Positions 1 through 64,000 are shown, counted from the first letter of the stretch. The stretch: DNA of 64,000 bases from Vulcanimicrobiota bacterium (GCA_963812135.1 CAWETU010000001.1:256001-320000), one strand, 5' to 3'. Numbers and translations: made by a program. Notes: generated from the letters alone by a model not told the origin.

Positions 1-69
1 GGCGTCTTCCCAGCATTGGGCGTAGCGGATAATCGTGAAATCTGATTTCTGCGCGACCTCACTGCGCAT
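1..69 (-). CDS. DUF3419 / BtaA-like SAM-dependent 3-amino-3-carboxypropyl transferase family protein, 5' end only (runs off window)
   Basis: Not in the ORF track. Manual translation from the ATG at 69 gives MRSEVAQKSDFTIIRYAQCWEDA; IRYAQCWED matches the N-terminal Y-x-x-x-WED signature of DUF3419/BtaA. The start overlaps the end of the upstream gene. Confidence 0.7.
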   Translation of the reverse strand, partial: MRSEVAQKSDFTIIRYAQCWEDA

Positions 70-2764
70 GTGCCAGCTCCGCCGCCAGCTGGATGCGGGT
101 CAGCACGCCGGTGGCGCCGTCGAACTCGACGTGGTCGCCGTCTTTGAGCCACGACGTCAGACCTTCGATCGAAACGATCGCCGGAATGCCCATCTCGCGC
201 GCGACGATCGCCGCGTGCGAGAGCAGGCTGCCGCGCTCCACCAAAATGCCGCTCGCGGCGGGGAAGAGCATCACCCAGCTCGGGTCGGTGCGTTCGGCGA
301 CGAGCACGTCGCCCTTGTGCAGCGTCGCCGCATGCGGATCGCGCACGACGCGAACGGTCCCGCGGACTACGCCGGGGCAACACCCGGTCCCGGTGCGCGT
401 CTCGCCTGTCGCACGCGGCGCTGCGCCGTTCGGAATCGGTGGGTCTTCGACGTCGATCGAGACATCGGCGCCATCGACCGGGCCGTGCGTCACGAAGCGA
501 TCGGGCGGTGGGGGCATCTGGCGGTAGCGTTCGAACTCCGCCTTGCGTGCGGCGACGCGAGCTTTGAGGTCAACGGCGGCATCAGGTCTCTCGACCTCTC
601 CGAGCGCCTCGTCGAGCTCGAGGTAGAAGATGTCGCGCGGTTCGTCCAGCAACCCGCGCTCGGCAAAGCACCGGCCCAACGCTATGAAGATCGCGCGGAT
701 GCGGCCGAAGAGCCGCGTGCGCCCGAATCGCAGGTTCTCGCGATCGACGATGCGGCCGCGTGCGTTCTTCACGATCCAGGCGAACATCGCGCGGCGCAGC
801 GGTGCGCGTGCGAGCGCCGTGGCCACGCGCTGTTCCGCCGCCGCACGCAGCGACGGGTGTAGCCCGGTCGCGTCAGCGCTCGCCGGTAACGCCTGCGCTG
901 CGAGCCGTCCAACCGCTCGGAGCAACATCGAGGGATCGTCGCGCAAGGTCGGGCTCTCGAGTTTGAGCTCGCCGTCGCAGCGATCGCCGAATTCGCGCAT
1001 GTAGTTCTCGAGGAGCTCGTTCACGCGACTGTCGCGGCGCAACGCTGCCAACGCGTCGGATGTCGGCGCGTTGGCCAATGCCTCGACAAGCGCCGGCTCG
1101 GCTGCAGCCGCAACGGCGAGCGCGCGGATGGCCGCGGCAGGGCGGGTGCTGATCATGCCGCCTTGCCCGCAGAGCAGATCGTTTTGCAGCGTGCCGGCGC
1201 TGTCGCCGCACCATGTGTTGCACGCGCGCCGCAAGAGGCCGTAGAAGATCATCGCAAAGAAATCATTGATGAGCGGCGCATCCCAATCGTTGACCAAGCG
1301 TTGCTCGAGGCGGCGATATTCGCGCACGATTTCGTCAGGGCCGAGGCCCGCTAGTCGCTGCGGGTCGGACGCGAGCGCGTCGTCGAGCACGTGATAGAAG
1401 CGCCGCATGCGCGCGCGCAGCGTCAGGTGGTGCCACGCCAGCGCCGCGCTCGTGCGCGCGACGGCGAGCGCGTCCGCGAGCCGGCTGCCCGTCTGGGCGC
1501 CGCGCACGTCGGCGAGCACGGACTCAGGCAGCGCCTCCTTGACGCCCATCATCTGTTCCATGAAGCGGCGGTTGATGCGGAATCCGGGCAGCAGCGCGAG
1601 CAAGCGATACCAATTCAGCAGATTGTAGTAGATGCGGCCGCGGATAAGGCCGAGCATGTTGCGAAACGTCTCGTCGTGCGCCGCTGCGACGCGATCGGGG
1701 ATGGCCAAGAGCCGGAAGAACTGGCGGTACGCGCTGTCGTAGGCGTGCTGCGCGAACGTGAAGGTGAGCGGCGTCGTCATGCCGCCGTAGCTCTCCGCGA
1801 TGTTGCTGTTATCCCAGATCGTGATATCGCCGGCGTGTGCTGTCGCGGCCAGCGACGTGATCGGCCGCGCTTGCAACAGATACAGCCGTCCGCTCCGATA
1901 CGCCCACTCGATGTCCTGGGGCGCGCCGAAATGCTGCTCGGCCTTGCGAGCGAGCTGCGCGACCTCGCGCACTGCGGCGTCGTCGAGCGCGGGCTGCTTG
2001 GCATGATCCGTCGAGATCTCGACCGCCTCGACGCCTTCGACGCTCGTCGGACTGCGCCGATGGGCGGCGCGCTTGTCGGCGATGATGCGCTCGACGATGC
2101 GGTCCCCGCGATCGACTTTGTACGTGTCGGCGTCCGCTTCGCCCGAGACAAGCGCGGTGCCCAGCCCGAACACGGCGCTGATCACGGCGATGTCGCGTGC
2201 CCCGCTGACCGGATCGGCGGAAAACGCGACGCCCGACGCGTCTGCGTCGATCATGCGTTGCACCAGCACGACGGGCGGCGCGGGCGCAGGCGCGAGGCCG
2301 CGATTGCCTCGGTACGCGGCCACTCGCTGCGTGAACGCAGATGCCCAGACCCGCGCGACGCGGTCGGCGACCTGATCGGCAGGGACGAAGAGATAGCTTT
2401 CGAGCTGCCCGGCGAAGGATTGTTGCGCGGCGTCTTCGTCGGCAGCGGAGGAGCGCACGGCGAAGACGTCGCCGGAACTCGCCGCGAGCGCGCGCACGGC
2501 GTCGTCAATCGCAGCCACGACGTCCTCGAGCGGCCGCACCGTGCGCAGCGTCGTCAGGTCATCGTCGGTCGGCGAAGCGTGCGAGAGCGCGGCCTGCTGT
2601 TCCGCCGTGAGGCTTGCGCGCCACGCGTCCGTCGAGATCGCGAACCATTGCGGCACCGGCATCCGTGCGGCGGTGAGCGATGCGAGCGCGCTGCCCTTTC
2701 CTCCGAAGCGGGCGATCGCATCGGCTGCGGCGACGTCGTCGCTAGAGCGGACGATGTAGCTCAT
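59..2764 (-). CDS. PEP/pyruvate-binding + swivelling His domain phosphotransferase (rifampin phosphotransferase/PigC-like architecture), substrate unknown
   Basis: N-terminal ATP-grasp motifs GGKG, AVRSSAADED, SFAGQ, SGVAFS, QDIEWA, LLQARPIT; large central domain; C-terminal LLSHAAIVAREMGIP phospho-His domain. Start moved to ATG 2764, which overlaps the upstream stop (ATGA). Confidence 0.85.
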   Translation of the reverse strand: MSYIVRSSDDVAAADAIARFGGKGSALASLTAARMPVPQWFAISTDAWRASLTAEQQAALSHASPTDDDLTTLRTVRPLEDVVAAIDDAVRALAASSGDVFAVRSSAADEDAAQQSFAGQLESYLFVPADQVADRVARVWASAFTQRVAAYRGNRGLAPAPAPPVVLVQRMIDADASGVAFSADPVSGARDIAVISAVFGLGTALVSGEADADTYKVDRGDRIVERIIADKRAAHRRSPTSVEGVEAVEISTDHAKQPALDDAAVREVAQLARKAEQHFGAPQDIEWAYRSGRLYLLQARPITSLAATAHAGDITIWDNSNIAESYGGMTTPLTFTFAQHAYDSAYRQFFRLLAIPDRVAAAHDETFRNMLGLIRGRIYYNLLNWYRLLALLPGFRINRRFMEQMMGVKEALPESVLADVRGAQTGSRLADALAVARTSAALAWHHLTLRARMRRFYHVLDDALASDPQRLAGLGPDEIVREYRRLEQRLVNDWDAPLINDFFAMIFYGLLRRACNTWCGDSAGTLQNDLLCGQGGMISTRPAAAIRALAVAAAAEPALVEALANAPTSDALAALRRDSRVNELLENYMREFGDRCDGELKLESPTLRDDPSMLLRAVGRLAAQALPASADATGLHPSLRAAAEQRVATALARAPLRRAMFAWIVKNARGRIVDRENLRFGRTRLFGRIRAIFIALGRCFAERGLLDEPRDIFYLELDEALGEVERPDAAVDLKARVAARKAEFERYRQMPPPPDRFVTHGPVDGADVSIDVEDPPIPNGAAPRATGETRTGTGCCPGVVRGTVRVVRDPHAATLHKGDVLVAERTDPSWVMLFPAASGILVERGSLLSHAAIVAREMGIPAIVSIEGLTSWLKDGDHVEFDGATGVLTRIQLAAELAHAQ

Positions 2765-3687
2765 CGCTGCACGAGCGCGCTGCCCGCGCGCACGGCCATC
2801 GGAATGACGCCCAGACCGAGGTACATGCCGAGCGTCCACACGCCTGACATGAGCTCGATCGCCTTTGACGCCGCATGCGTCGGCCGCCGCACGAACGTCA
2901 GCGCCGACCAGGCGGCCACAGCCGCCAGCGCGCCGAGCAGCAGCGCACCGGGCAGCGTGAAATTGATCTGCGCCGCTGCTCCGACGCCGAGCGCTGCGGT
3001 CGCGAGCACAGCGCCGAGCCACACGAGCGGAGCGGCGCGGCGGCCCCACAACACCGTGTAGGTCTCCACGCCGCGCTCTTCATCTTCGCTGGCGCGGATC
3101 TTACGGCCGACTTCGATCACGATGCCGTTCACGAAACTCACCGCCAGGAACCAGAAGAGACCGGCCGGTGGTGGTACGCGCGCCACGAGCCAGTCGAAGG
3201 CGGTGACATAGAAGTCGATCAGCGGCATGATGAACATATGCGAAAGCAGGTAGCTGACCGGATGCACCTTCAGCCATCCGCTGACGAAGAACTCTTTCGT
3301 CATCAGCCCGAAATAAGCCCACACGCCGGCGAGAATGAGACACAGCGCCGGATCGATCAGCAGCGCGATGGCCAGCTGGATGAGCGCTCCCGCGACGCCG
3401 ACCACGCCGAGCTCCCGCAGACTGACCAGGCCGCGCTGCACGGGCCGATACGGGCGGTACGCGAGATCGTCGTCGTAGTCTTTGAACTCGTCAGCGATAC
3501 GCAGCTGCGCGAAGAAGATGAACGACGATGCGAAGCCGCTCAGCAACAGCGGCCACGGCGGGAAATGGCTGCTGCCCCGCAGCAGCGCGGAGAAGCACAT
3601 CGCCGAGGCGCTGAACGCCGCGATCAGCGGACCGTGCGCGAGCACCGGAAAGCGCTCGCGCTGGTAGACGATGAAGCGTCCGATCAC
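2761..3687 (-). CDS. UbiA-family prenyltransferase (membrane)
   Basis: About 8 hydrophobic segments; Asp-rich motif ADEFKDYDDD followed by RPYRPVQRG; degenerate second motif EDEERGVETY; ATGA overlaps at both ends. Confidence 0.85.
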   Translation of the reverse strand: MIGRFIVYQRERFPVLAHGPLIAAFSASAMCFSALLRGSSHFPPWPLLLSGFASSFIFFAQLRIADEFKDYDDDLAYRPYRPVQRGLVSLRELGVVGVAGALIQLAIALLIDPALCLILAGVWAYFGLMTKEFFVSGWLKVHPVSYLLSHMFIMPLIDFYVTAFDWLVARVPPPAGLFWFLAVSFVNGIVIEVGRKIRASEDEERGVETYTVLWGRRAAPLVWLGAVLATAALGVGAAAQINFTLPGALLLGALAAVAAWSALTFVRRPTHAASKAIELMSGVWTLGMYLGLGVIPMAVRAGSALVQR

Positions 3688-4880
3688 GCGTGTCGGTCAG
3701 GTTGCGGCTCCGGCGTGCCGCGTGCGAGCCGTTCGTGCGCGCTCGCGAACTCAGCGGCGCAGAGCGCGCCCGAGATCGAGAGCTCGCCGGCGAGGCACAC
3801 GCCGGCGCAGATCTCGGCGAACGCGTTGGCCGGCTGTTCAGCCGGCAGTCCGAGTATGTCGAGACACGCGCGCTGCGATGGCAGCCCGGTCCCGCCGCCG
3901 ACCGCGCCGACGATCACGTTCGGCAGCGTGACGGAGGCGTAGAGGTCACCGTTCTCCGTCAACGTGAAGCGCGAGATGCCGATCGCCGATTCGGCGACGC
4001 ATGCCGCATCTTGGCCGCAGGCGATGTACAGCGCGGCGAGCCCGTTCGCGTAATGCCCCTCGATGCCGATCGCGCCGCTCATCACGGCGCCGACCGCGCC
4101 CATCTGCCAGTATTCGGTCAAATGCCGCGGCGTCGCATGCAGCCATTCCTCGCTCAGCCGTGAAGGCAGCGTCACTTCGGCGATCGCGCGGCGGCCGCGC
4201 AAGCCGAGCATCGACATGACCGTCGCTTTCTTGTCGCCGGAGAAATTGGCTTCGAGGAAGTGATGCTGCGGTTTGACCGGTGAGCGCTGCGCGATGAAGG
4301 TGCACATGGCCTGCGTCGCGATGGTCGCCATGTTCTGGCCGGCCGCCTCGCCGGTGGCGAACGAGAACGTCACGTAGACGCGATTACCTTCCACTGTGGT
4401 GCGCAACGACTCGAGCCGGCCGTGACGAGTGGTCGCGCCAGCGACGCCACGCAGCGCTTCGAGCTGGTCGCGGATCCATGACGCGAACGAGTTCGCTTCG
4501 GCCAGATCGACGAACGCGAAACCCGGTGCGCGGGTCACAGACGACGCATCCACGAGCGCGGTGCAGCCGCCTACCGCGGTGATGAGCTGGGCACCGCGGC
4601 TATAGGAAGCGACGAGCGCAGCTTCGGTCGTGGCCAGCGGCAGGTAGAAATCGCCGCGCGCATGGGCGCCGTTGACGCGCAGCGGCCCGGCAACGCCGAC
4701 CGGCACCTTCACCGTGCCGATGAAGTTTTCGATGTTGCGCGCGAAGGCTGTCAGTCGCGCGAGGGTGTGCGCATCAGCAAGCTCTGCGCGCACGGCATCC
4801 GACGCGCCGAGCTGATCCCAGCGCCGCGCCACCGACTCCGATGTCAGCTGCGCCGATCGATCGATCTTCGGCTTGTCCAC
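3684..4880 (-). CDS. Hydroxymethylglutaryl-CoA reductase family protein (class I-like)
   Basis: Motifs IENFIG, PLATTEAALVASYSRG, TGEAAGQNM, VGGGT, LAGELS and a C-terminal His; GTG start preceded by GAGG. Confidence 0.85.
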   Translation of the reverse strand: MDKPKIDRSAQLTSESVARRWDQLGASDAVRAELADAHTLARLTAFARNIENFIGTVKVPVGVAGPLRVNGAHARGDFYLPLATTEAALVASYSRGAQLITAVGGCTALVDASSVTRAPGFAFVDLAEANSFASWIRDQLEALRGVAGATTRHGRLESLRTTVEGNRVYVTFSFATGEAAGQNMATIATQAMCTFIAQRSPVKPQHHFLEANFSGDKKATVMSMLGLRGRRAIAEVTLPSRLSEEWLHATPRHLTEYWQMGAVGAVMSGAIGIEGHYANGLAALYIACGQDAACVAESAIGISRFTLTENGDLYASVTLPNVIVGAVGGGTGLPSQRACLDILGLPAEQPANAFAEICAGVCLAGELSISGALCAAEFASAHERLARGTPEPQPDRHA

Positions 4881-5024
4881 GGGCCCTCATTTGTACCAGG
4901 CGATGCCCAGTTAGTGACCGGAACGTGCTCTATCCTGGTATTTGCATCGCCGGCGCGCGTACCGTCCCGTGCGCGGGGCACGCGTCCCCGGCTTGAAAGG
5001 CGTCAAGCAGGCGCGAGGGAGCCG

Positions 5025-5652
5025 CTAGGGCCAGCGGAGTTCGAGCGGATCGGTCGCCGGCGTCTTGTCCGCGCCGGTGAGCGCGAAGCCCTCGATCCCG
5101 CCAGGCGATTGTTCGAAATAGCGCGCCGCGTCGCCGCGACCATCGGCGACGAGCTCGCCCACTTTTGCGGTCGTTCCGCCGCGAGTCTCCCACAACGCAT
5201 AGCGCGCATGCGGCGAAAGACCGTCCGCGACGACATAGATCCAATGGCCGTCGGCGGCCTGTATGACCTTGGCGTCGCCGCCCTTGCCGGTCAACGGATG
5301 GTGGACGAAGTGGCTGTGCACGAGCGCATCGACCGGCACGCTGACGGCCTCGTTTCGCAGCTGCACGTTCCACAAGATCAAGCCCAGACACGCCGCGATC
5401 GCGCCGGCGGCGATCCACGTGGACACCGGCCGTCGCGGCCGCAGCACGGTGACGCCGATATCGGGCGACATGCGCTTCACCGGACGTCGGCGCCTCAAGC
5501 GACGCGAGCGCGCCGACGCCTGCCATCGCATCGGCGAGCAACACGGCGCAGGTCGGGCACGTATCCGCGTGGTCGAGCAGCGCGCGCGCGGTCGCGTCGT
5601 CCAAACTGCCGAGCGCGAAGGCCTCGATCTCGTCGTACGGATGTTGCGTCAT
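5025..5652 (-). CDS. Zinc-binding anti-sigma factor (zf-HC2 + TM + RskA-like C-terminus), split by a +1 frameshift near 5487
   Basis: First frame contains HADTCPTC (HxxxCxxC); second frame contains TM WIAAGAIAACLGLILW and RskA-like YALW. Removing one base near 5487 joins them (LEAP-RPVKRMSP). Overlaps the stop of the sigma gene. Confidence 0.8.
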
Positions 5653-6206
5653 GGCGATTGCGACCCCATCGCCCGCGCAAGTCTCGACAATCCGAGTTGT
5701 GCGCGCCGCTTCACCGTGCCCAAGGGCGCGCCGGTCCGCTGCGCGATCTGGGCGAGCGTCATCGAGCCGAAATAGGCATACGTGATCACCGTCTTCTGTT
5801 CCGCCGGAAGCTCTTCGAGCGCCGCGCGCACGCCGTGCGCCGCTTCGTGCGCGGCTACTTCATCGAAAGGATCAGCGGCCACGCCGCCCTCGAAGCTGCG
5901 CTCTTCGCGCGCGTTGCGGCGCGATTCAGAACGCACGATACCGAGCGCCGCGTTGCGGGTGACGGTGAACAGCCATGGCCCGATCCCTCCGGTTCGGACG
6001 ACCAGTCCGTGTCGGTGTTGCCACAGGGCCAAGAACGCTTCTTGCACGGCGTCCTCGGCGCGAGCGTCGTCGTGCAGCACGCGGTAGGCCACACCTTTGC
6101 AGCGCGCCGCGTAGCCTTTATAGGCGTCCTCGAGCGCGGTGGCATCGTCTGCCGCTAGGCGCCGGACGAGTTCTGCGTCCACTCCCTCAGCGATTTCCCT
6201 TGACAC
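5649..6206 (-). CDS. ECF sigma-70 factor (SigK-like)
   Basis: Region 2 AEDAVQEAFLALW...WLFTVTRN; region 4 LPAEQKTVI...TLAQIA...PLGTVKRR; adjacent anti-sigma. Confidence 0.92.
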   Translation of the reverse strand: MSREIAEGVDAELVRRLAADDATALEDAYKGYAARCKGVAYRVLHDDARAEDAVQEAFLALWQHRHGLVVRTGGIGPWLFTVTRNAALGIVRSESRRNAREERSFEGGVAADPFDEVAAHEAAHGVRAALEELPAEQKTVITYAYFGSMTLAQIAQRTGAPLGTVKRRAQLGLSRLARAMGSQSP

Positions 6207-6235
6207 GCATGTTATGTTTAGGTTGTCCGATCACT

Positions 6236-6263
6236 GTATGCCGCGGCTCGTCCCAACGGTTCA
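6236..6263 (-). promoter_or_regulatory. Possible ECF-type autoregulatory promoter
   Basis: Minus strand TGAACC-N16-GCATAC about 30 nt upstream of the sigma start; resembles the AAC-containing -35 of ECF promoters. Confidence 0.35.
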
Positions 6264-6329
6264 TTCGAATCCCCGGGACGTCCCGCCAAGCCGCCGAAAC
6301 AGCCTGTTTTGGGGGCGAGTACAAGGGTA

Positions 6330-6335
6330 TATAAT
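6330..6335 (+). promoter_or_regulatory. Sigma70 -10 element upstream of recQ
   Basis: Perfect TATAAT in a GC-rich background about 125 nt upstream of recQ; no clear -35. Confidence 0.5.
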
Positions 6336-6460
6336 GGTCGGGAAGCCCGACCGAATAACTCGGTCGAGCGACCCGTTGAGCCGGTCCTCAAAACGTATAA
6401 GAGGCCGGCGGTTCGTCATCGGCGACGGGCTAAATTCGACCGCTACAGAGGCAAGAGAAC

Positions 6461-8113
6461 ATGAAGGTCGATCTCGACCTTAACGAAGCGCTCCGCACCC
6501 ATTTCGGCTACGAGAGCTTCCAACCCGGTCAAGAAGAAGTCATCCGGCGTGTGCTGGATGGCAAAGATACGCTTGCCATTTTGGCGACCGGCGCCGGCAA
6601 GTCGCTGTGCTACCAGCTTCCCGCATTGCTGCTGCCGGGCACGACCGTCGTCGTGTCGCCGCTCATCGCCCTCATGAAGGACCAGATCGACATGCTGGCC
6701 GAGGCGGGCATCAGCAGCACGATCGCGCTGAACAGCACGCTCTCCGATGAAGAAGAGATCTCCTATCTCGAGCGCGTGGCGCGCGGCAACCTCAAGCTCA
6801 TCTACGTCACGCCAGAGCGGTTAGAAGATGAGAGCTTCGTCGACGTCCTCAAACGCCTGCACGTGCCGCTGTTCGTCGTGGACGAGGCGCACTGCATCTC
6901 GCAATGGGGCCACGATTTCCGCCCCGCATATTTGAATCTGGGGCGCGTGATCGCCGCGCTCGGCAAGCCAACCGTGCTCGCGCTGACCGCGACCGCGACG
7001 CCCGCCGTGCGCGAAGACATCGTGACGCAGCTCGGCATACCGCATACCAAGCCGATCGTGCGCGGATTCGACCGCCCCAACCTCGTCTATGAGGTGGCGC
7101 GCACCGCGACGGAAGCCGATAAGCTGCGCGTGCTCAAGAACAAATTCAGCGGCTCGCTGTCGGGCGCGCTCGGGATCATCTACACGGCGACGATCAAGAA
7201 CACCTACGCCGTGGCGGAGTACTGCCGCGACGAGCTGGGCATCGAAGCCGACGTGTATCACAGCAAATTGCAAAAGGCCGAACGCGAGCGCGTGCACGAT
7301 CGCTTCATGAACGAAGACGTGAAGATCGTCGTCGCCACCAACGCGTTCGGGCTTGGCATCGACAAACCGAACATCCGCTTCGTGATCCACTACGATTTGC
7401 CGGGCAGCGTCGAGGCGTACACGCAAGAAGCTGGCCGTGCCGGCCGCGACGGCATCGAATCGACCTGCTTGCTGCTGTATCGCCAAAGCGACACGCGCGT
7501 GCAGAACTACTTCCTCACCGGCAAGTATCCCGACGTCGAAGAAGTCCAAAAGGTCTTCGGCACGCTGCAGTACTTCGAGAGCCAAGACAACGGCGTGTCG
7601 CTGTCCGATCTGCGCAAGATCTCGCAGCTGCCGCTGACAAAGCTCAAGGTCATCCTCGCTCTGCTCAAAAAAGGCGGCTTCATCCAGAACGTGACGAAGT
7701 CGACCTACGGCCTGCCGCCGTTGCTCAAGCAGAGCAAGGGCTTGGCGCTCAATCTCGCCAGCTATGAGACCAAGCGTTCGTACGACCAGAGCAAGCTGCA
7801 GATGATCCTGCAGTATTGCGAGACGCGCAGCTGCCGTCGCAAGTTCATCCTCAACTATTTCGGCGAAGATTACGACCTGCCCAACTGCGGCGCGTGCGAC
7901 AACTGCCGTGCGCAGCTCGCCAAGGGCGCGACGATCGAAGTGCTCGACACGCCACGCGTGAGCGAGTTCCGCATCGGCGACATCGTGCACCATCCCAAGT
8001 TCGGGGAGGGCACCGTCGAGCGAGCCGAGCGCGACCTGGTCACGGTGCTGTTCCCGGCGCACGGATACAAGACGCTGCTCGCGACAGCTGTGGCCCGCCA
8101 ACAAATCGCCTAG
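6461..8113 (+). CDS. recQ: RecQ-family ATP-dependent DNA helicase
   Basis: TGAGKSLCYQLP, VDEAHCISQWGHDFRP, LTATAT, ATNAFGLGIDK, QEAGRAGRDG; Zn domain CRR...CGACDNC. Confidence 0.95.
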   Translation: MKVDLDLNEALRTHFGYESFQPGQEEVIRRVLDGKDTLAILATGAGKSLCYQLPALLLPGTTVVVSPLIALMKDQIDMLAEAGISSTIALNSTLSDEEEISYLERVARGNLKLIYVTPERLEDESFVDVLKRLHVPLFVVDEAHCISQWGHDFRPAYLNLGRVIAALGKPTVLALTATATPAVREDIVTQLGIPHTKPIVRGFDRPNLVYEVARTATEADKLRVLKNKFSGSLSGALGIIYTATIKNTYAVAEYCRDELGIEADVYHSKLQKAERERVHDRFMNEDVKIVVATNAFGLGIDKPNIRFVIHYDLPGSVEAYTQEAGRAGRDGIESTCLLLYRQSDTRVQNYFLTGKYPDVEEVQKVFGTLQYFESQDNGVSLSDLRKISQLPLTKLKVILALLKKGGFIQNVTKSTYGLPPLLKQSKGLALNLASYETKRSYDQSKLQMILQYCETRSCRRKFILNYFGEDYDLPNCGACDNCRAQLAKGATIEVLDTPRVSEFRIGDIVHHPKFGEGTVERAERDLVTVLFPAHGYKTLLATAVARQQIA

Positions 8114-9822
8114 TGGCGCTCGTCCGGTCTGCGCGCTTCGTCCGCGCCGCCGTCACCGGCGGCGCGTTCGCGATCGCTCTGACGATCGCCGCGTATGGCG
8201 GCGGCGCGCGCGGTGACCAAACTGCCGCGCCGACGATGACGCCTTCGCCCGCGACCACCACGACGCCGAATGGACCGCAGCCGATCTACCCGCCCAGCCC
8301 GTGCGCGTCGGGCGCCGGCGACTGCAGCCCCGCGCCGCAAGGCACGTATATGGCGACCGAGCCGCCCGCGCCGGCGACTGTCCAAGTGAATCCCAACGCA
8401 GTGCGCGTGCTGCTCGGGCACAGCGCGTCCGCCCGGCTGCTGTCGCCGCCGAGCGGCATCGTGATCCTGTCGGGCCAGGACGAGAACGTGGTGCGCGCGA
8501 TCTTCAACCCGGTCGACCGCACGATCGATCTCTTCGGATTGCATCCCGGCAACACGCAGATCACCATCACGAGCCAACAAGGTCTGACGGCGACCCTGAG
8601 CGTGTCGGTGCAGGTTTCCGCGGGGCGATCGGACGCGTTCACGGCGATCAACATCACGGGGCATCCCGCGTCGTCGGCGTTCGTCGCGGAAATGGCTGCG
8701 CAAGCGGCCACGCACGTGACCTACGCGCAAGCCGGCGCGCACATCAACGCGGGCATCGCCGAGGATTCGCGCGAGCTGCCGCCCGACGACACTGCGATCG
8801 TCCACGTGCCGGTGGACGTCACGGGCGACAATTATTTCGCGTACCACACCACCGTCGCGGTCCGCGTCACGAACCTCGCGCAGCCCCAGCTCGCGCCGCG
8901 ATTCATGCTCGTCTCGGATTTCCCGGAGACGATCACCGAGGAGGGCACGCTTTTCTACAGCGACGTGACGATCGACAAGCCCGCGCGGCTGCTGTACTAC
9001 CACTACGCGCCGCAGGGCGCGCCGCTACGGCGCGTCCTCGTGAAGGTGCAAAACGCGGGCAATGACGCGAGCCTGCTCGAGATGATCGCCGGCATCGGGG
9101 GCCCATACACGGATATCCTCGGCGTCGGCCACGGGTCGACGCTGCGTTTCTTGCAGCACGATGCGGCGGGCGAAGGCCAGGTCTTCGAAGTGCCGCCACA
9201 GGCGACGATCAACGTGATCGATCAGCTGCTGCCCGCGGGCAATCTGGTGGCAGGCCTCATGCAGATGCGCGTCATCACGGGACCCGGGTTGCGCGTGGCG
9301 GTCGTCGTGCAAGCCGCCGACGCATCGCCAATCGAGCCCATCTCCGAAACGCTGCTCTCAAGCTCGGTGAACCACGCCCGCGGCGTCTACGAGGTTCCCG
9401 AGTTCTTCTACGACGAGTCCTACACGGTCGGCGACACGCCGACCACGCTCGCCATCGGGAAGCTGCCGCTGCCGAATCTGGTGCAGGGCGCCGTGCTGGG
9501 CGGCGATTACGGCGTGAAGCAAAGCGCCGACGTCAATCTGCTCAATCCGACCGACCAGCCGGCCGATGTCGGACTGTGGTTCGAGCCGCGCGGCGGCCGC
9601 GCGACCGGCACGCTGTTGATCAACGGCGACATCGTCCAGCTCCATCCCGTCGAACCGATGAAACCGGCGCTCGTGCGCCGCTTCAGCGTGCCGGCGCGCG
9701 GCTTCGTGCACGTGAGCGTCGTGACCATGCCCGAAGGGGGTTCGTCGTACCCCGTGAACTTGCTGTTCGCATCGGATCCGCCGCCGGGCGCGGGCTGGAA
9801 CGTTTCCTCAGCGGTGCACTAG
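8113..9822 (+). CDS. Secreted hypothetical protein with Pro/Thr linker and beta-rich domains
   Basis: In-frame GTG at 8113 overlaps the recQ stop; signal-peptide-like N-terminus, TPSP linker, GxTxITIT Ig-like segment. Confidence 0.65.
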   Translation: MALVRSARFVRAAVTGGAFAIALTIAAYGGGARGDQTAAPTMTPSPATTTTPNGPQPIYPPSPCASGAGDCSPAPQGTYMATEPPAPATVQVNPNAVRVLLGHSASARLLSPPSGIVILSGQDENVVRAIFNPVDRTIDLFGLHPGNTQITITSQQGLTATLSVSVQVSAGRSDAFTAINITGHPASSAFVAEMAAQAATHVTYAQAGAHINAGIAEDSRELPPDDTAIVHVPVDVTGDNYFAYHTTVAVRVTNLAQPQLAPRFMLVSDFPETITEEGTLFYSDVTIDKPARLLYYHYAPQGAPLRRVLVKVQNAGNDASLLEMIAGIGGPYTDILGVGHGSTLRFLQHDAAGEGQVFEVPPQATINVIDQLLPAGNLVAGLMQMRVITGPGLRVAVVVQAADASPIEPISETLLSSSVNHARGVYEVPEFFYDESYTVGDTPTTLAIGKLPLPNLVQGAVLGGDYGVKQSADVNLLNPTDQPADVGLWFEPRGGRATGTLLINGDIVQLHPVEPMKPALVRRFSVPARGFVHVSVVTMPEGGSSYPVNLLFASDPPPGAGWNVSSAVH

Positions 9823-9841
9823 AAGAGGAGCGCGCTTTTGT

Positions 9842-10255
9842 ATGCCTCACGAACCTCTGGTAAATCCCAACGATGCCCACAACGAGCGGCTGAGCCCGGT
9901 CGAACGCTTCTGCAAGCGCATTTCGGACTCGACCGGGGCGCCGATCGCGCTTGCGATCGTGATCGTCGGACAGTTCGTCTGGATCATCTTTGGTCAAGTG
10001 ACAGGTCGCGATCCGTTCCCATTCATCTTTCTGTTGACGATCTCCAACGTCGTCCAGCTGACGCTGCTGTTCGTCATCTCCGTCGCGCAACGCCAGGCGA
10101 GCCAGCATGCGGAGATGCGAGCAGAACTCGATCACGAGTGGATCGGCCGCCTGCTGGACCATCAGGAACTGCAAGAGGAGCTGCTCCTCCGCATCGCCGC
10201 GAAGACCGGCGCCGACACGGCGGACTTGAAAGCTCGCGCTGACTCGATGAAGTGA
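9842..10255 (+). CDS. DUF1003-family membrane protein
   Basis: Two TM helices, DPFPFIFL motif, AQRQA...RAELD coiled-coil tail. Confidence 0.75.
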   Translation: MPHEPLVNPNDAHNERLSPVERFCKRISDSTGAPIALAIVIVGQFVWIIFGQVTGRDPFPFIFLLTISNVVQLTLLFVISVAQRQASQHAEMRAELDHEWIGRLLDHQELQEELLLRIAAKTGADTADLKARADSMK

Positions 10256-10260
10256 CGTCC

Positions 10261-13200
10261 TCAGACGTCTGAGGGCACGGCGGTCTCAGGCGGGCGCAAC
10301 ACCGGCGTGCTCGCGACGCCGCGGCGGCGGTTCACGAACTTGCCGCCGAAACGCTGCACGATCCAATAGTAGATCGTCGGTACTACCAGCAATGAGAGCA
10401 ATGTCGAGGCGATCAAGCCGCCGATCACCACCGTAGCGAGCGGCGCCTGCGTCGAGCTGCCCGCTTCGATTCCGATCGCCAGCGGCAACATGCCGCCGAT
10501 CGTGGCGAGCGTCGTCATCAGGATCGGACGCAGCCGCATCGGGCCGGCTTTGAGCAACGCATCGCGCGCCGGGACTCCGTCTTCACGCAGCTGGCGCGTG
10601 AACTCGATGACCAAAATGGAGTTCTTCACCGCGATGCCCACGAGCATGAGCGACCCGATGAACGCGGTGAGCCCGAACGCGCGGTGCGTCAGCATCAGCG
10701 ACGCGACGATGCCGACCAGCGACAACGGCACGGCTGCCATGATCACGAGCGGGTCGACGTACGATTCGAACTGCGCGGCCAAGAGCATATAGATCAGCAG
10801 GATCGCGAGGCCGACCGCGAGCCACATCGAGTTGAAGCTCGTTTGACCGCGTTGGATCTCGGGACCGTACTCCCAACGATAGCCAGTCGGCAACGGGTAG
10901 TGGCGCATGAGCACGCCTGCATCGGCCACGATCGGACCCAGGGGCCTGCCGCTGATCGGCGCCGATATCTCGATGCGGCGCTGCCGGTCCTCGCGGCTGA
11001 TGGCCGACGGACCAAGACCCGGTGTCAGCGTCGCCACATCGCCAAGCGTCACGCCGTAGCCGACCGGCCCGGCGATCGCGGCGTTCGGGTTCGCGTTGGT
11101 CGACGTATTGGTGGAGAGTGGCGTGAACTCGAGCGCCTTGAGCGACGAAAACGTGCGGCGCTGTGTCGGCGACAGTTCGATGATGATCGGGTACTGGATG
11201 CCGTTGATCTGATAATAGGAGGCGATCTGACCGCTCGTCGCCGTGCTGATGAAGTTGGCAAGATCGCCTGTTCCCAAGCCGGCCACCATGAGCCGCGTGC
11301 GATCGACTGTGACGTTGATCTCCGGCTGCGAGTTGGTCACGTTCTTGTCCGGATCGCCGACGCCGGGGATCTTCGAGATCGCGGCCATGACGCCGTCCGA
11401 GACCGTCTGCAGCGTGTTGATATCCGGCCCGAAGATCTCAAGCTCGAGCGCCGTCTGTCCTTGCGAGATCTGACGCTGGACGATGTCGATCGTCTGGCCG
11501 CGCGCGATGACGCCGACCATGGCCGCGCGCAGTTCCGGTGGTGCGGAACGCCCGAGCGAGCCGATCCCGTTGAGCCGCGCGCGCCATTCTCTTACGAATG
11601 CGGCGGACGCGGACGCGCTCGTCCCCGGCTTGAGCGCCACTTGGATGCTGGCGCGATTGGTGATCGGACGGACGTTGCCGCCACCCCCGGTCTGGCCGAC
11701 CGTCGCGCCCACGGCGACCACGCGCGGGTCTTTGAGCAGCGCGTTCTCCACCACCGTCGAGATCTGATTCGTCACTGCCAATGCGGCGCCGTTGGGCGCT
11801 TGCAGATCGAACTGCAAGAAGCGCGAGTCCGATGGCGGGAAGATCTCTGTCGGCACGACGCCCAGCGCCAGGACGCCGATGGTGATCGCGAGCAGCGCCG
11901 CCGCCGAACCGATCACTCGTGCGGGCCTGTCCAAGCAGTAATTGAGCGCGGCGCGATAGGCGGCTTCCAGGCGGGCGTAGAGCCGGTCAAAGCGCGCGCC
12001 GAAGGACTCACGGGCCGGCGGCTCCGAGGCGCCGTCCGCCGCCTGCCCCTGGTCTCGGCGCAGCAGCTCGGTGGCGAGCATCGGCACCGTCAGGATCGCG
12101 ACGATGAACGAGATGCCGACGCCGCTCATAACGACGATCGCGAAGGGGCCGAAGATCAGTCCCTGGATGCCCGGGATCAACATGAGCGGCAAGAACACGG
12201 TGACGACCGTGATCGACGACGCGAAGACGGCGCCGAGGATTTGCGTGGTCGCGCCTTCGGCCGCATCCGCCGGTTGCATCCCGGTGCGCAAGAAGCGCGA
12301 GATGTTCTCGATCACGACGACGGCGTCGTCCACGATGAGGCCGACGGCCAGTGCCAAACCTCCCAGCGTCATCACGTTGAGCGACTGGTGCGTCACGTAC
12401 CCGATGAACAGCGCGCCAAGCACGGAGATCGGCAGTGAGACGGCGACGATGACCGTCGCCCGCCACGAGTGCAAGAAGAGCAAGATGATCAGCACCGCGA
12501 GGATGGCGCCGTAGAGGGCGGTGTGCTGCAGCGACGCGAGCGCGGTCAAGATGAACTCGCGCTGATCGAGCATCGTGCTCCATTTGATGGTCGGGTGGCG
12601 CTGATTGATGTCGTTGATCTTGTCGTTGATGCCTGCGGCGACGTCGACGATGTTCGCGTTGGGCTGCGCGGTGATCGTGAGCTGCACCGACGGCGCGCCG
12701 TTGACGCGCGAGAAGACGCGCTGCTCCTGGATCGAATCGCTGACCGTTGCGACGTCGCGCAGCCGGACGGGCACGCCGCCCGACATCGCGACGATCGTGT
12801 CGGCGATCTGGGCGGGCGCCTTGTAGAGCGCGTTGGTGCGGATGCCGTATTCCTGCGCGCCGATCTGGATGAGCCCAGCAGGCAGATCTACGTTCTCGCT
12901 CTTGATGCGCGACAGCAGCATGTCGAGCGTGAGGCCGACCGATGCGAGGCGGTGTTCGTCGGGCTGGATCATGATGGCGCGCTGGGTCACGCCTGAGACG
13001 CCGACGCTGCCGACGCCGCGCACCGACGCGAGTTCGTCCGACAGCTCGTTGACGATCAAGTCCGAAAGATCGCGCTGCGTGCGCGTCGGATCGGTCAGCT
13101 GGAGCGAGAGCACCGGCGTGGCGTTGGGGTCCGCCTTGATGATCTGCGGCTCTTGCAGGTTCGGATCGTTCGGCAGCGACGCGCGGATGCGGGCGATCTG

Positions 13201-13530
13201 TTGCTGGACGTCGACTGCCGCGACGTTGATGTCCGTGCCGTACAGGAACTGGACCCGCACGGTGGACTGGCCCTCGGACGACGTCGACTCGAGGATATCG
13301 ATGCCCGAAACGCGGCTCACCGCGTTCTCGATCGGACGCGTCACCGTGGTCTCGATGGTCTCGGGCGAGGCGTTGGTGTACGCCGTGCTGACGCTGAGCA
13401 CCGGCGGGGCGAACGACGGGAGCAGCGCGACCGGCAGGCGCGGCCAGGCGAAGATTCCAAGCACGACGATCGCGGCGGACAACATCGCGACGGCGACTCG
13501 ACGGGTGACGGCGAAACGGGCGATGGACAT
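10261..13530 (-). CDS. RND efflux transporter permease subunit (AcrB/AcrD/AcrF family)
   Basis: 1089 aa; GLIVDDAVVVIENI, KNSILVIEF, RLRPILMTT, PLATVVIGG motifs. Confidence 0.93.
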   Translation of the reverse strand: MSIARFAVTRRVAVAMLSAAIVVLGIFAWPRLPVALLPSFAPPVLSVSTAYTNASPETIETTVTRPIENAVSRVSGIDILESTSSEGQSTVRVQFLYGTDINVAAVDVQQQIARIRASLPNDPNLQEPQIIKADPNATPVLSLQLTDPTRTQRDLSDLIVNELSDELASVRGVGSVGVSGVTQRAIMIQPDEHRLASVGLTLDMLLSRIKSENVDLPAGLIQIGAQEYGIRTNALYKAPAQIADTIVAMSGGVPVRLRDVATVSDSIQEQRVFSRVNGAPSVQLTITAQPNANIVDVAAGINDKINDINQRHPTIKWSTMLDQREFILTALASLQHTALYGAILAVLIILLFLHSWRATVIVAVSLPISVLGALFIGYVTHQSLNVMTLGGLALAVGLIVDDAVVVIENISRFLRTGMQPADAAEGATTQILGAVFASSITVVTVFLPLMLIPGIQGLIFGPFAIVVMSGVGISFIVAILTVPMLATELLRRDQGQAADGASEPPARESFGARFDRLYARLEAAYRAALNYCLDRPARVIGSAAALLAITIGVLALGVVPTEIFPPSDSRFLQFDLQAPNGAALAVTNQISTVVENALLKDPRVVAVGATVGQTGGGGNVRPITNRASIQVALKPGTSASASAAFVREWRARLNGIGSLGRSAPPELRAAMVGVIARGQTIDIVQRQISQGQTALELEIFGPDINTLQTVSDGVMAAISKIPGVGDPDKNVTNSQPEINVTVDRTRLMVAGLGTGDLANFISTATSGQIASYYQINGIQYPIIIELSPTQRRTFSSLKALEFTPLSTNTSTNANPNAAIAGPVGYGVTLGDVATLTPGLGPSAISREDRQRRIEISAPISGRPLGPIVADAGVLMRHYPLPTGYRWEYGPEIQRGQTSFNSMWLAVGLAILLIYMLLAAQFESYVDPLVIMAAVPLSLVGIVASLMLTHRAFGLTAFIGSLMLVGIAVKNSILVIEFTRQLREDGVPARDALLKAGPMRLRPILMTTLATIGGMLPLAIGIEAGSSTQAPLATVVIGGLIASTLLSLLVVPTIYYWIVQRFGGKFVNRRRGVASTPVLRPPETAVPSDV

Positions 13531-13588
13531 AGGCTGCTTGCTTTTTCGCGCTAGAGCCTAGGAATGTCTGCCTCTGCGGCGCTCGCTT

Positions 13589-14377
13589 TCATAATTTGGC
13601 GCTAACCTGCGCTTGCACGCGGTAACGCCACAGATTCGCTTGGCCGTTCCCACCAATCCCCCAGATATCGAACGCGCTCAACGTGGTCGCCCTGCCGATG
13701 TTCGCGGTGATGCTCGGACCGATCGCGGACACGAAGATTCCGCCCCGCGCAAAGTTGACGCGCGCTTCGTACAAGAGCGCGACCGCGCCAGAGCGCGGCG
13801 TCAGGACATACGGCGTCGCGCTGAGATCATAGTAGCTCGTCCACGACGAGCCGGGCGGCACGATGACGCTTTGCGCGAAGCGGTTCTCCAGGCTTAACCC
13901 GCCGCTGTTCCAGCGCCAGCGGACGTCGTAGTGCGGGCGCACCTGCATGTCATCACTCTTGACGCCGTTCGTCACGGTCGGCAGCCAGAGCTCGCCCACA
14001 AGCGCGTGGTCGAAGGCTTGCCCCTTGACGCCGTCGATGTAGACGAGCGCGATGCTGCCCAGCCCGCTTTTCGGAGCCCGCATCGCGGCGAAACTCGTGA
14101 CGAGCGGCAGATAGATCTTTATGCTGCGGCGTTTGCTGAACGCCTTTCCGAACGTGAGGCGGTACTGCGCCATTCCCGCGCCGTTGCGCTTCGATTCGAA
14201 GAAGTAACGCGCGGCGAACGTGTGGCTGACCTCAAACGCATCGTCCGACGTTGTCTCGAGCGTGCTCCGGTCAGGACTTGCGCGGGCGGAACCGCTGCTC
14301 TCGTCGCCGCGCGAGGCGGTCGCGCCCGCGAACGCGATTGCGCACGCGGCGACGGCCGCTAGCCACCGCGGTTTCAT
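13589..14377 (-). CDS. Secreted hypothetical protein, probable outer-membrane beta-barrel
   Basis: Signal peptide MKPRWLAAVAACAIAFAG; alternating amphipathic strands, ending YRVQAQVSAKL; ATGA overlap with the GT4 stop. Confidence 0.55.
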   Translation of the reverse strand: MKPRWLAAVAACAIAFAGATASRGDESSGSARASPDRSTLETTSDDAFEVSHTFAARYFFESKRNGAGMAQYRLTFGKAFSKRRSIKIYLPLVTSFAAMRAPKSGLGSIALVYIDGVKGQAFDHALVGELWLPTVTNGVKSDDMQVRPHYDVRWRWNSGGLSLENRFAQSVIVPPGSSWTSYYDLSATPYVLTPRSGAVALLYEARVNFARGGIFVSAIGPSITANIGRATTLSAFDIWGIGGNGQANLWRYRVQAQVSAKL

Positions 14378-15405
14378 GTGGCGCAAACCTCTTCATAGAC
14401 ATTCATCAGCCGCGCGGCGACGGCGGACCACGTATACTCGCTTGCGATCGTGCGTCCGAGCGCGACACGATTGTGCGCCGCAGGCCCACCGCTCGTCGCT
14501 GAGTCGAGCATCGCGGCGAATGCGCTGTCGTCGCCCGCAGGCGCGTACCACGCCGCATCGCCCAGGACTTCGCGGTGGACTGGGATGTCGGACGCGATGA
14601 CCGGCACGCCGGCGGCGAGCGCCTGGAGCGGCGGCAGATCAAACCCCTCGTACTGCGACGGCGCGATCAGCGCGGTCGCGCGACCATACAGTGCGAGCAG
14701 CTCCTCGTCGGCGATGAATCCGCGCAGTTCCACGCGCGGGCCGATGTTCAAGCGTTCGATCTCGCGGCGCACCTCATCCGCGTACGGAGTGAGCGGACCA
14801 ACTGAAGTCAGCCGCGCCTCCGTGCTGCGCGCCACCGCGCGCACCGCCGTCAACAGATCCTTGCGCTCCTCGACGGTGCCGACGGCGAGCACCAGGGGCG
14901 GCGCCTGTGCCTGACGCTCGAGCGCGAAGTAGCGTTCGTCCACGCCAGCGCCGGCGACGGCGATCCGTGCCGCATCGATGCCCAGCGCGTCGGCGATCTC
15001 GAGGCGCGCCACGTGCGTGTCGGCGACCAGCTTGTCGGCGGCGCGAGCGAGGCGCGGTTGCCATCTCCCGAAATACCAGCGAATATGCGCGCGCCCGCGA
15101 TTACCCGCGCGCCGCCACGCGAGATCGTGCAGCGTGAGCACGCATGGGTGCGGCGGGCGCCAGGGCAGCGTGCCGCCGGTCCAATGCACGACGTCCGCGT
15201 GGGCTTCCCGCGCGAGCCGCCGCGCGCGAAGCTGGTCCCAATAGATGCGCCGGTCGAAGCGCCACAGATCGAAGCGGTCGTCGCGCAATTCGACGACGTC
15301 CACGTCGCCCCGCGCGCGCAGCGCGTCGGCCACGCGCGTGGCGTACACGCCGAGCCCAGTAGGCGTGCCGAGCGCGAACTGCGTGTCGAGAGCGACGCGC
15401 AACAT
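14374..15405 (-). CDS. Glycosyltransferase family 4 (GT-B)
   Basis: TGLGVY, TLHDL, VGTVEERKD, YEGFDLPPLQALAAGVPVIASDIP; start moved to ATG 15405, overlapping the upstream TGA. Confidence 0.9.
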   Translation of the reverse strand: MLRVALDTQFALGTPTGLGVYATRVADALRARGDVDVVELRDDRFDLWRFDRRIYWDQLRARRLAREAHADVVHWTGGTLPWRPPHPCVLTLHDLAWRRAGNRGRAHIRWYFGRWQPRLARAADKLVADTHVARLEIADALGIDAARIAVAGAGVDERYFALERQAQAPPLVLAVGTVEERKDLLTAVRAVARSTEARLTSVGPLTPYADEVRREIERLNIGPRVELRGFIADEELLALYGRATALIAPSQYEGFDLPPLQALAAGVPVIASDIPVHREVLGDAAWYAPAGDDSAFAAMLDSATSGGPAAHNRVALGRTIASEYTWSAVAARLMNVYEEVCAT

Positions 15406-16202
15406 CAGCGCGGCTTGGACGGCGCCGGCGACGGAGATGGACCGAGCTCGAGCAACGCCTGCTCTGCATCGGATTGGTGCGGGTGCATCGCCAAGACGCG
15501 CCGGAACGCATCGCGCGCGGCGCTCTTGTCGCCCCAATCACGCTGCGCGAACGCGTACGACAACAAGTATCCCTCGTTGAACGGCGCGATGTCGCTCGCA
15601 CGCTTGAATGCGAAAATCGCCTGTTGCCGATAACCCGCCGCCTTGTCGGGTTTGGCAAAGCTCGCGTCCACCGACAGCTTGCCGATCTTCGCATATGCGG
15701 CCGCGAGATCGGCGCGCAGCAGCATGTTGCCGGTGAGGCGCTGCACGAGCGCGTCTTCGAGCGCGATCGCATCGTCGTAGCCGCCCGCCGTAGCCATGCG
15801 GTCTTCGGCCGCCGCGAGGCGCCCGGCGGCGTTCGCCTGCAAGTAGTCCGCCACCGCGGCAGCAGGATCGCCGAGCCGCGTATATGCGTCGCCCATCTCG
15901 GCGACGCACGCCGCGCCGCAGTTCGAGCGTTCGAAATCGCGCAACGCGGCGGCAGGGTCGCGATCGAGCTCCGCGCGGCCGCGGTCCTCGAGGAGCAGTC
16001 GAGAATCCGGCCAGAGCGTGAGCCCGCGATCGAACCATGCGAACGCCGCGCGCGCGTCGCCTTTCGCAAGCGCGAGGTTGCCCAGGTCGTCGAACCACCA
16101 CGCCGCCAGCGGCCGCCAGCCGAACGCGGCGAACAGCGCGAGCGCGAGCGCGGCGGAGACGACGACGTCCTTGCGCATGCCAAAAGATTGGGGGCCAGGC
16201 AT
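15405..16202 (-). CDS. Membrane-anchored tetratricopeptide-repeat protein
   Basis: N-terminal TM followed by TPR-like helices (LGNLAL..GD..AA, MGDAY..LGD..AA); start ATG 16202 with AAGGGG upstream. Confidence 0.7.
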   Translation of the reverse strand: MPGPQSFGMRKDVVVSAALALALFAAFGWRPLAAWWFDDLGNLALAKGDARAAFAWFDRGLTLWPDSRLLLEDRGRAELDRDPAAALRDFERSNCGAACVAEMGDAYTRLGDPAAAVADYLQANAAGRLAAAEDRMATAGGYDDAIALEDALVQRLTGNMLLRADLAAAYAKIGKLSVDASFAKPDKAAGYRQQAIFAFKRASDIAPFNEGYLLSYAFAQRDWGDKSAARDAFRRVLAMHPHQSDAEQALLELGPSPSPAPSKPR

Positions 16203-16237
16203 TGCCTGACCCCCTTTGTCTTCGAGTCTACGTCGCG

Positions 16238-18904
16238 TCAGAACTTGACGGTGAAGTAGATGTTCTGCCGGTTTTGGTTCCAGTTGTAGCTCGGCAGCTG
16301 GTTGTCTTGCCAGTGATAGTTCGTGAAGAAGAAGTTGATCGACGAGTTCGTGTTCGGGATGTTGTAGAGCACGCCGGCGTTCAACGCGGTCTTCGTCTGG
16401 CTGATGCTCTGGTTCAGCGTGTTGAGCGCCTCGCCGCCCCACGCCTGATTGACGTAGGAAACGTTCGCGGTCAACGCCGCTGTGATCGGCAACGCCAGCG
16501 AGCCGCTGCCCGCCAAGTGGCGCACGTTCTGGTAGTTCGGGTAGAAGTAGACCACTTGACCCGTGCCGGTCAGCTCAGCGCTGCCGAGCGGGTTGTAGGC
16601 GTTCGGAATGCCCAAGAGCGGGTCGGCCGCGTACACGAACGGCGTCGTGTCGAGACGCTGGATGCGCTCGTACAAGGCGTCGAAGTTCAGCGTCGCGGTG
16701 CGATCCCAGATCGGCAAGCCGAGCGTGAAGCCGCCGCCGACCGTCTGGTACTTGCCGCCAACGCCCGTCGAGAATTGCGGGCCGAAGATGGCCGCTGCGA
16801 GCGAGTTCGGACGGATCTCCTGCAGCTGTTGGCCGCCGAGGCGCAGCTTCAGGTTGACGCCGCCGATGCGCACCGGGAAGTTGAACTGGGCCGACGGTCC
16901 GCGCGTGTTCGGCGCGAACGAGCTGTAGAAATACGGTCCTTGCGCCTTGAACTGGTTGAACAGCGGGAAGTCGAACGTGCCGAACGGGAACTGGCCGCTG
17001 TTCTGCAGCAGCGCGCCGCCGTAGCCGTTCGCCAACGCGATGTTGTCGACTTGTTGGTTGATCCCGAAGGTGTTGCCGATGCCGAAGCCCGTCGGCAACT
17101 GCGGGAAGTTCCAGAAGGAGAACAGCCCTGGGGCTTGGCCAGCCCACATGAACTGTGCGCCGTCGATGTAGTACGGACCCACGCTCTGATAGGAGAGCGT
17201 CTGGTCGCCTCCCCATAGTTTGAACTTCACGCCGACGACGCCGGCCGTGTCGCTCTGGGTTGGAACGCGTTGGAAGTCAGGCGTGTACTTGCTGGTCGCG
17301 ACTTCGCCGTACAGCGCCGGGGTGATGATCGGGCCCCAGCGACGCGTCAGCGGGAGCACAAAGTCGAAGCCGAAGACCGTGTCGCTGACGATGGTATTCG
17401 GAATCGACGCGCTCTGCAAGTAGATCGTGTTGCCAGCTGCGGCTGAGTCGCCGCGCAGATCGAAGAGCCGGTTGATGCTGAAGCCCACCTGAGCGCTCGG
17501 GATGCCGGGGATGCGGTAGACAGCGCGGCCGCCGACGTCAAAGCGCTGCGGGAACGTGCTGTTAGACACCGAGTAGCCCTGGTATGTGACCGCCACCGTC
17601 ACGCCGGCCGGTAATGGCTGGAACGCGCCGGAGAACACCACCGCGTTGGGCGTCTGCACGAAGCTGAAGCTCGGCTCGTTCGGCTGGTTTGGACCGGTGA
17701 AGAAGCAACCGGCGAGACATGCCGGCGGGCCCATGTAATACGACACGAAGACCGTGCCGGGCTGGGCGTTCTGGCTGAGCGTGACCGAGGACAGCGTGCC
17801 GTTGCCGGACGTGAACGTATCGGTCGTTGGCGCCGAGCTATAGACGTTGCTCGTCTGCTGGAAATAGTACGGGCCGAGGTACGTGTTCGATTGGATGTAC
17901 CCGGTGTTCGGCGGATATCCCGGTGCGTTTGTGAGGATGCCGACCGGATCGATCTTCGTACCGTAGGCCTGCACGTCGAGGTATTTCATGATCGTCGCTG
18001 TGACGTCCACGCCGTTCGGGTATGGGCGGAACGGGTCGGTATAGTTGATATGGAAGTTATCCGCCGGGCTGTAGGTCAGTCCGGTCAGCGAGCCTTTGAT
18101 GTTCTCGAGCTGGCCGATGCGGATATTGAGCCCGGTGACGCCGTTCATGTTCGGCACGTTGACTTCAAGGGTCGGGTTGATGCCGACGCCTGTCTGCTGC
18201 TGACGGTAGCCACCCGTCATGTAGTCGGCGATCTTGATCGGGAGCGAGATGATGAGGTTCTGGTTCACCGCGTACGACGGGGTGAACTCCCACTGCGCGC
18301 GCGGCAGCAAAAGGCCCGGTCCGACGCGACCATAGTACGGATCGTTGCTCTGGTCGTTCTCGATGAACTGATCCGTGAAATTGAAGACCGGGTCCGAACG
18401 CGCGAGACACACGCCGCCGGTCGGACACGAGGGCGCACCGGGAAGCACGTTGGGGTTCTGGATCTGCTCGCGCTGCGAGTAGCTCGACCACAGAGTGCCG
18501 TGCACCGTGAAGCCTTGCGCGAACTTCGTCGCTTTGTCGAGCGCGGCGAGCTTGTCCTCGATCTGCGTCACGCGCACGCCCATGCCGTCGAGCTCGTCTT
18601 TGTACGCGTCCATCAAGCGGGCGAGTTTTTGCAGGTCGGCTTTGCTCGCGCCGCCTTCTGCTTCGACTTTGGCGATGGCACGCGCCAACGCGACCGCGAC
18701 CTCGTTACGCGTCATCGGCCGGTTCCCAAGGAACTTGCCGTTGGGATAACCAGCGAGGATGCCGTCTGCGGCGAGCGTTTGGATGTAGTCGGCGGCCCAG
18801 CTATTCGCTGGAACGTCGTTGAATGGGGTTGCAGACGCCGGCCGGACAGACAAAACAGAAGCGACGACGAACGCGCTTACCGCGAGGTAGGCGAATCTCT
18901 TCAA
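16238..18904 (-). CDS. SLH-domain outer-membrane protein (OmpM/SlpA-like OM-peptidoglycan tether)
   Basis: Signal peptide; SLH domain FNDVPANSWA...GYPNGKFLGNRPMTRNEVA; coiled coil ELDGMGVRVTQIE; long beta-rich region ending IYFTVKF; AGGAGG RBS. Confidence 0.88.
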   Translation of the reverse strand: MKRFAYLAVSAFVVASVLSVRPASATPFNDVPANSWAADYIQTLAADGILAGYPNGKFLGNRPMTRNEVAVALARAIAKVEAEGGASKADLQKLARLMDAYKDELDGMGVRVTQIEDKLAALDKATKFAQGFTVHGTLWSSYSQREQIQNPNVLPGAPSCPTGGVCLARSDPVFNFTDQFIENDQSNDPYYGRVGPGLLLPRAQWEFTPSYAVNQNLIISLPIKIADYMTGGYRQQQTGVGINPTLEVNVPNMNGVTGLNIRIGQLENIKGSLTGLTYSPADNFHINYTDPFRPYPNGVDVTATIMKYLDVQAYGTKIDPVGILTNAPGYPPNTGYIQSNTYLGPYYFQQTSNVYSSAPTTDTFTSGNGTLSSVTLSQNAQPGTVFVSYYMGPPACLAGCFFTGPNQPNEPSFSFVQTPNAVVFSGAFQPLPAGVTVAVTYQGYSVSNSTFPQRFDVGGRAVYRIPGIPSAQVGFSINRLFDLRGDSAAAGNTIYLQSASIPNTIVSDTVFGFDFVLPLTRRWGPIITPALYGEVATSKYTPDFQRVPTQSDTAGVVGVKFKLWGGDQTLSYQSVGPYYIDGAQFMWAGQAPGLFSFWNFPQLPTGFGIGNTFGINQQVDNIALANGYGGALLQNSGQFPFGTFDFPLFNQFKAQGPYFYSSFAPNTRGPSAQFNFPVRIGGVNLKLRLGGQQLQEIRPNSLAAAIFGPQFSTGVGGKYQTVGGGFTLGLPIWDRTATLNFDALYERIQRLDTTPFVYAADPLLGIPNAYNPLGSAELTGTGQVVYFYPNYQNVRHLAGSGSLALPITAALTANVSYVNQAWGGEALNTLNQSISQTKTALNAGVLYNIPNTNSSINFFFTNYHWQDNQLPSYNWNQNRQNIYFTVKF

Positions 18905-19195
18905 AGCGGTCCTCCTTAACGAGAGGCACAGACGTCGGGGGCCGTTTCGAACCTTGATGCGCGCAGAATCTTCGTTACCTGCTTAGCGAATCCAGTTCCG
19001 ATGGTTCCCGAATCCACCGGACATTTCAACGTAATCCGGCGGCACAAATATTCGGCGCCGTATCGCCCATGAGGACAAAGGCGAAGCGTCGCACCGGCAA
19101 CCTGCACGGGCTGGGTTGGCCGCTAAAATTGCCCATTCCTGCCCTTGGCTGCTCGGCCGACGCCTGGGGCTGTTCCCGAGGGGTGGGACCCCAAA

Positions 19196-19615
19196 TCATG
19201 GGTTTGTCCGGCTGAGAAATCGCTCGACGATGAGCAATGCGGCGTACCCGTCAAGCGGCGCTTCGGGCACCAACAAACCGCGTGGAATCAGGCGCGCGAG
19301 CCCGCGCGGCGGATGATCTTCGTAGTATCGCCGGCGCGCCTCCAAGGTCGTACGGCTCTCGTCCACCACCGCGATCGGCACCTCTGGGAACGACGCGCGG
19401 CACATCGAAACGACCGCGTTGGACGTGGTCGCGTGGCCGATGCAGACGCGGGCGATGTCGCCTGCCGCGGCCTCGCCGGCGAGATACGCGGGCATGTCCG
19501 CGGTCGGAACCACGCGCAACTCGATGCGTTCGCCATCCTCATAGACGGTCGCGACGCCGCACTTGGTCCGCCCGGGGTCGATGCCGATGAGCCGCTTGCG
19601 CTGGCTTACGCTCAT
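19196..19615 (-). CDS. YqgF/RuvX-like RNase H-fold nuclease
   Basis: IGIDPGRTKCG, VDESRTTLEAR, PLDGYAA. Confidence 0.8.
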   Translation of the reverse strand: MSVSQRKRLIGIDPGRTKCGVATVYEDGERIELRVVPTADMPAYLAGEAAAGDIARVCIGHATTSNAVVSMCRASFPEVPIAVVDESRTTLEARRRYYEDHPPRGLARLIPRGLLVPEAPLDGYAALLIVERFLSRTNP

Positions 19616-20547
19616 CGCGCCGGCGTGACGATCAGCTCGGTCGACAGCGGTCCGGCCGCCTTGATGTCGCGCGTCGCGACCGCGCGTAGCACCGCCGGCC
19701 CGTGGATGCTGGTCAGCTGCTTGTAGGCGGTGTCGAACGCGGACACGCTCGCGTCGGGCGTGTCGGCGATCGTGGGAGGCATGCCGTGGCTGATCGCGTT
19801 GTCGGTGATGGCGATGCGCAGCTGTTGGAGCGCAGAGCCTGCGAGCTGCTGGTTGTGCCCGTCGGGCACCGTGATCGCCGCGATCACATCGCCCTTGTGA
19901 TAGATCATCGAGTTGCGGAAGACGTTGAACGAGATCGACATCGCGCCGTGCCGGAAGATGTTCTCGCCCGCGACCGGCACGACGATCGCGTCATCGGGCT
20001 GGTACGTCTTGATCTGAGCCGCGAGCGTGGCCAGCTTGCCGCGCACGGCTGGCGTGAGCTCTTTCGGATACGGCTGCACGTCGGGGATGTGGGCGTAGTG
20101 CTCGGCGACGACGCTGAACAGCTCGGAGAGATTGCGTTCGATCGTCGCGACGTCGTCGGTAGTGTCGACGAGCACGGGCCGCGAGATCGGCTCGCCGTTG
20201 CGGAAGACGAGCGGTGCCTCGCGGATGAAACCCAACAGCTGATCGCGCTGTCCGGTCAGTGTCTTGATCTCGTCGCGCAGCGTGTTGATGGAGAACAGCG
20301 CCTGGCGCGCTTCCTGGTTCACGGCCGCGACCACGCCGACGACGAAGAGCGCGATCAGCATGCCGAACCCGACCGCGAAGATCGTGCTCGTGTAGCGCGG
20401 CCGCAATCCGAAGAGCGTCATGCGGCGCCGGCCGACCTGGTGCCCCACCCGATCCCCGACGAAGGCGATGAGTCCGGCGAGCACGATGATGGCGGCGACC
20501 GTGATGACCGGCCGGATGTCGAAGGCGAGCAGCGTTGCGAAGATCAT
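19612..20547 (-). CDS. DUF3084 domain-containing protein
   Basis: GLIAFVGDRVGHQVGRRRMTLFGLRPRYTS N-terminal signature; usual position after lptF/G. Confidence 0.8.
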   Translation of the reverse strand: MIFATLLAFDIRPVITVAAIIVLAGLIAFVGDRVGHQVGRRRMTLFGLRPRYTSTIFAVGFGMLIALFVVGVVAAVNQEARQALFSINTLRDEIKTLTGQRDQLLGFIREAPLVFRNGEPISRPVLVDTTDDVATIERNLSELFSVVAEHYAHIPDVQPYPKELTPAVRGKLATLAAQIKTYQPDDAIVVPVAGENIFRHGAMSISFNVFRNSMIYHKGDVIAAITVPDGHNQQLAGSALQQLRIAITDNAISHGMPPTIADTPDASVSAFDTAYKQLTSIHGPAVLRAVATRDIKAAGPLSTELIVTPAR

Positions 20548-20553
20548 CGCGCG

Positions 20554-21639
20554 TTACACCTTCGCCGCCAGCTGGAGCAGCCAGACGCCGATCGCGCCGA
20601 AGATGATGTTCGGCAGCCACGCCATGACGAGGCTCAGCTCCGGCGTCGTGCGGCCGAGCGCGAGGCAGATCGTGGTGACGACATAGAACGCGAACACGAT
20701 CGCGATGCTGATCCCGAAGCCCGCTCCCGACGTCGACCGCTGGCGCCGGATGCCGAGCGGGAGCGCGAGCAGCGTGAAGACGAGACTCGCGAACGGCCGC
20801 GCCAGTTTGCTGTCGTAGGTGACGAGTAGCAGCGCATAGCGCGATTGATCGCCTTGTTGCCTGGCGGTGTTGAGCAACGGGCGCAGTTGGTTGCGGCTCA
20901 GGTCCTCCGGCCGCTTGGACAGCTCGATCAGTTGCGAAGGGCTCGCGCCGATGTTGACGCTCGTGACCGGCAAGTCGCCGACGGTGCAGCAGACCGGCGC
21001 CAAGCGGTACGAGATCGCGTCGTGCAGCACCCAGGTCGAGTTCTGATAGCGTGCGCGCGGCGCCACGAGCAGCGACAGTAGCGTGTCAGCGCGATACACC
21101 TGTACGGTGATCTCCGCGAGCTGCTGCGTGGTCGTGTCGAAACCGCCTGCGTATGTCACCTGCGCGTCGCCGTTGGGAAGCCGCGTGCGCACGACCTCGT
21201 TCGAGAGGATGTTCACGTTGCCCGACTGGATCTCGCTTTGCAGGATCTCATTGGCTCTGGCCGTCGCGCCCGGCACCACGAACTCCTGAAACCCCAGCGC
21301 GATGAGCGACGCGAGCAGGCCGACTGCCGCCACCGGCGCTGCGATGCGATAGAGGCTGACGCCGCCGGCGCGCATCGCCGTGATCTCCGAGTCTCCCGAC
21401 AGCCGGCTCATCGAGAGCAGCACCGACAGGAGCATGGACATCGGGAAGGTCAGCACGAGCGTCTGCGGCAGCGTATAGATGAAGTATTTCGCCGCAGCCA
21501 GCAGGCTCGCGTGCTCTTCGGAGACGAGCCGCGCGACGTTGAGCAGCTCGCCCGCGACGAAGAGCAGCGTGAACGCGGCCAATCCGAACAAGAACGGGCC
21601 GCCGAGCTCGCTGACCATGTAACGGTCGAGCAGCTTCAC
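20554..21639 (-). CDS. LPS export ABC permease LptF/LptG family
   Basis: LLDRY, SEITAMRAGGVS, PLG...R, AWLPN; 6-TM layout. Confidence 0.92.
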   Translation of the reverse strand: MKLLDRYMVSELGGPFLFGLAAFTLLFVAGELLNVARLVSEEHASLLAAAKYFIYTLPQTLVLTFPMSMLLSVLLSMSRLSGDSEITAMRAGGVSLYRIAAPVAAVGLLASLIALGFQEFVVPGATARANEILQSEIQSGNVNILSNEVVRTRLPNGDAQVTYAGGFDTTTQQLAEITVQVYRADTLLSLLVAPRARYQNSTWVLHDAISYRLAPVCCTVGDLPVTSVNIGASPSQLIELSKRPEDLSRNQLRPLLNTARQQGDQSRYALLLVTYDSKLARPFASLVFTLLALPLGIRRQRSTSGAGFGISIAIVFAFYVVTTICLALGRTTPELSLVMAWLPNIIFGAIGVWLLQLAAKV

Positions 21640-22391
21640 AGACGAAAGCTCTCTCCCAGGTAGAAGCTGCGTGCGACCGGCGAATCGGCGACGTCTTGCG
21701 CGCTGCCCGACACTTCGATGCGGCCGCGGTTGAGGATGTACGCGCGATCGACGATCGCGAGCGTCTCGCGCACCGAGTGGTCGGTGATGAGCACGCCCAG
21801 CCCCTTGGCCTTGAGCAGGCGGATGATCTCTTGGATGTCGGCGACCGCGATCGGGTCGATGCCGGTGAAGGGTTCATCGAGCAACAGGAACGCCGGATCG
21901 GTCGCGATGGCGCGCGCGATCTCGACTCGCCGGCGCTCGCCGCCCGACAGCGTCTCCGCCTTTGCGTGGATGAGGCCTTCGAGGCCGAACTCACCGAGCA
22001 GCGTGGGCAGGCGTTCGTCCTGCTCGTGGCGCGGCACGCCGCGCTGTTCCCAGATGAGCCGGATGTTGTCTTCGATCGTCAAGCGCCTGAAGACCGACGA
22101 CTCCTGCGCGAGGTATCCCAGCCCTTCGCGCGCGCGCATGTGCATCGGCTGGTGCGTGATGTCCACTCGCGAGCCGTTGTCGCCGACCAGCAGCACCTCG
22201 CCGTCGTTCGGGCGCACCAGGCCGACCACCATATAAAAGGTAGTCGTCTTGCCGGCGCCGTTGGGGCCGAGCAGCCCGACGACTTCGCCGCCTCGCACGT
22301 TGAGGCTCACGTGGTCGACCACCGTCCGCGGGCCATAGCTCTTCGTGAGTCCGCGGACATCGATCTCTTTCGGCGTGCCTGTCGGTTGCAA
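21636..22391 (-). CDS. lptB: LPS export ABC ATPase
   Basis: GPNGAGKTTTFY, YLAQESSVFR, LSGGERRRVEIAR, LDEPFTGIDP, ITDHSVRETL, YLGESF; start taken as TTG 22391 after AGGAG. Confidence 0.93.
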   Translation of the reverse strand: MQPTGTPKEIDVRGLTKSYGPRTVVDHVSLNVRGGEVVGLLGPNGAGKTTTFYMVVGLVRPNDGEVLLVGDNGSRVDITHQPMHMRAREGLGYLAQESSVFRRLTIEDNIRLIWEQRGVPRHEQDERLPTLLGEFGLEGLIHAKAETLSGGERRRVEIARAIATDPAFLLLDEPFTGIDPIAVADIQEIIRLLKAKGLGVLITDHSVRETLAIVDRAYILNRGRIEVSGSAQDVADSPVARSFYLGESFRL

Positions 22392-22396
22392 CGCTC

Positions 22397-24259
22397 CTAC
22401 TTTCCGAACGTCATGGTCTGCTCGCCGTTGGGACCCCAAACGCGGACGCGGCGCAGATCGAGGTCGGCCTCTGCGCGATCGCCGTCGATTGAGTTGCCGC
22501 GGTCGTCGTTCGCTTTGACGTGACCAGCCGCGATGAGCACGTGGCGGTTGCCGTCGTATTCCATGGAGTCCGCGGACATGGACGACCCGTTTGCGGCCCC
22601 GGCCCGGACACCGCCGCTGAGCGCGACGTTGCGGTCGTTCGGGCGCACTTCTGCTGTCGGGGCCGTTACCCTCATGCGCAGCGTCCTTCCTTTATAGAAG
22701 CTGAGGAGGACGTTGCGCAGCGTTCCTTTTGAATCCGCCGTCTGATACTCGACTTCGTCGGCGCGCAACAAATACTCGAGCAGGCCGTTGTGGATCTCTT
22801 TGAGTTCGACCGGCCGGCCCGGTTCGGCACGCGCGATGATGTAGTATGGTGGTTGCGCCTGCGCGCTGGTGGACGGATTCGGGGTCGGGTTGGCCGGCGC
22901 CGGCGACTTGCTCGCGCAGCCGGCGAGCAGCGCGACGACACCGAGCGCGGTGACGGCGATCGTCGCGCCCGATCGGAACGTAGGACCCGAGCGAAGCTCT
23001 GGTGTACGCTCGAGCGAAGCTCGAGCATCGTCGACATCCGCACTGCGCCGGCCCAGCGCGAACATAAGCCCCATCATCGGCCACCATAAAAGGAAGACGA
23101 ACGTCGACACGACGTCGAGCACGTTCTGGAACGCGGATGCGATGAACGCAGCCGCCAAGCCATAGAACAGCAGGGTCCGCTCACGATCGTCCGACGAGAT
23201 CTGCCGGATGGTCCGTCGCGCCTGCGCGACTCCAGCGACGACCAGCCAGACGAACGCGGCGAATCCGAGCAAACCGTTCTCGACGAGCACGTTGAGCGAC
23301 AGATCATGCGCGTGGACCTCGTCCACCGCGGCATCCGGCTGTTTGAGCATGGGATACACTTTGGAAAAACCCAGCGGGCCGACGCCGGTCAGCGCGAAGC
23401 GCTCCGCCATGCGAACCGCGCCCTGCCATACGGCGATGCGCGACGGGTTCTCGCTCGGATCGTGGGCGACGTCGCGAAAGCTGGTCGTGCCCAAGATCAG
23501 CGCGACGATCGCCGCACTCACGTACGTCGCGCGCGCCGCGCGGCCGAATCGCCAGACGAGGATGGGCAAGCCGATGATGAGGCCGAGCCACGCCGCGCGC
23601 GACACCGAGAGCGCCAGCGCGATCGTGCCGACGATCGCCGCAGCGGCGCCAAGCCGCCGGAGCAGCAGCGGGGCACCCGCCTGGGCTATCCCGAGCGCGA
23701 TGAAGAACAGCAAGTAGCCGCCGAACTCGTTCGGCTGCAAGAACGTCCCTGCGGCGCGCCCGTGCTGGTACGCGAACATCTCGGGCGGATGGCGCGTCAA
23801 CGTGAGCGCGACGCCGAACACCGTCGCCGCGATGCCGACGGTGAAGTAGCACGTGAGCAAGGTGCGCCGGACGCGGTCATTCGACATATTCCAAAAGATC
23901 GCGACGAACGCGATGAAGTTGCCGACCTCGCACACGAGCTCGAACGCGCTCGACGCCGGGGAGACGCCGATCGCGCCCGCTAGTGCAGCCGTCGCGATCA
24001 CCGCGAGCAGTGGCAGCGCGAGCGGCGGCTGGACGAGCGCGTGCCAACCGCGGCGCAGGATCACGGCGACGAACGTCACCAGTGAGGCGATCATCATCAC
24101 GATCAGGAGGACGACCGCATAGATCCGGCCGCCGACCGCGATGCCTCGCGGCACGACGTCGGCGAGCAAGACGAGCATCGGCAGCACCGGCCCGAGTGTG
24201 AAGAAAGCGAACGGGAGCACGAGCTCGGCGCGCCGCCCGAAGGACAACGGGTTGGTCAC
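22397..24259 (-). CDS. O-antigen ligase (WaaL)-family membrane protein fused in-frame to an LptC/OstA-like lipoprotein domain
   Basis: N-terminal part has RAAGTFLQPN, SRAAWLG, GVGPLGF, HAHD..L..LVENG; C-terminal part has internal lipobox LAGC and a beta-jellyroll pattern (VALSGGVRA, MSADSMEYD, IDGDRAEADL). Confidence 0.75.
   Translation of the reverse strand: MTNPLSFGRRAELVLPFAFFTLGPVLPMLVLLADVVPRGIAVGGRIYAVVLLIVMMIASLVTFVAVILRRGWHALVQPPLALPLLAVIATAALAGAIGVSPASSAFELVCEVGNFIAFVAIFWNMSNDRVRRTLLTCYFTVGIAATVFGVALTLTRHPPEMFAYQHGRAAGTFLQPNEFGGYLLFFIALGIAQAGAPLLLRRLGAAAAIVGTIALALSVSRAAWLGLIIGLPILVWRFGRAARATYVSAAIVALILGTTSFRDVAHDPSENPSRIAVWQGAVRMAERFALTGVGPLGFSKVYPMLKQPDAAVDEVHAHDLSLNVLVENGLLGFAAFVWLVVAGVAQARRTIRQISSDDRERTLLFYGLAAAFIASAFQNVLDVVSTFVFLLWWPMMGLMFALGRRSADVDDARASLERTPELRSGPTFRSGATIAVTALGVVALLAGCASKSPAPANPTPNPSTSAQAQPPYYIIARAEPGRPVELKEIHNGLLEYLLRADEVEYQTADSKGTLRNVLLSFYKGRTLRMRVTAPTAEVRPNDRNVALSGGVRAGAANGSSMSADSMEYDGNRHVLIAAGHVKANDDRGNSIDGDRAEADLDLRRVRVWGPNGEQTMTFGK
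22980..23026 (+). repeat. Two tandem REP-like palindromes
   Basis: GTAG-G-ACCCGAGC-GAA-GCTCTGGT (one mismatch) directly followed by GTAC-GCTCGAGC-GAA-GCTCGAGC (perfect stem); tetranucleotide foot plus GAA-loop hairpin. Confidence 0.55.
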
Positions 24260-25485
24260 CCGGTGTTCTGCGACGCTAGCGCGAGCACAGCCTCCGCGAC
24301 CGCGTTCGCGCCGCCCGGTCCTCCCATGCGCGACCTTCCAACCTGACCCATCGCTCGCATCCGATCCGGATCGCGCAACAAGGCGACGAAATCTTCGGCG
24401 AACCGGCGATCATCGTCGGGCAAGACGAGCAGCGCATCTCCAAGGAGCCGCTGCTGACGCATGCGATACCAGCCGACGCTGGCCGGATCACCCATCGGCG
24501 ATGAAGCGACGACCGGCAGCCCCAAGCCGGCTGCTTGTTCGTTCGCGGTGCCCGCTTGGCCGAGCACGATGTCGCAATCGGCCAAGAGATCACCGAATTC
24601 TCCGGCGACCAAAGTCACGTCGAGCGGCCCCGCTTTTCCGCGCGCCACGACACCGGACTCGCTCTCCGTTGGCGCGAGCGTTGCTCCCGCGCTCTCGCAT
24701 GCCGCGACCAGCGCGCCCGCGGCGACGCCCGGCGCAACAGAGATCAACGCCTGGACCGGCCGCGGCGCAAGCAGTCCGGCGACCAGCGCGAGGCGCCGAA
24801 CGGCGGCGGCCGCGTTGTCTGGCGCGTCCGCCCGGCTGCCCGGCAGCACGCCGACGTGGACCGCGCCAGGGATCGCTCCGAGATCCACGCCGTGCGGTGC
24901 GAGGCCGTCCATCATCAAGTTGCCGGCATAGCGCGCCGGCACCCCCGCATCGGCAAGCGCGCGCGCCGTCTCCGCGTCGCGTGCGAACACGACCCGCGCC
25001 CACCGCGCGATCGCTCGCTCGAGCGCCGAGTGCCCGGCCACGTGTTCCGACTTGGCCGTCGCGACGAACACCGTCGGGCGTCGCGCGAAGTAGAGAGACG
25101 CCGCGAGCGCGTACACGTCGCCGACCGCGACGACGACCGTGCGCGCGCGTTGCCGTCGCAAAAACGCGAATTGGCGCAGGGTCAGCGACAGCAGACCCGC
25201 GCGGACGTCGCGCGCAAGGTTGCGCAGGTTCCAGTATGCGATCAATCCGCCGCTCGGCATCTGCGCCTGCGGGCCGACCACACGAGTCGCCGTCGTAGCG
25301 GTCGTAGCGGTCGAATTTATTCGACCGAACTCGCCGACCAGCGGGAAATGCTCGATCGTGGCGTTGGGTGCGCGCGCCGCGATCGCGTCCGCGAGATAGC
25401 CTGCGATGGCGGCTTCGCCGTACCCGTTGCTGACCAACAGAATATTTGGAGCGGTCGAATCTAATCGACCGGGCGTTGGATTCAT
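24256..25485 (-). CDS. Lipid-A-disaccharide synthase-related GT-B protein (TIGR03492-like)
   Basis: VSNGYGE, MPSGG, AVGDV, GNLMMDGL, LPGSR, AGTANEQAAGLG, QQRLLG, RMGGPG. Confidence 0.8.
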   Translation of the reverse strand: MNPTPGRLDSTAPNILLVSNGYGEAAIAGYLADAIAARAPNATIEHFPLVGEFGRINSTATTATTATRVVGPQAQMPSGGLIAYWNLRNLARDVRAGLLSLTLRQFAFLRRQRARTVVVAVGDVYALAASLYFARRPTVFVATAKSEHVAGHSALERAIARWARVVFARDAETARALADAGVPARYAGNLMMDGLAPHGVDLGAIPGAVHVGVLPGSRADAPDNAAAAVRRLALVAGLLAPRPVQALISVAPGVAAGALVAACESAGATLAPTESESGVVARGKAGPLDVTLVAGEFGDLLADCDIVLGQAGTANEQAAGLGLPVVASSPMGDPASVGWYRMRQQRLLGDALLVLPDDDRRFAEDFVALLRDPDRMRAMGQVGRSRMGGPGGANAVAEAVLALASQNTG

Positions 25486-26222
25486 CCGACCGTTCGTCCG
25501 AGCAACGGCACCAGGCGAAACGACTTCACGCTCGGCCGTTTGCCGTTGCCTAAGTCCAATTCGAGGCTGCCGGCATTTTCCGCGTACGCACCCGCGTGGA
25601 CGATCGGCACGCCCGCGACAATCTCGGGATCGCGCAGCGTGTGGTGGCTATGGCCGCCGATGATCGCGCCGATGCTCGGATACGCGCGCGCAAGCTCGCG
25701 ATCGGCGTCGAGCCCCAAGTGCGAGAGCACGAGCGTGACGTCTATGCCGTCGTCCGGCGTGAGCAGCTCATCCATCGCCGCTTGCACGGATAAGAATCGC
25801 CAGCCGAAGACCGTCTCCCAGCCGCTTCCCGTGCGATATTGCGGCGCGAGCAGCGCGAGCAGGCGAACGCGCGCCCCGCCCGCCTCCACGACGAGCGAGC
25901 GCCGATACGGCGGCGTCCGGTCGCGCAGATCGAGTAGATTCGAGCAGATCATGGGCATGGGCATGGCTTTGGCGCGCGCCTCGAACCAGGCGTGGACATA
26001 GTGGAACTCGCGGTTGCCGACCGCTTGCGCGCGATACGGCGCCGCAGCGAACTCGCTCGTCACGGGCTCGACTCGCCGGTAGAGCGTCGACGAGCCGCTC
26101 AGGCTGTCGCCGCAATCCACGAGCAGCGCCGAGGGTTCGACGAGCGCGGCGAGCTTGCGGCCGAAACCGCGGCGCCCGTGCACGTCGGCGGTGTGGTAGA
26201 CGACGAGCGTGCCGGCGCTCAT
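25482..26222 (-). CDS. Calcineurin-like metallophosphoesterase (5'-nucleotidase/UshA N-terminal domain only)
   Basis: HTADVHG, DCGD, GNREF, LSHLG, GGHSH; 246 aa, no signal peptide, no C-terminal nucleotide-binding domain. Confidence 0.85.
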   Translation of the reverse strand: MSAGTLVVYHTADVHGRRGFGRKLAALVEPSALLVDCGDSLSGSSTLYRRVEPVTSEFAAAPYRAQAVGNREFHYVHAWFEARAKAMPMPMICSNLLDLRDRTPPYRRSLVVEAGGARVRLLALLAPQYRTGSGWETVFGWRFLSVQAAMDELLTPDDGIDVTLVLSHLGLDADRELARAYPSIGAIIGGHSHHTLRDPEIVAGVPIVHAGAYAENAGSLELDLGNGKRPSVKSFRLVPLLGRTVG

Positions 26223-27388
26223 GCGGGCTGCGCCGTCTCCATCGTCGCGGCGACGAAGCGGGCGATCCGCGCGAGCGAATCCGGCGGCCCGAGCACCGTG
26301 CGCAGGGCCGCATAACCGCGCAGCTGCGATTCGCGCTCGGCGCTGTCGGTGAGCAGCGCAGTCGTGCGTTCGACGAGATGCTCGGGCGTCAAGTCATCCT
26401 GCAGCAATTCGGGGACGACGCTTCGGCCGAGCAACAGATTCGGCAGGGTGAGCGGCCCGCGGACGAACTGCGGCACCCGGCGTTGCGCGATGCGATATTG
26501 TGCGCGACTGATCGCGTAGAAAGCGATTTGCGGCACCGCACGCAGCGCCGTTTCCAACACCGCAGTGCCGGACGCCACCCACGCCAGGTCGGTGGCGAGC
26601 ATGGCATCTTGGATCGCGGCGCCGCGCGCGATGACCGGCCGGCCGGCGCTCATCCGTGGCCAGCATCGCTCGATCTGCCGGGCGCGCGCCTCCGAAGCGC
26701 CGGCGATGACAAACGTCGCGCGCACGCTCGCGGTCAGCATCGACGCCGCTGACGCAAGACGCGGCAGCATGAGGTCGATCTCTTCGCGCCGGCTGCCCGG
26801 GAATATGACGATCCGCGGACCGTCGGCCGGCTCGAGTTCCAACTGTGCCGGCCACTGCGCCGCTCGAGTCACGCGCGGCGCGATCGCCGAGACCAGTGGA
26901 TGGCCGAAAAATTCGCAGCGCAGGCCGAGCCGGTGATAGAAATCGCGCTGGCGCGCAAACGGCGTGAGCGGTATCGCGACGCGCGCGACCTCACGCGCCT
27001 GCCGCTCGTTGTCGAGCCATGCGCCCGGCGGGAAATAATAGACGATGGTGCCGCGATAGCCATCGTGGCGCAGCTGCTGCGCCAACCGCAGATTGAACGC
27101 GCCGAAATCGACGGGAAGGATGACGCGCGGCGGGTCGCGGCGCAGCGCGGACGCGTATCGGCGCATGGTCACGTAGAGTCCCGGGATCTTCGCAATTGCG
27201 GACACCGGCCCGATGCTGGCCCACTCGGCCGAGTCGGCGCTGACGCGCGCGCCCGCCGCGCGCAGCCGTTCTGACCCGATCGCCTCGGCCGTCGTATCCG
27301 GCCGCAACCCGCGCAGCTCCGTCAAGAGCAGTGACGCCTGGAGATCGCCTGACGCTTCGCCGGCGCTTAAGAAGATGTCTGAGCTCAC
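26219..27388 (-). CDS. lpxB: Lipid-A-disaccharide synthase
   Basis: AGEASGD, DFGAFN, GHPL, FPGSRREEI, SGTAVLE, LPNLL, PELLQ. Confidence 0.92.
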   Translation of the reverse strand: MSSDIFLSAGEASGDLQASLLLTELRGLRPDTTAEAIGSERLRAAGARVSADSAEWASIGPVSAIAKIPGLYVTMRRYASALRRDPPRVILPVDFGAFNLRLAQQLRHDGYRGTIVYYFPPGAWLDNERQAREVARVAIPLTPFARQRDFYHRLGLRCEFFGHPLVSAIAPRVTRAAQWPAQLELEPADGPRIVIFPGSRREEIDLMLPRLASAASMLTASVRATFVIAGASEARARQIERCWPRMSAGRPVIARGAAIQDAMLATDLAWVASGTAVLETALRAVPQIAFYAISRAQYRIAQRRVPQFVRGPLTLPNLLLGRSVVPELLQDDLTPEHLVERTTALLTDSAERESQLRGYAALRTVLGPPDSLARIARFVAATMETAQPA

Positions 27389-27404
27389 CGGCGGCGGCCG
27401 CCCG

Positions 27405-28265
27405 TCAGTCCGATGAGGGTGCTTCCTCGGCTTCAGGGGCGCGGCCGCGCCCGATGGCGCGCGTCGTGAAACCGCGCTGCGAGCCGTTGAGGAAGAACGC
27501 CACCAGCTCTTTGCCTTCCTCGGTTGTCACGCGATCGCGCAGCCGCTCGACCGCGCCGGACAACGTCTGGTCGCCCATATAGATGGCGCGGTACGCTTCT
27601 TTGAGCTCCGTCTGCGCTTGCGCGGACACGTTCTGGCGCTTCAGGCCGACGCGATTAAGTCCGCGCACCCACGCCGGATTGCCCTCGACTAGCATGAACG
27701 GCGGGCAGTCCTTGAGCACCTTGCTGCGGCCGCCGATGAATGCGAGCCTGCCGATGCGCACGAACTGATGCACGCCGACCATGCCCGAGAGATTGGCGCC
27801 GTCGCCGACGATGCAGTGGCCCGCGAGCTGCGTGAGATTCGACATGACGACGCTGTCGCCGATGCGGCAATCGTGCGCGATGTGAACATACGCGAGCAGA
27901 TGGCAATCCGACCCGATCGTCGTCTCGGACTGCGGCTCGGTGCCGCGGTTGACGGTGACGTACTCGCGGATCTGATTGCGGTCGCCGATGCGCACGTAGG
28001 ACACGTCGCCGCGGAACTTCTTGTCCTGCGACGTGCCGCCGATCACCGCGAACGGATGGATGACGTTCTCGGCGCCGATCTCCGTGTGGCCCTGCACGAC
28101 GACGTTGGCCAAGAGCTTGGTCCCATCACCGATGGACGCGTTCTTGCCGACGATGCAATACGGGCCGATCTCGACGTCGCGACCGATGCGCGCGCCCGGA
28201 TGCACGACCGCGGTCGCATGGACGTTGAGCGTGTGGATGCTGACGGAGTAGCCCGGCTTGCTCAT
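27405..28265 (-). CDS. lpxA: UDP-N-acetylglucosamine O-acyltransferase
   Basis: Hexapeptide repeats; QDKKF, IREYVTVNRGT, HIAHDC, LAGH, VHQF, GLNRVGLKR. Confidence 0.96.
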   Translation of the reverse strand: MSKPGYSVSIHTLNVHATAVVHPGARIGRDVEIGPYCIVGKNASIGDGTKLLANVVVQGHTEIGAENVIHPFAVIGGTSQDKKFRGDVSYVRIGDRNQIREYVTVNRGTEPQSETTIGSDCHLLAYVHIAHDCRIGDSVVMSNLTQLAGHCIVGDGANLSGMVGVHQFVRIGRLAFIGGRSKVLKDCPPFMLVEGNPAWVRGLNRVGLKRQNVSAQAQTELKEAYRAIYMGDQTLSGAVERLRDRVTTEEGKELVAFFLNGSQRGFTTRAIGRGRAPEAEEAPSSD

Positions 28266-28272
28266 GCCGGCG

Positions 28273-28746
28273 TCACATGTCGAGGATGGTGGCGTCGAGC
28301 TGGAACAGCCGCGAGTCCGTCACCACCGAGAACATCAGCAGCGCGCTGCATACCACTTGGTCGTCGACGCGCGATTCCGCTTGCAGGCAGCCGTACGTCC
28401 TGCGCAGCCACTGCACGCTTACTTCCATCATGAGCCGGTCGCCCGGCAGCACGGGCCGGCGGAAGCGCACTTTGTCGACGCCGGCGAGATACGGCACCGA
28501 CGTCGTCGCCGCTTTTGGTTCGAGGATCACGGTGCCGCCGAGCTGCGCCATCGCTTCGATGATGAAGATGCCGGGCATCACCGGATTGTTGGGGAAATGA
28601 CCTTGGAAGAACGGTTCGTTGATCGTGACGTTCTTGAAGCCCGCGGCGCGCTTGAGCGGCTCGAGCTCGGTGATGCGGTCGAGCAGCAGCATCGGATAGC
28701 GATGCGGCAATGTCTCCATGATGCGCCGGATGTCGATGTCAGCCAT
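28273..28746 (-). CDS. fabZ: 3-hydroxyacyl-ACP dehydratase
   Basis: LPHRYPMLLLD, FFQGHFP..PVMPG..IIEAMAQ, FRRPVLPGD. Confidence 0.96.
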   Translation of the reverse strand: MADIDIRRIMETLPHRYPMLLLDRITELEPLKRAAGFKNVTINEPFFQGHFPNNPVMPGIFIIEAMAQLGGTVILEPKAATTSVPYLAGVDKVRFRRPVLPGDRLMMEVSVQWLRRTYGCLQAESRVDDQVVCSALLMFSVVTDSRLFQLDATILDM

Positions 28747-28755
28747 AGCGGACCC

Positions 28756-29592
28756 CTAACCAGCTGCCGGCGCGAGCATCGCGCGCAACGCGCGCGCGGC
28801 GGCCACGTGCAGCGCGTGTCCGGATTTGATCGCGATGACGCGCGCGCGCAGATACATGCCGATCAGCGCGAAATCGCCGATCAGGTCGAGCGCTTTATGG
28901 CGCACGACCTCGTCTGGGAAGCGCAGCTCGCTCATGTAGCCGTCGGTGTCGATCACCACGGCGTTGTCGAGCGAGCCGCCGCGCGCGAGACCGGCCGCCG
29001 CCAGCGCTTCGATCTCGTGCTTGAAACCAAACGTGCGATTCGGCGCGATCTCGCGCAAGAAGTAGTCCGGCGTGATCGGCGGCGTCGCCAGGAATTGATG
29101 GCCGACCGGCTCGGGGAACGAGACGAAGAAGCTGATCGAGAACTCGTCCGCGGGCAATATCGCGAGCAGCTTGTCGTCGTCTTCAAACCAGACGGGTTCG
29201 CGCAGCTCGAGCACGCGTCGCGCCGCGGGTTGCTCGACCACGCCCGCTTCGACGATGGCGCGCGCGAAGGGCAACGCGCTGCCGTCGAGGATCGGCACTT
29301 CGTCTCCCTGGACCGCGATCGTGGCGTTGTCGACGCCCATGCCGGTGAGCGCCGCGAGCACGTGCTCGACCGTGTTCACGACGCCGCGCTCGGAACCAAG
29401 CGTGGTGCAACGCACGGTCGACCGTACCGCATCGGGCGTCGCCGCGATGCGCTCGCCGTCGGCCAGCACAAATGAAAAACCGGCATTCGCCGGCGCTGGC
29501 CCCACGGTCACGGCACTAGCGCCACCGGTGTGCAGACCGACACCGCGCAACGTGAAATCTCGGGCCAGCGTATGCTGCTTGTCGAAGGTCAC
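28756..29592 (-). CDS. lpxC: UDP-3-O-acyl-GlcNAc deacetylase
   Basis: GVGLHTG, TVEHVLAAL, EVPILDGSA, RTFGF, GGSLDNA, HKALDLIGD, SGH. Confidence 0.96.
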   Translation of the reverse strand: MTFDKQHTLARDFTLRGVGLHTGGASAVTVGPAPANAGFSFVLADGERIAATPDAVRSTVRCTTLGSERGVVNTVEHVLAALTGMGVDNATIAVQGDEVPILDGSALPFARAIVEAGVVEQPAARRVLELREPVWFEDDDKLLAILPADEFSISFFVSFPEPVGHQFLATPPITPDYFLREIAPNRTFGFKHEIEALAAAGLARGGSLDNAVVIDTDGYMSELRFPDEVVRHKALDLIGDFALIGMYLRARVIAIKSGHALHVAAARALRAMLAPAAG

Positions 29593-29607
29593 GACGGCAC
29601 GTCGGCC

Positions 29608-30648
29608 CTACCGGCGCTTGCGCAGTTCCGCCACTGCGTCCATGAGTTCGCGCACTTGGTCGAACAGCTTAGGCAGTTTTCGGAAGCTAACCTTCTGCGC
29701 CATCTCTTCGCGGATCGGCAACGCGGGCGTGCCCCACACTTTCGAATTCGGCGGCAGATCCGAGGTGATGCCGGTCTGCCCGCCGGCGATGGTCATGTCG
29801 CCGACCGTGATGTGACCGTTCACGCCGACTTGGCCCGCGAACGTGACGAGCGCGCCGACGTCGGTCGAACCGGCGATGCCGACTTGCGCGCACAGCGTGC
29901 TGTCTTCGCCGATCGTGCAATTATGCCCGATCTGCACCAGATTGTCGATCTTCGTGCCGCTGCCGACGACGGTCGATCCGGTGACCGCGCGATCGATCGC
30001 GCTGCACGCGCCGATCTCGACGCGATCGCCGACGACGACGTTGCCGATCTGCGGGATCTTGATCTGCTCCTTGCCCACGCGCACGAAACCGAAACCGTCC
30101 GCGCCGATGACGCAGTTCGCGTGCAGGATGCAGTCGTCGCCGACCACGCAATCGTCCAGCACGCACGCGCGCGGATGGAGCAGCGTGCGCTTGCCGATCG
30201 ACGCATTGCGCCCGACGTACGCGCCCGCCATGATGATCGCGCCGTCGTCCAGCCGAGCGCCCGAGGACACGACCGCTCCCGCGCCGATGAACACGTCCTT
30301 GCCGCGTTCGACGCCGTCGTCGACGACGGCGCTCGGGTGCGTGAACGGTCCGCGCGGCAGCGGCGGCGCGAACGATGCGAGGATCGCGGCCAACGCGGCG
30401 CGCACGTCGCGCGCCAAGACGAGCGATTTGCCGTTCCGGTCGATGCCGGCGGCGGTGTCGGGGACGATGACCGCTGCAGCGCGCGACGCGATCGCTCGGG
30501 CGATCCAGCGATCGTCGACCGCGAAGGTGAGCGTGCCGGGCGCCGCTTCGTCGACCGACGAGACGCGCTCGATCACGAGGCCTTCTTCGCCCGCGACCGT
30601 TGCGCCGGCGATCGCGGCCAAATCGCCGAGGCGGCGCGATGCCGTCAC
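29608..30648 (-). CDS. lpxD: UDP-3-O-(3-hydroxyacyl)glucosamine N-acyltransferase
   Basis: IGADGFGF, KIPQIG, IDRA, KIDNLVQIGHN; hexapeptide repeats. Confidence 0.95.
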   Translation of the reverse strand: MTASRRLGDLAAIAGATVAGEEGLVIERVSSVDEAAPGTLTFAVDDRWIARAIASRAAAVIVPDTAAGIDRNGKSLVLARDVRAALAAILASFAPPLPRGPFTHPSAVVDDGVERGKDVFIGAGAVVSSGARLDDGAIIMAGAYVGRNASIGKRTLLHPRACVLDDCVVGDDCILHANCVIGADGFGFVRVGKEQIKIPQIGNVVVGDRVEIGACSAIDRAVTGSTVVGSGTKIDNLVQIGHNCTIGEDSTLCAQVGIAGSTDVGALVTFAGQVGVNGHITVGDMTIAGGQTGITSDLPPNSKVWGTPALPIREEMAQKVSFRKLPKLFDQVRELMDAVAELRKRR

Positions 30649-30658
30649 CGTCGAGCGC

Positions 30659-31084
30659 CTATTTCGGCGTCGGCGACGGCGGCGTGATCTTCAGCGCTTT
30701 TTCGACATCGGTCGTGATATCGTCGCCGCCGTACGCCGTGCCTTCCCGGGTCACGACCATCTGATAGTTCTTCTGCTTGGCGATGTCGGTGACAGCGGCG
30801 CGTACTTCGCCCGTGACCTTCTCGTTCCAGGCCTTCTCTTGCGCCTGGAATTGGGCGAGCTGTTTGCGCTTGTCGGCCGCGCTGATCCGGCTCTGCGAAA
30901 TCGCTTGGTAGTTGGCTTGCAGCTGGTTGAAATAGTTCTGGAACTCCGGCCAGTTCTGTTCGACCTCGGTGACCCGCACGACGGCGATGCGCGAATGGCT
31001 CTGCGCGCAGCCGCCGACGGCGACCGCAGCGACGAGCGCGACGGCGGCGAACGAACAGCGTTTGAGTGTGTGTGTCACGATCAA
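30659..31084 (-). CDS. OmpH/Skp-like small lipoprotein
   Basis: Lipobox-like VGGC; IAVV, helical middle, YGGDDITTDV C-terminus. Start may be GTG 31078. Confidence 0.75.
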   Translation of the reverse strand: MIVTHTLKRCSFAAVALVAAVAVGGCAQSHSRIAVVRVTEVEQNWPEFQNYFNQLQANYQAISQSRISAADKRKQLAQFQAQEKAWNEKVTGEVRAAVTDIAKQKNYQMVVTREGTAYGGDDITTDVEKALKITPPSPTPK

Positions 31085-32511
31085 CTCCCAGATGGTGATG
31101 GCGTAGTGGATGAGGGGACTTCCGGTGCGGAGGATGACGACGACGGCACGACCGCAGGCAGCGCGGCGATCGCCTTGACGACTTGGTCGGTGATATCGAT
31201 CGCTTTGCCGGCGCCGCGGACGTTGGTGAACACGACGGCGAGTCCGTCGTTGCGCGCGACGCTGCCGATCTGCGACTGCACCTGATCCACGATCTTGGCG
31301 TAGAGATCGCGGCGCTGCGCCGCCAGCGTCTGCGCCTCGTCGCCGAGCGCGACGTCGTCCTGGAACTGCATGTGCGCGATGGCGCTGTACTTCTGCACGA
31401 GCTGCTTGCGCGTCTGCTGATACGACGTCAGCGCTTTTTGGAATTCGGCGGTGTATTGCGCCTGGTTCTCGTTGTGGATCTTGTCGATCTGCGCGCGCTC
31501 TTTCGGGTTCTTCGCGATGGCGGCATTCGCGTTGGCCACCTGCTGCTGGTATTGCGTGCCGATCCCAGAGAGCTGCGTCCGCAGCTGTTCGTTGGTCTGC
31601 TTCTGGCGCGCCTGCAGCTTATCGTTGGTGTCCTTCATCGACGCGAGCCGCGCCTTGTTGTAGCGCGCAGCGGCGTCGCGCTGCAGCGTGTCCTCATACG
31701 TCTTCAGGTCGGCGTTGTCGCGCGTCTTGAGCTGGTTGATCATCGCCTCTTCGCGCGTCTCGATGTTCGCGAGCTGGCTCTCGACCTGCTGGCGGTCCGT
31801 CGGTGACAGGTTGAGGTTTTCGAGCTGCGCTTTGAGGTTGAGACGCTGGCTCTGGCTCTGTTTGGCCAGACTGATCTGATAGTCGGTCTCTTGCTTCTCG
31901 AGCTGCGCGCGCCGCGCGCCGATCTTCAGACCGACCTCTTGCTGGAGTTGGCGCGCCACTTGCTGCAGATGCTGGTTATCCGCCTGGAACAACTGCTTCT
32001 GGTAGTCGGTGAACGCCTTCATCGCATCGGTTTGGATCTTCTGCGCCTGGACGCCGAGCTGCTGGCCGATCGGCGCCGACCCGCCCGACGCCTGGGCTTG
32101 CAACGCGGCCATGGCCGCAGCTTCGCGCTGGCCGTAGTACGTGCGCCGCGCGTTCATCTGCGTTTGGAACTGCTGGTCTGCGACCGCCAGCTGCGCTTCC
32201 ATATCCGCTTGCGCTTGGCGCTGCACGTCGGTCTGCGGCACCGGCGCGTTTTGCGCCTGGCCGTTGAGCAGCGTGATCTGCGCCTGCAGCGTGTCCAGTT
32301 CGGTATGCAGCGGATGCGCTTCGACGACTTTGTCGAGGTCGACATACCCCGCGCCGCCGCCGCGGCTCCCGAACGGCGACGCGCCGTGCGTGCAGCCCGC
32401 CAACGCGAGCGCGACGCACGCCGCGACCGCGATCGCTCGTATGGAGCGCTCCGTGCGAGCGCTATCGTGTGCCGGCCGAGCCTTGCGAGCTCGGAGATCC
32501 AAGTCCACCAA
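31081..32511 (-). CDS. Elongated OmpH/Skp-like coiled-coil lipoprotein
   Basis: LAGC lipobox; GYVDLDKVV N-terminal and IDITDQVVKAI C-terminal Skp motifs flank ~330 aa of Gln/Ala-rich coiled coil. Confidence 0.7.
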   Translation of the reverse strand: MVDLDLRARKARPAHDSARTERSIRAIAVAACVALALAGCTHGASPFGSRGGGAGYVDLDKVVEAHPLHTELDTLQAQITLLNGQAQNAPVPQTDVQRQAQADMEAQLAVADQQFQTQMNARRTYYGQREAAAMAALQAQASGGSAPIGQQLGVQAQKIQTDAMKAFTDYQKQLFQADNQHLQQVARQLQQEVGLKIGARRAQLEKQETDYQISLAKQSQSQRLNLKAQLENLNLSPTDRQQVESQLANIETREEAMINQLKTRDNADLKTYEDTLQRDAAARYNKARLASMKDTNDKLQARQKQTNEQLRTQLSGIGTQYQQQVANANAAIAKNPKERAQIDKIHNENQAQYTAEFQKALTSYQQTRKQLVQKYSAIAHMQFQDDVALGDEAQTLAAQRRDLYAKIVDQVQSQIGSVARNDGLAVVFTNVRGAGKAIDITDQVVKAIAALPAVVPSSSSSAPEVPSSTTPSPSGS

Positions 32512-32514
32512 CCG

Positions 32515-33309
32515 CTACTTGATCAGCGCGAGCACGTCTGACGTCACGTCGGTGCCCCCGTAGACGCGGTCGGCCTGATCCACCACGAGCAGCAGCTTCT
32601 TCTTTTTCGCGACGTCGGAGATGGCTTTTTGGATCTCGTCGTTGAGCGGCTGGATGTCTTTCTTCTGCTCGTCCTTGAGCTGGTTGTTGAACTGCTGGAC
32701 GATCGCAACTTGCTCGGCCTGGCTCTTGCCGGCGAGTTGCTTGTTGAGATCCTGGCCGAGACGCGTCCGCGCGGCCTGGAACGCATCGGCTGCAGCCTTC
32801 GCCTTCGGCAACGCGTCGATCTGCGTCTGATCCACGTAGCCGATCGAGGACGGCGGCGGCGTCTGCACCGGCGGCACGATGACGCCTTGCTGGCCGATCG
32901 TCGTGAGCACGTCCTTGGTGATATCCTGGCCGCCGAAGATCACGATCTGCTTGTCGACCACGATGCTCAGGCTCTTCTGCGCAGCGACGAGCGCGATCGC
33001 GGTTTGCGCGCGGCCGAGCAGCGGGTCGAACATCTCGTGCTGTTTGGCGGCGAGCCGCTGGTTGAAGTCGGCGTAGATGCGCTGCTGATCCGACTGGCTC
33101 TTGCCTTTGATCGCCGCTTGGAACTCGCGCGCGGTCGTGTCGCGGAACTGCGAGAACTGCTGCTGCGCGGCGACGAATTGCGGCAAGCTGCCGATGGCGG
33201 CTTGATCGACGAACCCGATGTCGAGCACGTCGGTCGCGAGGGCCTGCGGGGCGAGCGCTATGGCGGCGACGATCGCGAACGCGATCGCCGAAACGAAGCG
33301 TATGTGCAT
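32515..33309 (-). CDS. Tandem two-domain OmpH/Skp chaperone
   Basis: Two repeats: IGFVDQ...FGGQDITKDVL and IGYVDQ...YGGTDVTSDVL. Confidence 0.85.
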   Translation of the reverse strand: MHIRFVSAIAFAIVAAIALAPQALATDVLDIGFVDQAAIGSLPQFVAAQQQFSQFRDTTAREFQAAIKGKSQSDQQRIYADFNQRLAAKQHEMFDPLLGRAQTAIALVAAQKSLSIVVDKQIVIFGGQDITKDVLTTIGQQGVIVPPVQTPPPSSIGYVDQTQIDALPKAKAAADAFQAARTRLGQDLNKQLAGKSQAEQVAIVQQFNNQLKDEQKKDIQPLNDEIQKAISDVAKKKKLLLVVDQADRVYGGTDVTSDVLALIK

Positions 33310-33324
33310 TGTCTTATGGTTCTC

Positions 33325-35571
33325 CTAGAATGCTTGGCCGAAGCCGAACGAGATATGACTGCCTTGCTGGCTGGTGGCCAGGTCGATACGGATCTGCTGC
33401 GGCAGAATGGGCGTGGTCAGACGGATGCCGAACCCGACATCCGTCAAGAAGCTATACGGCAGCTGCCGGTAAGTGAACGGTTGAATCGGTCCGATCGTGA
33501 CCGGGGCGTGCGGACCCGACGGCGGTACCGGCGTCGGCGCTGGCGTCGGACCTGGGACCGCCTGGATATACGGCGCGGCGCCGGTATCGGTGAACAACAC
33601 GACCTGCAGTTTGTGGTCCGAGGTCACCGGCAAACGCAGCTCGGCTTGCCCGAGCAGCTCACGGCTGCCGTAGTAGACGAATTTCGTGCCGCGCAGCTGC
33701 TGGTCGGAGAGGCTGAACAGCTCGTTGTACGGCAGCGATGTGCCGCCGCTCGAGAAACCATACACGAAGTTGAAGCCGAAGGTCGAGTGCCGGCGCACCG
33801 GATAGAACCGCGTGAGCTGGAAGATGCCTTTGTTGTAGTGGAAGTCCGATCCGAGGAACGGCAGCGCGGCCTCATCGTAGATCGACGTCACGCCGCCGTA
33901 GCGAGGATTTTGGACATCGTCTCGATTGTCGCGCACCAGGCTCGCGTTGATCGAGCGCAGCGCCTGCGCCGGCTGGCTGCCGCCGACGGTCACGCCGGCG
34001 CCGGGCGTTGTCACGCCAAGCGTCGTTTGGTCGAGCAACGATTGCGGGAAGCCTTGCGCGGTGAACTCTTGGGAAAGCCGCGTCGCCGAGATGCCGTAGT
34101 ACAGACGCGTGTAATCGGCGACCGGATGGCCGGTCGTGATCGCGATGCCTGCCTGGCGCGACGAGAAGTCGGCGAACTGACTCGAGCACGGCGTCGAACT
34201 CGACTGGCACACCGTCGTGAGCCCCGGTACGGGCGTCGCCGTCAGCGGTCCGGTGGTCACCACGCCGCCGGGCGGCGAGAGCGAGTAGAACGGATTGTTG
34301 CCCGACTCTTTGTACACCGGGTACGGCTGGTTGGTCACGACGTTGTTGAAGATGTTCACCGATAACGACGTCGCCTTGAACTTTTTCAGGTACGGAACGG
34401 TGATGCCGAAGTTCACGTTGGACGTGTATTGGCCGCGCGACGCCGAGATCGACGCGCCGTTGCCGGTGCCGTCCACGTTGCTCTCCGAGTAGGAGATGTT
34501 GCCCGACAAGCCCTGGCCGTACGTGCCGCCGCCGCCGTAGCTCAAGCCGACGCTTGCGGTGCCGGTGCGTTGCTCTTGCACCGTCCACACGAGCGTGACG
34601 TAGCCGCACTTGTCGCCGAACGGCTTGATCGATAGGTCGACGGTCTTGAAGAACTGCGTGTTGTTTATCGCCTCGTAATCGCGGCGCAGGCGGTTGTCGG
34701 TGATGAGATCGCCCGGCTTGAGCAGCAAGAGGCGGCGGATGACATAGTCCTTTGTCTTCGAATTGCCGAGGATCTCGACCGCGCCGACCTTGGACTCGCA
34801 CACCGATACGTCGACGACGCCGGCGCTGTTGGGATCGACGCTGCCGTCAACGATCGCGGAGAAACCGAGATCCTTGTACAGGTTTTGGATCGCTTGCAGG
34901 TCGTCGCCGAATGTCTGCTGCGAGAACGTCGAGCCGGGTTTGGTCTTCATCACCGCGAGGATCGCAGGCGTGCGGATGATCTCGTTGCCTTTGACGTCGA
35001 TCTTCGTGACGGTGACGCCTTCTTTGACGTCGATGAGCAGGTGGCCGTCGGGATCGATATGGATGTTCTTGACGTGGCGGGTACCCGTGTAGCCAAGCTT
35101 GTCGTAATATGAATTGATCTTCGCGACGTCGTCGCGCAGCGTGTTGGTGTCGAGCACCGAACCGGTCGACGTGTCCATGAGCGCGGTCAAGATGTCGCTC
35201 GAGACGTGCGTGTTGCCGTCGAACGTGATCTTCGAGATGACGGGATTTTCGATGACGATGAACGTGACGGCGATGCCGCCGGGCGCGGCGCGCAGATCGG
35301 TCTTCACGTCGGAGAAATAACCGAGCCCGAGGATCGCGTTCTGATCCGCCGCGATCTGCTTCGTGTCGAGCGGCGCGCCGGGCCGCGTCTTGATCACGGC
35401 GCCGATCTTATCGGTCGGGATGTGCGTGTTGCCTTTGATGTTGACCGCGGTGACGATCGGGGTGGGCGCCGCGGGCGTGGCCTGCGGAATGAAGGCCACC
35501 GCGAGGGCTGCTGCGGCGAGCACCACAGCCGCACTCCGCATGACGAAAGGCAACAGTTGGGAACTCCTCAT
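33325..35571 (-). CDS. bamA: Omp85/BamA-family outer-membrane assembly factor
   Basis: Signal peptide, three to four POTRA repeats (IKGN, FDGN, VKGN, ILGN..TKD), RDNRD, GFGIR, C-terminal FGFGQAF. Start uncertain (35571 or 35541). Confidence 0.88.
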   Translation of the reverse strand: MRSSQLLPFVMRSAAVVLAAAALAVAFIPQATPAAPTPIVTAVNIKGNTHIPTDKIGAVIKTRPGAPLDTKQIAADQNAILGLGYFSDVKTDLRAAPGGIAVTFIVIENPVISKITFDGNTHVSSDILTALMDTSTGSVLDTNTLRDDVAKINSYYDKLGYTGTRHVKNIHIDPDGHLLIDVKEGVTVTKIDVKGNEIIRTPAILAVMKTKPGSTFSQQTFGDDLQAIQNLYKDLGFSAIVDGSVDPNSAGVVDVSVCESKVGAVEILGNSKTKDYVIRRLLLLKPGDLITDNRLRRDYEAINNTQFFKTVDLSIKPFGDKCGYVTLVWTVQEQRTGTASVGLSYGGGGTYGQGLSGNISYSESNVDGTGNGASISASRGQYTSNVNFGITVPYLKKFKATSLSVNIFNNVVTNQPYPVYKESGNNPFYSLSPPGGVVTTGPLTATPVPGLTTVCQSSSTPCSSQFADFSSRQAGIAITTGHPVADYTRLYYGISATRLSQEFTAQGFPQSLLDQTTLGVTTPGAGVTVGGSQPAQALRSINASLVRDNRDDVQNPRYGGVTSIYDEAALPFLGSDFHYNKGIFQLTRFYPVRRHSTFGFNFVYGFSSGGTSLPYNELFSLSDQQLRGTKFVYYGSRELLGQAELRLPVTSDHKLQVVLFTDTGAAPYIQAVPGPTPAPTPVPPSGPHAPVTIGPIQPFTYRQLPYSFLTDVGFGIRLTTPILPQQIRIDLATSQQGSHISFGFGQAF

Positions 35572-35743
35572 CAAACGTGCCGACCCGCTGACGCGCCCCT
35601 CCTGGGCAGACAACCGAGCGGGCGGCGGCCCAGTTTTTGCCGCCGCCCGCGAGAGCTTTTCCGGGCCGCGTTGGGTTTGGTTTGAGTGGCCAGGCTTCCC
35701 ACGCTTTTAGGGACATTCCTGCCCGGCGGCCCATTCGTGGGCC

Positions 35744-38700
35744 TCACTTGAACGTCACACGCACGCGTATGTCGTACGAGATGAATCCGCTCGGCGCAGT
35801 CGTCGACGCGAAATCGAGCGCCGCGTAGTCGCGCACGTAGTACGACGTCCCCCAATACTGCGTGATGGGCTGCGTCGTGGTGGAGCCGTAGAGCAGCGCG
35901 ACCGTCGGCGAGACGAACTTGCGCACCTCGATGACGATCTGACCCTGGGTATTGAATGAGAACGACACTTCCTCGATATTCAGCGACTGCGACAACGCGC
36001 TCGAGAGCGGCGCGAGGAAGCTGCGCGTCAGCTCCGCGCCGAGCAAGCGCTGCGCGCCGGCGCCTAATGTCTGCTGGTTGATGCCGCCCGTGAGCGCGCC
36101 GACGTCCGAGCCGGTCAAGATCGTCGCCACGATCCCTTCAGGCGTTTGGCCTTGGCTTGACGAGAGCACCGTGTTCAGACGATCGATGCGCCCGGTGACG
36201 TCCATCGTGATCCGGTCGCCGCCGATCGTCGTCGAGGCACGCGCGTCGAGCGACGGCAAGACGCCCTGATCGGGACTGAACGAGAGGACGCCGCGCTCGA
36301 CGCGGAAGGTGACGCCGTACGCGCCGATGGTGCCGCGCTTGGAGAGAAATTCGCCGGCGAGCTGCGGGTCGCGCACGGAGCCGTCGATCGCGAGCGTGCC
36401 GTCCGTCGTCAAGTCGACCGCACCGCCGCGCACGCGCACGTTGTTGGCTTTCGCGGTCACCTGCAGATTGACCGACGGCAGATCGAAGATGGTGGGCGCC
36501 GGCGTCTGCAGCGCGGCCGGCGTGAGCAGATGCAAGCCCGGCGGATACACGCCGCCGCCATACGCGATCATGTGGCCCGGCAACACCGCCGGCACGCCCG
36601 GGATGTTCGTGGTCGGCGGCGGACCCGAGGTGTCGCCGAGCATCGTCGCCACCTGTACGATGGCGGAGAGCGGAATCGCGCCGTCGCGCAACGCGACATC
36701 CCCGTAGAACAGCGGCGTCGACCCTGATTTCGACAGACCGAGGTCGCCGTTCACCGTGCCCGAGATCCAATTCGGCATCGCGAGTGGAAAATTGATCGCA
36801 TGCAACGTCGCGTAATAGGCGAGACCCGGCGTGTGCCGCAAGCCGACCGCGGGGACGATGTACGCGGCGCCGCTTCCGCCGAACGTGCCCTTGCCTGCTT
36901 TGCCGGTGAGATTGGAAAGCGTGATCGCGTCCTGCGACAACGCGAGATCGGCGCCGATCGCTTCGAGCGGCACGGTCTGATATCGCGGCGATACGACGGA
37001 ACCCTGGCGCAGATGCGCCGAGCCGGCGACGCGCGGACTGCCCGCGGTGCCGCTCATCGACGCGTTGGCGTCGAGCATGCCGCCGACCGTGCCGAACTGT
37101 TTGAGCAGCGGATCGAACGCCGCCATGTCCACATGCGTCGCCTGTACGCGCAAGTCGATCGGCCGGCGCGGCGGTCCCAGCGCGAACGGCACGAGTTCGA
37201 GCGGCAATGTTCCGGCAAGCGTCACGCTGCCGTGGCCGTGCGCCAGACGCAATTCCGTATCGCCGATCGCGAGCTCGTTCTTCGAGTAGGTGGCGCGCGC
37301 TGCGAGCTGATCGTACGCGACGCCGAACAGCGTGCCCGGCGCGGCGTTCACCGTGCCGTGCAACACCGGCAGCCGCACGGTACCGGCGACTTGCAGCTGT
37401 GCCTGCGCGCTGCCGCTCACGTCGCCGCTGCGGCCCGCAAGCGCCGCGAGGCCGCTCAAATCGGTGATCGAGATCTGCGCGTCGCCGGCGATCGCGCCGC
37501 TGGGGGCGAAACTTCCGTTCGCGCTCGCATGGCCGAACGGCACCTCGACGTACGCATCGCGCAGCGAGACGCGCGTGCCGTCGCTGACGAGTCGAGCCCG
37601 CGCGGTTCGCACCGGCACTTTGTTCACGTAGCCCTCGCGCACCGCGAAGGCGACGTCGACCGACGGCCGGCGGAAGCTGCCGCCGACACTGCCGTCCGCA
37701 TCCATCAAGCCGCGCATGCCGACATCTTCAAGCCCGGTGAGGCGGGCCACCAATCCGAGATCGATGTTCGTCGCGCGTGCGCCGAAGCGATAGGTCGCGC
37801 TCTGGACGTCCGGGATCGCGGCCGCGTGGCCGTGAAACGTGATGTCGCCGGCGAGCGTGCTCGCGCCGAGCTCGCCTTGTTGCGCGAGATCGAGGTGCAG
37901 CGCGTCCGTGCCGACGCCGCGCAGCGACAGATCCACCTGGCCAAGCGGAATGCCGGCGACCTGTGCGTCCGAGAGCACGACGTGCCCGCGCGCGTTGACG
38001 CTGCCCGGTGCGAGCGCCAGCGAGAGCGTCGCGGGGCCGATGCCCTCGAGCACGTCGCGCCCTTCGAAGAAATCATTGATATCGGACAGATCGATGTGCG
38101 TGCTTGCGACGTGAACGCTCGCCTCGCGCGGCGAGTAACTGCCGCCAAACGCGAGGCGCGTGTCGCCATGCTGGGTCGAGCCGTTGCGGATGGTGATCCC
38201 GCCGTCGCGATACGCAAACGTGCTCGCGTTTCCGAGCAGCGTGACGCCGCGCAACGTCGCGGCGCCGCTTGCGAGCGATCCGGCGACGTGCGGCGCGTTT
38301 GCGTTCCCGGCAATCGTCATGTGCGCATCAAACGCGCCGGTCACCGGCATCGCCGGCGGCAGATAGCCCTGGACGATCGCGAGATTTCCGTCGTTCACCG
38401 CCGCGGTCGCGTCGAGCGCGACGTCGCGCAATGATGCGCTCGGCGCGATGCCGCGCGCCGAACCGCGCAGTTGCACGCGCGTGCCCGCGACGTCGACGTT
38501 GCCTGACGCGCGCAGGACGCTGCCAGCGAACGCGAGATCGGCCGATGCGTCAAGCGGCATGCGCCCGTAGCGCCCGCCCGCAACCGACACGCCGGCCGAC
38601 AGATCCGGTCCGTGCTTCGTCGTCGCGATGGTGCCGATCAGCACCGCCGTGCCAGCATCAAGGGGCGATCCGCTCTGGCGCAACGCGCGCATATCGATCC

Positions 38701-40940
38701 CGCTCGCGAAGACGTCGGAGCGAGCGGTGGTGCCGATCGCGGCGATCGTGCCGCCCAATGCGCCGCCGTCGAGCGCGTAGCGCAACGGCTGACGTCCGCC
38801 TGCGGTCGCGTTGAGCGTCGCGCCGCGCAAAGGCACGCCGGCCAACGTCGCGTCGCCGTCGCGCGTCGCGACCGACGCGGCCCAGCCGGTGTCGCTCATG
38901 GCCGCTTCGAAATCGCCTCGTAGGCTGCCGCCCAACGAGACACCGGGCACCGATGGCGCATTGGCCAGATCGATCGCGCCGCTCCCGCGAAGTTCGGCGG
39001 CCGCGTGCAACGTGTTCATGTTCACGGCAGCGATACCGGACGCGCGCATCGTCGCATCGCGTCCGCGCAGCGTGAACGCATCAAGCGAGATGCGCGGACC
39101 ATTACCATGCGCCCGGAGCGCGACGTCGTCGATGCGCTCCGCGCCGAAAACAACGCGCCGCCCGTGCATGTCGATAGCGGTCTGCAAGTCGCCGCCGGGC
39201 GGGTCCGCACCGCGCACCAGCGCGACGCCGTCGAAGATCCCGGCGACGCGCGGCAGCGAGATGGGTGCGGCGATTCCCGGGCAGCGATGCTGCTCCGGCG
39301 CTGAGCTCCACCGGAGCATGCGACGCGATGACGCTCGCGAAGAGCGCTCGGTCGGCCGGATTTGAATGGTCGTATGCGGTGCGCGCGCTCACGTCGCCCC
39401 CCGGCCACGCGACGAGCAGTGCGCCGACCGCCGACCTGCCGAATGTGCCGCCTGCCGCTGCCGTGGCGACCGCACCGCGGCCGCCAAGCGTCCGGGCGAA
39501 GACGTTGAACTCAGCGCTGCTCGGAGAACCGTCGATCGAGAGCAGCGTCGCGATGTCGCCGCCGCGATTGAGATTGACGATCACCGGCACGTCCGCGCTC
39601 GGCATGCGCGCGCGCACGATAGCCTGGATTTCGGGTTCGCTTGCCGTGAGCGCGACGTCGCCGTCCGCCCATACGTGGCCGCGGTCGTACTGCGCATCGA
39701 CCTGCGGCATCGTCACGTGGTTGTTCTGATAGTAGAAAGCGGCGTGCGCCGCACGCACGGGGATGCCGAGGACATGCGCGTCGCCCGGCGCGGCGATGGC
39801 GCCGGCCACGTGGACGTCGTGCAGCAGGCCGTCGACACGCAGCCGCCCGTCGAAGCCGCCGTCCAACGCGCTCGTGCGCGCGAACGTCAGCAAGTGTTTC
39901 CCGTCGCGCAAATCGCCGCGCGTGCGCGCGCTGAATGCGAGGCGCACGCCGTCGACGAGACGGATGCTGCCCGCTGCGATGACCGGCAGCCGCGCGGCGG
40001 TGCCGGTGAGCGAGGCAAATCCGAGGTAGCCGCCGCCGAGCGTGAGCGCTCCGCGCATGTCGCGTACCGGCACATCGAGCGGCACGACGCGGAACTGGCC
40101 GCCGGTCAGCTCGGCTCGGGCGCTCGCGTGCCACGTCGGTCCAGTACTGCTCGAGTAGCCCGCATCGTACGCGCGGATCGTCACGTCCGCGACGCCGCGC
40201 TCCGCCGCGAACAACGGCGTTGAGATGAACGCGTCGAGGGGCGGCGCGACCGCGGCGCCCCGCGCCACGAACTGCGCTTGCGCAAAACCTACCGTGTCGT
40301 CTTCGGATACGGCCCCACGGATCACGGTGGTGGCTCCTTCGGCCGCGTATCGCGCGAACGCACGGCCCACGAGCCGTCCGCCATGCGCGTCGGCGGCGAG
40401 CTGGACATCGGTCACCGAGAACGCGCGCCCCGGTCGCGCGAACGCCGTCGGGTTCTCGACGTCGACTTGGCCGGCGGTTAGGCGAAACGTGAGTTCCAGC
40501 GGCGGCAGCGGGTTGGCATGTGGCGCAACGGCCGCCGACGGCGCCCCGGCGCGAGGCGCGAACGGGGAGAGATTCGTCGAGCCGTCCGGCAGCACGAAGA
40601 TACGCAGTGCAGGGCGCGTGATATCGAGCGCGCGGATGCCGTAGCGCCGGTCGCTGCGTCCGATCAGCACGCGCCAGTCGTAGTCGACGGTCAAGCGGTC
40701 GGCGGACAACACGCGCCCGTGCCGGTCGTCGATCTGCAGCCCGGTCGCGGTCAAGCGGTCGCTCGCCACGCGCAGATCGCCTCGGGCGAGGTACATCCCG
40801 TGCCAAGCGAGGTACGCCGAGAACGCGCCGCGCGCCAGTACCGACCGCGGGCCTTCGAAGCTCAGCGCCAGTATGAGGAGCGCCGCCACGGCCACGGTCG
40901 CCAGCACGGCGCGGAGCGCGAAAACCCGACGGGAAGCCAT
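35744..40940 (-). CDS. tamB: TamB/AsmA-like translocation-assembly protein (DUF490 at C-terminus), split by a +1 frameshift near 39275-39281
   Basis: N-terminal TM in ORF 39102-40940; repeated G/A-rich beta motifs and C-terminal PSLDARA / LNIEEV in ORF 35744-39319. Removing one base in CCCGGGAA gives ASL-PGIAAP. Lies directly upstream of bamA. Confidence 0.75.
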
Positions 40941-41033
40941 CTACAGGACCCTATTCCCCTTTATGCCTGCGCGCACATGGCGGGGCGGCCTCTGGGACGT
41001 CACACCCTGGCCGCGCAGATATAAATGAAGATT

Positions 41034-42698
41034 CTAGATCGACCACTCCCAGGTGTTCCAGAACTGGGTCACCGCGTGGGCCGGCTTAAAACCCTTGAAA
41101 TCGGTGTTGTAGACGTTGACGCGCCGGCTGAACCAGACGACCAAGAACGGCTGGTCGACCGAGAGCCAGCGCTGGATCTCGTCGTACGCTTTCTTGCGCG
41201 TGGGTTGGTCGTACGAGCTCAACGCGATACGCTCGGCCGCGTCGAGCTTCGGATTGCAATAATGATAGACGTTCTGCCCGACGGGCGGCCACTGATCGCA
41301 CATCGTGAAGACGGAGTCGTCGGGATCGACACCGTTGACCCATGAGAAGAACGCGACGTCGAACTTGCCGGTTTGGATGATCCCGCCTTCCGCGTAGTTC
41401 GCAAAACCAATGGCTTGGCTATACCGTTTTACCGCCAAGTCGACGCCGACGGCTTTCCAGTTCTGCTGCAAGACACCGAACACGACGGTCTCGATCGCGG
41501 AGCCGGCGGTACCTGCGGCGATCAGCTCGAGCTTCTGGCCAGCCTTGTAGCGATACCCGTCTGCGCCGAGTTTCCAGCCCGCGGCGTCCAGCAACGCGCC
41601 GGCGCGCGCAGGATCGTACGGATATTTCGCGACGTCTGGATTGTATGCCCATAAGAACGCGGGTTGGTCACTGTCCGAGGGCAAGGGGACGCCGTGTGCG
41701 GCTTTGTTGATGATGCTGTCGCGATCGGTGGCGTACGCGAGCGCCTGACGCACGCGCACGTCGCGCAGGCTCGGGCGCGCGATGTTGTAGCCGAGCATGG
41801 CGAACGCGGTGAACGGATTGAGGTTCACGTTCACTCCATCGATGGTCCGTAGCTCCGACACCAGCGATTGCGACGCCCCATACGTGAAATCGATCTCGTG
41901 CGTGCGCAGCTGCGTGAGGAGCGTCTCGTCGTTGGGGATGATATGGTACTCGATGGTCTTGAGCTTCGGCGGTCCGCGCCAGTAGTGGGGATTCGCGACG
42001 AGCGTGATCGAGCTGCCCTTGTGCCACTCGACGACTTTGAACGGTCCGGTGCCGACCGGCAGATTGTTGTATGCCGCGCGGTTGATATCGGACATGCCCG
42101 AGAGCAGATGCTTGGGCAGGATGGAGTACGGGGTGCTGCTCATCGTGAAAAACGTCGCGACGAACGGCGCGTATGGGTGTTTCAAATGAACGACGATCGT
42201 GTGGTCGTCGCGTTTGTCGATGCGGCTGATCAAATCGTAACCCAAACGCCCGCCGACGTTGTTGTTCGGATTCATCACTTGTTGCCAGGTGAAGATGACG
42301 TCGTCGGCGCCGTACGGCGCGCCATCCTGCCATGTCACGCCGGGGCGAAGATGGTAGGTGATGGCGAGCCCGTCCTTGCTGATGCCGCCGTTGTTCAGCG
42401 ACGGGACTTGCGTCGCGAGTTCGGGCACCCACTGGTTTTCGTCGCTCCAATTGAAGAGATAGCCCGACCAGAACATCGAGATCTCGATCGTGGTCTGATC
42501 GGTCGTCAGCAACGGGTTCAAGTTGGCGGGATCGAAGTTCTCGCCCATGCGCAGCACGCCGTGATGCGTATACGCGTGCGCGCCGCCAGGCGGCCCTGTC
42601 TGCGTGCTGACCTTGGTGCATGCGAGCGGTACGAGCGCGATCGCCGCGCAGATACACGTGAGCGACGCGCGCGACAACGAGCGAGCCATGACGTTCAT
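41034..42698 (-). CDS. ABC transporter substrate-binding lipoprotein, family 5 (peptide/nickel)
   Basis: LAC lipobox; LNPLL, LRPGVTWQDG, GTGPF, NPHYW, VRQALAYA, WNTWEW; start ATG 42698 overlaps the hpnI stop. Confidence 0.9.
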   Translation of the reverse strand: MNVMARSLSRASLTCICAAIALVPLACTKVSTQTGPPGGAHAYTHHGVLRMGENFDPANLNPLLTTDQTTIEISMFWSGYLFNWSDENQWVPELATQVPSLNNGGISKDGLAITYHLRPGVTWQDGAPYGADDVIFTWQQVMNPNNNVGGRLGYDLISRIDKRDDHTIVVHLKHPYAPFVATFFTMSSTPYSILPKHLLSGMSDINRAAYNNLPVGTGPFKVVEWHKGSSITLVANPHYWRGPPKLKTIEYHIIPNDETLLTQLRTHEIDFTYGASQSLVSELRTIDGVNVNLNPFTAFAMLGYNIARPSLRDVRVRQALAYATDRDSIINKAAHGVPLPSDSDQPAFLWAYNPDVAKYPYDPARAGALLDAAGWKLGADGYRYKAGQKLELIAAGTAGSAIETVVFGVLQQNWKAVGVDLAVKRYSQAIGFANYAEGGIIQTGKFDVAFFSWVNGVDPDDSVFTMCDQWPPVGQNVYHYCNPKLDAAERIALSSYDQPTRKKAYDEIQRWLSVDQPFLVVWFSRRVNVYNTDFKGFKPAHAVTQFWNTWEWSI

Positions 42699-43908
42699 CG
42701 GCGAGCCTCCGTTTCGTCGGCAGCAGTTTGGGCAGCGCGGGTGTGTGGCCTCTGCGGCACGGCGGCGACGATGCGTCCTCGGGCGTCGATGCGCAGCGCC
42801 CGATCGCGCCAACGCACGCCTCGGCCGAAGAAGCTGCACGCCCACACGGCCAGGCCCATGACGTCGCGCAGCGGCACGAGCCACAACGGATCGCGACCGC
42901 GCGCGCGCAGCCCGGCCCTCGACGCGTAATGCGACGCGACGCGCAGCGCCACAGCGGCTCCGAGGATCGCCATGGCGAGCGTTGTGCTCCCCGCGACGAG
43001 CAGGTAGACCAGGGCCGGCGGCCAGACGAACGTGATGAAGTAGCCCATGTATCCCCAGGGGCGAGCGGCGCGGCTGGTACGCGCCCAGCGCAGTTCGTGC
43101 GACCACAGCGCGTGCATCGTCGGCTCGTCGACGATATGATCGACGACGTACGGCGCGATTTCGACGCGTAACCCGCCGCGGCTGATTAGTTCGCCCAGCA
43201 TTTGATCATCGGCGAGGAAGTCCGACAGCGCCGCGAAGCCGCCGATGGCGTCCAATGCACGGCGCGTCACCGCCATCGTCGCACCCAGACAAAAACGCAC
43301 GCCGCCGCCGGCGGCCACGAGAACCGACGGGATGAACTGATCGTCGATCATAAGCGCGCCGAGCGCCGACGCGATGCCCGCACGCGGCGCGCCGCGATAG
43401 ACGCAGGTAGCCGCGCCGACGTCGTCGTCCGCAAACGCGCTCGCGACGGCGCGCAGGTAGCCAGCGTCGACGCGCGTGTCGCTGTCGGCGACGACGAGCA
43501 GCTCGTGCGCTGCCGACTTCACCATCTCCATAAGCTGCGCGACTTTGAGATTCCGAGCCGACGCCGCGCGCCCGGTGACGAGCACGATCGCCCGGCCGGG
43601 AAACGCGCGCGCGACGTCCGCGATGACCGCGGCCGCGGGATCGTCGGCTTGCGGGATGCCGAACACGACTTGGAATTGTGGATAGTCTTGCGCGCAAAAC
43701 GTGCAGAGATTCTCGTAGAGGCCCGCTTCGAGCCCGGCGACCGGCTTGAGTATCGTGATCGCGGGTGAGGGAGCGGTCGAGTTTACTCGACCGTTCTCGT
43801 ACGCCTTGAGCCGCGCGCCGAACGCGAGCATGCGAGCGAGCGCGATCACGGCGTACGCGAGCGCGCAGGCGCACAGCGCGAGCAGCGTGTACGCGACGAG
43901 CGCGTGCG

Positions 43909-43912
<4 letters not shown>
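42695..43912 (-). CDS. hpnI: Hopanoid-associated glycosyltransferase (HpnI / ceramide glucosyltransferase family)
   Basis: ILKPVAG, QDYP, NLKV, ADSD, GATMA, LADD, HELRWART; adjacent to hpnK. Confidence 0.82.
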
Positions 43913-46661
<2,749 letters not shown>

Positions 46662-46732
46662 TCACAAAGCGGGCGAGCCACGCTCGCCCTGCTCCAGAAA
46701 TACCGTTCGACTCGATATTTTTGATGAGGTCG

Positions 46733-47641
46733 TTATTTCGTTGATTTCTCGCGAACCGGCCGCGCCGCCTTTCGCCAGAGCACATCCGCCCACGCTCGTC
46801 CGAGCACGCCGGCCAGCGCCGCCTCGCTCAGATCGTCCTTGCGCCGCTGCGTCGCGAGCATGGCATAGCTCCACGCGACCACGCGATCGGATGCGTCGAG
46901 CGCGTCGCGCCGGAGCCGTTGGCGCGCGTTGAACACCTGCTGCTCCCATTGCGTCATCAGCGTCCGCCGCACGCGTTCGTAGCTGCGCAAGTCGACGCCG
47001 GGCACGTGCTCGCGCAGTTCCTTGAACGTCAACCACGGCGCGCCCGCGATCGCCCCGGCGATGCGGCCGTCGGCCGCGCGGCGCGACGCATCTGCGCACA
47101 CGACGCACATGGGCGTCCTCGTCGCGACATCCGCCCAGCAGCCGCACGTGGCGCACCGCCGCCAACCGGCTTGCGCGCGCTGCGCGTCGAGCGCCGCCTG
47201 TTCCCGGCGCAAGCGCTGCAGCAATTCCTCGAGGCTTTCCCCCGCAGCGGCGCCGTCGTCAACCCCCGCGCTTGCGGCCTCGTGCGCCCGAGGTCGCCGA
47301 CGGGGGCGCGCCGGCGCAGCGCCAACGAGCAGTGCGCGGCTGCGGCCGGTCGCCACGATGAACTTCAAGCGCCGCAGGTCCACGCCCGGACACCGCTCGC
47401 GCAGACGCTCGATGATCGTCGGCGCTAAGAACGTGAGCTGGTGGCTCCACGCGCTGCTCGGCGTCAAGACGGTCAACGTGCCGTCGCGATACGTCGCCGC
47501 CCGCGTGCGTCGCGCGACGTCGGCGCCGACGCTCTCCGGCCACGCCGCCGCCAGCGCTCCAGCCTCGCCGCCGGCGCGCGTGCGCTCCCCCGCCGGCCTG
47601 TATGCCGCGAGCAATGCGCGCAGCGATTGCGGTCCGGTCAT
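46733..47641 (-). CDS. DUF721 (DciA-like) protein with Zn-ribbon
   Basis: AAAWPESVGADVA..T......DGTLTV....SAWSHQL; CATC and CVVC; lies between recF and gyrB; ATGA overlap. Confidence 0.8.
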   Translation of the reverse strand: MTGPQSLRALLAAYRPAGERTRAGGEAGALAAAWPESVGADVARRTRAATYRDGTLTVLTPSSAWSHQLTFLAPTIIERLRERCPGVDLRRLKFIVATGRSRALLVGAAPARPRRRPRAHEAASAGVDDGAAAGESLEELLQRLRREQAALDAQRAQAGWRRCATCGCWADVATRTPMCVVCADASRRAADGRIAGAIAGAPWLTFKELREHVPGVDLRSYERVRRTLMTQWEQQVFNARQRLRRDALDASDRVVAWSYAMLATQRRKDDLSEAALAGVLGRAWADVLWRKAARPVREKSTK

Positions 47642-48765
47642 GCGCTTGCCTTGTGCCTCATCGCGTCGACGACCGTTCCGTCCTTCACCACGAACACGTG
47701 GTGCGGTGTGTCGAGCGCGACGTCGGAGAGATCCGTCGCGGTGATGAATGCTTGCTCGAAGCCCGCGATGCTCGACAAGAACGCGCTGCGCCGCTGTTCG
47801 TCGAGCTCCGAGAGGACGTCGTCGAGCAGCAAGAGCGGCGCTTCGCCGGCGGCGGCATGGGCGAGCGCATATTCCGCCGCTTTGATCGCGAGCACGGCGG
47901 TGCGCTGCTGGCCTTGGGAACCGTAGCGCGCGAGCGGCCGGCCGCCGAGGAGAAGCGCGATGTCGTCGCGATGCGGTCCGACGAGCGCCATCTTGCGCGC
48001 GGCCTCGGCGGGCGCCAAACGCGAGAGCGCGACGGCGAGCGCGGACGCGACGGCGTCGGGGGTGTGCGCGCTCTGCGGCGGCGACGGCGCATATTCGACG
48101 TCGAATTGATCGCGGCCGCCGACCCAACGCGCGTGGACGCTTTGCGCTTCGTGCGCTAGGCGACGCACGTAGCCTGCCCGCGCGACGACGAGCCGCGTGC
48201 CGACGTCGATCACTTGCGCATTGTACGTCGCCAGCAGCGTGCGATCGGCGGCGTCGGGGGATTTGAGAAAGGCGTTCTTCTGCGCGAGCAGTTTGACGTA
48301 CGCCGCGAGATCGTGATAGTAGCCTCGGTCGATCTGCGACAACGCGGCGTTGAGCAGCCGCCGGCGCACGCCTGCCGGGCCTGTCACCAGGCCAAGGTCG
48401 GCGGGCACGAACGTCACGGCCGTGATGCCGCCGAGGAAATTGCCGTACGATATGCGCCGCCCGTTGCGGGAGAAGCGCTTACGCGCTCCGTCGCCCGAGC
48501 GCGCGATCACGCACTCGGCGGTTGCTTCGCCGGCGCGGGTGCGCACGCGCGCCGAGACGCTCGCAAGCGGTGCGTCGAACCTGATAAGATCGGATTCGCG
48601 CACGGCGCGGAAGGATTTGCCGAGCGACAGCACGCCGAGCGCTTCGAGCACGTTCGATTTGCCCTGCGCATTCGCGCCCACCAAGACGCAGGCGCCCTCC
48701 GGCGGTTCGAAACGGAGGGCGGCGTAATTGCGGAAGTTCGCGAGCTCGAGTGCCAGGACGCGCAC
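47638..48765 (-). CDS. recF: DNA replication/repair protein RecF
   Basis: NFRNY, GANAQGKSN, GPHRDD, GSQGQQR, LLLDDVLSELD. Confidence 0.96.
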   Translation of the reverse strand: MRVLALELANFRNYAALRFEPPEGACVLVGANAQGKSNVLEALGVLSLGKSFRAVRESDLIRFDAPLASVSARVRTRAGEATAECVIARSGDGARKRFSRNGRRISYGNFLGGITAVTFVPADLGLVTGPAGVRRRLLNAALSQIDRGYYHDLAAYVKLLAQKNAFLKSPDAADRTLLATYNAQVIDVGTRLVVARAGYVRRLAHEAQSVHARWVGGRDQFDVEYAPSPPQSAHTPDAVASALAVALSRLAPAEAARKMALVGPHRDDIALLLGGRPLARYGSQGQQRTAVLAIKAAEYALAHAAAGEAPLLLLDDVLSELDEQRRSAFLSSIAGFEQAFITATDLSDVALDTPHHVFVVKDGTVVDAMRHKASA

Positions 48766-48769
48766 GGAA

Positions 48770-49888
48770 CTACTGGCGCAGCGGCATGAGGATGTACAGC
48801 TGGCGCTCGGCGAGATCGCCCGTCGCGGGGCGCATCGCGCCCGGATTGAGCGCGCCTTGGAAGCTCATGGCGACCGTGTCGCTTGCGATGTGGTTCAAGA
48901 TCTCGACGAGATACTTCGCGTTGAAGGCGATCGTGAGCGGATCGCCGGTGCGCTCGACGTCTATCTCCTCGTACGCCGTTCCGGCCGTGTCAGAGCTGGC
49001 CGTGATGACGAGGCTGGTGCCGTCCATCGCGAGCTTCACCATGCTGGCGCGATCGCCCGCGACGACTTCGGCGCGCCGCAAGCTCGCGAGCAGTTTTTCC
49101 GTGCTCGCGATGACGCGCTTGTCGAACTCCTTGGGGATGACTTGTTGATAGTTCGGATATTGCCCGTCGATCAAACGCGCGATGACTTTGACGTCGCCGG
49201 TGTTGAACACGAGTTGGTTCGCCTGCCCGCCGAGCACCTTAGCTTCGATGGTGCCGCCGGCGGCGGTGCGCACGACTTCGCTCAACGCGCGGGCCGGCAC
49301 GATCAGGCGAGCGGATTGTTTGATGGGCTCGGTCAGTCCGAGCTGGTAGCGCGCGAGACGATAGCCGTCGGTCGCCACCATGGTGAGCGATGAGCCATCG
49401 AGCTCGAGCAGGGTCCCCATGAGCACGGGGCCGCGCGCCTCTTCGCTCGACGCAGCGAATGTGACGGCGGATGCCGCGTCGCGAAACGCTTTCGCGTCGA
49501 TCCGAAACTCGTCCGACGACGTGCCTTCGGGCAACGGCGGATACTCATCAGCCGGCAGCGCGAAGAATTCGTAGTTCGAGCGTTCGCATTTGCACGTCGC
49601 GCGGCTTGCGGTGCCGGTCATCTCGAGCGTCGCCGGCGGCAGGTTGGCGAGGTAGCCTGAGAACAAGCGGGCCGGCACGGTGCAACGGCCTTCCTCGAGC
49701 ACCTCGGCGTTGAATGCGTTCTCTAGGGTGAGCTCGAGATCGGTGGCGCGGACGCTGACGCGGCCTTTCTTGGCCGACAGCAAGACGTTGCCCAAGATAG
49801 GCATCGTCGTGTGCGCGTTGACCACTTTGCTCGCGGCAGCAACCGCCCCCGCGATGTCTTTCGCGTTGCAGCTGAACTTCATCGTCAC
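48770..49888 (-). CDS. dnaN: DNA polymerase III beta clamp
   Basis: ATDLE, VATDGYRLA, RLIDGQYPNY, AFNAKYL, ILMPLR. Confidence 0.96.
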   Translation of the reverse strand: MTMKFSCNAKDIAGAVAAASKVVNAHTTMPILGNVLLSAKKGRVSVRATDLELTLENAFNAEVLEEGRCTVPARLFSGYLANLPPATLEMTGTASRATCKCERSNYEFFALPADEYPPLPEGTSSDEFRIDAKAFRDAASAVTFAASSEEARGPVLMGTLLELDGSSLTMVATDGYRLARYQLGLTEPIKQSARLIVPARALSEVVRTAAGGTIEAKVLGGQANQLVFNTGDVKVIARLIDGQYPNYQQVIPKEFDKRVIASTEKLLASLRRAEVVAGDRASMVKLAMDGTSLVITASSDTAGTAYEEIDVERTGDPLTIAFNAKYLVEILNHIASDTVAMSFQGALNPGAMRPATGDLAERQLYILMPLRQ

Positions 49889-49940
49889 CCCTTAGCCTTG
49901 TCCGTGCGTAGTTATTCGCAACGTCGTCGAGTTCATTCCG

Positions 49941-50144
49941 TGGTCTTTAGAGATTTATCTTTGTCGTCGTCTTCGTATTAGTGCGGTGCATACCGAGGAT
50001 AGTGCCGGCGAGGTCGACGCGGCCTCCGTTCGCGCACCGGTGCGCCTGTGGAGGATGCTGGCCGGTCATGCACCGCGTGCACATGCGACCGCGGTCATGC
50101 CGCTAGACGGTCGCGCTGTCCACGCTTTGCGCAACCTATCCACG
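49941..50144. promoter_or_regulatory. oriC part between dnaA and dnaN: degenerate DnaA boxes and AT-rich / trinucleotide unwinding segment
   Basis: CTATCCACG 50136-50144, CTGTCCACG 50116-50124; on the minus strand two adjacent degenerate boxes (49985-50002) are followed by CTA ATA CGA AGA CGA CGA CAA AGA TAA and an AT-rich stretch. Confidence 0.55.
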
Positions 50145-50165
50145 CGGCTGCCCGCGGCGCGGTGA

Positions 50166-51551
50166 TCAGCCGTCCTGGTTGATGGTGGCGACCACCGACT
50201 TGAGCTTGCTCCGGAACTCGGGATCGCGCTCCATCTGGTCTTTGACCTTGTTGCGCGCGTACATCACGGTCGTGTGGTCCTTCTTGCCGAACTCCCGGGC
50301 GATCTGCGGCAGCGATGCGTTGGTGAGATCGCAGGCCAAGTACATGGCGATCTGGCGGGGTACGGTCAAGCGGTGGTCGCGACGCTGGCCCTCGAGCTCT
50401 TTGAGCGTGATGCCATGGAAACGCGCCACTTTCTCTTTGATGAGCGCGATCGTGACCTTGCGCAGCGGCACTTCTTGGATCTCGTTGCGCAGCACTTCGG
50501 TGGCAAGCTCGACGGTGATCGGCTTCTTATAGAGCGAGGCGTACGCGGTCAGCTTGATCAGCGCACCTTCGAGCTGCCTGATGTTGGACGGGATGATCTT
50601 GGCGATGTAGGACGTCACCTCGTGCGGCACGTCGATGTGGTCGCTCTCGGCCTTCTTGCGCAAGATCGCTTCGCGGGTCTCGAGGTCGGGCTGCTGGATG
50701 TCGGTCAACAGGCCCCATTCGAACCTTGACCGCAGCCGGTTCTCCAGCGTTTGGATGTCTTTGGGCGGCCGGTCGCTCGATATCACCAGCTGCTTGGATG
50801 CTTCGTGCAGCGTGTTGAAGGTGTGAAAGAACTCTTCTTGCGTCTGTTCTTTGCCTTCCAAGAATTGGATGTCGTCGATGAGCAGCACGTCGACCGTGCG
50901 GTAGCGATTGCGGAACTCGACCGTCTGGTTGTTCTTGATCGCGGTGATGAACTCGTTGGTGAACGTCTCTGACGAGACGTACACGACGCGCGCTTTCGGA
51001 TCGGAGACGAGCACGCGGTGGCCGATCGCGTGCATGAGGTGCGTCTTGCCCAGACCGACCGCGCCGTAGATGAACAGCGGGTTGTACGCGCGGGCGGGCG
51101 AGTCGGCGACTGCCTGCGCCGCGGCGTGCGCGAAACGATTGGTGGCCCCGACGACGAACTGTTCGAAGGTGTAGCGCTCGGTGAGGCCGGTATGGCGGAA
51201 ATCTTCAATGACAGTCGCCGCTGCGGCGCTCGGGACTGGGAGCAGGCTGGGCTCTGACTGTCCCGCACCAAGGTCCGTCTCTTCACTGATGACAAACCTG
51301 ACGTTCATGGGTGCTCCCATGATCTCGGTCAGGGTTCCTAAGATGGTCGCTTTGAGCCGGTTCTCCGCCCAATCTTTGGCAAACGCGTTTTGAACGGTCA
51401 AGGTGACTTCGTCCGTTGTCATGCGTGAGACGCGCATCGGTTTGATCCACGTTTCGAAGATGGGTTTGGTGAAACGATTTTCCAGCGCGCCCAGACAGCT
51501 CTGCCACAGATACTCTTCGTTGGTGCCGAGAACAGTTGCCACTTCCATCAC
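50166..51551 (-). CDS. dnaA: Chromosomal replication initiator
   Basis: YNPLFIYGAVGLGKTHL, LLIDDIQF, QEEFFHTFN, RLRSRF, RQIAMYL, KDHTTV. Confidence 0.98.
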   Translation of the reverse strand: MMEVATVLGTNEEYLWQSCLGALENRFTKPIFETWIKPMRVSRMTTDEVTLTVQNAFAKDWAENRLKATILGTLTEIMGAPMNVRFVISEETDLGAGQSEPSLLPVPSAAAATVIEDFRHTGLTERYTFEQFVVGATNRFAHAAAQAVADSPARAYNPLFIYGAVGLGKTHLMHAIGHRVLVSDPKARVVYVSSETFTNEFITAIKNNQTVEFRNRYRTVDVLLIDDIQFLEGKEQTQEEFFHTFNTLHEASKQLVISSDRPPKDIQTLENRLRSRFEWGLLTDIQQPDLETREAILRKKAESDHIDVPHEVTSYIAKIIPSNIRQLEGALIKLTAYASLYKKPITVELATEVLRNEIQEVPLRKVTIALIKEKVARFHGITLKELEGQRRDHRLTVPRQIAMYLACDLTNASLPQIAREFGKKDHTTVMYARNKVKDQMERDPEFRSKLKSVVATINQDG

Positions 51552-51665
51552 TCTTTCTATTTCGTTCGTAAAGGAAATCGCTGTCCGAGTCTGTGAGCGG
51601 AATCGGACGGGTTCCGCGCTTTAGGGAGCGGAAATCCTTATTCCTTCAGGGTTTGCGCGATTTTT

Positions 51666-51952
51666 CTATGCACATATCCACAACAAAACTGTGGTGCATG
51701 TGGATACGTTTTTCGCGCTTGCGCGCAAGCGCTTGCGCGACGGGCGAACGCGTCCGCGTCGTCGGATCGCCAATTGCGATCCACGGTGTGACGGCTGCGC
51801 ACAAGATTTTCGCGATTTTCGCGCGCGAATCGGAGCAATGCCATGCTCCAAAAGGGCTTGCGCCACCGCGCGTATGTATCCACAGCGTTATCCACAGGTG
51901 TGAATAGGGGAAATTCGGAGGATCGGGAGAGCTTTCAAGGCCAATATCCACA
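51666..51952. promoter_or_regulatory. oriC DnaA-box cluster between dnaA and rpmH
   Basis: Perfect TTATCCACA 51888-51896; near matches ATATCCACA 51674 and 51944, GTATCCACA 51876, TGTGGATAC 51699, TGTGAATAG 51899, CTATGCACA 51666. Confidence 0.88.
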
Positions 51953-52083
51953 GGGTTTTGCGCGGTTTTTCGCATTTCGCGCGCCGGCGCGCCATGCACC
52001 GTCCATCCACGGATGCGAGGGTCGGTCTTCTGCCCGCCATCGCCCTTGGCCTACGTCCCGCAAGGCCGGTCGCAGTCGTTTTC

Positions 52084-52113
52084 TTGACGGTATCGCGCGA
52101 GCGCGTCTATAAT
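52084..52113 (+). promoter_or_regulatory. Sigma70 promoter of the rpmH operon
   Basis: TTGACG-N18-TATAAT about 70 nt upstream of rpmH. Confidence 0.75.
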
Positions 52114-52185
52114 GGAAATCTTCGCATCGCGTCTTTTTGCAAGTGCCGCCGCGCGCGGCACTTGGTATGTAGAACCCGAGGAATC

Positions 52186-52323
52186 GTGAAACGCACTTTT
52201 CAGCCGCACAACCGCCGGCGTAAGCGGACGCACGGATTTCGGGCGCGCATGGCCACCAAAAATGGCCGCCGCGTGCTCGCTGCACGTCGACGCAAGGGGC
52301 GCACACGCCTCACGCCGGACTGA
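52186..52323 (+). CDS. rpmH: 50S ribosomal protein L34
   Basis: GTG start after [47 protein letters not shown]. Confidence 0.98.
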
Positions 52324-52343
52324 CGAGCCATACGCTGTCCGCC

Positions 52344-52709
52344 ATGCGCACTTATGACAGCTTGCGCGGCAGGCGGGAGTTCACCCTCGTGATCCGCCGC
52401 GGCACGGCAGCCGCGCGCGACGCGCTCACGGTGTTCGGATTCACGCCGCGCGACGCGATGACGACCAAAATCGGCGTCGTCATCCCGAAGACCGTCGGCA
52501 AAGCGGTGCACCGCAATCGCCTGCGGCGCCGCTGCAAGGCGATCCTCGATCGCGCGCAGCTCGGACCGCCGCATCGATGGTATGTGATCTCGTGCCGGCC
52601 AGGCGCGGCCGGTCTGACGTTTGAGGAGCTTCGACATCATCTCACACGCGCGCTCGAACGCGCCGCGACGGCCAAGCCCAAGCCTGCCCCCGCTCGGCGG
52701 CGCGTATGA
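52344..52709 (+). CDS. rnpA: Ribonuclease P protein component
   Basis: [15 protein letters not shown] (RNR motif); synteny. Confidence 0.93.
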
Positions 52710-52912
52710 ACCCGCTCGTCGCCGCCATCCGCACGTATCAGCGGACGATCTCAAAGTTGCTGCCGCCGGCGTGCCGCTTCACGCCGACCTGCTCCGAGTA
52801 CGCCGCGCAGGCGATCGAACGGTACGGCGGGGTCCGCGGATCAGCGCTGGCGGCCAAGCGGCTGCTACGTTGCCACCCCTGGCATCCCGGCGGCTACGAC
52901 CCGGTGCCGTGA
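52706..52912 (+). CDS. yidD: Membrane protein insertion efficiency factor
   Basis: [22 protein letters not shown]. Confidence 0.95.
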
Positions 52913-52935
52913 ACGCACGTATATAAGAAGAGAGA

Positions 52936-53877
52936 ATGACGATCGCGACGCTGCTCTTGCCCCTGGCCGCACTGCTGTTCGGATTCGCCAATCCGTTCAC
53001 CGAGATGTTCGACGTGCTCTCGCACTTCTTCGCGGGCATCATCGACTACATCAACGGGGTCACCCACAACTACGGCTGGTCGATGCTCGTGCTCGCACTC
53101 GTCATCCGCGTCGCCTTGATCCCGCTGTACGTCCAGCAGTTCAAATCCGCCAAAGAGATGCAGGCGCTCGCGCCCTACCTCAAGCGCTTGCAGACGAAAT
53201 ACAAAGACAACAAGCAGAAGCTCCAAGAGCAGACGATGGCGCTCTACCGCGAGCACAACGTCAATCCGCTCGGCGGCTGTCTGCCGATTCTCGTGCAACT
53301 GCCCATCCTGTGGGCGGTGTACCAGGCCATCCGCGTGCACAACGATCAGTTCAAAGGAGCGTCGTGGCTGTGGATCGGTTCGCCGCTCTCGCATCAGTAT
53401 TCGCATATCCTCGCCACCAATCTGTTCCAGCCCGACATGGTGCTGCTGTTCCTGTACGCGGTGTCGCTGTATTTCTCGGTCAAGCTCACGCCGATGCCGA
53501 GCGCCGACCCGCAAATGGCGACGCAGATGAAGATCCAGTCGCTCATCATGCCGGTCGCGCTGTTCTTCTTCTTACGCGGCTATCCGTCGGGCTTCGTGCT
53601 GTACTGGCTGGGCTTCAACGTCATCAGCATGGTGCAGCAATGGATCGTGATGCGCGCGCCGTCGCGCATCGCCGCGCCGCCCGCCGAGACGCCGGCCACG
53701 TTGGCCGGCTACCCGTTGGATTGTCCGTCGTGCAACGAGCGGCTCGTTATCGTCAAAGGCAGCAAGTGTGAGAAGTGCGGGGCGAAGGTACGTAAGCTCC
53801 AGCCCAGCGGCAACGGCGCGGCCACCGCGCCAGCCGCGCTCAAACAATCAGATAAAGGGGCAAAGCAAGGCTCATGA
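52936..53877 (+). CDS. yidC: YidC/Oxa1 insertase, short form with C-terminal Zn ribbon
   Basis: NYGWS, KEMQALAP, NPLGGCLPILVQLP, PSGFVLYW. Confidence 0.93.
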   Translation: MTIATLLLPLAALLFGFANPFTEMFDVLSHFFAGIIDYINGVTHNYGWSMLVLALVIRVALIPLYVQQFKSAKEMQALAPYLKRLQTKYKDNKQKLQEQTMALYREHNVNPLGGCLPILVQLPILWAVYQAIRVHNDQFKGASWLWIGSPLSHQYSHILATNLFQPDMVLLFLYAVSLYFSVKLTPMPSADPQMATQMKIQSLIMPVALFFFLRGYPSGFVLYWLGFNVISMVQQWIVMRAPSRIAAPPAETPATLAGYPLDCPSCNERLVIVKGSKCEKCGAKVRKLQPSGNGAATAPAALKQSDKGAKQGS

Positions 53878-54659
53878 ACGACTACGGTTCGGGATCCAAT
53901 CACGGCCGCGGCGACCGTCCGCCGGGCGGACGAGGCGGCGGGTCGCGCTATGGTCGCGGTGGTTTTAGCGGACGCGGCGGCGCGCCAGGCGGACGTCGCC
54001 CCGAAGGCCGCAACGGCGGCCGCTATGATCGCAATGCCGGGCGCGGCGAGAGCCGCGGCCGTCCGCCGGCGCGCAAGGTGTGCCCGCCGGAACTGCGCGA
54101 GCCGTTCATGGAGGCGCGCGACTTCCTCGCCGGCCTCATCGCCGCGCTCGGATTGCCGGCGCGTCTGTCGTACGGCGGCATCGAACCCGCGCGCGACGGC
54201 CGTCAGGTGACGATCGACGTGCGTGGTCTGCAGCCGGCCGGTCCGCCGGATCGTTTCCGGCGCGATGAAGAGGCGGATGACGATCTCGCCATCCTCATCG
54301 GCAAGCACGGCGCGATGCTCGACGCGCTTACGGCGATCATCAATGCGGTGATGCACCGCGGCGAGTCCGACGGTTTGTTCTTCGCGGTCGACGTCGAAGG
54401 CTATCGCTCGCGGCGCGTCGCCACGCTGCGCTCGATCGCACAACGCAGCGCCGAGCGAGCGCTGCGCGAAGGCGTCGCGATCGAACTCTTACCGATGCCG
54501 CCTTCCGAACGGCGCATCATCCACTTGACGCTGGCGGCGCATCCCGCGCTTGCCACCGAATCGACGGGCAGCGGCATGAACCGGCGGGTGGTGATCGTGC
54601 CGCGCGACGCGCAAGAACGTCCGCCGGATTACGGACCCGAGGAAGAACCCGGCTACTGA
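53874..54659 (+). CDS. khpB: Jag/KhpB (EloR) KH-R3H RNA-binding protein
   Basis: LIGKHGAMLDAL (KH), DVEGYR, ERRIIH (R3H); follows yidC. Confidence 0.88.
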   Translation: MNDYGSGSNHGRGDRPPGGRGGGSRYGRGGFSGRGGAPGGRRPEGRNGGRYDRNAGRGESRGRPPARKVCPPELREPFMEARDFLAGLIAALGLPARLSYGGIEPARDGRQVTIDVRGLQPAGPPDRFRRDEEADDDLAILIGKHGAMLDALTAIINAVMHRGESDGLFFAVDVEGYRSRRVATLRSIAQRSAERALREGVAIELLPMPPSERRIIHLTLAAHPALATESTGSGMNRRVVIVPRDAQERPPDYGPEEEPGY

Positions 54660-54693
54660 TCGGGTTGCCGCGCATGCGGTAGGACGACCGGTC

Positions 54694-56070
54694 ATGACAT
54701 CGGCCCACGACGACACGATCGCCGCGATCGCCACGCCGCCCGGCGTTTCGGCGGTGGCGATCGTGCGCGTCTCCGGCCGCGATGCGCGGGCGATCGCCGC
54801 AGCGGTCTTCGAACCTGCGCGCGGCGGCGCGCTGCGCGCCGCACATGCGCGGCGCGGCTGGCTGCGCGATCCAGCAACTCGCCAACGCGTCGACGACGCG
54901 CTCGCGCTCTTGTTTCCCGCCCCCAATTCGTATACCGGTGAAGATGTGGTCGAGCTGCACGTGCATGGCGGAACGGGTGTCGTCGCGTCGGCGCTCGCGC
55001 ACGTCGTGTCGGCAGGCGCGCGGCTCGCCGGTCCCGGCGAATTCACGCGGCGCGCATTCGTCAATGGCAAACTCGATCTAGCACAGGCCGAAGCCGTCGC
55101 TGATCTGATCGACGCGCAATCGCGACAGGCTGCGGCAGCGGCCGCCGCTCGGTTGGAGGGCGCGCTCGGTCGCGAGTTGCGCGTGCTGCGCGAGGCGCTG
55201 ACCGCCCGGCTCGTGGAGCTCGAAGCCCACGTCGATTATCCCGATGAAGTGCCGCCGCCCGATGCGCCGGCGTTCGAGCGCACCCTTGCGCACCAGCTCG
55301 CGCGCATCGATGAGCTGCTTGCCGGTTCGGGACCGGCGCGCGCGCTGCGCGACGGGCTCGACTGCGTGATCGCCGGACCCCCGAACGCCGGCAAGTCGTC
55401 GCTGCTCAACGCGCTGCTCGATGCGGAACGCGCGATCGTCTCCGACACGCCCGGCACCACGCGCGACATCGTCGAAGACCGCGTCGCGGTCGACGGCGTC
55501 GTGCTACGCTTGCGCGACACGGCGGGCTTGCGCGTGGCCTCGGACGCGATCGAAGCCGAGGGCGTGACGCGCGCGCGCCGCGCGATCGGTGTCGCCGAAT
55601 TGGTCATCGTCGTGTTGGACGGCGCGCAAGCGCTCGACGGCGGAGCGCGCGAAGCGCTCGCCGCAAGCGCCGGCCGCACGCGCATCATCTTCTTGAACAA
55701 ACTCGATCTCGGCGACGCCGGCGCACGGCAATTCGCGGCCGAGCATCCCGGCGACGGCGCCATCAGCGGCAGTGTCCGATGGCCGGCGACGCTCGCGGTG
55801 CTGCGCGCGCGAATCGCCCAACTTGGATGGGGCGGCGCTGCGATCGCCGCGAACGCGGCGCTGGTCGCAAACGCGCGACAAGTGGAATCGCTCGTGCGCG
55901 CACGCGAAGCGCTCGAACACGCGCGTGCGACGCTACGCAGCGGCGCGCCGCTCGATCTTGCATCCGGTGATCTGCGCGCGGCGATCGCGGCGTACGGCGA
56001 AGTGACGGGTGAAACGGTCACTGAGGATGTGCTCGACGGCATCTTCGCGCGCTTTTGCGTCGGTAAATAA
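54694..56070 (+). CDS. mnmE: tRNA modification GTPase
   Basis: DTIAAIATP, SYTGED, GEFTRRAF, GPPNAGKSS, GTTRD, DTAG, FCVGK. Confidence 0.96.
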   Translation: MTSAHDDTIAAIATPPGVSAVAIVRVSGRDARAIAAAVFEPARGGALRAAHARRGWLRDPATRQRVDDALALLFPAPNSYTGEDVVELHVHGGTGVVASALAHVVSAGARLAGPGEFTRRAFVNGKLDLAQAEAVADLIDAQSRQAAAAAAARLEGALGRELRVLREALTARLVELEAHVDYPDEVPPPDAPAFERTLAHQLARIDELLAGSGPARALRDGLDCVIAGPPNAGKSSLLNALLDAERAIVSDTPGTTRDIVEDRVAVDGVVLRLRDTAGLRVASDAIEAEGVTRARRAIGVAELVIVVLDGAQALDGGAREALAASAGRTRIIFLNKLDLGDAGARQFAAEHPGDGAISGSVRWPATLAVLRARIAQLGWGGAAIAANAALVANARQVESLVRAREALEHARATLRSGAPLDLASGDLRAAIAAYGEVTGETVTEDVLDGIFARFCVGK

Positions 56071-56158
56071 ATCGCACCATCCGCTTCTTCTGTTAGCTTT
56101 GCAACGCAAAGTAGAGCCGTAGGGGCTTGCGCGCGCGCAGGGAAATCCGGATGAGCAC

Positions 56159-58018
56159 ATGAGCGACTCAGATTTCGACGTCATCGTCATCGGCGGCGGC
56201 CACGCCGGCTGCGAAGCCGCGCTCGCGGCTGCCCGCATGGGCGTGCGCACGCTGGTCGTGACCGGCAAACTCGAGACGATCGGCTTGATGCCGTGCAATC
56301 CGTCCATCGGCGGACCCGCCAAGGGCCAGCTCGCGCGCGAAGTCGATGCGTTGGGCGGCGAGATGGGCCGTTGCATCGACGACACGTATTTGCACGTACG
56401 CTGGCTCAACGAGAGCCGCGGGCCGGCGGTGCGGGCGTTGCGCGCGCAAGCCGACAAGGTCGCGTATGCGCGCCGCATGCGCGCCGCGCTGGAGGCGCAG
56501 CCGGATCTCGCGTTACTCGAAGCGTTCGTCGTCGATCTTATGACCGATGCGGACGGCGTGAGCGGCGTCGTGCTCGCGGACGGTTCGCTCGTGCGTGCCC
56601 GCCAGGTCGTGCTCTCGGCAGGCACATTCATGAGCGGCAAGCTCTTCGCCGGCGAAAAGAGCAGCGCGGGCGGCCGCATCGGCGAAGCGCCGAGCCTCGG
56701 CTTATCCGACGCGTTGCGCCGGCTCGGATTTCCGACTGTCCGGCTCAAGACCGGCACGCCGCCGCGCGTGCATCGCGACTCGATCGACTTTTCCAAGACG
56801 GAGACGCAGCCGCCAAGTCCGGTGCCGCTCACGTTCTCGTATCGCAGCCGCCCAGCGTTTCCCGGGCCGCAGCTGGCGTGCCACATCACGCACACCGACG
56901 AGCGCACGCACGCGCTCATCCGGGCGAATCTGCACCGCTCTCCGATGTACGGACTCGGAATGATCGAAGGCATTGGTCCGCGCTACTGCCCGTCGATCGA
57001 AGACAAGGTGATGAAGTTCGCGCACAATCCGAGCCATCAGATCTTTCTCGAGCCGGAAGGTTGGGAGACGGCGTGGATCTACGTCGGCGGATTCTCAACG
57101 TCGTTGCCCGAGGACGTGCAGCTCAAAATGTTGCACACGCTGCCCGGACTTGAAAATGCGCAGATGTTGCGCGCAGGCTACGCGGTCGAATACGACGTCG
57201 TGCCGCCGACCGAGTTGCGCGCAACGCTAGAAACCATGCGGGTTTGCGGGCTTTTTCACGCCGGCCAAGTCAACGGCACGTCGGGCTACGAAGAAGCCGC
57301 CGCGCAAGGCATCGCCGCCGGCATCAACGCGGCGCGGCGCGCACAAGGTCGCGCAGCCGTGACGTTCTCGCGCAGCACGTCGTACATCGGCACGCTGGTC
57401 GACGACCTGATCACAAAGGGCGCGCCCGAACCGTATCGCATGCTCTCGTCGCGCGCCGAGTTCCGGCTGCTGCTGCGCCATGACAACGCCGACGAACGCA
57501 TGACGCCGCTCGGCCGCGAGATCGGATTGGTTGACGACTGCGCGTGGTCCGAATTCGAGCAGCGCATCGAAGCGCTCGCACGCGAACGCACGCGCCTTGA
57601 AACCACCAAAGCCGATCCGCCGCTCGCGGCCGCGTGCGACGCCGAACCCGGCATCACGCTCGCGCAGCTGCTGCGCCGGCAAGGCACGGACTATGCGGCC
57701 GTCGCCGGCGCCGGCCGCTTGGGGCCGGAGCTCGGCGAGCGCGTCGTGATCCATCTGCGCTACGAAGGCTACATCAAGCGCCAAGCCTTACAGGTCGAAC
57801 GGCTCGCCAAGGCCGAGAATGCGCCGATCCCCGATGATTTCGACTTTGCCGGTTGCCGCGGGCTCTCGCGCGAGGCGCGCGAGAAGCTGCAGGCGCGGCG
57901 TCCCCGGACGCTCGGCCAAGCCGGCCGGATCCCAGGGGTCAGCCCGGCGGACGTGGCGGTGCTGTCGGTCTTCCTCCACAAGCGCACGGGGTTGGAAACG
58001 CTGGCCGCGGGCGCGTGA
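56159..58018 (+). CDS. mnmG: tRNA uridine-5-carboxymethylaminomethyl modification enzyme
   Basis: [53 protein letters not shown]. Confidence 0.97.
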
Positions 58019-58674
58019 ACGACGCGGCTCGCGAAAGGCTTGAGCGCGGGCTCGAGCAGCTCGGTTTTGCCGAGCCCCAACGGCTCGCCGGCCGGCTGAC
58101 CGAATTCTCGGAGCTGTTGCTGGCGGCGAACCGAGAGACCAATCTGGTCGGCGCCAAGAGCCTTGACGAGCTGGTGGGCCCCCATCTGCTCGACAGCCTC
58201 GCGCCGCTTGCCGGCCAAACATTGGAAGGCCCGGTCTTCGACGTCGGCAGCGGTGCCGGGCTGCCAGGGATCCCCGCAGCGCTTGCCTGGCCCGCGCAAC
58301 CCTTCGTCCTACTCGAACCGCGCGCCAAACGCGCCAAATTCCTCGCGGGGGCGGTCGAGGCGCTTCGCCTGCAGAATGCCGAGGTCAAGCAGCTCTCCGC
58401 ATCCTCGGCGGCCGCGGCTGGTCTCGCGAAGCAGGCGGGCACGCTGCTCGTGCGAGCGCTCGCGAAGCCGGCTGTCGCGCTCGCCGCCTCGTTGCCGTTG
58501 CTGGCGCCGGGGGGTCGGCTCTTCTTGTACACCGGGCGTCAGGCCAGGCCGACCGACGGCGAGATGCGGATCATCCGCGATGGCGGTGGGTGGCTCGTAG
58601 AGGCCCGCCACGTCGAGGTTCCGTACCTTGACGCCCAGCGCCATATCTGGATCGTTACCAGACCGCCCGGGTAA
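58015..58674 (+). CDS. rsmG: 16S rRNA m7G527 methyltransferase
   Basis: [25 protein letters not shown] 58015 overlaps the mnmG stop. Confidence 0.92.
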
Positions 58675-58722
58675 GCCGGAGCCACCTAGGGCCGGGTCGA
58701 CCGCTCGAAGGACGCTTGGAAT

Positions 58723-58738
58723 TGTTTCACGTGGAGCA
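58723..58738. promoter_or_regulatory. parS site
   Basis: TGTTTCACGTGGAGCA, two mismatches to TGTTTCACGTGAAACA; intergenic, 1.4 kb upstream of parAB and near oriC. Confidence 0.7.
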
Positions 58739-58759
58739 TTTTGTCGGGGGCATGAGCCG

Positions 58760-60166
58760 TTGACGCATGAACCGCCTCCGGTTGAGGCGTTGCTCGTTCG
58801 TGCCCTCCATGACGCCGGCGTTTTTGCCGTCGGCGGAAGCGTGCGGGACTCGATCTTAGCCGAGCTCGGCGGTCCCCAACCCCGGCAACCGGATTTGGAC
58901 TACCTCGTGACCGGACTTCCGCTCGAGGCCATTTTGGAGCGCCTGCGGCCCTACGGGCGAGCCGAGGTGGTCGGCGCTTCCTTTGGAGTCATCAAGTTCA
59001 CCCTCGACGGCCAAACCGTGGATATAGCCCTGCCTCGGCGCGAGCGCTCCACAGGCCCCCATCACCGCGATTTCGAGGTGGAGTCAGCGCCCGACATCCC
59101 GCTCGAGGAAGACCTCGGACGCCGTGATTTTCGCATCAACATGATGGCGCGGGATGTCCGCACGGGGGCGGTGGTCGACCCCCATGGCGGCCGCGCGGAC
59201 CTCGAGAACAGAAGGCTTGACGCCCCGCGCGCCGAGGCGTTCGATGAGGACCCGCTGCGCATTCTACGCGGTGCGCAATTCGCGGCTCGGTTCGGGCTTA
59301 CGCCCACGCCCAGCACGCTCAAAGCCATGCGCGACGCGGCTGAGCTCGTGCCGACCGTGGCGCCCGAACGCATCGCCGACGAGCTGACCAAGCTCTTCAC
59401 GCTCGCCGCCCAACCGAGCGTCGGCCTGGAGCTGCTGCGTGAGAGCGGCGCGCTGGCCCATGTCATGCCGGAACTGCTCGAGGGCTGGCAGGTCGAGCAG
59501 AACCAGTTCCACGCCCACACCGTGTACTACCATAGCCTCCAAGCATGCGACGCCGCGCCGCCCGATCTCGTGTTGCGGCTGGCCGCGCTGCTCCACGACG
59601 TGGGCAAGCCGCGGACGAAAGAAGGCCCTCATTTCTACGGCCATCAGCAGGTCGGCGAAGGCATGGCGCGCCAGCTGCTCGGGCGGCTGCGCTTCAGCGG
59701 CGACGTGATCGATCGCGTCGCCCGCCTCATCGCCAACCACATGTATTCGACCGCCGACGTCATCACGGATGCCGGCATCCGGCGCTTCATCCGCCGGGTC
59801 GGCCCGGCGCATGTCGACGATCTCTTCAAGCTGCGCCACGCCGACGTCATCGCGAGCGGTCTCCCGCCCCATGACCACGGCGAGAACGAGCGGTTCGAAC
59901 GCCGCGTCGCGACGATGCTTCACGCGAGCCCGCCGCTCTCCGAGGGCGATCTGTTCATCGACGGCGACGACGTGATCGCGATGATGCGCGAGCTCGGCCT
60001 TGTCGGGCGGGAGTTTCGCGGTGATGAGCGGGTCGGCGCGACGTTGCGCGCGTGTCTGGAAGAGGTGCTCGAAAACCCCGCTTGCAATGACCGCGAGACT
60101 CTGCTGAACGTGGCGCGGGCATTTCTAGTCGCCCACAATGGACCGCAAAGCGGGACGAATGGCTAA
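58760..60166 (+). CDS. tRNA nucleotidyltransferase (CCA-adding class II) with HD domain
   Basis: VGGSVRD, DLD, EEDLGRRDF.IN, EDPLRILR, ERI..EL.K, LLHDVGKP. Start uncertain; TTG 58760 chosen. Confidence 0.88.
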   Translation: MTHEPPPVEALLVRALHDAGVFAVGGSVRDSILAELGGPQPRQPDLDYLVTGLPLEAILERLRPYGRAEVVGASFGVIKFTLDGQTVDIALPRRERSTGPHHRDFEVESAPDIPLEEDLGRRDFRINMMARDVRTGAVVDPHGGRADLENRRLDAPRAEAFDEDPLRILRGAQFAARFGLTPTPSTLKAMRDAAELVPTVAPERIADELTKLFTLAAQPSVGLELLRESGALAHVMPELLEGWQVEQNQFHAHTVYYHSLQACDAAPPDLVLRLAALLHDVGKPRTKEGPHFYGHQQVGEGMARQLLGRLRFSGDVIDRVARLIANHMYSTADVITDAGIRRFIRRVGPAHVDDLFKLRHADVIASGLPPHDHGENERFERRVATMLHASPPLSEGDLFIDGDDVIAMMRELGLVGREFRGDERVGATLRACLEEVLENPACNDRETLLNVARAFLVAHNGPQSGTNG

Positions 60167-60944
60167 GCGTAAACCGAATAGCGGGACAAATCGGGTCATC
60201 GCCATCGCAAATCAAAAAGGCGGGGTCGGCAAGACGACGACTGCGGTCAATCTTTCCGCGGCGCTCGCGCGCCGCGGTCGTCGCGTCTTGTTGGTCGACA
60301 TCGATCCGCAGGGAAACTCGACGACGGCGCTCGGCGTCGAAAAGACGCGCGTCGAGCGTTGCATCTACGACGTGTTGCTCAAGAGCGCCAGCCTCAGCGA
60401 TGCCACCATCGAGTCGGGCGTCGAAAACTTGCGCCTCGTGCCAGCGACGCTGAACCTTGCCGGCGCGGAGATCGAGCTCGTCTCTGCGCTGTCGCGAGAA
60501 CAGCGCCTGCGCAACGCATTGCGCAGTGCGCGCCAGTCGTACGATGAGATCATCATCGACTGCCCGCCGTCGCTCGGCTTGCTGACGCTGAACGCGCTCA
60601 CCGCCGCGGAGTGGCTGATCGTGCCGGTGCAGGCCGAGTATCTCGCGCTCGAAGGTCTAGGCCAGCTCACGCGCGTCATCGAGCTGGTGCGCACGCACCT
60701 CAATGAAGATCTGCGCATCATGGGAGTCCTCATCACGATGTACGACGGACGCACGAATCTCGCGACGCAAGTCGTCGCCGAAGTGGAGAACTATTTTCCG
60801 GGCGAGGTGTTCGCGACGCGCATCCCGCGCACGGTGCGGCTATCGGAGGCGCCCTCGTACGGCGCGCCGATCGCCACCTTCGACCCCAAGAGCAAGGGCG
60901 CGGCCGCGTACGCGGCGCTCGCCGAAGAGGTGTTGGCACGATGA
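60159..60944 (+). CDS. parA: Chromosome partitioning ATPase ParA/Soj
   Basis: NQKGGVGKTTT, DIDPQGN, IDCPPSLG, EYLALEG, RLSEAPSYG. Confidence 0.96.
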   Translation: MAKRKPNSGTNRVIAIANQKGGVGKTTTAVNLSAALARRGRRVLLVDIDPQGNSTTALGVEKTRVERCIYDVLLKSASLSDATIESGVENLRLVPATLNLAGAEIELVSALSREQRLRNALRSARQSYDEIIIDCPPSLGLLTLNALTAAEWLIVPVQAEYLALEGLGQLTRVIELVRTHLNEDLRIMGVLITMYDGRTNLATQVVAEVENYFPGEVFATRIPRTVRLSEAPSYGAPIATFDPKSKGAAAYAALAEEVLAR

Positions 60945-61810
60945 GCAAACCGCGAGGCCTCGGACGCGGGCTCGGCGCGTTGTTCCCAGGCGCGAACTCC
61001 CAAGAACGCCCCGCAGGCGCGCGCACCGTCATCCCGATCGCGTTGGCCGACATCGCGCCCAACGCGCACCAGCCGCGGCGCGCATTCCATGCAAGCGAGC
61101 TCGACTCGCTCGCGCAATCCATCAAGGCGAACGGCGTTCTCGCGCCGGTGCTCGTGCGACCCAAACGAGACGGCCCTGCGCACTACGAGCTCATCGCAGG
61201 CGAACGCCGTTGGCGCGCCGCCAAGCTCGCCGGTCTGCGCACGATCCCAGCGCTCGTGCGCGACGCAAAAGACGGTCAAGCGATCGAGCTGGCGCTGCTC
61301 GAGAACCTGCAGCGCGCCGATCTCAATCCGATCGAAGAAGCGGCCGGCTATCGCCAACTCGTCGCGGAATATGATTTCACGCAAGAGATGCTGGCGCAGC
61401 GGCTCGGAAAAAGCCGGCCGGCGGTCGCCAACGCGCTGCGCCTGCTCTCGTTACCAGACTCGGTGCAGGCCTTTGTGCGCGACGGAAAACTTTCCGGGGG
61501 CCACGCGCGCGCATTAGCCGCTTTGCCCGGGCCAAAGGCGGAGCGTCTCGCGCGCGAGGCCGTCGCCAAGGGATGGAGCGTGCGCGATATCGAGCGTGCC
61601 GCGCTGCATGCCGGCGGCAAGGCCCCGCGCACAAAACCCGTCAGCGCGTTGCCACCCGACTTGGCCGAGGTCGAGAACCGCTTGCGTTTCGCGCTCGCGA
61701 CGCGCGTGACGTTGCGGCGCGCCGCGCACGGTGGAACGCTCGAGATCCAGTACGCCGATGACGACGAGCTGCAACGCATCGTCGATCGCATCTGTCCGGA
61801 GGAAACGTGA
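60941..61810 (+). CDS. parB: Chromosome partitioning protein ParB/Spo0J
   Basis: RGLGRGLGAL, QPRR, GERRWRAA, ENLQRADL, HTH GKSRPAVANALRLL. Confidence 0.96.
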   Translation: MSKPRGLGRGLGALFPGANSQERPAGARTVIPIALADIAPNAHQPRRAFHASELDSLAQSIKANGVLAPVLVRPKRDGPAHYELIAGERRWRAAKLAGLRTIPALVRDAKDGQAIELALLENLQRADLNPIEEAAGYRQLVAEYDFTQEMLAQRLGKSRPAVANALRLLSLPDSVQAFVRDGKLSGGHARALAALPGPKAERLAREAVAKGWSVRDIERAALHAGGKAPRTKPVSALPPDLAEVENRLRFALATRVTLRRAAHGGTLEIQYADDDELQRIVDRICPEET

Positions 61811-62623
61811 GAATCCCACACATCATCGCTCTCGGCGCGCTTGCGCTGGCGCTCGCCGGCGCAGCGCCGACGCCGCGGCCTACCGCCGATCCGGGCGCTC
61901 TCCAAGCGGTGACGCAATACGTCGCCGCGCTCTCGCACGCAGATTATGCCGCAGCATACGGCTTACTGACATCGGCGCAACAGCGCTACTTCGGCGATGT
62001 GAACAACTTCGCATCCAATTCGCGCTCGACGAAGTACGTGATCCACAAGTACTCGATCATCGGCTCGCTGTCGCACGGCAACGTCGTCGAGGCGATCGTG
62101 CGCCAGGAGACCTCGTTCGTCAACCTCGCGACCGGCGGTCGAGTCGATGGCTCCGTGCGCGAGCCATTCTTCGCGCTGCGCGAAAACGGCGCGTGGCGGG
62201 TGAAACAGCTCTCGCAGCCGTGGAAAGCGTACGCCGTCGGCACGTCCGGGAGCGCGCAAGGCGTTGAGGTGACCGTCTATCGTGTCGAATTCTACGACAA
62301 GCGGATCGAGGTGGATTGCACGATCCGCAACGGTAGTAAAACGGCGGTGCAAGTGCTGCCGCTTGGCAAGAGCGTGCTCGACGATGGCGCGAACAAAGTC
62401 CCGGCGATGAACGAACGCGAGCTTCCCGCTCAACGACGTCGGGTTCTTCGAGGGATTTCGGCTGCCGCCAGGCCAGCAGCGAGCGGGGTTCATCAACTTC
62501 TCCGTGTCGCAGCGCCAGGACGCCGATCAGACGTTCACGCTGACCGTCGCGCCCGCGATTTTCGACGGCGCCGAGCAGACGTTTAGCGTGGTCGTGGGGC
62601 CGATGCAGCTCAAGAAGTTATGA
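61807..62623 (+). CDS. Secreted hypothetical protein (NTF2-like + Ig-like), +1 frameshift near 62415
   Basis: Signal peptide. After AMN the protein-like sequence continues in the shifted frame (ASFPLNDVGFFEGFRLPPGQQRAGFINF...QLKKL, stop 62621-62623). Confidence 0.6.
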
Positions 62624-62807
62624 TTTCGACGGCCCGCAAGGCGGTCCGGCGGGCGGGCCACGCTTCCGGAGGATATGCTCGGCAGCCCTTCGAACCGCCC
62701 CGCTGAACCGGTCACATCACGCAACGCGCGGTCGAGCCACTACGAGGCGCTGCACGGACGTGTTGCTTCTTTATCCGGCCGGCGGTTTGCACGAAAGAGG
62801 GCTTGCG

Positions 62808-63254
62808 ATGCAAGTTATGCGGCGAACGTTTGTTACGCTTGGCGCGGTGGCTATTCTCGGCCTTGTGGGTTGCGGCGGCCTGGGCGTGAACATCGGATCG
62901 GGCTCGTCGCGAGCTTCGAGCCTCGTGAACCTCGTTTCTATCCAAGTGCAAAGCGGCCCGAACATCCCGACCGTGAGTCGTACCGGATTCCTCCGGATGG
63001 TCGCGATCGCATACTACGTGTTCGGCGGCCAGAATTACGTGTCGGCGACCCAGGGCGCGACGTGGACGATTACTGATGCGGCGGGGGTAAAAGCCGCGTT
63101 GTTCAACGGCGACTGCATTACGCCGTATACACCGGGCACAGTGATGCAGAACGTCTGCGTGTTCGGCGGGGGGACGACCGGCGGAGCTGGGACGGCGACG
63201 CTCAAAGCCACCGTTGCGGGCAACACCGGCACCGTTACCGTGACCGTGCAATAA
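62808..63254 (+). CDS. Lipoprotein with Ig-like beta-rich domain
   Basis: ATG 62808 after AAGAGGG; lipobox LVGC; ends GTATLKATV...GTVTVTVQ. Confidence 0.7.
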   Translation: MQVMRRTFVTLGAVAILGLVGCGGLGVNIGSGSSRASSLVNLVSIQVQSGPNIPTVSRTGFLRMVAIAYYVFGGQNYVSATQGATWTITDAAGVKAALFNGDCITPYTPGTVMQNVCVFGGGTTGGAGTATLKATVAGNTGTVTVTVQ

Positions 63255-63277
63255 TTTCAAGGCACCTAGCAGATAGC

Positions 63278-63308
63278 AGGGGCCGGCGCAGACCGGCCTC
63301 TTTCTTTC
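63278..63308 (+). terminator. Probable intrinsic terminator
   Basis: GGCCGG-N6-CCGGCC stem followed by TCTTTCTTTC just after the lipoprotein stop. Confidence 0.5.
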
Positions 63309-63341
63309 TCCGACAAATATGATAAGCGTACGCAGCCGCAG

Positions 63342-64000
63342 ATGATTCTCGCAACACTCCTCGCGCTCGCCGTTAGTGCGACGGCCGCCTCCTCGCCGGC
63401 GCCAAGCCTTGGTCCCACTACGCCCACGACGCCCGCGGCGACCGCGCCGGCGTCACCCACCGCATCGCCCCGGGCCGCGACACCAACGCCAACAGCATCG
63501 CCGTCGCCGACGCCGGTTCCGACGCCGGTGCATCCGGCGAGTGTTGTCGTGTTATGGCATCTCGGCGCGGCAACATCCGCCGATGCGAGCGTGCGCGCCG
63601 CCGCTATCGGGTTGTTAGCGCCGGACACGATCGGTTCGCTCGAGCGGGCATTGCGGGCCCATCCGCGCGCGCGTTTCTCTTTGGCGATCGATGCAGGGGC
63701 GCTGGACGGTCTCGCACGCGCCGCCGCCGGCGACAGCGCATTGCAGACCATGCTCGGCGGCCATCTCGTCGGCGGCGCGCGCAACGATCTCTTGCGCGTG
63801 CTCGCGCAAGTGCCGGTCCTCGACCCGCACATAGCCGCAACCACCGCGATGCAGCGCTATCGCAAGCTCGCCGCCGCCGTGCCGGTGGCGCTCGGTCCAG
63901 CGCATGCGACGTCGTTCAGCAACGGAGACTTCGTCGATATCGTCGGATTTGGCGCGCTCGTCCGCCTCGCCGCCGCCGGCGAATTGCCGGCGAACGCATC
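63342..64000 (+). CDS. Secreted protein with Pro/Thr linker, 5' part only (runs off window)
   Basis: Manual translation: MILATLLALAVSATAA signal peptide, TPSP-rich linker, then VVVLWH...HPRARFSLAIDAGALD, faintly like a degenerate GH57 N-terminus. Confidence 0.55.
   Translation, partial: MILATLLALAVSATAASSPAPSLGPTTPTTPAATAPASPTASPRAATPTPTASPSPTPVPTPVHPASVVVLWHLGAATSADASVRAAAIGLLAPDTIGSLERALRAHPRARFSLAIDAGALDGLARAAAGDSALQTMLGGHLVGGARNDLLRVLAQVPVLDPHIAATTAMQRYRKLAAAVPVALGPAHATSFSNGDFVDIVGFGALVRLAAAGELPANA

Follow-up and report, generated by a model that had tools for sequence, protein, structure and literature searches.

The salvage of phytol runs through phytol kinase (VTE5) and phytyl-phosphate kinase (VTE6), followed by chlorophyll synthase or homogentisate phytyltransferase. 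Another UbiA-family membrane enzyme, the archaeal DGGGP synthase, makes an ether linkage to a glycerol-phosphate lipid. BtaA functions within the BtaA/BtaB pathway to DGTS, where it is paired with a btaB-type N-methyltransferase, while Rph, PigC and RedH have in common an N-terminal ATP-grasp domain, a large central substrate domain and a C-terminal His swivel. A further system is FcrA, a reductase of fatty acyl-CoA that derives from HMGR (Grossi et al. 2025, ISME J, PMC11948995). According to that paper, FcrA-type reductases use NADPH to make fatty alcohol from long-chain acyl-CoA and leave HMG-CoA unreduced, on evidence from an assay of the Ca. Promineifilum breve enzyme and from in vivo work in Natronomonas pharaonis (PMC11948995). 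Further marks of FcrA are activity on acyl-CoA of C14 or longer and insensitivity to statin.

Here we analyse a locus at the left end of a 64,000-nucleotide stretch of DNA from a Vulcanimicrobiota bacterium (GCA_963812135.1, CAWETU010000001.1:256001-320000; hereafter the window). We put at roughly 0.55 the probability that the locus is a self-contained operon of seven genes for making a lipid from a fatty alcohol, the product being a phosphorus-free, ether-linked amino lipid.

Results

The preliminary description, made from the window, had proposed an operon of four same-strand genes with overlapping stops and starts. All four are in place on the minus strand and coupled; reading the left flank together with the window extends the unit by 5 kb and three genes, to seven genes with a stop-to-start overlap between all neighbours. 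In order, these encode an HMGR-like reductase, a UbiA-like transferase, a dikinase of the Rph/PigC type, a DUF3419 (BtaA-like) protein, a membrane protein, a tandem GNAT protein and a protein resembling acyl-CoA ligases. The window holds the first four, the fourth in part. The reductase and UbiA genes overlap by GTGA, the UbiA and dikinase genes by ATGA, and the dikinase and DUF3419 genes by 11 nt, while the junctions outside the window, from the DUF3419 gene to the ligase gene, are 4-nt overlaps. Upstream of the reductase, a 49-nt spacer read from the sequence (4881..4929, minus strand) separates its start from the stop of an anti-sigma gene, and a gaggg stretch ahead of the GTG start is a probable ribosome-binding site.

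The reductase (3684..4880, minus strand, 398 aa) matches PF00368 over residues 17-387 (E 9e-108) and has the class-I HMGR fold. Alignment with human HMGR (1dq8) and Methanothermococcus HMGR (6hr7) places its E86, K217, D291 and H382 at the catalytic residues of both structures (Glu559/Lys691/Asp767/His866 in human numbering), and none of the four varies among 22 subfamily sequences. At three positions of the HMG-binding pocket, both references have Ser, Lys and Leu, where the reductase has E210, M260 and F378, again invariant in all 22 subfamily members. These replacements correspond to the pocket changes given as specific to FcrA in PMC11948995, namely Ser684 to Glu, loss of the HMG-binding Lys, generally to a small residue, and Leu862 to a bulky residue. 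The paper prints the lysine as Lys795; we number it Lys735, by an offset of chain index + 421. At this position the reductase has Met260, followed by Gly. Against TIGR00533, the model of the canonical NADPH-dependent HMGR, it scores 308 bits, below the cut-off of 441.8. Taken as a whole, its sequence indicates that this presumed HMG-CoA reductase most likely makes fatty alcohol and is of the FcrA type.

This reading is consistent with the isoprenoid genes of the genome, which is 98.4% complete. A genome-wide profile search found Dxr and IspH, both over their cut-offs, and judged by these genes the organism uses the MEP pathway. The same genome gave no match to HMG-CoA synthase (PF01154) or mevalonate-diphosphate decarboxylase (TIGR01240), and the sole match to mevalonate kinase (TIGR00549) was a GHMP protein at 94 bits, below the cut-off of 163. 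The lack of mevalonate genes beside the reductase, pointed out earlier for the window, thus holds for the genome at large.

The UbiA-superfamily membrane transferase (2761..3687, minus strand, 308 aa) scores 45 bits with PF01040 (cut-off 34.2), and all of 22 orthologues keep the first Asp motif, D66xxxD70xxxD74, unchanged. At the site where we presume the second Asp-rich motif of the family (DxxxD) to lie, the same 22 orthologues carry invariant E192, R195, K196 and E203. Searched against the PDB, the UbiA profile reached chlorophyll synthase and DGGGP synthase, both O-prenylating enzymes, with E about 1e-5, and no other solved UbiA-family structure at E <= 1.

For the dikinase (59..2764, minus strand, 901 aa), a longer ORF of 996 aa opening at GTG 3049 was rejected, as it overruns the UbiA gene, and the start was placed at ATG 2764. 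The only domains matched were PPDK_N (19-308, E 8e-68) and the PEP-utilizers mobile domain (816-886, E 6e-25), giving an ATP-grasp N-terminal domain and a C-terminal His swivel, with the swivel His present in SHAAIVARE, and without the PEP/pyruvate TIM barrel. Its closest PDB match is the rifampin phosphotransferase of Listeria (5fbs, E 1.7e-71), which aligns at both ends only. The central part resembles clusters carrying Rph_4th, which provides a lead. None of the equivalog cut-offs was reached for Rph (334 of 999 bits), PigC (314 of 1300) or RedH (362 of 1350), and the nearest model was NF004881, an uncharacterised 'PEP synthase' (795 of 883 bits).

The DUF3419/BtaA-like gene starts in the window with 23 codons (1..69, minus strand), ends to the left at G000:C1:254969 (position 14969 of the fetched locus, L001) and encodes 366 aa in total. 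PF11899 covers the protein over profile positions 21-382 of 385, with 343 residues compared (E 1.6e-58). We found no solved relative. Family membership being no proof of function, the protein is a putative aminocarboxypropyl transferase.

The three remaining genes lie outside the window, also on the minus strand. The first encodes the membrane protein (L001 13578-14972). By hhalign, its N-terminal domain matches CdsA with a probability of 88.6% (E 2.7e-6, 79 columns) and a 208-aa archaeal ORF of the PF01148 type with 83.7% (E 8e-6, 125 columns), sharing with the latter an E..DN..P end motif. DUF92, which we take to be the VTE6 family, was matched with 48.7%, and the C-terminal domain, used as a control, gave less than 1%. 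These alignments suggest a distant relationship of the N-terminal half to CTP-dependent lipid kinases and cytidylyltransferases, a superfamily (CdsA, CarS, polyprenol kinases) with the core D..A..G..G / K-S/T-x-E-G. The Pfam model PF01148 did not match the membrane protein at all and Foldseek found no PDB match, while VIA placed CdsA (Z 7.8) and CarS (Z 6.3) amid designed helical proteins, in the noise range; because of this, the protein may also be a cytidylyltransferase, with a CDP-alkanol as its product.

The tandem GNAT gene (L001 12652-13581) has a weak match to PF00583, seen only in the C-terminal half of the protein. The structural model (pLDDT 89) has two GNAT folds in one chain, with a TM of about 0.6 to MshD and to a GlcN N-acetyltransferase; Foldseek matches were 7q3a (E 5e-13, TMq 0.61), 5kf1, 2c27 and 1ozp. 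The AMP-ligase (acyl-CoA-ligase-like) gene (L001 11096-12655) matches AMP-binding with E 1e-48 and NF006754 with 366 bits.

Conservation of the neighbourhood across phyla, which the preliminary description had named as a check, was assessed in 80 loci fetched by reductase alignment, 54 of them with at least 9.5 kb downstream. All seven genes were found in 27 of these 54 loci, and the reductase alone in 21, mostly from Vibrionaceae. The neighbourhood is conserved across phyla: by record title, the operon carriers span about ten of them. Gene order is the same for the core five genes in 34 of 36 loci and for all seven in 26 of 28, and no additional gene family was common to more than 5 of the 38 operon loci. 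In a tree of the query reductase together with those of all 80 loci, phyla are mixed. Within the class the dikinase occurs in 6 of 61 genomes, and in one of the six other genomes of the genus. With so patchy a distribution, the operon is therefore more likely to have an accessory role than a role in making bulk lipid.

Several loci depart from this arrangement. One (L009) lacks the membrane protein and has a DAGK_cat/YegS lipid kinase after the reductase; another (L026) has a DAGK-type kinase (DAGK_cat/YegS), a true CTP_transf_1 protein and the dikinase together; and a third (L034) has only the reductase-UbiA pair. The accessory genes of variant loci are lipid genes, encoding a PS decarboxylase, desaturases, a CdsA-like protein, MMPL and MacB/FtsX.

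Discussion

These data lead us to propose that the operon probably builds an ether-type amino lipid, a product that we infer from the set of enzymes. In the proposed pathway, the FcrA-type reductase would convert acyl-CoA to a fatty alcohol, which would then be phosphorylated twice, in either order, to an alkyl diphosphate. One phosphorylation would be carried out by the N-terminal domain of the membrane protein, which resembles CTP-dependent polyprenol kinase, and the other by the His-swivel dikinase, turning ATP into AMP and Pi. The UbiA-family enzyme would link the alkyl chain, through an oxygen, to a common acceptor such as glycerol phosphate, creating an ether bond; the putative DUF3419/BtaA-like transferase would take a 3-amino-3-carboxypropyl (homoserine) group from SAM and add it as head group; and the ligase and tandem GNAT pair would N-acylate or N-acetylate the new amine. 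To our knowledge, UbiA donors are allylic or otherwise stabilised diphosphates, so that there would be no precedent for one with a saturated alkyl chain.

A chain from acyl-CoA through alcohol, phosphorylated donor and chain transfer to a head group had been put forward from the window. Its first step is now backed by the FcrA pocket signature, whereas the steps after reduction, and the product, are what we infer from sequence; the three genes to the left, for an acyl-CoA-ligase-like protein, a membrane protein resembling CTP-type lipid kinases and a tandem GNAT, fit the proposed chain. Several observations count against details of the scheme: Glu, Arg and Lys stand at the presumed site of the second UbiA Asp motif, the operon has no btaB-like methylase gene, the phosphotransfer enzymes of L026 exceed the number of steps proposed, and the nearest folds of the GNAT protein are amino-sugar acetyltransferases. 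The pathway had also been called undescribed. This is not so for the reductase step, already described in 2025 as that of FcrA. A full-text literature search found no description of the seven-gene operon, and the sections of PMC11948995 used here have no mention of an operon with UbiA, dikinase and DUF3419 genes.

It is possible, if unlikely, that the same enzymes act on a small-molecule acceptor and make a low-abundance specialised product in place of a membrane lipid. This might be a signal or a surfactant, or an amino acid modified by alkylation or N-acylation, such as an N-acyl-O-alkyl-homoserine or an alkyl ester. The operon is patchily distributed in the class, phyla are mixed in the FcrA tree in the way seen with transferable accessory clusters, the operon includes MMPL or MacB-type exporters at some loci, and PigC and RedH, which have the same architecture as the dikinase, are natural-product ligases. 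In addition, the best PDB match of the UbiA profile is chlorophyll synthase, which esterifies a carboxylate. On the other hand, the PS decarboxylase, desaturases and CdsA-like protein added in variants are membrane-lipid genes, and a seven-gene set fixed over about ten phyla lacks the varied tailoring that natural-product clusters usually show.

We think it improbable that the UbiA protein does something other than alkyl transfer, whether by using an alkyl phosphate as acceptor for a polar diphosphate such as PRPP, in the manner of decaprenyl-phosphate phosphoribosyltransferase, or by prenylating the fatty alcohol, giving an alkyl-phospho-sugar or a mixed ether. An alkyl phosphate would need a single kinase step, the altered residues at the presumed second Asp motif could mean unusual donor binding, and some genomes keep the reductase-UbiA pair alone, as in L034. 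However, chlorophyll synthase and DGGGP synthase were the only solved UbiA structures within reach of the profile at E <= 1, and 34 of 36 loci retain two phosphotransfer enzymes alongside UbiA, a better fit to a diphosphate donor.

It is very improbable that the fatty alcohol feeds known routes, either to wax esters through WS/DGAT or to ether lipids through AGPS or ElbD/PlsC-like enzymes, with the neighbouring genes unrelated. It was in wax-ester synthesis that FcrA was discovered, and PMC11948995 suggests ether-lipid roles via PlsC-like or AGPS genes, but the wax synthase WS/DGAT was not found in this genome, and translational coupling joins all seven genes, which are syntenic in 26 of the 28 complete loci. 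Finally, a true HMG-CoA reductase, supplying mevalonate for a non-canonical isoprenoid or another mevalonate-derived product, is hardly credible: the full-length PF00368 match, the intact tetrad and the 308 bits with the NADPH-type model speak for it, but that model's cut-off is not reached, Glu and Met stand in place of Ser684 and Lys735, which contact the HMG carboxylate, the genome has the MEP pathway and no detected HMG-CoA synthase or later mevalonate enzymes, and HMG-CoA is not reduced by the one family member that was assayed (PMC11948995).

Compared with described systems, the fatty-alcohol operon proposed here is closest to FcrA at its first step. The two reductases share the class-I HMGR fold, the kept Glu/Lys/Asp/His, the pocket changes and a host without the mevalonate pathway, but the bulky position is Phe (F378) here and Trp in the N. 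pharaonis enzyme, and the protein, beginning directly with its catalytic domain, is without the N-terminal Lad domain that the assayed FcrA enzymes have. The DUF3419 protein matches the BtaA family over its full length; its gene, however, lies between those for the dikinase and the kinase-like membrane protein, with no btaB-type methyltransferase gene adjoining it or among the seven. The dikinase has the domain arrangement of Rph, PigC and RedH but scores about a third or less of their equivalog cut-offs, and its central domain does not align in sequence with that of the solved Rph. DGGGP synthase (6m31) is matched by the UbiA profile with E 2e-5, as is NF009522 with E 5.5e-5, a likeness confined to the region of the first Asp motif, with all equivalog scores far under their cut-offs. 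In the comparison with phytol salvage, the N-terminal domain of the membrane protein appears distantly related to the CTP-type superfamily and, more weakly, to DUF92, and the UbiA profile matches chlorophyll synthase. Although the chain here would be a saturated fatty alcohol that the reductase makes de novo, rather than an allylic-type isoprenoid, and a His-swivel dikinase, not used in phytol salvage, would carry out one phosphorylation, the proposed route would follow the same logic: a lipid alcohol, two phosphorylations and transfer by a UbiA-family enzyme.

Operon architecture

The genome that holds the window (2.79 Mb, 64% G+C, 98.4% complete; the window is G000:C1:256001–320000) carries at the window's left end a run of minus-strand genes led by a 398-aa reductase with a full class-I HMG-CoA-reductase domain (window 3684–4880; PF00368, E 9e-108). 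Behind it come a 308-aa UbiA-family membrane protein (window 2761–3687; PF01040 at 45 bits, cut-off 34.2), a 901-aa dikinase that joins a PPDK_N ATP-grasp to a C-terminal PEP-utilizers His swivel (window 59–2764), and a 366-aa DUF3419/BtaA-family protein (PF11899, E 1.6e-58), whose first 23 codons lie in the window and the rest in the left flank (L001). These four genes adjoin without spacers, the junctions being GTGA, ATGA and an 11-nt overlap; the dikinase starts at the ATG at 2764, and the 996-aa ORF of the mechanical gene list runs over the UbiA gene. Domain matches and the reading of the junctions therefore bear out the four coupled genes of the preliminary description, but not as the whole unit, since the 16 kb of left flank adds three more minus-strand genes to make seven, spanning G000:C1:251096–260880. 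These encode an all-helical membrane protein of 464 aa, a 309-aa GNAT protein with a weak C-terminal GNAT match, and an AMP-binding enzyme of 519 aa that comes closest to NF006754 (“fatty acid CoA ligase family”) and OleC-type synthetases, and each overlaps the preceding gene by 4 nt.

Beyond the ligase lie dnaX and then recR. The listed dnaX ORF (L001 9399–11093, minus strand; G000:C1:249399–251093) begins 2 nt past the ligase stop codon and, judged from this listed start, the lipid operon may read through into dnaX-recR. On the other side, 49 nt upstream of the reductase, a zf-HC2 anti-sigma protein (window 4930–5652, minus strand) is paired with an ECF sigma factor with Sigma70_r2/r4 domains (window 5649–6206, minus strand). 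The two could drive the operon under envelope stress; such a pair is not conserved among the flanking ORFs of operon loci elsewhere (drawn from the best 80 of at least 591 loci described below). Further out, the translation of a 550-aa plus-strand ORF (window 6461–8113) resembles a RecQ-type DEAH helicase, and G+C is about 0.61 over window 6000–8000, compared with 0.67–0.70 within the operon.

Among contigs of the soil metatranscriptome X7, two pieces at least 99% alike matched window 2738–2948 (the end of the UbiA gene) and 4750–4911 (the 5' end of the reductase gene). Under the 31-letter rule neither piece spans the junction of two genes, and carried-over DNA may be their source; they are a weak hint of expression of the operon in soil. 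The shares found for X2–X6 and X8 were small and uninformative on habitat.

The reductase as a probable fatty acyl-CoA reductase

Ever since early comparative-genomics papers, it has been puzzling that MEP-pathway bacteria carry orphan class-I HMG-CoA reductases. The study that described FcrA in 2025 accounts for such an enzyme, for wax esters only (PMC11948995): members of this clade of class-I HMGR homologues use NADPH to turn acyl-CoA of C14 or longer into fatty alcohol, show no activity on HMG-CoA and are insensitive to simvastatin. In the FcrA pocket, as described there, HMGR Ser684 is replaced by Glu and Leu862 by a bulky residue, and the HMG-binding Lys (printed as Lys795; Lys735 by present numbering) is lost (PMC11948995).

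The reductase in the window fits this description. In HMMER alignments to human HMGR (1dq8) and Methanothermococcus HMGR (6hr7), the catalytic residues E86, K217, D291 and H382 are kept, while the Ser, Lys and Leu of the two true HMGRs are replaced by E210, M260 and F378; none of these seven residues varies across the 22 subfamily sequences. Against the NADPH-HMGR equivalog the protein scores 308 bits, under the cut-off of 441.8. Mevalonate-pathway genes are missing beside the reductase, as the preliminary description had said, and in the genome as a whole (98.4% complete) there is no match to HMG-CoA synthase or mevalonate-diphosphate decarboxylase; the sole mevalonate-kinase match is a GHMP protein under its cut-off, and both Dxr and IspH are present. 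A WS/DGAT wax synthase was likewise not found in the genome. The assayed FcrA enzymes have an N-terminal Lad domain, whereas the reductase here has none, and its predicted membership of FcrA rests on pocket residues and context. The reductase is a new member of a known family; homologues at about 62% identity occur in Sulfurifustis variabilis and Alkalilimnicola ehrlichii.

Conservation and distribution of the seven genes

An alignment of the reductase and 21 homologues was searched against contigs from one genome per species. The first 600 pattern matches yielded 591 confirmed ones, and the best 80 of these at least 591 loci were compared with the seven operon proteins by tblastn. A UbiA gene was found in 47 of the 74 loci with at least 1 kb of downstream flank; UbiA, dikinase and DUF3419 genes together in 37 of the 61 with at least 5 kb; and, for the 54 with at least 9.5 kb, all seven genes in 27 and the reductase alone in 21. 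Within the same best 80, the first five genes follow the same order in 34 of the 36 loci having all five, and all seven do so in 26 of 28. Both exceptions have the GNAT-ligase pair shifted as a block to the front, and the ligase follows the GNAT gene on the same strand wherever scored (29/29). When 840 flanking ORFs were clustered, no further family was common to more than 5 of the 38 operon loci (best 80 of at least 591), and the seven genes are therefore taken as the unit.

Whether the neighbourhood is conserved across phyla, which the preliminary description had left as a question, is answered by these best 80 of at least 591 loci: gene set and order are kept across many phyla. By record title, carriers include Thermodesulfobacteriota (Geobacter), Planctomycetota, Verrucomicrobiota, Acidobacteriota, Gemmatimonadota, Deinococcota, Chloroflexota, Cyanobacteriota, alpha- and gammaproteobacteria and Myxococcota; a locus from Armatimonadota has the first two genes only, on a short contig. 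In a quick IQ-TREE of the same 80 loci and the query, phyla are intermixed, and the query sits on a long branch whose exact place is unsure. Nearer home, the dikinase was found in only 6 of 61 searched genomes of the window's own class; of six further genomes of the genus, one has it (61% identity). From this sparse occurrence and the mixing of phyla, it follows that the operon is accessory and mobile.

The 21 solitary reductases, all among the best 80 of at least 591 loci, come from 18 Vibrionaceae, 1 Colwelliaceae and 2 uncultured gammaproteobacteria and form two clades nested among the operon-linked sequences of the tree. The Vibrionaceae loci are L019, L025, L030, L031, L035, L037, L038, L041, L047, L060, L065–L068, L070, L076, L078 and L084, with L033 listed beside them; solitary FcrA genes of the same subfamily, at 53–56% identity, are thus present in Vibrio, Photobacterium, Aliivibrio and a Colwelliaceae genome. 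In V. splendidus (L066) the reductase is flanked by a FUSC-like membrane protein and a LysR regulator, and the other six genes are absent within 10 kb.

Two operon loci deserve separate mention. In the cyanobacterium Phormidium sp. CCY1219, whose locus has four of the genes, about 3.7 kb (L011 9435–12776) split the operon between UbiA and dikinase and encode a ParA-like ATPase, a coiled-coil protein and, on the opposite strand, a methyl-accepting chemotaxis protein. A metagenome-assembled genome labelled Halobacteriales (G017) has six of the seven genes on one contig (L058, G017:C63). Its other PF00368 gene (L110, G017:C2:16609–17709) looks class-II-like, rather than the class-I HMGR expected of haloarchaea, by an EEPSVVAA motif that we take as a class-II-like sign; it was accordingly dropped as a class-I control in favour of the 1dq8 and 6hr7 alignments. 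G017 may be mislabelled or misbinned; alternatively, the operon could have passed between domains.

The membrane protein and variant loci

The membrane protein has no Pfam or NCBIfam family, and PF01148 gives no match. Its conserved stretch comprises the first ~215 residues, with E32, R35, K36, H39, R92, D129, G136, G140, K151, G155, E197, D205, N206 and P210 invariant; the C-terminal half is poorly conserved and missing in two loci. Atlas returned unnamed clusters only, plus a DUF92 lead at 30%. The structural model is confident (pLDDT 89), and a Foldseek search with it against the PDB gave nothing at E <= 0.001; a VIA wide search placed CdsA and CarS amid many designed helical proteins, which is a hint only. 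In hhalign the N-domain reached a probability of 88.6% with CdsA (E 2.7e-6), pairing D129, K151-S-x-E-G and E197 with the CdsA core, and with a 208-aa archaeal PF01148-type ORF 83.7% over 125 columns, including a common E..DN..P end motif; against DUF92 it gave 48.7%, and the C-domain control less than 1%. On this remote homology we read the N-domain as a putative CTP-dependent lipid kinase of the polyprenol-kinase type. A cytidylyltransferase is a possible alternative. A second, DUF92/VTE6-like kinase in the C-terminal half was rejected on an hhalign probability of 0.6%.

That helical half has no relative by hhalign against DUF92 or CdsA. Since the membrane protein is present as its N-terminal half only at L013 10149–10943 and L016 15847–16650 (264 and 267 aa), the C-terminal half must be dispensable or supplied elsewhere. 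The family is large, with 1526 clusters (50% identity) at E <= 1e-30 and 6664 at E <= 0.001. One member, P0218 (596 aa), joins a DUF3419 C-terminal part (residues 2–210) to the membrane protein (220–517), and may be a genuine fusion of two adjacent operon genes or else an artefact of gene calling.

Two sister loci depart from the common layout. Divergent L009 (3952–14004) encodes reductase, DAGK_cat kinase, UbiA, dikinase, GNAT, PS decarboxylase, desaturase and DUF3419; it lacks the membrane protein, and the kinase behind the reductase is a soluble lipid kinase of the DAGK_cat/YegS type. L026 (567–9163) has an AurF-like diiron oxygenase, a 2-oxoacid_dh-type acyltransferase, the reductase, a DAGK_cat/YegS kinase that overlaps the reductase stop, a true CTP_transf_1 protein, a desaturase and the dikinase. 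At these two loci it looks as if one lipid kinase had been displaced by another. Accessory genes in the variants encode PS decarboxylase, fatty-acid desaturases, an MMPL transporter and a MacB/FtsX permease, families that we take to be linked to lipid modification or envelope export.

The remaining enzymes

The dikinase matches Listeria rifampin phosphotransferase (5fbs, 5hv1) at E 1.7e-71, at its ATP-grasp and swivel ends only. The swivel His lies in SHAAIVARE, the PEP/pyruvate barrel is absent from the domain matches, and the scores stay far short of the cut-offs for Rph, PigC and RedH. Similarity of the central part to Atlas clusters with an Rph_4th domain is a lead only. By analogy, the enzyme should transfer a phosphate from ATP to a bulky substrate, with AMP and Pi as by-products. 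In the UbiA-like protein the first Asp motif is kept (D66xxxD70xxxD74), and E192, R195, K196 and E203 stand in the region where the second DxxxD motif would be expected. Among solved structures its profile found chlorophyll synthase and DGGGP synthase only (E about 1e-5), both of which make C-O bonds. No solved relative was found for DUF3419. The GNAT model (pLDDT 89) is a tandem GNAT resembling MshD, GlcN N-acetyltransferase and MAB_4324 (TM about 0.6), with the aminoacyl-tRNA-dependent MprF and FemX folds lower (about 0.4); its alignment profile gave weak GNAT matches only against the PDB (E about 0.05).

A proposed lipid pathway

Taken together, we put the probability that this is a conserved, FcrA-led lipid operon at about 0.85. 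In a full-text literature search no paper connected FcrA/HMGR with UbiA, DUF3419/BtaA or a dikinase; the lipocone and cly-cluster papers have UbiA or DUF3419 in other contexts only. The FcrA study suggests ether-lipid roles via PlsC-like or AGPS genes (PMC11948995). As a pathway, the operon is undescribed.

In the scheme that we favour, acyl-CoA would be reduced to a fatty alcohol, a step shown for FcrA-type family members in that study (PMC11948995). The kinase-like membrane protein and the dikinase, whichever acts first, would then turn the alcohol into an alkyl diphosphate, and the UbiA enzyme would move the alkyl chain to an oxygen of a common acceptor. The DUF3419 enzyme would add a SAM-derived homoserine-type head group, and the tandem GNAT would acylate its amine. 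The ligase would activate a fatty acid, more likely for this N-acylation than for the reductase, because it travels with the GNAT. We hold the scheme as a whole to be slightly better than an even bet. Against it, a saturated alkyl diphosphate would, to our knowledge, be a new kind of donor for UbiA, the region expected to hold the second metal-binding motif of UbiA is changed, the membrane protein is assigned as a kinase by remote homology, and L026 encodes phosphotransfer enzymes beyond those that the scheme calls for; the patchy distribution also argues for an accessory product.

The same steps could be read more boldly as an unrecognised archaeal-style ether-lipid route present in many phyla and working on fatty rather than isoprenoid chains, with an HMGR-derived reductase, a CTP-type kinase and His-swivel dikinase, an ether bond made by UbiA, and an N-acylated homoserine from the BtaA-like and GNAT enzymes. 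This we consider doubtful; were it true, the amino ether lipids so made, free of phosphorus, would form a new class.

The operon shows what a large Lad-less branch of FcrA is coupled to: a fixed seven-gene module that ranges, among the best 80 of at least 591 loci, from Geobacter to cyanobacteria, Planctomycetota, Verrucomicrobiota, Acidobacteriota and Gemmatimonadota. If the proposed chemistry holds, it would add a new way of linking fatty chains by ether bonds, extend UbiA enzymes and Rph-type dikinases to a new class of substrate, and supply a candidate source of the ether-bound aminolipids seen in environmental lipidomes. The closest analogy among known systems is phytol salvage, in which two kinases feed a UbiA enzyme, combined with head-group chemistry of the BtaA type.
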